NCBI GenBank assembly: GCA_964390355.1
Contig: CAYMHS010000001.1
Span: forward strand, 412,163-436,162
Direction of reading: 5' to 3'
Origin: an uncultured Thermoproteaceae archaeon
Lineage (GTDB): Archaea > Thermoproteota > Thermoprotei > Thermoproteales > Thermocladiaceae
DNA length: 24,000 nucleotides
Shown: one piece after another, positions 1 through 24,000 of the stretch
Layout: every line of letters starts with the position of its first letter
Position numbering within the stretch: the first letter of the stretch is position 1
Position numbers and translations under genes: made by a program
The notes under the pieces: model-generated
The model's database searches: none
What the model was told of the DNA's origin: nothing
What the model saw: only the letters and a program-made list of their open reading frames with translations

Positions 1-8
1 AGGAGTAG

Positions 9-740
9 TCAATGTACAGTACTAATATCTATAGACAACTTGTGAGATAATTCTTTAAGAATATCGATTTCAACCCCACAAACACATAATGAATGTATAC
101 ACGTAATGCCTTCTTTAGCATAATCTTCAATAAGTTTAGTGTAATTTCTAATTAATCTCTCTCTTGCAATGATGTACTTACGTCTAAGTAATGCTGGTAA
201 TACATGATCTAGTGCATCTTCAAGTAATACACCTAGATCTTTATCATATTCTCGTCTACTAAATTTCTCAAGCTCAGCACCTAATAATTTCTCAACTCTA
301 GAATTTACGGTAGCCTTGTGCCAAGTATTGCTTAAAATTATTATAGGTCTTTCAGTAGTGATCTTATCTAAATCATCACGATTAAGAAAGCCTAATCTAC
401 GCTCAACCCATCTAGTTACAATTATGGGTTCATCTTTTGAATAAAGATTCATTATACTTTTTAACTTCAACTTGAGTTCATCGATACTTTCTACTTTATC
501 TTTCAGAACGTCTAGGTCTGACATTATTTGTAGTTCTGAATGTTGATGAGAATCTACAAATCCAGGGATTATTATATAATCCGTAGATAATTCAATACTA
601 ATCTTCGCGTTATAAACATGTTCAGGCAATGATCTACCACTATATAGTATTCTATCTCTCTTAATTCCAATCATCCAGAAATCTTCGTCTATATCTACAA
701 AGTTCATCACAGAACCTCTAGTGACGAGATCAAGCTTCAC
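9..740 (-). CDS. Metal-dependent amidohydrolase family protein (amidohydrolase-3/YtcJ-like). Only the N-terminal half is present; the ORF stops after 243 aa.
   Basis: It has the 'PGFVDSHQHSE' HxH metal-ligand motif and 'ILSNTWHKATVNSRVEKLLG', which fits the family pattern (H-x-A-x-V-N-S). The start is GTG at 740. The ORF ends at TGA 9-11, where family members normally continue with the distal His/Asp ligands. Confidence 0.6.
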   Translation of the reverse strand: MKLDLVTRGSVMNFVDIDEDFWMIGIKRDRILYSGRSLPEHVYNAKISIELSTDYIIIPGFVDSHQHSELQIMSDLDVLKDKVESIDELKLKLKSIMNLYSKDEPIIVTRWVERRLGFLNRDDLDKITTERPIIILSNTWHKATVNSRVEKLLGAELEKFSRREYDKDLGVLLEDALDHVLPALLRRKYIIARERLIRNYTKLIEDYAKEGITCIHSLCVCGVEIDILKELSHKLSIDISTVH

Positions 741-784
741 ATAGAGCTATACTATTATATCTAAACTTAAACGTAATGCTATGT

Positions 785-832
785 TCAGTAGAGGCCGCTC
801 TAATCACTGATCATTTCCCGTAGTTTCATCAC
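785..832 (-). ncRNA. C/D box sRNA (2'-O-methylation guide), candidate 1
   Basis: Minus-strand read: GUGAUGA (C, 832-826), AACUACGGGAA (11 nt), AUGA (D', 814-811), UCA, GUGAUUA (C', 807-801), GAGCGGCCUCUA (12 nt), CUGA (D, 788-785). It is intergenic, and the guides are GC-richer than the flanks. A TATA-like TTTATCAA (867-860, minus) is centred about 26 nt upstream of position ~837, a few nt before the C box. Confidence 0.7.
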
Positions 833-924
833 TAATAAAGTATTTTTACTGTAAAGTTATTGATAAACCATACCTATGAAGTATTGAGAAAAGTTTCTAT
901 AACTATGCATTAACGTATAGTGAA

Positions 925-1908
925 GTGTTACTTCTAATAACTTTAGAACCATATGCAAAAATGGAAAGTATTAAGGAGATTTTGAGAAATTTCAATTATA
1001 AATATGATGTTATTTTTGAACTTAGCCGTAAAGGTAAGTACTTACTCAAAATTGAATCTGATGATTTAGACAATGTAATTAGTTGTTTAAGAAGTATTAA
1101 CGAAATTTCACATATAGTGATTATTGAAGACATTTTAGATACATTAAGTGTAGATGACTTGATTAATAGATGTAGAGCACTGCTTAGTAAGTTAACTTCA
1201 ACATACGGTTCAGGTACTTTCAAAGTTGTTGTTAAGAGAATGTTTAAAAAATATCCATTAACTAGTATTGAACTTGCAAGGATTATTGGTCAAGAATTAA
1301 GTAAATATGCTAATCCTGAACTCGAAAGACCAAAATTCATAATATATCTTGAAATTCATGAAAGTAGATGTTTAATAGGATACTCACTACAAGATATTTA
1401 TTTTAAGATAAGAAAGACAATACCTAAGAATTGGATCGATAGAATTATCGGTATTGTTGAATATCCAAGAACTGTATATGAAGTCATGGATCTTATACAA
1501 CTTAGTCATGCCTTAAACGTTGAGTTAAGAATAATAGTTAAGAGAGACCATATTATACGTAAAGCCTTTGAGAAATTAAATCTTGATGAAAGTAAAGTTA
1601 AGGTTAGAACTTATCAAGATTTAGAAAGCGCATTAAAGGGGATTGATTACCTAGTAGCCTTGACACAGTATGCTATATTTAATGAAGAAAAACTGATAGA
1701 GATTACTGAGGAAGTATACACTTCAGGTAAGGTTCTTGGTTTTATACTTGGTAATGAAATTGATGATGTAAGTTTAAAAGCTAGAAGAATGAGTAATATC
1801 GAAATAAGACTTGGACCTCAAACGGGACACCCCATGAGAACAAGTATAGCTCTCACATACGCTATAGCGATAGTTGTGGGTACTCTAGTTAGAAGAGCTA
1901 AAATGTAG
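925..1908 (+). CDS. THUMP domain fused to a SPOUT-class RNA methyltransferase domain (AF2226-like architecture)
   Basis: The central segment is THUMP-like ('FKVVVKRMFKKYPLTSIELARIIGQ...', 'FIIYLEIHESRCLIGYSL'). The C-terminus 'RLGPQTGHPMRTSIALTYAIAIV' resembles the aTrm56/SPOUT knot motif 'GNQPHSEVAALAVLL'. The start is GTG 925 (TATA-like 893-902 is correctly spaced) or ATG 961. Confidence 0.6.
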   Translation: MLLLITLEPYAKMESIKEILRNFNYKYDVIFELSRKGKYLLKIESDDLDNVISCLRSINEISHIVIIEDILDTLSVDDLINRCRALLSKLTSTYGSGTFKVVVKRMFKKYPLTSIELARIIGQELSKYANPELERPKFIIYLEIHESRCLIGYSLQDIYFKIRKTIPKNWIDRIIGIVEYPRTVYEVMDLIQLSHALNVELRIIVKRDHIIRKAFEKLNLDESKVKVRTYQDLESALKGIDYLVALTQYAIFNEEKLIEITEEVYTSGKVLGFILGNEIDDVSLKARRMSNIEIRLGPQTGHPMRTSIALTYAIAIVVGTLVRRAKM

Positions 1909-1958
1909 AAGTTGGAAGTAATCATTATAAGAGACCTGTATACGTATTGTTTACGTAA

Positions 1959-2513
1959 ATGCACTCACTAGCTATAATTCTAGTCTTTCTGGTGATAAGT
2001 AACTCATTACTCGTTATCAGTTGGTACCTCTCTAGGGATATAAATAGTTATAAACTTATACATTCATCACTAAGTAATATTGACAAGCATTTCTCAGGAA
2101 GAGTTATTCTGAAATTCTTAAAATACTTCATAATTCCTCCAAGGACATTACTTCCTGTAATGATAATAATCCAACCTATTCTTGAAGAGTATGTCTTCAG
2201 ATATGTCCCTGTAATTAAGCTTTTTGTACAATCATCTTACAACATTGTTACCATAATAGTCATTCTATTACTTGTGAATACTTTATGGACACTACTTCAC
2301 TATCCACAATATAGAAGGCTCTTAAAATTTAAACATTGGTTATGCATATTTCTTGCAGGTCTTGGATTTTTAGCTTCCTGTACCGGCATGGTACTTCTAC
2401 ATCTATGGTGTAATATTAGTGATTTCTATGCGTGGTTAGTACCAACTATACAGCATGTATGTTTTAATTGTTATGGATATTTTAGAGATAAGTTGAGACT
2501 CAGTAGATTATAG
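1959..2513 (+). CDS. CPBP family intramembrane glutamic endopeptidase (CAAX protease/Abi-like)
   Basis: It is a multi-TM hydrophobic protein with the CPBP motifs 'EEYVFRY' (EExxxR), 'LLHYPQ' and 'HLWCN'. Confidence 0.7.
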   Translation: MHSLAIILVFLVISNSLLVISWYLSRDINSYKLIHSSLSNIDKHFSGRVILKFLKYFIIPPRTLLPVMIIIQPILEEYVFRYVPVIKLFVQSSYNIVTIIVILLLVNTLWTLLHYPQYRRLLKFKHWLCIFLAGLGFLASCTGMVLLHLWCNISDFYAWLVPTIQHVCFNCYGYFRDKLRLSRL

Positions 2514-3312
2514 GTATATGTTCTTCCTTAGCAGGTTTTAAATATGCCTCTAGATTCTTCTCTATTAGGAATGAGTATTTACTTGCATGCTCTTTCAAGT
2601 TATCTAGAGGTATCTCCGCATTGATGAGTTTACTTATTGCTTTAACAAGCTTTATAGCTGCAGTTACATCTGGTCCAAATTGTCCAACAGTTTGGTTAAG
2701 TATGTACAGTATATCTTTATGTGTTGCTATCTTACCACTTTCTAATAATCTTCTAATAGCTGTAAGTACCTTAGATTCTGCAAGTATTAAGGCACCTACA
2801 ATGTTCTTGGAAAGTACGGCATCTAGAAATACAGCTTCAGCACCTGCAATTGTTGCTTCCTTAACAGGAATGAAACCTAAAGCTTTAAACTCTTCAACAT
2901 GATCTTCCTCAGTTACGAAAAAGACGTCCTCACTCTCTTTTTCACCAATTGCAGGTATGGCTGTTAGACATATAACTCTATTAATGCCATTCTCTTCAGC
3001 CCACTCAAGTATTCTACTGATAAAATCTCTATAAACGTCTGGAGGTATGGGTATGTGTTGTCTAATGGTTACTAATGCATACTCACGCTTGTAGAAGAGT
3101 CTATAGGGTAGTTTGGCAACACCATTAATTACTGTAATCATGGGTGCTAATTCTCTAATTCTAATAGAACCTAACTCTTCCATTTTTAAAGCATCGATAA
3201 CGTACTCAATAGCAACAACAGAGGCAAGACTTGGTTCTGGACATGCAACAATTAAGGTGTTTCTAGGATCTCTAGGTATTGATCTAAGTTTAACTTCTAG
3301 GGTAAACTCCAT
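2500..3312 (-). CDS. PAC2 (proteasome assembly chaperone-like) family protein
   Basis: It is 270 aa. The N-terminal 'LIVACPEPSLASVVAIEYVIDALKMEELGSI' and the overall layout resemble archaeal PAC2/COG2047 proteins. This rests on pattern recognition only. The 3' end overlaps the convergent CPBP gene by 14 nt. Confidence 0.45.
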   Translation of the reverse strand: MEFTLEVKLRSIPRDPRNTLIVACPEPSLASVVAIEYVIDALKMEELGSIRIRELAPMITVINGVAKLPYRLFYKREYALVTIRQHIPIPPDVYRDFISRILEWAEENGINRVICLTAIPAIGEKESEDVFFVTEEDHVEEFKALGFIPVKEATIAGAEAVFLDAVLSKNIVGALILAESKVLTAIRRLLESGKIATHKDILYILNQTVGQFGPDVTAAIKLVKAISKLINAEIPLDNLKEHASKYSFLIEKNLEAYLKPAKEEHIPIIY

Positions 3313-3399
3313 AGTACATACTTTAACTAGACTACTTTATAAATTAGCTACTCTTTCCTAAATTTGAAAAGTCATAAATAAGCTAAATGTTGGTGTAGT

Positions 3400-4200
3400 T
3401 TGATGAGCATAATAACTTTACTTACAGATTTTGGTATACGAGACTATTTTGTAGCTTCTATGAAGGGTGTAATACTTAGTATCAACTCAAGTGTTAAGAT
3501 TGTAGATATTACTCACGAAGTACCTAAGTACAATATTGCTAAAGCTGCATTTATACTATACTCATGCTATAAGTACTTTCCTAAAAATACTATACATGTA
3601 GTAGTTGTTGATCCTGGTGTTGGAACTGAAAGAAGGCCTATCATCATTAAATCGAAAAACTACTACTTTGTAGGTCCTGATAATGGTGTACTTACACTTG
3701 CAGCTGAAGATGATGGTATTGAGAAGGTTTATGAAATAAGTGTAGGTAGATATACCAGATCAGAGATATCATCAACTTTTCATGGTAGAGATATCTTCGC
3801 ACCAATAGCTGCATATTTAAGTCTTGGTATTAATGTTGATGAACTTGGTAGAGAGATTAATAATTATGTTAAATTACCAATAGTCAGGCCGAGGATAATT
3901 AATAACATTGTAGAGTGTTGTATCGTTTATATAGATTCCTTCGGAAATGCATATACAAGTTTAAAGTATGATGATTTAAAGAAGCTAAATTTCAAACCAT
4001 ACAGAGAACTTGAGATTACTCTTAAAGATAATGTAGAGTTGAGAATACCTTTCGTAAAGGCTTACAATGATGTTTCCGAAAATTCTCCACTAGCTTTGAT
4101 TAATAGTGAAGGTTATCTAGAACTTGCAGTAAATAAAGGTAATTTTGCAGAAATGTTTAATGTTAAAGAATTTGATAAAGTGCTAATTAAGCTTAAATAG
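3400..4200 (+). CDS. S-adenosyl-L-methionine hydroxide adenosyltransferase (DUF62 / SAM hydrolase family)
   Basis: Family motifs are present: 'LLTDFGIRDYFVASMKGVI', 'VVVDPGVGTERRPI', 'VGPDNGVL', 'STFHGRDIFAPIAAYL'. The likely start is ATG 3403, one codon after TTG 3400. A TATA-like ATAAATAA sits at about 3374-3381. Confidence 0.85.
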   Translation: MMSIITLLTDFGIRDYFVASMKGVILSINSSVKIVDITHEVPKYNIAKAAFILYSCYKYFPKNTIHVVVVDPGVGTERRPIIIKSKNYYFVGPDNGVLTLAAEDDGIEKVYEISVGRYTRSEISSTFHGRDIFAPIAAYLSLGINVDELGREINNYVKLPIVRPRIINNIVECCIVYIDSFGNAYTSLKYDDLKKLNFKPYRELEITLKDNVELRIPFVKAYNDVSENSPLALINSEGYLELAVNKGNFAEMFNVKEFDKVLIKLK

Positions 4201-4288
4201 TCTATATCATTCTTTAAAAATGCTTTGCATGTAATCAAACCACATAATCACTAGCAACACATATAAACTGCTTCAACACCCGTTAGGT

Positions 4289-4660
4289 ATGCCTATCAGA
4301 ATCGCCATCATTGCATGTAAAAGAGCTAGGGAACAAAATCTATGTCCTGGTGATGCTAAATGTCTCGTTGCATTGATGAGAAGAGAAGGCGAATTTGAGA
4401 GGTATAAAGGTAAGGACGTACAAATTGTTGGTATTATTGATTGTGGTGATTGTCCTGGAACTAGAGTACCAGCCTCATTATCCCTACTTAAGATGCATCT
4501 TGATTCCCTAAAAGAAACTGTCGATGTTATTCATATAGGAACTTGCGTAATGGCTTTATGCAAGTATAAGGATGATTTAATAAAGATTGTTAAAGAAAAG
4601 GCGGGCGTTGAAGTAGTTGAAGGTACTCACAAGTACGCTAAGCCTAAAATCTTTCCATAA
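4289..4660 (+). CDS. CGGC domain-containing protein
   Basis: It is 123 aa with 'IAIIACKRA...CPGDAKC' and 'IIDCGDCPGT', typical of the CGGC domain. A TATA-like ATATAAA lies about 25 nt upstream of the ATG. Confidence 0.6.
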   Translation: MPIRIAIIACKRAREQNLCPGDAKCLVALMRREGEFERYKGKDVQIVGIIDCGDCPGTRVPASLSLLKMHLDSLKETVDVIHIGTCVMALCKYKDDLIKIVKEKAGVEVVEGTHKYAKPKIFP

Positions 4661-4727
4661 ATTTAAAAACACAATCTTTACCTTTAAAAATTATCTTTTC
4701 TCTTCCTTACAGCAAGGTATTTGAGTA

Positions 4728-5978
4728 TCACTCTCCAAACTTCTCTTGTCTTCCTAAATAATTCGTTATTATTGGCATTAAGTCAAGCCCCTTAAGAACT
4801 CCCCAAAATCCTTCACTACAGGCCTTTTCACAGTATTTACTTACTTCGTCTCTAAATAAGTCAGGTCCCCACATCATTATTGGTACAGGATCACCTGTAT
4901 GGTCTTTAACTTTTACGGGTGTTGCATGATCACATGTGATTACTATGTACGTATTATCTGGTACTTTCTCAAGAACTCTTCTTAAAGCTGCATCTACTTG
5001 TTCAATAATCCTTATCTTACCCATAACATCTCCGTCATGACTTGCAGAGTCTGTTGGTTTAACATGAAGAACAACAATATCATAATTACTTAAAGCCTTA
5101 ACAGCTTCTTCAAAGGCCCTATTATAATCGTCCGTCTTTGCTCCTCGATAGCCTGGTACATCTATGACATCAAAGCCTAAAGCTTTGCCAATACCTTTAA
5201 TGACAGCAATTCCAGCAATCATAGAGCACCTAATGTTGTACACTTCATTTATTGGCTTAATTTTTGGTAAAATACCTGCACCTCTAAGAAGTATCATATT
5301 TATTAAGGGTTTTCCTTCTCTTCTTCTAGTAATGTTAATTTCAGATTGACTTAACTTTTCATACACAAGTTTTGTAAATTCTTGAAGTATTTTGCTTGTT
5401 CTTTTAGCTTCTTCAGAATCATCTAATGGTTTTCCATCAAGAACTCTCTTATTAATGGCGTGAGGATCAGTGTTACCTACTCTATATGATATTTTCTCAC
5501 CTCTAAGTATGAGTACACCTCTATGTTCTGTTGTGTGTTTATATATTAACTCCACGCCATACTTCTCATTTATTATCTTTCCAATATCCTCATTTATTAT
5601 CCTCTCAATCTCTCTAGCCTCTTCAGGATTTACATATCTACCTGCTCTTCTATCAATTACAATTAAGTCATTATTAACAGTTGCTACATTAGTTCTAAAA
5701 GCAATATCACCTGGTCTTAAATCTACACCAGCACCTAAAGCTTCAAAAGGTCCTCTACCTGTATAATATCTGTAAGGATCGTATCCAAAAAGCGCTAAAT
5801 GTGCAACATCACTTCCAGGCCTTACTCCAGGACTAATGGCATAGAGTAATCCACAAGATCCTTCACTGGTAAGTCTATCAATTGTTGGTTTTTGTGCGAC
5901 TTCAAGTGGGGTTTTTCTACCTAGCTCAAGTAATGGTCTATCAGCTGCGCCATCAAGTATAATGATTAATGCCTGCAT
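4728..5978 (-). CDS. apgM: 2,3-bisphosphoglycerate-independent phosphoglycerate mutase, archaeal type
   Basis: It is 416 aa with 'IIILDGAADRP', 'HVKPTDSASHDGD' and 'ITCDHATP', the metal/phosphoserine-site motifs of the archaeal iPGM (ApgM) family. Confidence 0.85.
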   Translation of the reverse strand: MQALIIILDGAADRPLLELGRKTPLEVAQKPTIDRLTSEGSCGLLYAISPGVRPGSDVAHLALFGYDPYRYYTGRGPFEALGAGVDLRPGDIAFRTNVATVNNDLIVIDRRAGRYVNPEEAREIERIINEDIGKIINEKYGVELIYKHTTEHRGVLILRGEKISYRVGNTDPHAINKRVLDGKPLDDSEEAKRTSKILQEFTKLVYEKLSQSEINITRRREGKPLINMILLRGAGILPKIKPINEVYNIRCSMIAGIAVIKGIGKALGFDVIDVPGYRGAKTDDYNRAFEEAVKALSNYDIVVLHVKPTDSASHDGDVMGKIRIIEQVDAALRRVLEKVPDNTYIVITCDHATPVKVKDHTGDPVPIMMWGPDLFRDEVSKYCEKACSEGFWGVLKGLDLMPIITNYLGRQEKFGE

Positions 5979-6132
5979 GATGAGAGAATTAGTACATAAT
6001 ATTTAAGTATTGTTTCCTCACTGACGTACTATAAACAACTTCCATTACCATTGCAAGAAGTATAGGTAAAATGTAACTATGCGGACTGTTCTTGGTGTGG
6101 TGGTAAGTTTATATCTTGAAGTATATTTGAAG

Positions 6133-7269
6133 TTATTTTGATAGTTTTAAAATACCTTTTCTAGCAATTAATATTGCTGATACTGTATGTTTATCTAGTC
6201 CAAATTTTCTCATAATTTCTTTATGTTCTTTACTTGATGATGTGCCTTTAGGACTTACGTAAGTTACTTGTAATGCATATAGTGGTGCTTTCCATGAAAT
6301 TCTCTCAATTATTGAATTTCTAAATATTGAAATTTTGTAATTATACTTTTCATGTTTTCTATCTTCTTTATTTCTAATCCAGAAGTATTTTAGATAACCA
6401 ATTATTTTAGGATTTTCAAGTACAATAGTTGAAACACCGTGATGATAAGCATATCTTAAACATTCATGTATTGCTTGACCAATAACACTCCAAGCAGTTT
6501 TTCTAGGAAATCCTCTAGAAGTAACTTCACTAAACCGAAAAGTCTTCTTATCAAGCAATTTCTCATCCTCATTAATTATTACAAGATTTATTCTATCAAC
6601 ATTAACGTCTATTCCTGCAATATTGTTTCCCAATGATTTATCAAATCTCTTCATAACTTGAACATAGAAATTATATGGAATCATTAATTGAACTTCACCA
6701 TAGAGATGAAAATTACAATCACAACCCATACCATAATCGTTAATGTAAATCCTGGCAGGATAACCAATTTCACCACTAAATGCTTTATTGATAAGTTCAT
6801 TAATTATTTTCTTATAGTATTTTGATACTTTAACATTAAGTTCTATTCCATAACTTCTCAAATGGTAATCATATACTAAGACTTCAACAGTATTCAAGTT
6901 TATGAAATGTACGTTTAAATTACCTTTCTTACTTTTCTCTTTGTCTGCCTTTGATTGAAATAATAACCAATTACTAAGTTCAACATCTTGAGTATTTACA
7001 CCTAAAGCAGGTATTGACTTAGGTGTTGAATGTATAAGTTTTCCAATACCTTCACAGTATCTACGATTTGGAAGAATTGAGTAACATTTTTCAACTGAAA
7101 GACTTAGAAAATCGTATTGAGAATATTTACATATCTTCTCATCCTGTTTAACAAGTTTTAATAATCTATGTGCACAAACCTTCGATAACTAAGCAGTTAA
7201 AAGAATAAGAAACGCACTTCTATCAACAACATGAAAAGGTAATCTAACAGTTATGTAGTCTAACTCCAT
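6133..7269 (-). pseudogene. TnpB / IS605-OrfB-like RuvC nuclease gene of 378 sense codons, interrupted by one in-frame TAG (7189-7191). It lacks a zinc ribbon.
   Basis: My own translation from ATG 7269 stays in frame with track ORF 6133-6897, whose 'M' is really a TTG Leu codon. There is a single stop at codon 27. RuvC-like motifs are 'IAGIDVNVDRINL' (D), 'STIVLENPK' (E), 'VTYVSPKGTSSS' and 'GLDKHTVSAILIARKG' (D). Only 11 aa lie where the CxxC...CxxC ribbon normally sits. A TATA at 7291-7302 is correctly spaced for a leaderless transcript. Confidence 0.7.
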
Positions 7270-7290
7270 TAGGACGATATGTACCGAAGG

Positions 7291-7302
7291 TTTTATATAA
7301 AA
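7291..7302. promoter_or_regulatory. Perfectly palindromic TATA element TTTTATATAAAA, a putative bidirectional promoter
   Basis: The sequence equals its own reverse complement. The core is centred about 26 nt from ATG 7269 on the minus strand and about 26 nt from the start of the GC-rich island (~7322-7325) on the plus strand. Confidence 0.55.
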
Positions 7303-7324
7303 ACTTTCTTTCTAAACTGAACTA

Positions 7325-7440
7325 GTGACCCGTTGGCGCGTGAGGGGGTTTGACCCCTCCAGTAGCCCACCAACGGGAAACCGCAATGAACCCGAGTGAG
7401 TTCTGCTAGTTTCTGAGGGTAGAAGTTACTCACTCGGAGA
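7325..7440 (+). ncRNA. Unclassified structured GC-rich RNA candidate with two hairpins; strand tentative
   Basis: It is the only strongly GC-rich block in an AT-rich window. Hairpin 1 has an 8-bp outer stem (7329-7336 / 7370-7377), an internal loop (CGCGU / CAGUAGCCCA) and a 6-bp inner stem (7342-7347 / 7354-7359) with loop GUUUGA. Hairpin 2 has a 10-bp perfect stem (7392-7401 / 7428-7437) and a 5-bp extension (7402-7406 / 7419-7423) containing a G7405-U7420 wobble that pairs only on the plus strand. A TATA is correctly spaced upstream on the plus strand. Confidence 0.5.
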
Positions 7441-7450
7441 GCACTAAGTA

Positions 7451-7786
7451 TTAGCTTTCCAAAACTTCGTCAATCCATTCAAGATAATTCCTTAAACCGT
7501 AAATGATAGGTATGGCTACGATTTCAGGTACTTCGTAGGGATGTACTTTCTTAACTTCATCTATAACCCTGTCGAGCATGTCAAGTCTTGATTTAATGAT
7601 GAGAAGATTTTCTTTAGCTTCCTCTATATCACCTTTCCACAGGAAAATACTTGAGACACTATTAATAATATTAACACATGCTGCAAGTCTTTCACTTACT
7701 AATGTTTTTGCAATTTTCTCTGCACTTTCTCTATCAGGTGTTGTTATTAGGATTATAATGTAAGTTCCTAAAGATGATGTTGTCAT
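7451..7786 (-). CDS. cutA: Divalent-cation tolerance protein CutA
   Basis: It is 111 aa with 'ITTPDRESAEKIAKTLVSERLAACVNI', 'FLWKGDIEEAKENLLIIKS' and 'HPYEVPEIVAIPI', the canonical CutA1 pattern. Confidence 0.85.
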   Translation of the reverse strand: MTTSSLGTYIIILITTPDRESAEKIAKTLVSERLAACVNIINSVSSIFLWKGDIEEAKENLLIIKSRLDMLDRVIDEVKKVHPYEVPEIVAIPIIYGLRNYLEWIDEVLES

Positions 7787-7818
7787 AGCTATTAGAGTAA
7801 TTTTAAAGTTTTTAGTAA

Positions 7819-8931
7819 TTACGGTAAATCAATAATTTTAGAGTTAAACTTTCCACTACATATATACTCCATGTAGAGCTTTAACTTACACAAATTTTCT
7901 CTCTTGATGATTATTAAGACCATGTTTAGGCATGTCTTAAACTTACATAGATTTCTCAGCTTTTCTATCAATACTCTAACGCTTGGTGCATAGTAATCGT
8001 TATCTACAATTAACAATTCGTAATTAATAAATGCAAAAATTTTATCAAAACCTCTATACTTTAGCATCAACCTCTCATCATCCGATTTAAGTTCAAGATT
8101 ATCTATAGGTATCTCAAGAATGTTTTGTATCTGATGCTTTTTATCACTACTACTTAATAAATAGTTCATTATCAGCTTCATAATAGATGGTTTACACTTC
8201 TCATGAATGGTATCAATCTTAAGATGGCTCTTAAAGTTTCCCAAATATTTCTCAACATCTTTACACATCTTCATACATATGAAGTTTCTTGAAGATAATA
8301 TCATGTTTATAAGTCTACACGTGTAATTGATTTCATCTCTTCTAGTCATTCCATAACTCTCCATGACAGATTTTACTGTATTCTCAATGTTAAAGTGATC
8401 GTTAATTACTATCGTATCTACTATTTGTCTTAACACTTTATTTTTCATGATTAAGGTGAAGAGTAGATCAAGCACTTCCTCTATCCTATTCTCTTTTAGT
8501 AACTTGCCGATCTCTTTAGCCTCAGCACTTAAATGTCCATTTTGAGTGAGACCTAATGCCTTTAAGGTTGGTAGAATCACTCTAATGTTGGATTTATTCA
8601 ATCCCTTATCGTTAAGGTATTTAACGAGCAATTCATTAACGTCATCTACTCCTAAATCAACGGCATATTTCAAAATCTCAAGTAATCTATCTGGAGGTAT
8701 TCTTATATACCATGAGTGTCTTTCCAGCATAGATGAGTCGATAGCATGGTTATTTCTATAGGTATTAATGAGATGCTGAGTTACGTATCTTATCAATAGA
8801 TCGAGGTCTCGAAATTTGCCAACTACACCGTCAGGTGTTTCTACTATGTATTCATTATCACTCTGATAGATATTTAGAATTAACTTCATTGTCAACACTA
8901 CATTAACTTTAAAGGAATATAAATCAAACAT
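7819..8931 (-). CDS. Hypothetical protein with no recognisable family
   Basis: It is a long uninterrupted ORF with a codon style like its neighbours. The probable true start is ATG 8889 (MKLILNIYQ..., 356 aa), because TATA-like TTTATATT (8923-8916, minus) is centred about 26-30 nt upstream of it. The segment 'ILPTLKALGLTQNGHLSAEAKEIGKLL' looks like a wHTH-type helix pair. Confidence 0.55.
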   Translation of the reverse strand: MFDLYSFKVNVVLTMKLILNIYQSDNEYIVETPDGVVGKFRDLDLLIRYVTQHLINTYRNNHAIDSSMLERHSWYIRIPPDRLLEILKYAVDLGVDDVNELLVKYLNDKGLNKSNIRVILPTLKALGLTQNGHLSAEAKEIGKLLKENRIEEVLDLLFTLIMKNKVLRQIVDTIVINDHFNIENTVKSVMESYGMTRRDEINYTCRLINMILSSRNFICMKMCKDVEKYLGNFKSHLKIDTIHEKCKPSIMKLIMNYLLSSSDKKHQIQNILEIPIDNLELKSDDERLMLKYRGFDKIFAFINYELLIVDNDYYAPSVRVLIEKLRNLCKFKTCLNMVLIIIKRENLCKLKLYMEYICSGKFNSKIIDLP

Positions 8932-9006
8932 GTAAAAATCTAAACATAATAGGTATAGAATGTGAGTGAAGTAGTACTTATATACGTCTAAATCTTCCTG
9001 AAAGTA

Positions 9007-11037
9007 GTGAAGAAACGCTTAACGACGCTTGACATAGCAGCTATTACTGGAGAGTTGAAAGAATGTATAGTAGGTGCTATCATCGATAAAGTTTATAGAA
9101 TTGACAATAATATTTATCTAAGACTTAGAGGCGGTAGTGAGAAGTACTTCATAGTGGCATCAACTCATAGATTAAGCACGACTAACTACATTCCTGAAAA
9201 TCTACAATCAATAACCTCATTAAAGTCATTAATCGAGAGACATAAGGTTGAGGATGTATATAATCCTGGATTTGAAAGAATAATCATGATAGAGTTTCAC
9301 GATAATTCGAAGCTTATAATCGAGCTTTTAGAACCCTTTAATCTCATTTACATCAATTCTAAAGACCTTATTGAATGGATTTTAAAAGTATATGAAAGTA
9401 AGGATAGAACTTTAAAGATAGGATTGAAGTATAAATTCCCTCCTAAAACCTTCATAGATCCAGAGCTCTGTACTTATGAAGATTTTGAGAAAACTATACT
9501 AAGTGGAGATGAAAGTATTGGCAGAGCATTGGCTAGAAATTTTGGTCTTGGTACGGAAGTAGCATTAGAATTGTGTTGCAGAGCTGGTCTTGACTTTAAA
9601 ATGAAGGCAAATGAGTTATCGAGTAGACAGATAGATATACTGTTTAAGGAGCTGAAAGATATTATAGCTAAAGTTAGAAATTTACATCTAGAACCAACCA
9701 TTTATTTGAGTAATGGAAGGCCAATCACTGTGACCCCTATACACTTCTACTCAATAATCTCTAACGAGAGGAGAATTTTTGAAAAATTTAATCAAGCTGT
9801 TGATGAATATTTTCATGAATTAGAAGTTGAAGAGTATACCAAAAGTATAGTTGAAACTAAGCTTCAAGAGATTCATAAGTTAAGAAGAAGTATTGAAGAT
9901 GTTGAAAACAAGATTAAGGATTTTGAAGAAAAAATTAGTAATTTAAAAAGAAAGGCGGAGTTTCTCTTAATGAATAAGTATCATGTTGAGGAAATTCTTG
10001 AAGAAGCTAAAAAGTATTGGACCATGTATAGATCAGGCAGTGTAAATTTAATTAAAGATCTACATAGTGGTGAAGTTTTCGTTGAAGATTTTGATCCATC
10101 AAGTAAGACACTAATTATAAACATTCATAGTGTCAAGATACCTATCAAACTTGATGTCAAACTTGGTCAAGTTATCAATGAAGTTTATAGTAAAGTTAAG
10201 GATTTAGAAAGAAAAAGAGAGAAGGCCCTTAAAAGTCTTGAAGAGTTGAGAAATAGAGTTACAAATCTTGAGAAGTTGGTAAGTGATGAGAGATTGAGAA
10301 GCATTGAACAGATTAGGAAGATAGTGTATGGTATTCATGAGTGGTTTGAAAGGTTTAAATGGTTTATAACAAGTAATAACTTTCCCATTATTGCAGGTAA
10401 GGATGCTTCACAAAACGAACTAATCGTTAAAAAGTATTTGAGATCTTGGGATTACTTCTTCCATGCAGACATTCCAGGAGGTGCTGTCGTCATTATGAGG
10501 TTAAACAAGGATAAGAAGCCAGATATTATAGACGTTAAAGAAGCTGCACAATATGCAGCTTCAAATTCAAAAGCATGGATGTTAGGATTGACAAGCATCG
10601 ATGTGTATTATGTTAATGGTGAGCAAGTAAGTAAAGAAGCACCTGCAGGTGAATATTTAGGTAAGGGTAGTTTCATGATTTACGGTAGAAAGAACTGGGT
10701 AAGAGGAGTTATGTTAGAATTAGGTATTGGTTTGAGAATTGATGAAGTGAAGAAAGACCATGAAGTTTATCAAATATACCGCTTAATCTCAGCTCCACCT
10801 AACATTATCTCTAAACTCTCAAATGCCTATGTAATACTTATACCAGGAAATCTTAATAAAAGTGAAATCGCGAAAGAGATTAGAAGATTTTTTGAAGAAA
10901 CTTTGGATAAAAAGATATTAAAATATGTACCCATTGATGAAATCATAAATATACTTCCTGGTCCATCAAAGATAAAATCCACAGGTATGGGTAATCCTGT
11001 TGATTGGGAAGTGATTAGAAGTGCATTTTCAATTTGA
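9007..11037 (+). CDS. NFACT family protein (RqcH/Rqc2/FbpA-like, ribosome quality control-related)
   Basis: It is 676 aa with an N-terminal NFACT-N-like region and a central coiled coil. The NFACT-R/DUF814 motif is 'IIAGKDASQNELIVKKYLRSWDYFFHADIPGGAVVIM'. The start is GTG 9007, with TATA TTATATA about 25 nt upstream. Confidence 0.8.
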   Translation: MKKRLTTLDIAAITGELKECIVGAIIDKVYRIDNNIYLRLRGGSEKYFIVASTHRLSTTNYIPENLQSITSLKSLIERHKVEDVYNPGFERIIMIEFHDNSKLIIELLEPFNLIYINSKDLIEWILKVYESKDRTLKIGLKYKFPPKTFIDPELCTYEDFEKTILSGDESIGRALARNFGLGTEVALELCCRAGLDFKMKANELSSRQIDILFKELKDIIAKVRNLHLEPTIYLSNGRPITVTPIHFYSIISNERRIFEKFNQAVDEYFHELEVEEYTKSIVETKLQEIHKLRRSIEDVENKIKDFEEKISNLKRKAEFLLMNKYHVEEILEEAKKYWTMYRSGSVNLIKDLHSGEVFVEDFDPSSKTLIINIHSVKIPIKLDVKLGQVINEVYSKVKDLERKREKALKSLEELRNRVTNLEKLVSDERLRSIEQIRKIVYGIHEWFERFKWFITSNNFPIIAGKDASQNELIVKKYLRSWDYFFHADIPGGAVVIMRLNKDKKPDIIDVKEAAQYAASNSKAWMLGLTSIDVYYVNGEQVSKEAPAGEYLGKGSFMIYGRKNWVRGVMLELGIGLRIDEVKKDHEVYQIYRLISAPPNIISKLSNAYVILIPGNLNKSEIAKEIRRFFEETLDKKILKYVPIDEIINILPGPSKIKSTGMGNPVDWEVIRSAFSI

Positions 11038-11581
11038 ACTACTAGCAAAAGTAAACACATACACTTTTAATAAAGAACTCTTAATACTCGATTCCATGCT
11101 TGGATGGTTAGCAAGATGGTGTAGACTTCTAGGTCTAGATGTAAGTTATAGTAGTAATGCTGATGATTATGAACTCATAACCAGAGATGGATTGTTAATA
11201 ACGAGAGATCAGGAGCTATATAGAAGCAGAAGAAAAGAAACAATACTACTTTTAACAGACAACCATGATCACTGGCTACTCGTACTTGCCAAACTCTTAA
11301 AAATTGAATTAAGTATAGACTTCTCAAAGACTAAATGTACATTATGTGGTGGCCCTCTCAGAGAGGTTGAACCAAAGTTATTGACAGGTAAAGTTCCTAG
11401 AAAAGTTCTTGAAAAAGTTGACAAGTTATGGATTTGTGAGTCTTGTGGTAAGATTTATTGGATTGGTAAGCATCATGTAAGTATTAATAGAAAGTTAAGT
11501 AAGTGTAGAGAAATGCTTAGAAGTGTAATAACTATAAATGCTGATAATCAACTTTACGTAATCTACACAAGTATTATCTAG
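11021..11581 (+). CDS. Mut7-C RNase domain (DUF82, PIN-like) protein with a C-terminal zinc ribbon
   Basis: It has 'LILDSMLGWLARWCRLLGLDV' (family N-terminal Asp motif) and 'CTLCGGPL...WICESCGKIYWIGKHH'. ATG 11021 is the only start upstream of the conserved Asp, so the gene overlaps the NFACT 3' end by 17 nt. Confidence 0.75.
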   Translation: MHFQFELLAKVNTYTFNKELLILDSMLGWLARWCRLLGLDVSYSSNADDYELITRDGLLITRDQELYRSRRKETILLLTDNHDHWLLVLAKLLKIELSIDFSKTKCTLCGGPLREVEPKLLTGKVPRKVLEKVDKLWICESCGKIYWIGKHHVSINRKLSKCREMLRSVITINADNQLYVIYTSII

Positions 11582-11630
11582 ATTTAACGCTATGTAATGC
11601 TTAATAAGGTTACTTTAAAGAGTTAGCTTT

Positions 11631-12302
11631 GTGTTTATGAGACTCTTTAAACCATTATCCATTAATGATGCTAAAGTACTTATAAGATATGCTAGATACG
11701 CCATAATGAATAATCTTGGTCTTGAGTATGATTTTTCAAGTAAAGAATCTGAAAAACTTAATAGATTAAGAAATCTAAGATATGGAATCTTTGTATCTAT
11801 TGAGAAGATAGTCTTTTCTGATGGTATGTTTAAGAGAATTTTAAGAGGTAGTGTTGGTACTTTAAATCCCATAAACAATCTCGTTGATGATGTGTTCGTA
11901 ATAGCTTTACATTCAGCATTTAATGATCCTAGATTTTCACCTATAACACCTGCAGAATTTAGGCACTGCATCATTGAGCTAACAGTAATCTCAGAACCTA
12001 TAGAGGTTAATCTTGAATGGTTATTAGATAACCTAGTACTCGGCTATCATGGAATACTGATACATAGTGATAACGAGAGCAAAGTCATACTTCCACAAAA
12101 AATGATTGAATATGCAGAAAATTACTATAAAGAGTATGGAGAAAAGCTAGGTAGAAAGGAATTGATCAAGATACTTGAGAGTGAGTATAGAATTAGTGAG
12201 AATAAATTTCAAGTCTTTCAGACACAAATCTTCTATGAAGTAGAACCTGATAAAGACATTATCGAGAGAAAACTGTACTTGAATAGATACTTCATCAAGT
12301 AG
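11631..12302 (+). CDS. AMMECR1 domain protein
   Basis: 'GIFVSIEK...LRGSVGTLNP...VIALHSAFNDPRFSPI' matches the AMMECR1 core (LRGCIG...DPRFxP). The start is GTG 11631 or ATG 11637. Confidence 0.8.
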   Translation: MFMRLFKPLSINDAKVLIRYARYAIMNNLGLEYDFSSKESEKLNRLRNLRYGIFVSIEKIVFSDGMFKRILRGSVGTLNPINNLVDDVFVIALHSAFNDPRFSPITPAEFRHCIIELTVISEPIEVNLEWLLDNLVLGYHGILIHSDNESKVILPQKMIEYAENYYKEYGEKLGRKELIKILESEYRISENKFQVFQTQIFYEVEPDKDIIERKLYLNRYFIK

Positions 12303-12392
12303 TAGTGTATCTATATGGTTATCAAATGCAGAAAATACACACTGATATCCACGTTAAGGTTTTTAAACTTACAATTACACTCAAATTGAGGT

Positions 12393-12977
12393 ATGCAAAT
12401 TAGATTATATACAGTTTTAGGAAAATATGATGATTATGAGAACTTTATTAAAGACCTAGTAAACACTCTAAGATCTGAACTTAGTAAGAGAGGTATTGAT
12501 CCTGATAAGATAAGCTTAACATTAATAAAGATAAAACCTGAAGTTATTGATGATGTATTGAAGATGGCTAGTAATCCTGAAATCAAACCACCTTCACATC
12601 TTAAATACTTAATTCAAGTTCTACGTCAAGATAGTGTAACCATGATTCCGACAATTATCATTAATGGTAAAAAGGTATTTGAAGGTTCTCTACCAAGTCA
12701 TGACGAACTTAAAAAGTTACTTTACGATGAAGTTTCTAAAGAATTTAACATCACATTTGAAATTACTAAACCTAAAGAAGAGGAGTTAACCATTCCTAAA
12801 CCAGTAAGTATTGAGGAAAAACCATTCTCTGTTGAGGCACCTCTCTCACATAAATTCATTCTTGGAAAACCTAAGACCTGTAGGGAATGTATATACTTTG
12901 GTTCTGAAACATCTTACTGTTTTCTACTTGGCTGTAAAGTTGAAAATCCTGAAAAACCGATCTGTAAGCTAGAGTAG
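12393..12977 (+). CDS. Hypothetical protein: thioredoxin-fold-like N-domain without CxxC, a Pro/Glu-rich linker, and a Cys-rich C-terminal tail
   Basis: 'MIPTIIINGKKVFEGSLPSHDELKKLL' resembles the Thioredoxin_3/glutaredoxin-like C-terminal beta-alpha unit. The position where CxxC is expected reads 'GKYDDYEN'. The tail is 'CRECIYFGSETSYCFLLGCKVENPEKPIC'. Confidence 0.45.
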   Translation: MQIRLYTVLGKYDDYENFIKDLVNTLRSELSKRGIDPDKISLTLIKIKPEVIDDVLKMASNPEIKPPSHLKYLIQVLRQDSVTMIPTIIINGKKVFEGSLPSHDELKKLLYDEVSKEFNITFEITKPKEEELTIPKPVSIEEKPFSVEAPLSHKFILGKPKTCRECIYFGSETSYCFLLGCKVENPEKPICKLE

Positions 12978-13013
12978 CTTTAAAAAGGGAGTTGTGATAA
13001 ATCTTCATTAACT

Positions 13014-13292
13014 ATGAGTGATGTTAAAGTTCTAAAGGGACTCATTTACTCAATTAGACGAGGAAGTAACGCACGTCCAAATCACGCCTTGATAGTTATT
13101 CCAGGGATTGAATCCATTAAAGAACTTCAAAAGTTTGTTGGTAAGAAAGTTGTATGGAAATCACGTACAGGTAAGTTATTTATTGGAAAAGTTAGAAGAA
13201 TATGGAATAGAAATGGTAACTTACTCGTCATTTTTAGAAAAGGTTTGCCAGGACAAGCACTTGGTACTGAAGTAGAAATTATTATGGAGTAG
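13014..13292 (+). CDS. rpl35ae: 50S ribosomal protein L35Ae (eL33)
   Basis: It is 92 aa with 'RPNHALIVIPGIES', 'FVGKKVVWKSRTGKLFIGKVRRIWNRNGNLLVIFRKGLPGQALGTEVEI', the typical L35Ae pattern. Confidence 0.85.
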   Translation: MSDVKVLKGLIYSIRRGSNARPNHALIVIPGIESIKELQKFVGKKVVWKSRTGKLFIGKVRRIWNRNGNLLVIFRKGLPGQALGTEVEIIME

Positions 13293-13293
13293 A

Positions 13294-14886
13294 ATGTTTA
13301 GTAGAAGAAAAGGATTTACAGACCCACCAATACTTATAGGAACCTTATTTTACTTAAACGATCCATTAGTTCTTAATGCAGAATCTGGTGAAGTTAAGAG
13401 AGAAGAAGTGGAAGAACTTGTAAATCTATATGTAGATCTATGTCGAGAATATAATCTTAAATGTACATTGGATATACATGCCGTTAACATTAGCGCATTT
13501 CAGAGGTATATAGAGTATATACTCAACCTCATACCTAAAGATTGGATTATCCTACTTGACAATACTGATAAGTACTTAAAGATGAGTATTGCTAAGTGGT
13601 GTTTTGAGATAGGTGTTAACGAGAGAGTCATAATAAATTCTATCAACAGCAGGATCGATGATGATGAACTTGAAACCTATGTAGATAGTAAAGTTGCAGG
13701 TTTCGTGATTTCTGAATATCATCCAAGTATTGAAACTAGATTTCAATTAATTAATGAGGTATTAAGTAAATTATCAAAATATGGTCTCAATAATAAGATA
13801 GTACTTGTAGATATTGCAACCATGGACATTAAGGATTTGAGCATGGTTATGAGAAGTATCAAATACCTTAAAGAGAAGATTTCAAAACATTACTTAATCG
13901 GTTGTGCTCCAATAAATGCAGTCTACACTTGGAGAAGAATCGAACATGTGAAGACAGGTAGAGAAAAGTATTTCAAAAGTATTAAACAATATCTTAGATG
14001 CTTTATAACAGCATTTTGTGCCACAAATCCTGATATAGACTTTATCTTTTTTGGACCTTTAAAAGACGCACCATATGTGTTGACATTAATTACGTACATT
14101 CTAAGTAGTGATTTTGGCCTTGGAAGGATCAAGCTCTCTAATAATGACCTGGTAAGTATTGATCTTGAAGATTATGGTGAGCTAGTGATAAGACTTAGAC
14201 GTTATGAGAAGAATAAGATGGTTAAAACTTTAAAGAGTGATGAAGGTGTTGAAAAGAACTTGCTAGACGTATTTGTAAATTCTCTGGTCAATCTTGACGA
14301 AAATGTCATCAATATTGTTCAAGGCATGTTAAATAAAGGTCTCGAACCATCAGTAATAATTGAGTATTTAAAGAAAAGTATGGATATCATTGGTGAGAAA
14401 TATGAGAGCGGTGAATACTTCTTATCAGAATTAATACAAGCCGGTGAATTATGTGAGAAAATTCTCCAAATAATAGAACCTTTCTTTAAATCTAAAGTTG
14501 AAAATAGTGTTAAAGTAGTTCTAGGCACTATTGAGGGAGATATTCACAGTATTGGTAAAAATCTTGTGAAGATGGTATTTACATCTCATGGATTTGAAGT
14601 AATTGATTTAGGTGTCGATGTTCCTCCTGAAAAATTTGTAAAAACTGTGAAGGAGACTAATGCTGAAGTACTAGCTATAAGTGCTTTACTCACAACTTCA
14701 GCTTTAAGAATTAGAGATGTTATTAAACTACTAGAAAAGGAAGGGTTAAGAAATAGAGTGAAAGTAATTATTGGTGGTGCGGGTGTTAATGAGAATTTTG
14801 CCAAAGACGTAGGTGTCGATGCGTATGCTAAGGACCCCTTCGAGGCTATAGATAAAGTTAAGAAATTACTTAAAGATTTAAGATAG
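13294..14886 (+). CDS. MtrH-like methyltransferase domain fused to a corrinoid (B12)-binding domain
   Basis: The N-terminal ~300 aa parallels MtrH: 'PPILIGTLFY' vs PTVLAGTIFY, 'ILLDNTD' vs FFIDSTS, 'ERVIINSIN...DDDELE' vs DRAIYNSVN...DEAELE, 'GCAPINAVYTW' vs GSGIHNVPSAW. The C-terminus has a B12-binding_2 cap helix bundle followed by 'GTIEGDIHSIGKN' (DxHxxG), 'AISALLTTS' and 'VIIGGAG'. Confidence 0.8.
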   Translation: MFSRRKGFTDPPILIGTLFYLNDPLVLNAESGEVKREEVEELVNLYVDLCREYNLKCTLDIHAVNISAFQRYIEYILNLIPKDWIILLDNTDKYLKMSIAKWCFEIGVNERVIINSINSRIDDDELETYVDSKVAGFVISEYHPSIETRFQLINEVLSKLSKYGLNNKIVLVDIATMDIKDLSMVMRSIKYLKEKISKHYLIGCAPINAVYTWRRIEHVKTGREKYFKSIKQYLRCFITAFCATNPDIDFIFFGPLKDAPYVLTLITYILSSDFGLGRIKLSNNDLVSIDLEDYGELVIRLRRYEKNKMVKTLKSDEGVEKNLLDVFVNSLVNLDENVINIVQGMLNKGLEPSVIIEYLKKSMDIIGEKYESGEYFLSELIQAGELCEKILQIIEPFFKSKVENSVKVVLGTIEGDIHSIGKNLVKMVFTSHGFEVIDLGVDVPPEKFVKTVKETNAEVLAISALLTTSALRIRDVIKLLEKEGLRNRVKVIIGGAGVNENFAKDVGVDAYAKDPFEAIDKVKKLLKDLR

Positions 14887-14895
14887 AAATACTCA

Positions 14896-15504
14896 CTATC
14901 TGAGAATTATCATTCCAAAAAACATTATCAAAGCTATCAGGAATAGAAATATCCACACGATAAGATTTCCCTTAGCTACTTTAAAACCATCAAGCATGGG
15001 GAGTGGTAGCAAGTTGAAGAATGCTAATGATGCATTTATAGTAAACACTATTCCAAAAGTGATGGCTAACGGCTTAACCATTAGTAGTATCATCGATATT
15101 ATGGCGAAAATTATATTAGTTAAAGGTCCTGCAAGAGCTATGTAGAATTCATCTTTTCTTAATCTCTCTTTATCAATTATGAATCTCCAACCTATCTTAG
15201 GTCCTACATATACGGCACCAGGAGCTGCAATTACTATACCTGTTATTGATAACATTATAGCTATTAGTAAACCTAAAGTCCATGCCTTGAAACATGCAAT
15301 ATATCCTAGTCTTCTAGCAATTTCTCTATGTGCAAGTTCATGAAGCAAAAAACCTGTACTTACACCTAAAGCTATTCCTAAGAGTACTCTTAAATCCTTA
15401 ACATTGTAGCCCCATCTATATAGTACTATAGTGAATATAGCTATTAACGCTATAGTAGCTAGTATGAAGTCTCTCTTCTCAAATCTACAATATATACTGA
15501 ACAT
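14896..15504 (-). CDS. Site-2 protease family (M50) membrane metalloprotease
   Basis: It is a polytopic membrane protein with 'HELAHREIARRLG' (HExxH) and 'FNLLPLPMLDG' (NxxPxxxLDG). Confidence 0.8.
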   Translation of the reverse strand: MFSIYCRFEKRDFILATIALIAIFTIVLYRWGYNVKDLRVLLGIALGVSTGFLLHELAHREIARRLGYIACFKAWTLGLLIAIMLSITGIVIAAPGAVYVGPKIGWRFIIDKERLRKDEFYIALAGPLTNIIFAIISMILLMVKPLAITFGIVFTINASLAFFNLLPLPMLDGFKVAKGNLIVWIFLFLIALIMFFGMIILR

Positions 15505-15505
15505 T

Positions 15506-16024
15506 TTATCTAAGTACCTTGAGTAGTGGTAGCTCTCTATCTCTTAAGTCAGTAATTTTCTCAAGTACAAGCATAGTTTCAGTTTTCTGTATCTCAGGAT
15601 GGGATGGTAGGTAGTTTATTAAGAAGTGACTCAACTGCTGAATATCTCTAGCCCATACCTTAAGTACAATATCGTAAGGCCCTGTAATGATTTCTGCTTC
15701 CTCAACCCAAGGTAATGACGAATCCTCATCAGTATCTTTAATTATCTTTTCAGCAAGAATTACTTGTGAAGATTTTCCCTGACTTGGAGCAATACGTTTA
15801 ACGCTAATTAGAACATATGCAAGTACTGTAAATCCAAGTTTTGCAGGATTAATCATAGCTTTATAACTGCAAATTAATCCTTCATCTTCAAGTCTTTTAA
15901 TTCTCATAGCTACTGTAGTTCTAGGTTTATCAATCATCTCAGAGAGTTTACTAAGTTTGATTCTGCAGTTTCTTTGAAGTATTTTTAGGATCTCCTTATC
16001 TACATCATCAACAATTACGGTCAT
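15506..16024 (-). CDS. Lrp/AsnC family transcriptional regulator
   Basis: It has an N-terminal HTH 'ILKILQRNCRIKLSKLSEMIDKPRTTVAMRIKRLEDEGLI' and a C-terminal RAM-like domain. Its stop lies 1 nt from the start of the M50 gene. Confidence 0.8.
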   Translation of the reverse strand: MTVIVDDVDKEILKILQRNCRIKLSKLSEMIDKPRTTVAMRIKRLEDEGLICSYKAMINPAKLGFTVLAYVLISVKRIAPSQGKSSQVILAEKIIKDTDEDSSLPWVEEAEIITGPYDIVLKVWARDIQQLSHFLINYLPSHPEIQKTETMLVLEKITDLRDRELPLLKVLR

Positions 16025-16055
16025 CGAACTCTCTACTTGAGAATTATGTCTCTGA

Positions 16056-17495
16056 TTAAATTTTTAACTTTCTTAAATTTAAACTATATGCATTAATGCC
16101 TAATCTTCTCAATTTTCTTACTAAATACTTGCTAAGTAATGTTCCTGAACAATAGAGAATATATGTCTTATCCTTTCCATACTTATCGATGATCTTCTCA
16201 ATATCTTCAGGCTTAATGTTTATAGCTCCAGGTATATGCCAAGATCTATACTTATCTTCACTTCTTAAATCGATAATTATAGCGTTACTTGGTAGATAGT
16301 CAATTTCTAAATCTTTATCTTCACCTCTTAACAGATCTTCAAGTTCACTAACTTTATAAATCCTAACATTACTAACAATCCCATCTATCAACTTCTTATC
16401 AATTTTCTCAAACTCTCTCTCTACTTCTTCAGGCTTAGCTCTAGTCTTTGGTTTACTTGAAAAAATTGCACAATACTCCTCAACCTCTATAGAGTAGTTG
16501 TATGTTCCTATTTTTTGTGCTATTTTCATAATTTCATCCTTATCAAGACCTGCAAGTGGTCTAATTATGGGTATCGATATTCCATACTCGGTAGCGTATA
16601 TATTATGAAGAGTTTGTGAAGATACTTGACCAATAACCTCACCTGTAATTAATGCTTTAGCTTTAATTTTCTTAGCAATTTCTTCACCAATAAGGTACAA
16701 TACTCTCTTGAAAATTAAATTCCATAAGTGTGGATTAACTTTCAATCTTATCTCGTTTATAAGTTCTTCACCGTTAATTACGTATACCTTAGCATCATAA
16801 CCTAAAGACCAACTGCTAAATAATGTATATATAACTCGAAGTACAGGTATTAGTTCGAGTTCACCTGCCAAATTACAGAAAAGTGCATCTACAAGTACTC
16901 CTCTCCTCATAACAAGCCATGCAGCTACTGGCGAATCTATACCACCAGAGATTAAGGCAAGTGCTTTTCCTTGAGAACCGAGTGGTAATCCTCCGGGTCC
17001 TTCAATAACTTCATCGTAAAAGTATGCTTTATGGTTTCTAATCTCAATATGTAGGGTTATATCTGGTTTTTCAAGATTAACACCTCTAGAGTACCTAAGT
17101 AACGCTGAGCCTATACTTCTCTCAACATCTATAGATGTGAAGTTGTGAATACCAACTCTTCTAGCTCTAACGGCAAAGGTCTTATTGACAATTTTATTAC
17201 CCCATAACTTCTCGGCATATTGTGTAAGTTCTTGAAGTTCTTTGAAGGTAGTTTCGAAACATGGGGATATGGATTTAACACCAAAAATTCGTGGAAGAAT
17301 CTTAACCACCTTATCATAGTCATGATCATCAACTTTAACGATAAATCTTCCAGGGATTTTCTCGATTATGAAATTAGTTATATCATGTTGAAGTAGTGCA
17401 TGTTCTATATTTTTTGCAAGTAAATTCTCGAATCTAATCCTTACCTTCCTGCTCTTGATGGCTATCTCACTGTATCTAATAATTATGCTTCTCAT
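16056..17495 (-). CDS. thiI: tRNA sulfurtransferase ThiI (THUMP + PP-loop ATPase + C-terminal rhodanese domain)
   Basis: It has 'ALISGGIDSPVAAWLVMRRG' (SGGxDS PP-loop), an N-terminal ferredoxin-like/THUMP region, and a C-terminal rhodanese-like 'WHIPGAINI...YILYCSGTLLS' with a candidate active-site Cys. Confidence 0.85.
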   Translation of the reverse strand: MRSIIIRYSEIAIKSRKVRIRFENLLAKNIEHALLQHDITNFIIEKIPGRFIVKVDDHDYDKVVKILPRIFGVKSISPCFETTFKELQELTQYAEKLWGNKIVNKTFAVRARRVGIHNFTSIDVERSIGSALLRYSRGVNLEKPDITLHIEIRNHKAYFYDEVIEGPGGLPLGSQGKALALISGGIDSPVAAWLVMRRGVLVDALFCNLAGELELIPVLRVIYTLFSSWSLGYDAKVYVINGEELINEIRLKVNPHLWNLIFKRVLYLIGEEIAKKIKAKALITGEVIGQVSSQTLHNIYATEYGISIPIIRPLAGLDKDEIMKIAQKIGTYNYSIEVEEYCAIFSSKPKTRAKPEEVEREFEKIDKKLIDGIVSNVRIYKVSELEDLLRGEDKDLEIDYLPSNAIIIDLRSEDKYRSWHIPGAINIKPEDIEKIIDKYGKDKTYILYCSGTLLSKYLVRKLRRLGINAYSLNLRKLKI

Positions 17496-17548
17496 TACTT
17501 GATAACTACTTCCATATTTGAAGGTTTAAGCCATTCTCTACATCGATT

Positions 17549-20500
17549 TTAGTCTTTAAGTATACCAAGATTTTTAACTTCTTCAAAAAGCTCAGTAAGT
17601 ACTTCCTTATAATCTCTTTCACCGCTTTCAACATCATCCATAAGCTTCTCAACAATTCTCGTTCTTTCTTCAGATACTAATTTCTCATAACCTCCTTCTT
17701 GAACTAAGTACTTATATACTTCAATTCCCTTCTTAGTAGGTACTAGGTATCTAAACTTACCTACAGTTATTGCATATCTTCTTCTAAGTATGATATCTAC
17801 AATCTTTGCGTAGGTTGAAGGTCTACCAATACCTCTTTCCTTCATTAATGCGATTACATCTCCTTCTCTTAACAGTTTCTCTTTACTTGTCCTTATAGGC
17901 TTACTTGTTTCTATAATCTTATACACTCCCTCACTAATAGGTTCGGAGATCTTCATAATTGGGTATATCTTTGTGAATCCATATTCAATAATGTCTATAA
18001 CGTTCTCACAATCAATTTCAATCTTATCATCAGTATTTAATGATTTAATTATCAACTTAAATTTCTGTAACTTAATTATGGCATTCTTCATTTGACTAGC
18101 TATAAACCTTCTAAAGATTAAATCATAAATAGCATAATGCCTATTTGTTAATCTTATAGCTAGCTGCATAATTCCTGAATTAACAAGATTTCTAAGCTCA
18201 TCAACATCTATAGGTCTTGTTGGTCTTATACATTCATGAGCTCCAATATGTCCATGAGTAATCCATTGTCTAGGCGTGAAGTATTCTGAGCTAATCTTGT
18301 TGAATATGTACTCTTTAGCAATATTTATACCTAAGCTTGAAACTCTAGTACTGTCTGTTCTATGATATGTTATAAGTCCCGACTCGAAAAGATCTTGAGC
18401 AATCCTCATAGCGGTCTCGACATCTATTTTTAGGATGTTAGAGGCATCTTTAAGTAAAGTATCTGTAGTGTATGGTGGTGGTGGGCTAATTTCTCTCAAT
18501 TCTTCAATTATGTTCTTGATCTCAGCTACAGCCTTACCTGAAGTTAAGTCATTGATAAGTCTTCTCATAGCTACAGGAACATCTATTACAAATTGAGCAT
18601 TATTTTCAAGCTTGATTGTTAGTCTATATATTTTGCTTTCCCTAGTCTTAAAGTATTGCTGAATGATCCATCCGAGTACAGGTGTCTGAACTCTACCTGC
18701 AGATAATGTCTTTAAACCAAACTTTTCCTGTAATTTTTGACTAAGTCCAAAACCTATCCATCTATCTTCAATTCTTCTAATTAGCTGTGCCTTAACCATT
18801 CCGAGATTTATAACTCTGGGACTATTAACAGCTTCAAAAATAGCTCTTCTAGTAACTTCATGAAACTCAATTCTCATAATGTTCTGAATATATGGTTTAA
18901 GCATTAGATATACATCCCACGATATCTTTTCACCTTCAGAGTCTGGATCTGTACCTAGGAGTACATAATCAACTTCTGTAGCGATATCTCTCAAAGCATC
19001 GATTATAGGGTAAGAATCCGTAAGTTTTGCCTTATCCCTTGGACATAGATCAAGATCTTCAGTGTAAGATTCATTACATATGGGGCATTTCTTAATGGTA
19101 TTATATATAGGTATAAAGTCATTACTTACCTTAAATATACCATAATAATCCCTTGGCTCAACCTTAAATATGGACTCAATGTATGTCTTATCCTCTATAG
19201 ATGCTGAGGGTACAAGCTCCCATATATGGCCTTTCGTGGCTGCAACCATTACTAAGTAATTTCCTGTAGATACTTCATATATGGGTAGATTATTCACAAT
19301 ACGTATACTTGGTTTACCAAAGAAACTAGCTATAGTTCTTGCCTTAGTTGGTGATTCAACAATAATGAAGATAGATTTTAATGGATCATACTCAGTAAAT
19401 CTTGGAGGTACTTCGCCTTTCATGATCTTCATAATCTCCTCTCTTTCTTCATTAATTGTCTTAAGTAAGGTATCTAGTTGGATCTCACTGAAGTGTTTGA
19501 ATTCAAAATCTTCTAATCTATACTTTAACTCCTTACTTAATGCCTTGAATACCTTATCATTATCTACTACTAGAACTGAAATTCCGTGAGTTATACCTCC
19601 CACATACATTCTTGAACATCTACCACTACCTTGAATGTAGGTAACGGCATCTGGTAACGTTACATATACATCACCATCTTTAACCTCCAATTGAATGTCG
19701 AGTTTATCAAGATTTAACTTGTTAAGTACATCTTTTGCAAGATTCACACATTCTTTGATGAGTTCTGCTACATATCTTTCAAAACCTGACAACTCATTAG
19801 TTTTACCTTCTTCCAAGTATTGTAATATCTTACTCAATTGTGTCTGTGTTATTCCTGTAATGTTTCTTAATCTAGCTATTAACCTATCTATCTTCAGCTT
19901 ATAATCTTCAGGTGCTGCATTTCTAATGCTGAAAAAGAATGTTAGATATCTTCCCGGAGTAAATTCGCTTATCTTAATTCTAAACCTTATCTTAGGAACA
20001 CCAACAAAGATTACATACTTGACTCTGTGAGGTAAGTCGATACCTCTAACTAATGCTGATCTTGATGTTGCAAGACCAATAAGTAATCCAATTTCACCTT
20101 TAGAATAGTCTTCAAGTAAAGTTTTTCTAGGTTTAAGGTATGACTTAACATTTACACCATTATTAATGAGGTATTTTTCTAATTCTTCAGCAAATTCTTT
20201 ACCTAAATCTGTAGGTATGAATATTAATCCGCCATCACCTAAAGTTTTGACAATGCTAAGTACCGTTTCTTTCAGATCTTTTTCAGGATAAATGTAGGCA
20301 TCAACCACATTTCTTAAACCTTCAGCTTTACCGCCGGTTTCAAATCCTAAGAATTCTCTAAATAGAAATATTCTTGCAGTTCTTCTAGTCTTAGTTAGAG
20401 CTCCTGATGCTATGAGTATTCCAAGCTTAGTATTTTGTATGAATTCTCTTAACTTTGATTCTATATCCCTAAGCTGATTTCTAACACTTTCAATCTCATC

Positions 20501-21292
20501 ATCACTAGTACCAATCCTTCTCAATCTTCTTAAGGTTTTAATAAGTTCAACAGCTTTTAATGCGTGTTCAAGTACTTCCTTATTAACACCAAGTAATAGT
20601 AATAATCTATCAATATTCTTACTAGATGCCTTTAAAACACTATCAACATCATCTACAAAGATTAAGCTAAATTTTTTATCGCTAAGTATGTCCATGTATT
20701 TTGGTAAAAACATGTTTGTAATAATTAGTATGTCAAAATCATTATTTCTAATTTTAGTCATAGCTTCTTCACGTTCGCTTTTACTCATTAATGAATTGTA
20801 AGTGATTATTCTAATACTTCTATACTCATCATGTTCTTCTACGTACTTAATCATTCTCTTATATACTTGATATGCAAGAGTTGATGTTGGTAGTATAAAC
20901 AACACCTTACCACCTTTTAGCGCTATGTATACTGATGCTACAATTCCAAAAGTTGTCTTACCACTACCTGTTGGTGCTATTATAGCAAAACTCTTACCTT
21001 TAATTAACCTTCTAGCCCATAGTCTCTGTGCACCCCACATCTTCGCACATGTGAGTTTTTGAAAAAGATCCTCAAATTCTCGATAATTTCTTAAAAGTTC
21101 TTCATGTATTTTAAGTCCTTTCAGCCTATTGAAGGTCTTAAGTAATGTTATTAAGTCACTGATGGATTTTACTCTACTAACATACTCTTCAGGTAGGCAC
21201 TTATGACAGGGAAGTCCAAAAAGTAATCTATCAGAACTGATAACCCCTCCACAATTAGGGCATGCTCTTCTATACAGCACTAATGGGTACAT
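17549..21292 (-). CDS. rgy: Reverse gyrase (helicase-like domain fused to type IA topoisomerase)
   Basis: It is 1247 aa. It has an N-terminal Zn finger 'CPNCGG...CHKC', Walker A 'APTGSGKTT', 'FVDDVD', Toprim 'VESPTKARTIA' and 'DPDSEGE', and the catalytic Tyr motif 'ITYHRTDSTR'. No intein-like insertion is seen. Confidence 0.95.
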   Translation of the reverse strand: MYPLVLYRRACPNCGGVISSDRLLFGLPCHKCLPEEYVSRVKSISDLITLLKTFNRLKGLKIHEELLRNYREFEDLFQKLTCAKMWGAQRLWARRLIKGKSFAIIAPTGSGKTTFGIVASVYIALKGGKVLFILPTSTLAYQVYKRMIKYVEEHDEYRSIRIITYNSLMSKSEREEAMTKIRNNDFDILIITNMFLPKYMDILSDKKFSLIFVDDVDSVLKASSKNIDRLLLLLGVNKEVLEHALKAVELIKTLRRLRRIGTSDDEIESVRNQLRDIESKLREFIQNTKLGILIASGALTKTRRTARIFLFREFLGFETGGKAEGLRNVVDAYIYPEKDLKETVLSIVKTLGDGGLIFIPTDLGKEFAEELEKYLINNGVNVKSYLKPRKTLLEDYSKGEIGLLIGLATSRSALVRGIDLPHRVKYVIFVGVPKIRFRIKISEFTPGRYLTFFFSIRNAAPEDYKLKIDRLIARLRNITGITQTQLSKILQYLEEGKTNELSGFERYVAELIKECVNLAKDVLNKLNLDKLDIQLEVKDGDVYVTLPDAVTYIQGSGRCSRMYVGGITHGISVLVVDNDKVFKALSKELKYRLEDFEFKHFSEIQLDTLLKTINEEREEIMKIMKGEVPPRFTEYDPLKSIFIIVESPTKARTIASFFGKPSIRIVNNLPIYEVSTGNYLVMVAATKGHIWELVPSASIEDKTYIESIFKVEPRDYYGIFKVSNDFIPIYNTIKKCPICNESYTEDLDLCPRDKAKLTDSYPIIDALRDIATEVDYVLLGTDPDSEGEKISWDVYLMLKPYIQNIMRIEFHEVTRRAIFEAVNSPRVINLGMVKAQLIRRIEDRWIGFGLSQKLQEKFGLKTLSAGRVQTPVLGWIIQQYFKTRESKIYRLTIKLENNAQFVIDVPVAMRRLINDLTSGKAVAEIKNIIEELREISPPPPYTTDTLLKDASNILKIDVETAMRIAQDLFESGLITYHRTDSTRVSSLGINIAKEYIFNKISSEYFTPRQWITHGHIGAHECIRPTRPIDVDELRNLVNSGIMQLAIRLTNRHYAIYDLIFRRFIASQMKNAIIKLQKFKLIIKSLNTDDKIEIDCENVIDIIEYGFTKIYPIMKISEPISEGVYKIIETSKPIRTSKEKLLREGDVIALMKERGIGRPSTYAKIVDIILRRRYAITVGKFRYLVPTKKGIEVYKYLVQEGGYEKLVSEERTRIVEKLMDDVESGERDYKEVLTELFEEVKNLGILKD

Positions 21293-21340
21293 TCTCTATG
21301 TTTAAGGGCGTTAAGGACTTCTTAATAAAATTTTACAGTT

Positions 21341-21919
21341 TTGAGTATTTTACGTGATATCATTATTAAACTGATATTATTTGTAAATTATGACAATATG
21401 AATAATTTAAATGATTTTTTAAGACTCATTCAAGTAACTTCAATAATCATAGTACTCGCAGTACTTATACTCATTGATTACATAATGATTAACTTACTCA
21501 TCACCGGTAAGGCAAACTTAATAACCGTAATGACAGCACCATCAATTATCTTTACATTAGCTATGATATTCTTTGCTCTAAAAACAGTAATCAGATATGT
21601 CAAGTATGACATTAAGAAACTTGATGTTAAGAGTAAAGTCTTCACACTACTTTACGGCACTGGTGTTATAGTATCCCTAATATACTTACTCTACATGATT
21701 ATTCTTCAAAATTTTAATGTATCAGTAATCATCATTAATAAGGGGTTATCATTAAATAACTATTTACTGCTTGGAATAGCACTATACACCACAGGTCTAA
21801 TCATGATCATGTGGCATCTAATTGAAAGATTTATAAACGTCAAGCTTCTTATAAATACGTTCATAAAGATTAAGCGTAGTGATGATGATAGAGATGAAGA
21901 AACTATATTAATTAGGTAG
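21341..21919 (+). CDS. Hypothetical polytopic membrane protein
   Basis: It has several long hydrophobic segments and an acidic/basic C-terminal tail, 'KRSDDDRDEETILIR'. The start is TTG 21341 or an internal ATG (MNNLNDF). No family motif is recognised. Confidence 0.5.
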   Translation: MSILRDIIIKLILFVNYDNMNNLNDFLRLIQVTSIIIVLAVLILIDYIMINLLITGKANLITVMTAPSIIFTLAMIFFALKTVIRYVKYDIKKLDVKSKVFTLLYGTGVIVSLIYLLYMIILQNFNVSVIIINKGLSLNNYLLLGIALYTTGLIMIMWHLIERFINVKLLINTFIKIKRSDDDRDEETILIR

Positions 21920-21935
21920 AATATTTATTTGAAGA

Positions 21936-22247
21936 ATGGATTCGAAATTAATTGCAGGTTTAGTTACTGATTTGCTCGTAAGTACTGGTAATGCCTATCT
22001 TATAGAGAAAATATCTTTTAGAAATGGTTCGAGATACACCATTAGAGTCTTCTCCAAAATACCGATAGATTTACATATAGTTAGTAAAGGAGATAGTGTT
22101 TTTGTGGAATTTTGGTCACCACACTATGCATCTCCAATATTAATAATTGAGTATTCAGGTATGCGTAGTCCAACATTACTGTATAGAGAAATTCAAACTA
22201 TCTTATCAATAATAACTGACAAGATTATGAGAATTAGAAACTTATAA
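21936..22247 (+). CDS. Hypothetical small soluble protein (103 aa)
   Basis: The ORF lies 16 nt downstream of the membrane-protein gene on the same strand. No motif is recognised. Confidence 0.45.
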   Translation: MDSKLIAGLVTDLLVSTGNAYLIEKISFRNGSRYTIRVFSKIPIDLHIVSKGDSVFVEFWSPHYASPILIIEYSGMRSPTLLYREIQTILSIITDKIMRIRNL

Positions 22248-22307
22248 AATGTTATCACAATATGAGAGAACTTATAATTTAGAGTCTCAAATTAACTTAT
22301 AATCCAC

Positions 22308-23714
22308 ATGAGTTGGAGTCTTCTTGAGAAATTAAGAACAAATCCTGAGCAAGTAAGGGAAGTACTTAAACTTAGAAGAATGAGTGAAGACTTAGTAGAT
22401 AAGTTCGTAGAGCTTGATCAATTATGGAGAAAACTTAAAGCTGAAATTGATGAGTTAAGACATAGACACAACATACTTAGCAGAGAGGTTGGTAAGGCTA
22501 AACCTGAAGAACGTTCTAAAAAGATTGAAGAAGCTAAGAACTTACTAAAAATCATACAGGTGAAGGAGCATGAGCTTAAGAGAATTGAAGAAGAGCGTGA
22601 AAAAGTCTTATGGAGTTTTCCAAATCTTATACACGAATCAGTACCTAAATTTTGTCCTGAAGGTGTAGATTCAATACCTATAAGATTCTACGGTGTTCCC
22701 AAAGTATGGATCAACTACCTAGATAAGTTCAGACAAGAGATTGAAAGATGGGGTATAAGTGTTGAGTATGAGATTATTGATTGGAAACCTATCGGTCATG
22801 CTGACATGCTTGAACATGTATTACAGTTAGGTGATACTTCAACGGCAGGTGATGTTGCCGGTTCAAGATTTTTCTACCTCTTTGACGATATTGTATGGTT
22901 AGACTTAGCATTACTTCTCTATGCTTTAGACTTCATGACAAGTAGAGGTTTCAAAGTGGTTATTCCTCCATACATGCTCAAGTATAGAGCTCTATCTGGA
23001 GTTCTCGATTTTGAAGCTGTGAAGGACTCGATCTACAAGATTGAAGATGAAGATCTATACTTGATAGGTACTTCAGAACATCCATTAGCAGCTTACTTAA
23101 TGGAAAAAGAGCTTCTAGAAAATGAATTACCAATACTACTAGTAGGTATTTCGCCATGTTTTAGAAAAGAGGCAGGTGCAGGTAGTAGAGATTTAAAAGG
23201 TATCTTTAGAGTTCATCAATTTCATAAAGTTGAACAGTTCGTCTTCTGCTTACCTGAAGATAGCTGGAGATGGCATGAAGAGTTAATTAAGAATGCTGAA
23301 GAGCTATGGAAAGGACTGGAAATACCATATAGAACAGTCATACTTTGTCCTCACGACATGGGTAGAGCAGCAGCTAAACAATATGACTTAGAGGCATGGA
23401 TGCCTGCACAAGGAACTTTTAGAGAAATGGTATCATGTAGTAACTGTACTGATTGGCAATCCTATAGATTAAAAATTAGAGTTATTAGGAAAGGTATGAA
23501 GAGAGAGTATGTCCATACATTAAATAGTACAGCAATAGCATCGACAAGAGCAATAACGGCAATTCTTGAAAATCATCAGGAATCTGATGGTACAGTAATC
23601 ATTCCTAAAGCATTAAGGAAGTATTTAGAGATGTTTCAGAAAGCACCCAGAGATGCTATTTATCCTAAGAGAAAGGTTAAACGTGATGAAAAGGGGAATC
23701 CCATTTTTGATTAA
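22308..23714 (+). CDS. serS: Seryl-tRNA synthetase
   Basis: It has an N-terminal coiled-coil arm, class II motif 2 'FRKEAGAGSRDLKGIFRVHQFHKVEQF' and motif 3 'TLNSTAIASTRAITAILENHQ'. Confidence 0.95.
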   Translation: MSWSLLEKLRTNPEQVREVLKLRRMSEDLVDKFVELDQLWRKLKAEIDELRHRHNILSREVGKAKPEERSKKIEEAKNLLKIIQVKEHELKRIEEEREKVLWSFPNLIHESVPKFCPEGVDSIPIRFYGVPKVWINYLDKFRQEIERWGISVEYEIIDWKPIGHADMLEHVLQLGDTSTAGDVAGSRFFYLFDDIVWLDLALLLYALDFMTSRGFKVVIPPYMLKYRALSGVLDFEAVKDSIYKIEDEDLYLIGTSEHPLAAYLMEKELLENELPILLVGISPCFRKEAGAGSRDLKGIFRVHQFHKVEQFVFCLPEDSWRWHEELIKNAEELWKGLEIPYRTVILCPHDMGRAAAKQYDLEAWMPAQGTFREMVSCSNCTDWQSYRLKIRVIRKGMKREYVHTLNSTAIASTRAITAILENHQESDGTVIIPKALRKYLEMFQKAPRDAIYPKRKVKRDEKGNPIFD

Positions 23715-23717
23715 AAA

Positions 23718-23766
23718 TCAGCAATACTCTTTCACATCATAAATCTGCGCTTGAGCCCATCATCAC
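23718..23766 (-). ncRNA. C/D box sRNA (2'-O-methylation guide), candidate 2
   Basis: Minus-strand read: GUGAUGA (C, 23766-23760), UGGGCUCAAGCG (12 nt), CAGA (D', 23747-23744), UUU, AUGAUGU (C', 23740-23734), GAAAGAGUAUUG (12 nt), CUGA (D, 23721-23718), then UUUUU. TATA-like TTTTATTAA (23799-23791, minus) is centred about 26 nt upstream of ~23769. It is convergent with the serS stop codon. Confidence 0.8.
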
Positions 23767-23937
23767 CTAGTTAAACTTATTGAAAAGAGCTTAATAAAAT
23801 TCAACTCAAAGTTTAAAGTAATGGTAAAAGCGACGCATACATGGCTAGAAAGAGAAAAACTCTAAGCGAAAACATGATAATAAACAACTATAACTACTTA
23901 TTAACAAGTTGGAGAAAAGTATTCTCGGGTAGAAAGC

Positions 23938-24000
23938 ATGGTAAGCATAAGTTTAGATGAGTATCTTGGTAGGGAGTATGATGTTGAGTGTGATGGTGAG
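23938..24000 (+). CDS. Possible 5' end of a protein gene that runs off the window (MVSISLDEYLGREYDVECDGE...)
   Basis: The frame is open from ATG 23938 to the window edge, only 21 codons. No motif is present. Confidence 0.25.
   Translation, partial: MVSISLDEYLGREYDVECDGE

What the first reader, a model, noticed from the sequence alone, without database searches (positions are those of the whole stretch)
6133..7450. Locus-level hypothesis: ribbon-less TnpB-like gene paired with a divergently transcribed structured RNA
Canonical TnpB omega-RNAs overlap the 3' end of tnpB on the same strand. Here nothing structured is visible at the 3' end. Instead, a ~115-nt GC-rich two-hairpin RNA candidate sits 5' of the gene, most likely on the opposite strand, and shares one palindromic TATA element with it. 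If the two are functionally linked, this would be a non-canonical nuclease-RNA arrangement resembling a tracrRNA-like divergent layout. If not, the TnpB-like element simply inserted next to an independent orphan ncRNA gene. Both outcomes are informative. This is inference from adjacency only.
Basis: inference. Interest (0 to 1): 0.7.

Follow-up and report, generated by a model that had tools for sequence, protein, structure and literature searches.

The report
Archaeal TnpB transposon with back-to-front guide-RNA gene
The structured RNA and the TnpB-like gene belong to one small mobile element found in many hot-spring archaea. Its guide-like RNA has its own gene, read away from the nuclease gene and out of the opposite end of the element, a layout I found described nowhere for TnpB; the copy in this window is broken.

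Summary
Window 6133-7269 (-) encodes a TnpB/Cas12-fold protein with no zinc ribbon. It carries one nonsense codon, TGG to TAG, at a conserved Trp (7189-7191). Window 7322-7445 (+) is a GC-rich two-domain RNA.

The two features are linked. A covariance model built from nine distant copies finds the same RNA directly upstream of the gene, on the opposite strand, in 54 of 59 archaeal loci, including Thermococcales.

- **Structure:** 31 of 32 base pairs covary.
- **Strand:** conserved U·G pairs and composition-controlled folding both favour the anti-gene strand.
- **Motif:** a K-turn-like motif closes the 3' domain.
- **Promoter:** a TATA box lies 22-29 nt from the RNA 5' end in 46 of 47 loci.

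Similarity between copies stops exactly at the RNA 3' end (…AACGGU) and about 40-60 nt past the stop codon. This defines a multi-copy unit of about 1.3 kb with no transposase gene.

The best reading is an omega-RNA-like guide transcribed outward into flanking DNA. This is canonical TnpB logic with the gene inverted relative to its RNA. Guide function is inferred, not shown.

The protein fits the published RIIIr-4 TnpB clade (RuvC-III Asp replaced by His, no zinc finger). I found neither an Rfam family nor a paper describing this RNA. The window copy looks defunct.

The parts
6082..7445 (.). Whole mobile unit (about 1.36 kb): gene-distal tail, TnpB-like pseudogene, bidirectional promoter, RNA gene.
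   Evidence: Pairwise blastn of copies in other loci always covers RNA + gene + a tail of about 40-60 nt and stops there. The window ends are placed by analogy with L076. An independent Logan contig breaks at 7448, 3 nt beyond the RNA end. The gene-distal end is accurate to about ±3 nt.
6133..7269 (-). TnpB/Cas12-fold gene with no zinc ribbon and His in place of the RuvC-III Asp; a pseudogene in this window.
   Evidence: 218 homologues at 47-58% identity, 370-381 aa, precomputed Pfam PF27229 SSO2105_N. An AF2 model of homologue P0004 has pLDDT 89. Foldseek hits Cas12f at E 4e-10, and also Cas12k, ISFba1 TnpB and RuvC. D221 and E285 are invariant and H361 sits in GLDRHTASA. NCBIfam TIGR01766 gives E 3e-4, below its cut-off.
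7189..7191 (-). In-frame TAG at the position of a nearly invariant Trp (codon 27).
   Evidence: Translation and alignment A1. The sequence is identical in a second assembly, L071.
6082..6132 (-). Gene-distal tail ending ...GAACAGTCCG. This corresponds to the family terminus ...AAACAG(N0-8)(A/G)CCC.
   Evidence: An 11-nt tandem duplication at 6110-6138 lengthens the tail here.
7291..7303 (.). Palindromic TATA-like box, a candidate shared bidirectional promoter.
   Evidence: Its centre is 25 nt from the RNA 5' end and 28 nt from the ATG. A TATA-like box lies 22-29 nt from the RNA 5' end in 46 of 47 family loci. The function is inferred from archaeal promoter geometry.
7322..7445 (+). Structured RNA gene (omega-RNA-like scaffold): 5' tail CUAGUGA, domain P1, junction AAA, K-turn-like loop, domain P2, 3' strand.
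   Evidence: CM R1, built from other subfamilies only, hits exactly here on the plus strand (19.6 bits; E 0.049 in 504 kb, 0.0028 in 29 kb). There is no Rfam family and no tRNA.
7329..7377 (+). P1: outer stem CCCGUUGG/CCAACGGG enclosing the hairpin GAGGGG-loop-CCCCUC.
   Evidence: Fold. The outer stem covaries across subfamilies: 12 of 12 pairs show double changes.
7380..7391 (+). 5' strand of the K-turn-like motif: ACCGC-AAU-GA-AC.
   Evidence: NNN-GA follows the closing stem in 58 of 58 copies.
7392..7437 (+). P2 hairpin: CCGAGUGAGU ... ACUCACUCGG.
   Evidence: Fold; helices 5 and 6 covary.
7438..7445 (+). 3' strand AGA-GCACU. The GA of the K-turn-like loop is present, but the closing stem is broken (GCACU where the closest relative has GCGGU).
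   Evidence: L076 reads CGA-GCGGU, closes the stem and folds at z -9.35. The window folds at z -3.5 with no closing stem.
7446..7465 (+). Flank where a guide would lie if the RNA reads out of the element. It is antisense to the cutA stop codon and 3' end.
   Evidence: Position only. In the family, similarity between copies ends at ...AACGGU and the following bases are unrelated. The guide role is inferred.

Best explanation
The window holds a decayed copy of a small non-autonomous insertion sequence of hyperthermophilic archaea. The unit is about 1.3 kb and has two genes transcribed away from each other, apparently from one central TATA box. One gene encodes a TnpB-family protein with no zinc ribbon and His in RuvC-III. 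The other encodes a structured RNA of about 95-170 nt on the opposite strand. The RNA ends exactly at the transposon end, so transcription continues into flanking DNA. I propose the RNA is this lineage's omega-RNA. P1, P2 and the K-turn-like motif would form the scaffold bound by the protein, perhaps with L7Ae, and the adjoining flank would serve as the guide. The complex could then recognise the empty donor site, as canonical TnpB does. Topologically this is the canonical TnpB element with the gene inverted relative to its RNA and right end, so the RNA no longer overlaps the coding sequence and has its own promoter. Shown: co-occurrence, RNA structure, strand, element boundaries, multi-copy state and protein fold. 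Inferred: transcription start, binding, guide use, nuclease activity and L7Ae involvement. In the window the system is probably dead: the gene has a nonsense codon at Trp27 and the RNA's closing stem has two mismatches.
For: Protein. Homologues fold as WED/REC/RuvC proteins that match Cas12f, Cas12k and TnpB. The catalytic D and E are invariant, His is invariant at the RuvC-III position, and there is no zinc ribbon. These are the features published for TnpB clade RIIIr-4 (PMC10691335).

Linkage. A GC peak lies 60-160 nt upstream of nearly every homologue. CM R1 finds the RNA upstream and antisense in 54 of 59 archaeal loci, including Thermococcus and Pyrococcus.

RNA reality. 92.9% of cells are paired, against 70.5% in shuffles and 40-55% in slid controls. 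31 of 32 pairs show compensatory changes.

Strand. The anti-gene strand folds 10 kcal/mol better in 41 of 43 copies. After composition control, z is -4.99 against -3.49, lower in 37 of 43 copies (p 2e-7). U·G pairs in P1 are conserved. The GA-rich K-turn-like loop exists only on that strand.

Promoter. A TATA-like box lies 22-29 nt from the RNA 5' end in 46 of 47 loci.

Mobile unit. Several copies occur per MAG. Similarity between copies begins exactly at ACCGTT, the RNA 3' end, and ends at ...CCC after the gene. A gene-less miniature retains both ends, the promoter and the RNA (L045 6520-6814). A contig breaks at the window's RNA end.

Bacterial relatives. They share the His and lack the zinc ribbon, and they keep a conserved structured region of about 220 nt downstream on the gene strand, the canonical layout.
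Against: There are no expression data, no RNA-protein binding data and no cleavage data. No empty site was recovered, so the exact ends and any target-adjacent motif are unresolved. No transposase gene is associated, so the mobilisation mechanism is unknown. RuvC-III carries His rather than Asp, and the neighbouring Asp varies, so nuclease activity is uncertain. About 30% of copies read GAA rather than NGA on the 3' strand of the K-turn-like loop. The covariation alignment was fitted to the model structure. A co-evolving inverted repeat links the P2 loop to the stop-codon region, and the simple guide model does not explain it. The window copy alone shows no strand preference.
Confidence: 0.6

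Rival explanations
1. The RNA binds the protein or regulates the element but supplies no guide. It could be a structural cofactor, an inhibitor or antitoxin-like RNA, a transposition regulator, or the partner of a nuclease-dead regulator like TldR.
For: RuvC-III is non-canonical (His) and the adjacent Asp is not invariant. Nothing here shows that the flank is used. The P2 loop matches the gene's 3' end, which hints at a role tied to the element itself.
Against: The scaffold ends exactly at the transposon boundary in every subfamily, as canonical omega-RNAs do. Bacterial relatives show the canonical scaffold/flank boundary. The RNA does not overlap the mRNA, so it cannot act as a classical cis-antisense regulator. 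The elements are multi-copy and mobile rather than domesticated single genes.
Confidence: 0.2
2. The conserved structure is mainly a DNA feature of the transposon end, such as single-strand hairpins or transposase-binding sites, and any transcript is incidental.
For: IS200/IS605 transposases recognise strand-specific DNA hairpins at the ends (established knowledge). Subterminal inverted repeats link the P2 loop with the other end in 17 of 42 elements.
Against: The structure is 95-170 nt, multi-helix and GC-enriched inside 30-40% GC genomes. 31 of 32 pairs covary, and U·G pairs are conserved. A GA/GA K-turn-like loop is present. A TATA box sits at promoter distance from the conserved 5' end in 46 of 47 loci. 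These are RNA-gene properties, and the two roles can coexist.
Confidence: 0.1
3. The RNA is an independent host ncRNA gene next to cutA, and the TnpB-like element inserted beside it by chance.
For: Only adjacency in this window.
Against: The RNA travels with the gene in 54 of 59 loci with unrelated flanks. No other copy is next to cutA. The RNA lies inside the repeated unit.
Confidence: 0.01

Closest known systems
Canonical IS200/IS605 TnpB with omega-RNA (reRNA), e.g. ISDra2
   Same: The effector is a compact RuvC-fold protein of about 375 aa. The element is a multi-copy IS. A structured RNA has its 3' end at a transposon end, so flank sequence follows the scaffold.
   Different: In the canonical element the omega-RNA overlaps the 3' end of tnpB on the same strand and is processed from the mRNA (PMC10278001; PMC10691335). 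Here the RNA is a separate gene on the opposite strand at the gene's 5' side, with its own promoter. There is no zinc ribbon, RuvC-III carries His, and the RNA has a K-turn-like motif.
TnpB major clade RIIIr-4 (Altae-Tran et al. 2023, PMC10691335)
   Same: The catalytic Asp of RuvC-III is replaced by His and the C4 zinc finger is absent. Members occur in archaea and bacteria.
   Different: That study aligned only downstream regions when looking for guide RNAs, and describes omega-RNA as lying downstream of tnpB. It reports no upstream antisense RNA. I did not test phylogenetic placement of this family in RIIIr-4.
Bacillus/Neobacillus relatives found here (L065-L067, 522 aa)
   Same: 24-28% identical to the window protein. 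They also lack the zinc ribbon and carry His (SVHEAAS).
   Different: Their conserved structured non-coding region of about 220 nt lies downstream on the gene strand, with a sharp boundary at the end. That is the canonical layout.
IscB/IsrB omega-RNA
   Same: The RNA lies on the 5' side of the effector gene.
   Different: IscB RNAs are on the same strand as the gene, with the guide at the RNA 5' end (PMC10691335). Here the RNA is antisense and the guide position would be 3'. The protein family also differs.
tracrRNAs of type V CRISPR-Cas (Cas12b/e/f)
   Same: A separately transcribed structured RNA is encoded next to a Cas12/TnpB-fold effector. The closest structural matches are Cas12f and Cas12k.
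   Different: The window has no CRISPR array and no anti-repeat. The RNA sits inside a mobile element and abuts its end.
Archaeal K-turn RNAs bound by L7Ae (C/D-box and H/ACA sRNAs, RNase P RNA)
   Same: The sequence pattern matches: closing stem, 3-nt bulge, tandem GA/AG.
   Different: No C/D or H/ACA boxes were seen by inspection. About 30% of copies deviate on one strand. L7Ae binding is untested.
IS110 bridge RNA
   Same: A transposon-encoded RNA has a loop that matches a sequence at the element's other end.
   Different: The protein is unrelated (TnpB fold, not a DEDD recombinase). The match is identity to the gene-sense strand, and no second target loop is known. This is a resemblance only.

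Membership tests
TnpB/Cas12 superfamily | WED-REC-RuvC architecture | tested here: met
   The AF2 model of homologue P0004 has pLDDT 89 and pTM 0.82. Full-length Foldseek matches include Cas12f (E 4e-10, TM about 0.5-0.58), Cas12k, Cas12m and ISFba1 TnpB 8iaz (E 4.5e-5).
TnpB/Cas12 superfamily | RuvC catalytic triad D-E-D | tested here: not met
   D221 and E285 are invariant. The RuvC-III position aligned to DxN carries an invariant His (GLDRHTASA). The preceding Asp is G or N in some members. This matches a published rearranged clade rather than an obvious inactivation.
TnpB/Cas12 superfamily | C4 zinc finger (TNB) between RuvC-II and RuvC-III | tested here: not met
   No Cys pairs occur in that segment in any of the 36 or 54 aligned members.
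TnpB/Cas12 superfamily | Significant sequence-profile match to curated TnpB models or solved TnpB/Cas12 chains | tested here: inconclusive
   The local Pfam copy gives no hit. NCBIfam TIGR01766 scores 21 bits at E 3e-4, below its cut-off of 32. A profile search of PDB sequences finds nothing at E up to 1.
Canonical TnpB-omega-RNA element | Guide RNA scaffold overlapping or downstream of the tnpB 3' end on the same strand | tested here: not met
   Only a short tail of about 40-60 nt follows the stop codon. The conserved RNA is upstream on the opposite strand.
Canonical TnpB-omega-RNA element | RNA scaffold 3' end coincides with a transposon end, followed by non-conserved flank | tested here: met
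   Similarity between copies stops at ...AACGGU in all subfamilies compared.
Canonical TnpB-omega-RNA element | RNA-guided, TAM-dependent DNA cleavage | not testable with these tools
   This needs biochemistry. A candidate end motif, (T)AGGGY in RNA-sense orientation, was seen but was not separated from the element terminus.
IS200/IS605 family element | Association with Y1 (or serine) TnpA, at least in some copies | tested here: not met
   Clustering all ORFs of 80 aa or more from 66 loci shows no recurrent neighbour other than the gene itself. Neighbour Pfam lists show no Y1_Tnp. Copies behave as non-autonomous units. Whole genomes were not searched.
TnpB clade RIIIr-4 (PMC10691335) | RuvC-III Asp to His, and loss of the C4 zinc finger | tested here: met
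   One search compared with the description read.
TnpB clade RIIIr-4 (PMC10691335) | Phylogenetic placement within that clade | not tested
   The reference sequences of the study are not available here.
Pfam PF27229 SSO2105_N | Match to the family model | tested here: inconclusive
   All full-length homologues carry the precomputed PF27229 hit. The local Pfam copy returned no such hit for the window protein, possibly because the model is absent from it.
K-turn (L7Ae-binding) motif | Closing stem, 3-nt bulge, tandem sheared G·A/A·G | tested here: inconclusive
   NNN-GA is present on the 5' strand in 58 of 58 copies. The 3' strand reads NGA in 37 of 54 and GAA in 16. The closing stem covaries: CCGU/ACGG, CCGC/GCGG, GCGU/ACGC. 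Geometry and L7Ae binding cannot be tested here. The window copy has a broken closing stem.
tracrRNA / CRISPR-Cas type V | CRISPR array and anti-repeat complementarity | tested here: not met
   The window has no repeat array and no Rfam CRISPR or tracr hit.
Any Rfam family or tRNA | Match at the gathering threshold, or a tRNA model | tested here: not met
   There are 0 hits at the gathering threshold and only chance-level hits at E about 7-8. ARAGORN finds nothing.

The most novel reading that the evidence does not exclude
The RNA may carry two specificities, beyond being a divergently encoded omega-RNA. The 3' flank would act as a guide. In addition, the large AU-rich apical loop of P2 has a sequence (18-26 nt) that co-evolves with, and is identical to, the gene-sense sequence around the stop codon at the other end of the element. 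That loop could base-pair with the opposite strand of the element's far end. One RNA would then recognise both the flank (target or donor joint) and the element's own other end, in the manner of a bridge RNA but on a TnpB-fold protein.
Probability: 0.07. Interest if true: 0.9.

Novelty: new variant of a known kind. Interest (0 to 1): 0.68.

Why it matters
All TnpB and Fanzor systems described in the papers I could read place the guide RNA at the 3' end of the gene, on the same strand. There the scaffold is constrained by coding sequence and is cut out of the mRNA.

In this lineage the RNA is a free-standing, divergently transcribed gene at the other end of the element. That would show the TnpB-RNA partnership can be uncoupled from the mRNA. 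Such an uncoupling is a step presumed on the way to separately encoded tracrRNA and crRNA in Cas12 systems.

The family would also offer three practical things:
- a thermostable, zinc-finger-less effector of about 375 aa with a 95-170 nt RNA that can be expressed independently;
- a test of whether the RuvC-III His variant cleaves DNA;
- a test of whether archaeal L7Ae is recruited to a guide RNA.

It also adds an RNA family that Rfam 15 does not cover.

Tried and rejected
- **Rfam and tRNA scans.** Rfam at the gathering threshold and at permissive E-values found nothing meaningful, and ARAGORN found nothing.
- **Other RNA classes.** By eye I considered a split or intron-containing tRNA, an H/ACA sRNA and a C/D-box sRNA. 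I dropped them: there is no T-arm, no ACA box after either hairpin and no D box.
- **nhmmer.** A search with the window RNA alone found only one weak hit, L056. A covariance model was needed.
- **RNAalifold.** On a plain MAFFT alignment of all 43 RNAs it recovered only the closing stem, because the variable hairpin interiors misalign.
- **Empty-site search.**
  - A metagenome scan with CutA returned one distant hit and used the cap.
  - Exact-protein look-ups of CutA and ApgM returned only the same insertion, plus a contig that ends at the element.
It was replaced by showing that no other copy is near cutA.
- **Other look-ups.** The PDB sequence-profile search found nothing. The look-up of the Vulcanisaeta protein P0099 failed because it is not on record.
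- **Literature.** Searches for SSO2105/ISC1316, PF27229, TnpB with K-turn or L7Ae, and divergent guide RNAs gave nothing relevant. My recollection that ISC1316 of Saccharolobus is this kind of element is unverified.
- **TAM.** No TAM could be separated from the conserved terminus (T)AGGGY.
Full report
**What is in the window.**
The window is AT-rich (about 30% GC) and looks like DNA of a hyperthermophilic archaeon. Between apgM (4728-5978, -) and cutA (7451-7786, -) lies an open reading frame on the minus strand. It runs from ATG 7267-7269 to the stop at 6133-6135, which is 378 codons with one in-frame TAG at 7189-7191.

Upstream of it lie an A/T palindrome (7291-7303) and a GC-rich stretch. 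That stretch folds into two hairpin domains on either strand (z about -3.5). Rfam 15 and ARAGORN recognise nothing there.

**The protein.**
- **Homologues.** The collection holds 218 homologues of 370-381 aa at 47-58% identity. They come from Desulfurococcales, Thermoproteales (Vulcanisaeta, Caldivirga), Ignisphaera, Staphylothermus, and also Pyrococcus and Thermococcus. All carry the precomputed Pfam family PF27229, named SSO2105_N.
- **The stop codon.** The window's TAG falls on a nearly invariant Trp, so it is a TGG to TAG nonsense mutation. It is identical in a second assembly.
- **Sequence-level links to TnpB.** These are weak: TIGR01766 at E 3e-4 and nothing among PDB sequences.
- **Fold.** An AlphaFold model of a homologue is confident (pLDDT 89, pTM 0.82). 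It matches Cas12f, Cas12k, Cas12m and ISFba1 TnpB over its full length.
- **Active site.** The RuvC-I Asp and RuvC-II Glu are invariant. At RuvC-III the family reads GLDRHTASA with an invariant His where typical TnpBs have the Asp of DRDxN. No zinc ribbon is present.
- **Published clade.** These two features define the major TnpB clade RIIIr-4 of Altae-Tran et al. 2023, who considered the clade probably active (PMC10691335). I could not test phylogenetic membership.

**The RNA travels with the gene.**
One scan of species-representative genomes returned 69 loci. Several MAGs hold three or four copies, and many copies sit at contig ends. Nearly every locus has a GC peak 60-160 nt upstream of the start codon.

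Read on the strand opposite the gene, these regions share one architecture:
- a 5' tail UUGGUGA;
- a 12-bp stem P1 with a variable interior;
- a short junction;
- the motif CCGU-GAU-GA-ACC;
- a second hairpin P2;
- the 3' strand GG-N-GA-ACGGU.

I built a covariance model from nine copies of a single subfamily. It finds this RNA directly upstream of the gene, on the anti-gene strand, in 54 of the 59 archaeal loci where upstream sequence exists. It also finds it at window 7322-7445 (+) with 19.6 bits, and later in Pyrococcus kukulkanii and in the window's closest relative L076. No other copy lies next to cutA. The 'independent orphan ncRNA' alternative is excluded.

**It is an RNA, and it is on the anti-gene strand.**
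- **Covariation.** On the model-guided alignment 92.9% of cells form standard pairs, against 70.5% in shuffles and 40-55% when partners are slid. 31 of 32 pairs show compensatory changes. The alignment is fitted to the structure, which inflates these numbers somewhat. The model, however, came from one subfamily and the compensatory changes come from the others.
- **Wobble pairs.** Three adjacent P1 pairs are predominantly U·G. They would be A·C mismatches on the other strand.
- **Folding asymmetry.** The anti-gene strand folds on average 10 kcal/mol better, in 41 of 43 copies. With dinucleotide-shuffle controls the mean z-scores are -4.99 against -3.49, lower in 37 of 43 copies (p 2e-7).
- **K-turn-like loop.** The internal loop that closes the 3' domain has the sequence pattern of a K-turn. 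NNN-GA follows the closing stem in 58 of 58 copies. NGA precedes the stem on the other strand in 37 of 54 copies and GAA in 16. The closing stem covaries as CCGU/ACGG, CCGC/GCGG and GCGU/ACGC.
- **Open point.** Whether L7Ae binds is untested.

**Promoter geometry.**
The spacer between the RNA 5' end and the start codon has a median of 49 nt. In 46 of 47 loci it contains a TATA-like box 22-29 nt from the RNA 5' end, and usually 20-25 nt (sometimes 36-39 nt) from the start codon. In the window the box centre is 25 nt from the RNA 5' end and 28 nt from the ATG. Archaeal TATA boxes sit about 26 nt upstream of start sites (established knowledge). One central box could therefore serve both directions. 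This is inference.

**One mobile unit.**
blastn between copies consistently aligns 1.29-1.35 kb. In gene orientation the similarity begins exactly at ACCGTT, which is the RNA 3' end ...AACGGU. It ends 40-60 nt after the stop codon at ...CAG(N0-8)(A/G)CCC, usually followed by T.

No transposase or other gene recurs next to the unit in 66 loci, so the copies are non-autonomous. L045 6520-6814 is a gene-less miniature of about 295 bp. It keeps both termini, the last 70 nt or so of the gene, the promoter and a complete RNA. In the window's own population a Logan contig ends 3 nt beyond the predicted RNA end.

**Mechanistic reading.**
The scaffold's 3' end coincides with a transposon end, and flank follows it. 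The most economical reading is an omega-RNA transcribed outward, taking its guide from the flank. That is what canonical TnpB elements do at their right end.

The distant Bacillus and Neobacillus relatives (same His, no zinc ribbon) still have the canonical layout. They keep a conserved structured region of about 220 nt downstream on the gene strand, ending sharply at the element end. The archaeal family thus looks like the same system with the gene inverted relative to RNA and end.

Nothing here shows transcription, binding, guide use or cleavage. I put 0.6 on this full model and about 0.95 on the narrower claim that RNA and gene are parts of one element.

**The window copy is decayed.**
- The gene has the nonsense codon.
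- Against its closest relative L076, the RNA's closing stem reads GCACU instead of GCGGU, which breaks two of five pairs. L076 folds at z -9.35 with the stem closed, while the window folds at z -3.5 without it.
- The gene-distal terminus is CAGTCCG rather than CAGCCCC.
- The tail carries an 11-nt tandem duplication.

**Unexplained.**
In 17 of 42 elements the apical loop of P2 (RNA sense) is nearly identical to the gene-sense sequence around the stop codon. In L024 the match is 22 of 24 nt. The sequence differs between subfamilies but the match is kept, and a direct-orientation control is at shuffle level.

This subterminal inverted repeat could be a transposase site hosted in an RNA loop, a trace of an inverted duplication of an ancestral 3' omega-RNA, or a functional second specificity. 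It is not detectable in the window.

**Prior knowledge.**
The library searches found the clade description (PMC10691335). They also found repeated statements that TnpB omega-RNAs lie at the gene's 3' end, in PMC10691335, PMC10278001 and PMC12817955. They found no report of an upstream, antisense, separately promoted RNA for any TnpB. The library is incomplete, so this is absence of evidence.

**Verdict.**
The element is a new variant of a known kind. The window's own copy is a relic, and the interest lies in the family it reveals.

Noticed in passing
L024 3157-3180 and 4414-4437; also L038 3806-3819/5063-5076, L003, L006, L021, L023, L043, L046, L047: A subterminal inverted repeat. The apical loop of RNA hairpin P2 is nearly identical to the gene-sense sequence around the stop codon (22 of 24 nt in L024). 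The match is significant in 17 of 42 elements. The sequence differs between subfamilies but the match is kept. It is not seen in the window copy.
   Followed up: partly
L045 6520-6814 (+): A gene-less miniature element of about 295 bp. It starts GGGCTGTTTCAG (the gene-distal terminus), keeps about 70 nt of the gene's 3' end, then the promoter and a complete RNA ending AACGGT. It looks like a MITE-type derivative.
   Followed up: partly
L008 3839-3986 (+) and L028 3162-3295 (+): A second RNA of another subtype lies in the same orientation as the gene. Its 3' end GAACGGT abuts ATATCCCTATG at the start of the gene. Intact elements read ...CGGGT|ATATCCCTATG there, so this looks like an insertion junction just after GGGT. 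The rest of the inserted element is missing.
   Followed up: partly
Spacer between TATA and start codon in most loci (e.g. L006 863-875); window about 7272-7285: A short palindrome sits just upstream of, or over, the start codon. It changes in a paired way between subfamilies: GGGTATATCCC, GGGGATATATACCCC, GGGGATTCCCC, GGGGCTATAGCC, GGATATATATCC. The window has a degenerate version (GGTACATATCGTCC). It may be an operator or a 5' mRNA hairpin.
   Followed up: no
window 7446-7448 (end of Logan contig L072): An independent assembly of run SRR7051321 breaks 3 nt past the predicted element end. This is expected at a repeat boundary or a polymorphic insertion.
   Followed up: partly
window 6110-6138: An 11-nt tandem duplication (TATATTTGAAG, 2.6 copies) spans the stop codon and tail of the pseudogene. 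It accounts for the longer tail compared with L076.
   Followed up: no
L065-L067, e.g. L066 3464-5032 gene and 5033-5254 non-coding: Neobacillus and Bacillus relatives (522 aa) also lack the zinc ribbon and carry His at RuvC-III. Their conserved structured non-coding region of about 220 nt is downstream on the gene strand (-79.9 against -66.5 kcal/mol) and ends sharply at TAACCAGG.
   Followed up: partly
L049 1682-2221 and 4001-4621; L001 about 100-190: Other decayed copies. In L049 the gene is split by an insertion of about 1.8 kb. In L001 the RNA has an internal deletion that removes P1.
   Followed up: no
L009 (minus-strand ORF, 414 aa) and four other loci; L074 7249-7536: Unrelated, canonical-looking TnpB ORFs and a Cas12f1-like_TNB fragment occur near some copies. 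These genomes therefore carry several TnpB lineages.
   Followed up: no
L004 5148-6410 (-): An apgM homologue (40% identical to the window's) abuts the gene-distal end of that element. The window element also lies 105 nt from apgM, but in a different relative orientation. This is probably coincidence.
   Followed up: no
window 7819-8931 (-): A 370-aa ORF next to cutA has no Pfam or NCBIfam match.
   Followed up: no
L076 flanks: 1-122 and 1468-1490: The two flanks of this element contain reverse-complementary words (AAACCACC and GGTGGTTT, the latter repeated). The element may have inserted into a palindromic or repeated site.
   Followed up: no

What the first reader, a model, noticed from the sequence alone, without database searches (positions are those of the whole stretch)
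7325..7440. Isolated GC-rich island folding into two long perfect stems: an unclassified structured RNA
In AT-rich hyperthermophile genomes, stable RNA genes stand out as GC-rich islands, and this is the only such island in 24 kb. Hairpin 1 has an 8-bp stem CCCGUUGG/CCAACGGG enclosing an asymmetric internal loop (5 nt / 10 nt) and a 6-bp stem GAGGGG/CCCCUC capped by GUUUGA. After a 14-nt linker, hairpin 2 has a 10-bp stem CCGAGUGAGU/ACUCACUCGG, a 4-nt bulge, a 5-bp extension with one G-U pair and a 12-nt loop. It encodes no ORF. I could not fit it to tRNA, 5S rRNA, C/D, canonical H/ACA, SRP, RNase P or hammerhead patterns. Hairpin 1 superficially resembles an H/ACA pseudouridylation pocket followed by AAA, but no K-turn or K-loop is present. 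On the minus strand it would instead be a structured 3' extension of cutA, whose stop is at 7451.
Basis: partly seen in the sequence, partly recalled or inferred. Interest (0 to 1): 0.75.

Follow-up and report, generated by a model that had tools for sequence, protein, structure and literature searches.

The report
Guide-RNA-like module of archaeal TnpB-like transposon
The GC-rich island is a real, conserved structured RNA, but it is not an orphan: it is the terminal RNA module of a roughly 1.36-kb mobile element whose gene encodes a TnpB/Cas12-like nuclease. It is transcribed away from that gene, probably as its guide RNA, and the copy in this window is decayed.

Summary
It is not a solitary unknown RNA. 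On the minus strand it lies 53 nt upstream of a 378-codon gene (7269->6133). That gene's product family has a Cas12f/TnpB fold, lacks the zinc finger, and carries Pfam SSO2105_N. In 66 of 75 homologous loci from hyperthermophilic archaea, the same RNA module sits at the same distance on the strand antisense to the gene. It forms one extreme end of a ~1.3-kb multi-copy element. Covariation is very strong: 95% of cells paired, and 29 of 30 pairs show compensatory changes. So does a palindromic TATA box 26.5 nt upstream of the module. The 5' half of a close relative matches Rfam Sso133 above threshold; the window copy does not (11.9 bits). The best reading is an omega-RNA-like guide scaffold, transcribed outward so that flanking DNA supplies a 3' guide. 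This divergent, 5'-side layout is the opposite of canonical TnpB. The window copy is a relic, with a TGG->TAG nonsense codon and a damaged terminal helix. Guide function has not been tested.

The parts
7323..7445 (+). Whole conserved RNA module: 5' UAGUGA, the P3/P4 domain, the junction, P1, the K-turn and P2.
   Evidence: Covariance model R1 gives a single hit in the window, at 75.5 bits and E = 3.7e-20. It aligns with 61 manually located modules.
7329..7377 (+). P3 helix (7329-7336 with 7370-7377) enclosing the internal loops CGCGU and CAGUAGCCCA and helix P4.
   Evidence: for the fold. All 8 P3 pairs show compensatory changes and 96.8% of cells are paired. L086 has CCCGUCGG/CCGACGGG and L085 has CUCCCGAG/CUCGGGAG at this helix.
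7342..7359 (+). P4 hairpin: GAGGGG / CCCCUC with the loop GUUUGA.
   Evidence: L086 has GGCGG/CCGCC and L085 has GGGAGGGGG/CCCCCUCCC. The helix is 96.8% paired in alignment A5. Wobble pairs are 30 G-U against 1 A-C.
7380..7384 (+). P1 5' strand, ACCGC. This is the C-stem of the K-turn.
   Evidence: It pairs with the last 5 nt of the module. The pair covaries as ACCGU/ACGGU, ACCGC/GCGGU and AGCGU/ACGCU.
7385..7391 (+). K-turn bulged strand: AAU bulge, then G7388 and A7389, then A and C.
   Evidence: The G and A are invariant in 68 of 68 non-redundant modules. The bulge consensus is R-A-U.
7392..7437 (+). The basal 10 bp are 7392-7401 with 7428-7437, and the distal stem is 7402-7407 with 7418-7423.
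   Evidence: The helix covaries. Its length varies among relatives.
7438..7445 (+). K-turn non-bulged strand (A-GA) and the P1 3' strand GCACU, which is the element terminus. Relatives have GCGGU here, so P1 carries 2 mismatches, and 1 nt is deleted next to the K-turn.
   Evidence: Similarity between copies ends at this base, within 1 nt.
7446..7465 (+). Inferred 3' guide segment: flanking DNA antisense to the 3' end of cutA. The length is assumed by analogy with TnpB.
   Evidence: Inference only. The scaffold ends exactly at the element boundary, and the flanks differ between copies.
7291..7302 (.). Perfectly palindromic TATA box TTTTATATAAAA, centred at 7296.5. It lies 26.5 nt from base 7323 on the + strand and 27.5 nt from the A of the ATG at 7269 on the - strand.
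   Evidence: Sequence. An AT-rich peak lies 20-28 nt beyond the module in 62 loci, and the module-to-ATG distance has a median of 52 nt. The archaeal TATA-to-start spacing is taken from general knowledge.
6133..7269 (-). TnpB/Cas12-like gene of the SSO2105 family, 378 codons. It is a pseudogene: an in-frame TAG at 7191-7189 replaces a near-invariant Trp.
   Evidence: The model of homolog P0002 has pLDDT 90 and matches Cas12f1 7c7l at E = 1.3e-10 and TnpB 8iaz at E = 4.8e-5.
6081..6132 (-). Gene-distal end of the element, ending ...CCAAGAACAGUCCGC. Relatives end ...(GAAACAG or GUUUCUG)CCC(C).
6081..7445 (.). The whole inserted element, about 1,365 bp, lying between cutA (7451-7786, -) and apgM (4728-5978, -).
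   Evidence: Copy-to-copy similarity limits. In V. distributa cutA and apgM are 47 nt apart and R1 gives no hit.

Best explanation
The island is the RNA module of a compact (~1.3-1.4 kb) mobile element found in hyperthermophilic archaea. The element has two divergent transcription units driven from one central TATA box. One is a leaderless mRNA for a zinc-finger-less TnpB/Cas12-fold RuvC protein of the SSO2105 family. The other, on the opposite strand, is a structured RNA of about 125-165 nt.

The RNA starts near 7323 and forms a two-helix domain (P3/P4, the part that Rfam Sso133 captures in Sulfolobus). It then forms a K-turn closed by helix P1 and extended by hairpin P2. It ends exactly at the element boundary.

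I propose that transcription continues into the flank, so the RNA carries a 3' guide copied from the neighbouring DNA. The scaffold would bind the TnpB-like protein, with L7Ae probably bound at the K-turn, to make an RNA-guided nuclease like the TnpB-omegaRNA complex.

Shown here: the structure, its conservation, its strand, its fixed linkage to the gene, its position at the element terminus, the protein fold, and the insertion itself. Inferred: the 3' guide, protein binding, L7Ae binding and DNA cleavage.

The window copy is a decayed relic. It has a nonsense codon in the nuclease gene, two mismatches in P1, a 1-nt deletion at the K-turn, and a degraded palindrome upstream of the ATG.
For: Linkage and position:
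- 66 of 75 loci that retain the gene's 5' end have an R1 hit on the strand antisense to the gene, 33-105 nt (median 52) upstream.
- Similarity between copies starts at the last base of P1 and ends 30-55 nt after the stop codon. Several genomes hold multiple copies with different flanks.

Structure:
- Alignment A5 is 95.1% paired, and 29 of 30 pairs show compensatory change. There are 511 double-change cells against 134 in shuffles (0 of 500 shuffles reach this). Slid controls are 35-50% paired.
- The 12-sequence subfamily alignment that includes the window is 89.9% paired, with 20 of 30 pairs compensatory.

Strand:
- In P3/P4, 115 interior wobble pairs read as G-U on the antisense-to-gene strand and 4 on the sense strand (P = 2.5e-29).
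- The minimum free energy is lower on that strand in 56 of 62 modules.
- The invariant GA/GA K-turn exists only on that strand.
- The Rfam Sso133 hit in L085 is on that strand.
- The TATA box is 26.5 nt upstream of base 7323.

Protein: the fold is Cas12f/Cas12k/TnpB-like. The RuvC residues D, E and D are largely conserved.

No alternative RNA: the window element has no other GC-rich or structured segment. The gene's 3' end is only 24-31% GC, so a canonical 3' omegaRNA is unlikely here.

Precedent: K-turn RNAs that bind L7Ae and derive from archaeal OrfB/TnpB elements are documented in P. abyssi (PMC3124441).
Against: - No transcript data were available for this organism.
- The guide cannot be seen in sequence, and no conserved TAM-like flank was found.
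- No terminator follows the presumed guide.
- The layout (5' of the gene and divergent) is the opposite of every characterised TnpB omegaRNA (PMC10691335, PMC8612924).
- The P1/P2 domain shows no wobble asymmetry (40 vs 35; 30 vs 25). That part may instead, or additionally, act as DNA.
- The protein scores below threshold for every TnpB sequence profile and lacks the zinc finger.
- The window gene is a pseudogene, so this particular RNA probably has no partner encoded in cis.
Confidence: 0.55

Rival explanations
1. It is a stand-alone small regulatory RNA of the element (Sso133-type), not a guide. For example, it could control transposon gene expression, copy number or neighbouring genes. In this window its read-through would be antisense to the 3' end of cutA.
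For: Rfam lists Sso133 as an sRNA gene with no function stated. The RNA shares a promoter region with the nuclease gene. Outward transcription here would run antisense into cutA.
Against: The RNA does not overlap the nuclease gene, so it cannot act on it as a cis-antisense RNA. Its 3' end coincides with the element boundary in every subtype, a placement that a trans-acting regulator does not need. Structural complexity and covariation are at scaffold level. The partner protein has an RNA-guided-nuclease fold.
Confidence: 0.2
2. The hairpins act mainly as DNA. They would be the subterminal secondary structure of a transposon end, recognised on single-stranded DNA by a transposase supplied in trans, as in IS200/IS605 ends. 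Any transcript would be incidental.
For: The module is at the extreme end of the element. P1/P2 tolerate A-C as often as G-U. Several subtypes have a short hairpin at the other end.
Against: The 115-to-4 wobble asymmetry in P3/P4 and the invariant sheared-pair GA/GA motif are RNA-specific and strand-specific signals. A module of 125-165 nt with four helices is much larger than known TnpA-binding hairpins (general knowledge). A promoter sits at the correct distance. No transposase gene was seen next to any copy that had gene calls.
Confidence: 0.12
3. It is an RNA-modification guide: either H/ACA-like, or box C/D-like, given the K-turn plus the distal K-loop seen in many relatives.
For: The basal motif in most relatives reads GUGAUGA ... 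NGA, with a terminal stem. In 34 of 68 modules the distal P2 loop starts (N)GA and ends GA(N), giving the order C-D'-C'-D with spacers of about 12 nt.
Against: The two would-be guide spacers pair with each other to form P2 and covary to keep that pairing. The window copy lacks the distal motif. No Rfam C/D or H/ACA model matches. For H/ACA, hairpin 1 has no ANA box at a conserved distance and no K-turn in its upper stem.
Confidence: 0.03
4. It is a structured 3' UTR or terminator of cutA on the minus strand.
For: The island begins 5 nt after the cutA stop codon, and the minus strand folds equally well.
Against: The same module occurs next to unrelated genes in more than 60 loci. V. distributa cutA lacks it. 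Wobble asymmetry and the K-turn favour the other strand. No T-tract terminator is present.
Confidence: 0.01

Closest known systems
TnpB omegaRNA / reRNA of IS200/IS605 and IS607 elements (OMEGA systems; PMC8612924, PMC10691335)
   Same: It is a structured non-coding RNA encoded by a small transposon together with a TnpB/Cas12-fold RuvC protein. The scaffold ends exactly at a transposon boundary, so a 3' guide would be copied from the flank. The elements are multi-copy, and no terminal inverted repeats or target duplications were evident.
   Different: The RNA lies on the 5' side of the gene, on the opposite strand, and does not overlap the ORF. Canonical omegaRNAs overlap the 3' end of tnpB and run in the same direction. 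The protein lacks the zinc-finger/TNB module and scores below threshold for all TnpB profiles. No known omegaRNA covariance model matches. Guide activity has not been tested.
Rfam RF02814 Sso133 (Sulfolobus sRNA133)
   Same: Strand, 5' region and the P3/P4 architecture are the same. The relative L085 scores 46.8 bits against a gathering score of 44. L062, L047 and L064 score 26-31 bits. The window aligns in the same register.
   Different: The Rfam model is 73 nt and stops before P1, the K-turn and P2. The window copy scores only 11.9 bits. Rfam gives no function and no link to a TnpB-like gene in the information available here.
Pyrococcus abyssi sRkB / sRkC / sRk52 and S. solfataricus L7Ae-bound transposase-linked sRNAs (PMC3124441)
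   Same: These are GC-rich archaeal ncRNAs related to orphan OrfB (TnpB) elements. They contain K-turns that bind L7Ae.
   Different: Those RNAs match the sense 3' end of OrfB genes, which is the canonical omegaRNA position. No sequence similarity to them was found here.
IscB / IsrB omegaRNA
   Same: The RNA is encoded upstream of the nuclease gene, at a transposon end.
   Different: IscB omegaRNA is on the same strand as the gene and has a 5' guide. Here the RNA is divergent and the boundary is at its 3' end. The protein fold is TnpB/Cas12-like, not IscB-like.
Archaeal box C/D sRNA
   Same: There is a K-turn closed by a terminal stem with a GUGAUGA-like box. Many relatives also have a distal K-loop, with about 12 nt between the motifs.
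   Different: The spacers are self-complementary and form helix P2. The D-like boxes are NGA rather than CUGA. A large extra P3/P4 domain is present. The window copy has only the basal K-turn.

Membership tests
TnpB-associated omegaRNA (OMEGA) | Encoded next to a gene for a TnpB/Cas12-fold RuvC nuclease within one mobile element | tested here: met
   Gene at 7269->6133. Homologs have a Cas12f/Cas12k/TnpB fold. The RNA and gene are co-linear in 66 of 75 loci.
TnpB-associated omegaRNA (OMEGA) | Scaffold abuts the transposon end, so the adjacent flank supplies the guide | tested here: met
   Similarity between copies ends at the last base of P1, within 1 nt, and the flanks differ. Whether a guide exists remains an inference.
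TnpB-associated omegaRNA (OMEGA) | RNA overlaps or follows the 3' end of tnpB on the same strand | tested here: not met
   The module is 53 nt upstream of the ATG and on the opposite strand. The element's gene-3' region is AT-rich with no structured island.
TnpB-associated omegaRNA (OMEGA) | RNA-guided, TAM-dependent DNA cleavage by the RNP | not testable with these tools
   This needs biochemistry. No conserved flank motif could be read.
TnpB protein family (sequence-defined) | Reaches the curated cut-off of a TnpB profile (Pfam OrfB_IS605 / Cas12f1-like_TNB, NCBIfam guided_TnpB, TIGR01766) | tested here: not met
   Best scores are TIGR01766 at 23-24 bits (cut-off 32), guided_TnpB at 15.9 bits (cut-off 100) and PF07282 at 18.9 bits (cut-off 26.3). 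The precomputed Pfam label is PF27229 SSO2105_N.
TnpB protein family (sequence-defined) | RuvC D-E-D catalytic residues and the C4 zinc finger between RuvC-II and RuvC-III | tested here: inconclusive
   D (GxDVN) and E (LEN) are invariant. The third D (GLDRH) is about 90% conserved. The zinc finger is absent in all members.
Rfam RF02814 Sso133 | Covariance-model score at or above the gathering threshold (44 bits) | tested here: not met
   Window 7315-7379 (+) scores 11.9 bits, E = 4.2. Relative L085 scores 46.8 bits. L062, L047 and L064 score 26-31 bits. The window is therefore a divergent homolog reached through intermediates, not a scoring member.
K-turn (L7Ae-binding) motif | C-stem, 3-nt bulge, tandem sheared G-A/A-G pairs, then a non-canonical stem | tested here: met
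   Across the family, the G and A on the bulged strand are present in 68 of 68 modules. On the other strand the A is present in 67 of 67 and the preceding base is G in 52 and A in 15. P1 forms the 5-bp C-stem. In the window the GA/GA pairs and the two C-stem pairs nearest the bulge are intact, but two outer P1 pairs are mismatched.
K-turn (L7Ae-binding) motif | Binding of L7Ae | not testable with these tools
   The only support is precedent, for OrfB-related RNAs in P. abyssi (PMC3124441).
Archaeal H/ACA sRNA | ACA/ANA box about 14-16 nt 3' of the pocket, and a K-turn or K-loop in the upper stem of the same hairpin | tested here: not met
   The AAA lies 18 nt from the upper stem and is a variable junction in relatives (GAAA, GAGA or GUCG). 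The P4 loop has no GA/GA motif. No Rfam H/ACA model hits.
Box C/D sRNA | C/D and C'/D' motifs flanking single-stranded 10-12-nt guides complementary to rRNA or tRNA | tested here: not met
   The spacers pair with each other and covary. The window lacks the distal motif. The window's C-like box is GCAAUGA and its D-like box is AGA.
IS200/IS605-type transposon end | Subterminal DNA hairpins plus a Y1 TnpA transposase, in cis or in trans | tested here: inconclusive
   Hairpin P2 lies at one end, and some subtypes have a short hairpin at the other end. No transposase domain appears among the called neighbours of the seven further homolog loci with gene calls. A transposase acting in trans cannot be excluded.

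The most novel reading that the evidence does not exclude
Hyperthermophilic archaea (Thermoproteota, Thermococci, Archaeoglobi) carry a large, so far uncharacterised OMEGA-type system. A zinc-finger-less, highly divergent TnpB-like nuclease (the SSO2105 family, with at least 844 protein clusters) would use a guide RNA with several unusual properties. The RNA is encoded on the 5' side of the gene and is transcribed divergently from a shared TATA box. It is organised around one or two K-turns in a box-C/D-like arrangement, and so is likely to depend on L7Ae. It takes its guide from the flank at its 3' end. Rfam Sso133 would then be the first-seen fragment of this guide RNA.
Probability: 0.45. 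Interest if true: 0.78.

Novelty: new variant of a known kind. Interest (0 to 1): 0.62.

Why it matters
If the proposed mechanism is right, it would matter in four ways.
- It would add a distinct architecture to transposon-encoded RNA-guided nucleases, with the guide RNA upstream, divergent and separate from the ORF.
- It would give a function to an orphan Rfam sRNA family (Sso133).
- It would tie a host RNA-binding protein (L7Ae, through K-turns) to a TnpB-like RNP at high temperature.
- It would provide compact (~375 aa), thermostable, zinc-finger-less candidates for genome-editing work.

For annotation, it shows that GC-rich islands next to "hypothetical" SSO2105_N genes in AT-rich archaeal genomes are transposon RNA modules, not host RNA genes. 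For this window specifically, the copy is a decayed insertion between cutA and apgM and is probably inert.

Tried and rejected
- tRNA or tmRNA: ARAGORN found none.
- Rfam at gathering thresholds: nothing over the whole window or over 12 homolog loci. Only permissive searches exposed Sso133.
- H/ACA, box C/D and cutA 3' UTR readings: rejected, as set out in the membership tests and rival explanations.
- The 46-aa ORF at 7293-7433 (-): a chance ORF across a GC-rich palindrome.
- blastn and nhmmer of the island against the loci: only weak hits, so homologs had to be found through the neighbouring gene.
- Metagenome scan with the window protein: only 3 partial loci.
- RNAalifold on the 62-sequence MAFFT alignment: recovered only P1, because the variable hairpins were mis-registered. 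This was solved with a subfamily seed and a covariance model.
- PDB sequence search with the protein profile: no hit. The fold search was needed instead.
- tblastn against the plasmid and phage collections: no match.
- Literature searches for SSO2105, PF27229, Sso133 and ISC1316: nothing relevant.
- Attempt to reach the S. solfataricus SSO2105 locus through a Sulfolobales-labelled homolog: no Sulfolobus-named hit among the best 120.
- Nucleotide-level empty site: not obtainable, because the nearest ApgM relatives are only 62-63% identical. Only synteny could be shown.
- Bacterial-type promoter and terminator scan: uninformative for an archaeon.
Full report
**1. The observation**

The island is real. 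Window 7301-7440 has 54-56% G+C, against a window mean of 32.9%. The only other 100-nt bin reaching 50% is 16901-17000, which is coding sequence inside a 479-aa ORF.

- Hairpin 1 is 7329-7336 paired with 7370-7377, enclosing 7342-7347 paired with 7354-7359.
- Hairpin 2 is 7392-7401 paired with 7428-7437, with a distal extension.

The + strand folds at -51.7 kcal/mol against -37.7 +/- 4.1 for dinucleotide shuffles (z = -3.5). The minus strand folds equally well, so folding energy alone does not pick the strand in this copy. ARAGORN finds no tRNA. Rfam at gathering thresholds finds nothing in the window.

**2. Context in the window**

On the minus strand the order is as follows:
- cutA, 7786->7451 (Pfam CutA1).
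- The island.
- An open frame that the ORF listing reports only from 6897 as a 254-aa ORF.
- apgM, 5978->4728.

Translating upstream shows that the 254-aa ORF's frame stays open back to an ATG at 7269-7267, with one in-frame TAG at 7191-7189.

The reconstructed 378-aa protein has more than 200 full-length homologs of 370-381 aa at 40-57% identity. They come from Desulfurococcales, Ignisphaera, Vulcanisaeta, Caldivirga, Staphylothermus, Pyrodictiaceae, Thermococcus/Pyrococcus and Archaeoglobaceae. A second search found 844 clusters at E <= 1e-10. The TAG aligns with a near-invariant Trp, so it is a TGG->TAG nonsense mutation. It is present in independent assemblies.

At sequence level the family is only faintly TnpB-like: TIGR01766 at E = 7.7e-5, below the cut-off, and no Pfam-A hit in the local library. 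Its precomputed Pfam label is PF27229 SSO2105_N.

An AlphaFold model of the closest intact homolog is confident (pLDDT 90.2, pTM 0.82). Its best matches among solved structures are Cas12f1 (7c7l, E = 1.3e-10, TM 0.54), AsCas12f, Cas12k, and ISFba1 TnpB (8iaz, E = 4.8e-5). The RuvC Asp and Glu are invariant and the third Asp is about 90% conserved. The zinc finger is missing.

**3. The island belongs to that gene's element**

A genome-collection scan returned 79 loci. Reading the 220 nt upstream of each gene showed the same layout almost everywhere. Written on the gene strand, it is ACCGTTCNCC-[hairpin]-GGTTCATCACGGT-[long helix with inner hairpin]-GGTCACCA, then TATA-like sequence, then a short palindrome, then the ATG.

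All-against-all blastn shows where similarity between copies begins and ends. It starts at the ACCGTT end and stops 30-55 nt after the stop codon, at ...(GAAACAG or GTTTCTG)CCC(C). This defines units of about 1.3 kb. Several genomes carry multiple copies with unrelated flanks, for example four in Caldivirga sp. MU80.

In the window the unit spans about 6081-7445. In Vulcanisaeta distributa, cutA and apgM are adjacent with a 47-nt spacer, and the RNA model finds nothing there. The window element is therefore an insertion between those two genes. ApgM's nearest relatives are Vulcanisaeta at only 62-63% identity, so a nucleotide-level empty site is not available.

**4. Structure and covariation**

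The window's closest RNA relatives are L086 and L085, which lie next to the proteins most similar to the window's. They keep every helix through compensatory changes:

| Helix | Window | L086 | L085 |
|---|---|---|---|
| P3 | CCCGUUGG/CCAACGGG | CCCGUCGG/CCGACGGG | CUCCCGAG/CUCGGGAG |
| P4 | GAGGGG/CCCCUC | GGCGG/CCGCC | GGGAGGGGG/CCCCCUCCC |
| P2 | GAGUGAGU/ACUCACUC | CGAGUAGG/CCUACUCG | CGAGGCGG/CCGCCUCG |

There is also a long-range helix, P1. It joins the linker to the last five bases of the module and covaries as ACCGU/ACGGU, ACCGC/GCGGU and AGCGU/ACGCU.

On a 12-sequence subfamily alignment that includes the window, my 30-pair structure is 89.9% paired, and 20 pairs show double changes (0 of 500 shuffles reach this).

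A covariance model built from that alignment (R1) finds 81 matches in 90 sources. The window has one match, at 7323-7445 (+), 75.5 bits, E = 3.7e-20. On the resulting 81-row alignment:
- 95.1% of cells are paired.
- 29 of 30 pairs show compensatory change.
- There are 511 double-change cells against 134 +/- 10 in shuffles.
- Sliding the 3' partner by 1-3 columns drops pairing to 35-50%.

That alignment is fitted to the model, so it leans toward the structure. The manual comparison and the MAFFT-only alignment A4 tell the same story.

In 66 of 75 loci that keep the gene's 5' end, the hit lies 33-105 nt (median 52) upstream, on the strand antisense to the gene. Most of the nine exceptions are contig truncations, a subtype the model misses although the module is visible by eye (L040, L043, L046), or the composite loci L010 and L027.

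**5. Which strand**

Five independent lines point to the strand antisense to the gene, which is the window + strand.

(a) Wobble asymmetry. I took the union of the minimum-free-energy pairs from both strands, which treats the strands symmetrically. Interior P3/P4 pairs that are G-U on the antisense strand number 115. Those that are G-U on the sense strand number 4 (binomial P = 2.5e-29).

(b) Folding energy. The antisense strand folds better in 56 of 62 modules, by 8.5 kcal/mol on average. G-richness contributes to this, so it is only supporting evidence.

(c) The K-turn. The junction between P1 and P2 reads, on this strand only, C-stem / 3-nt bulge (R-A-U) / G-A, opposite N-G-A / C-stem. The G and A on the bulged strand are invariant in 68 of 68 modules. 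The A on the other strand is invariant in 67 of 67. This is the K-turn consensus, taken from general knowledge of K-turn architecture. The complementary strand would read UC/UC.

(d) The promoter. The perfectly palindromic TATA box TTTTATATAAAA (7291-7302) is centred 26.5 nt from base 7323 and 27.5 nt from the A of the ATG at 7269. That is the usual archaeal TATA-to-start distance in both directions. Other loci show an AT-rich peak at the same relative place.

(e) Rfam. The Sso133 match in L085 is on this strand.

The terminal P1/P2 domain shows no wobble bias (40 vs 35; 30 vs 25). I leave this unexplained. It may also have to fold as DNA at the transposon end.

**6. Relation to known RNA families**

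Permissive Rfam searches on homolog loci gave RF02814 Sso133 ("Sulfolobus sRNA133"):
- L085 198-263: 46.8 bits, above the gathering score of 44, E = 1.3e-6.
- L062, L047 and L064: 26-31 bits.
- Window 7315-7379 (+): 11.9 bits, aligned in the same register.

The 73-nt Rfam model covers the 5' tail and P3/P4 only. So part of this RNA is a described Sulfolobus sRNA family. The window copy is a divergent homolog that fails the family threshold. I found no paper that connects Sso133 to a TnpB-like gene, but the searchable library is incomplete.

The literature does document two relevant points. Archaeal OrfB/TnpB-related ncRNAs can carry K-turns that bind L7Ae (P. abyssi sRkB and sRkC, PMC3124441). 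In addition, omegaRNAs normally lie at, and overlap, the 3' end of tnpB (PMC8612924, PMC10691335, PMC4615843).

**7. Mechanism**

The best-supported reading is an omegaRNA-like guide scaffold. The RNA is the only structured, GC-rich segment of the element; the gene's 3' end is 24-31% GC. It is invariably linked to a Cas12f/TnpB-fold protein, and its 3' end coincides with the element boundary. Read-through would therefore append flank sequence as a guide, here 7446 onward, antisense to the 3' end of cutA.

What differs from canonical TnpB systems is the geometry: the RNA is on the 5' side, divergent, and does not overlap the ORF.

The guide, protein binding, L7Ae binding and cleavage are inferences. 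I could not read a conserved TAM-like motif next to either end. No transposase gene was seen among the called neighbours.

Rivals are a non-guide regulatory sRNA, a mainly DNA-level transposon end, an RNA-modification guide, and a cutA 3' UTR. They are weighed in the rival-explanation entries.

**8. State of the window copy**

It is decayed in four places:
- The nuclease gene has a nonsense codon.
- The P1 3' strand reads GCACU where L085 and L086 have GCGGU.
- One nucleotide is missing beside the K-turn.
- The palindrome before the ATG is degraded: GGTACATATCGTCC against GGGATATATATCCC in L086.

Its R1 score is 75.5 bits, below the 97-138 bits of its nearest relatives.

**9. Verdict**

The island is the RNA module of a TnpB-like mobile element, homologous in its 5' half to Rfam Sso133, and it contains a K-turn. 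It is most likely a guide-RNA scaffold with an unusual divergent layout. As a class this is a new variant of a known kind and worth experimental follow-up. As an individual locus it is a relic.

Noticed in passing
window 7189-7191 (minus strand codon TAG), gene 7269->6133: The TnpB-like gene is interrupted by a single TGG->TAG change at a near-invariant Trp. Gene callers therefore report only a 254-aa ORF with no Pfam hit, which hides the gene's identity.
   Followed up: yes
L010 2340-2486 (+) and L027 2348-2480 (+): A second RNA module of a different subtype sits, inverted, between the TATA box and the ATG of the nuclease gene. Its 3' end (..GAACGGT) abuts ATATCCCTATG, so its presumed guide would be the start of the nuclease gene itself. 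The normal module lies further upstream (L010 2191-2302, L027 2200-2311).
   Followed up: partly
L086 / L087 153-1286 (-): A canonical TnpB gene (Pfam Cas12f1-like_TNB, 377 aa) lies divergently. Its ATG is 36 nt from the RNA end of the SSO2105-type element, so the outward RNA would read into another IS element.
   Followed up: no
34 of 68 modules, e.g. L076 1579-1713, L016 197-321; not in the window copy: The distal loop of P2 begins (N)GA and ends GA(N), a second K-turn or K-loop. Together with the basal K-turn this gives a box C/D-like order: GUGAUGA, about 12 nt, CNGA, loop, AUGANG, about 12 nt, NGA. However, the two spacers pair with each other.
   Followed up: partly
L037, L040, L043, L046, L048, L051, L068 (Caldivirga/Ignisphaera subtype): The 3-nt-bulge K-turn is replaced by a symmetric internal loop, UGAGA(A/G) opposite (C/U)GAGA(A/G). 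This is four potential tandem G-A pairs with no bulge.
   Followed up: no
about 5-16 nt upstream of the ATG in most loci; window 7273-7286: A short GC-clamped palindrome (GGGTATATCCC, GGGGATTCCCC or GGATATATATCC) lies between the TATA box and the start codon. It could be an operator-like site. In the window it is degraded to GGTACATATCGTCC.
   Followed up: no
window 4728-7786 versus L094 2624-4245 (V. distributa CP002100): cutA and apgM are neighbours with a 47-nt spacer in Vulcanisaeta, but are 1,472 nt apart in the window. ApgM's closest relatives are only 62-63% identical. The window therefore comes from an AT-rich (33% GC) lineage related to Vulcanisaeta for which the protein search returned no close relative.
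   Followed up: partly
L065 34-1029 and 1041-2012 (+): Two different TnpB-like ORFs lie in tandem, 11 nt apart: a 331-aa protein with an FEDLD RuvC-II motif, followed by an N-terminally truncated SSO2105-family gene.
   Followed up: no
L014 about 3595-3640: Two elements lie tail to tail, with their CCC(C) ends separated by only TAT. Flanks at this end often start with TA or AT, hinting at an AT-rich target. The conserved CCC may itself be part of the target.
   Followed up: no
window 16901-17000: This is the second most GC-rich 100-nt bin (0.50). It lies inside a 479-aa ORF (16056-17495, -) and is not an RNA island.
   Followed up: yes
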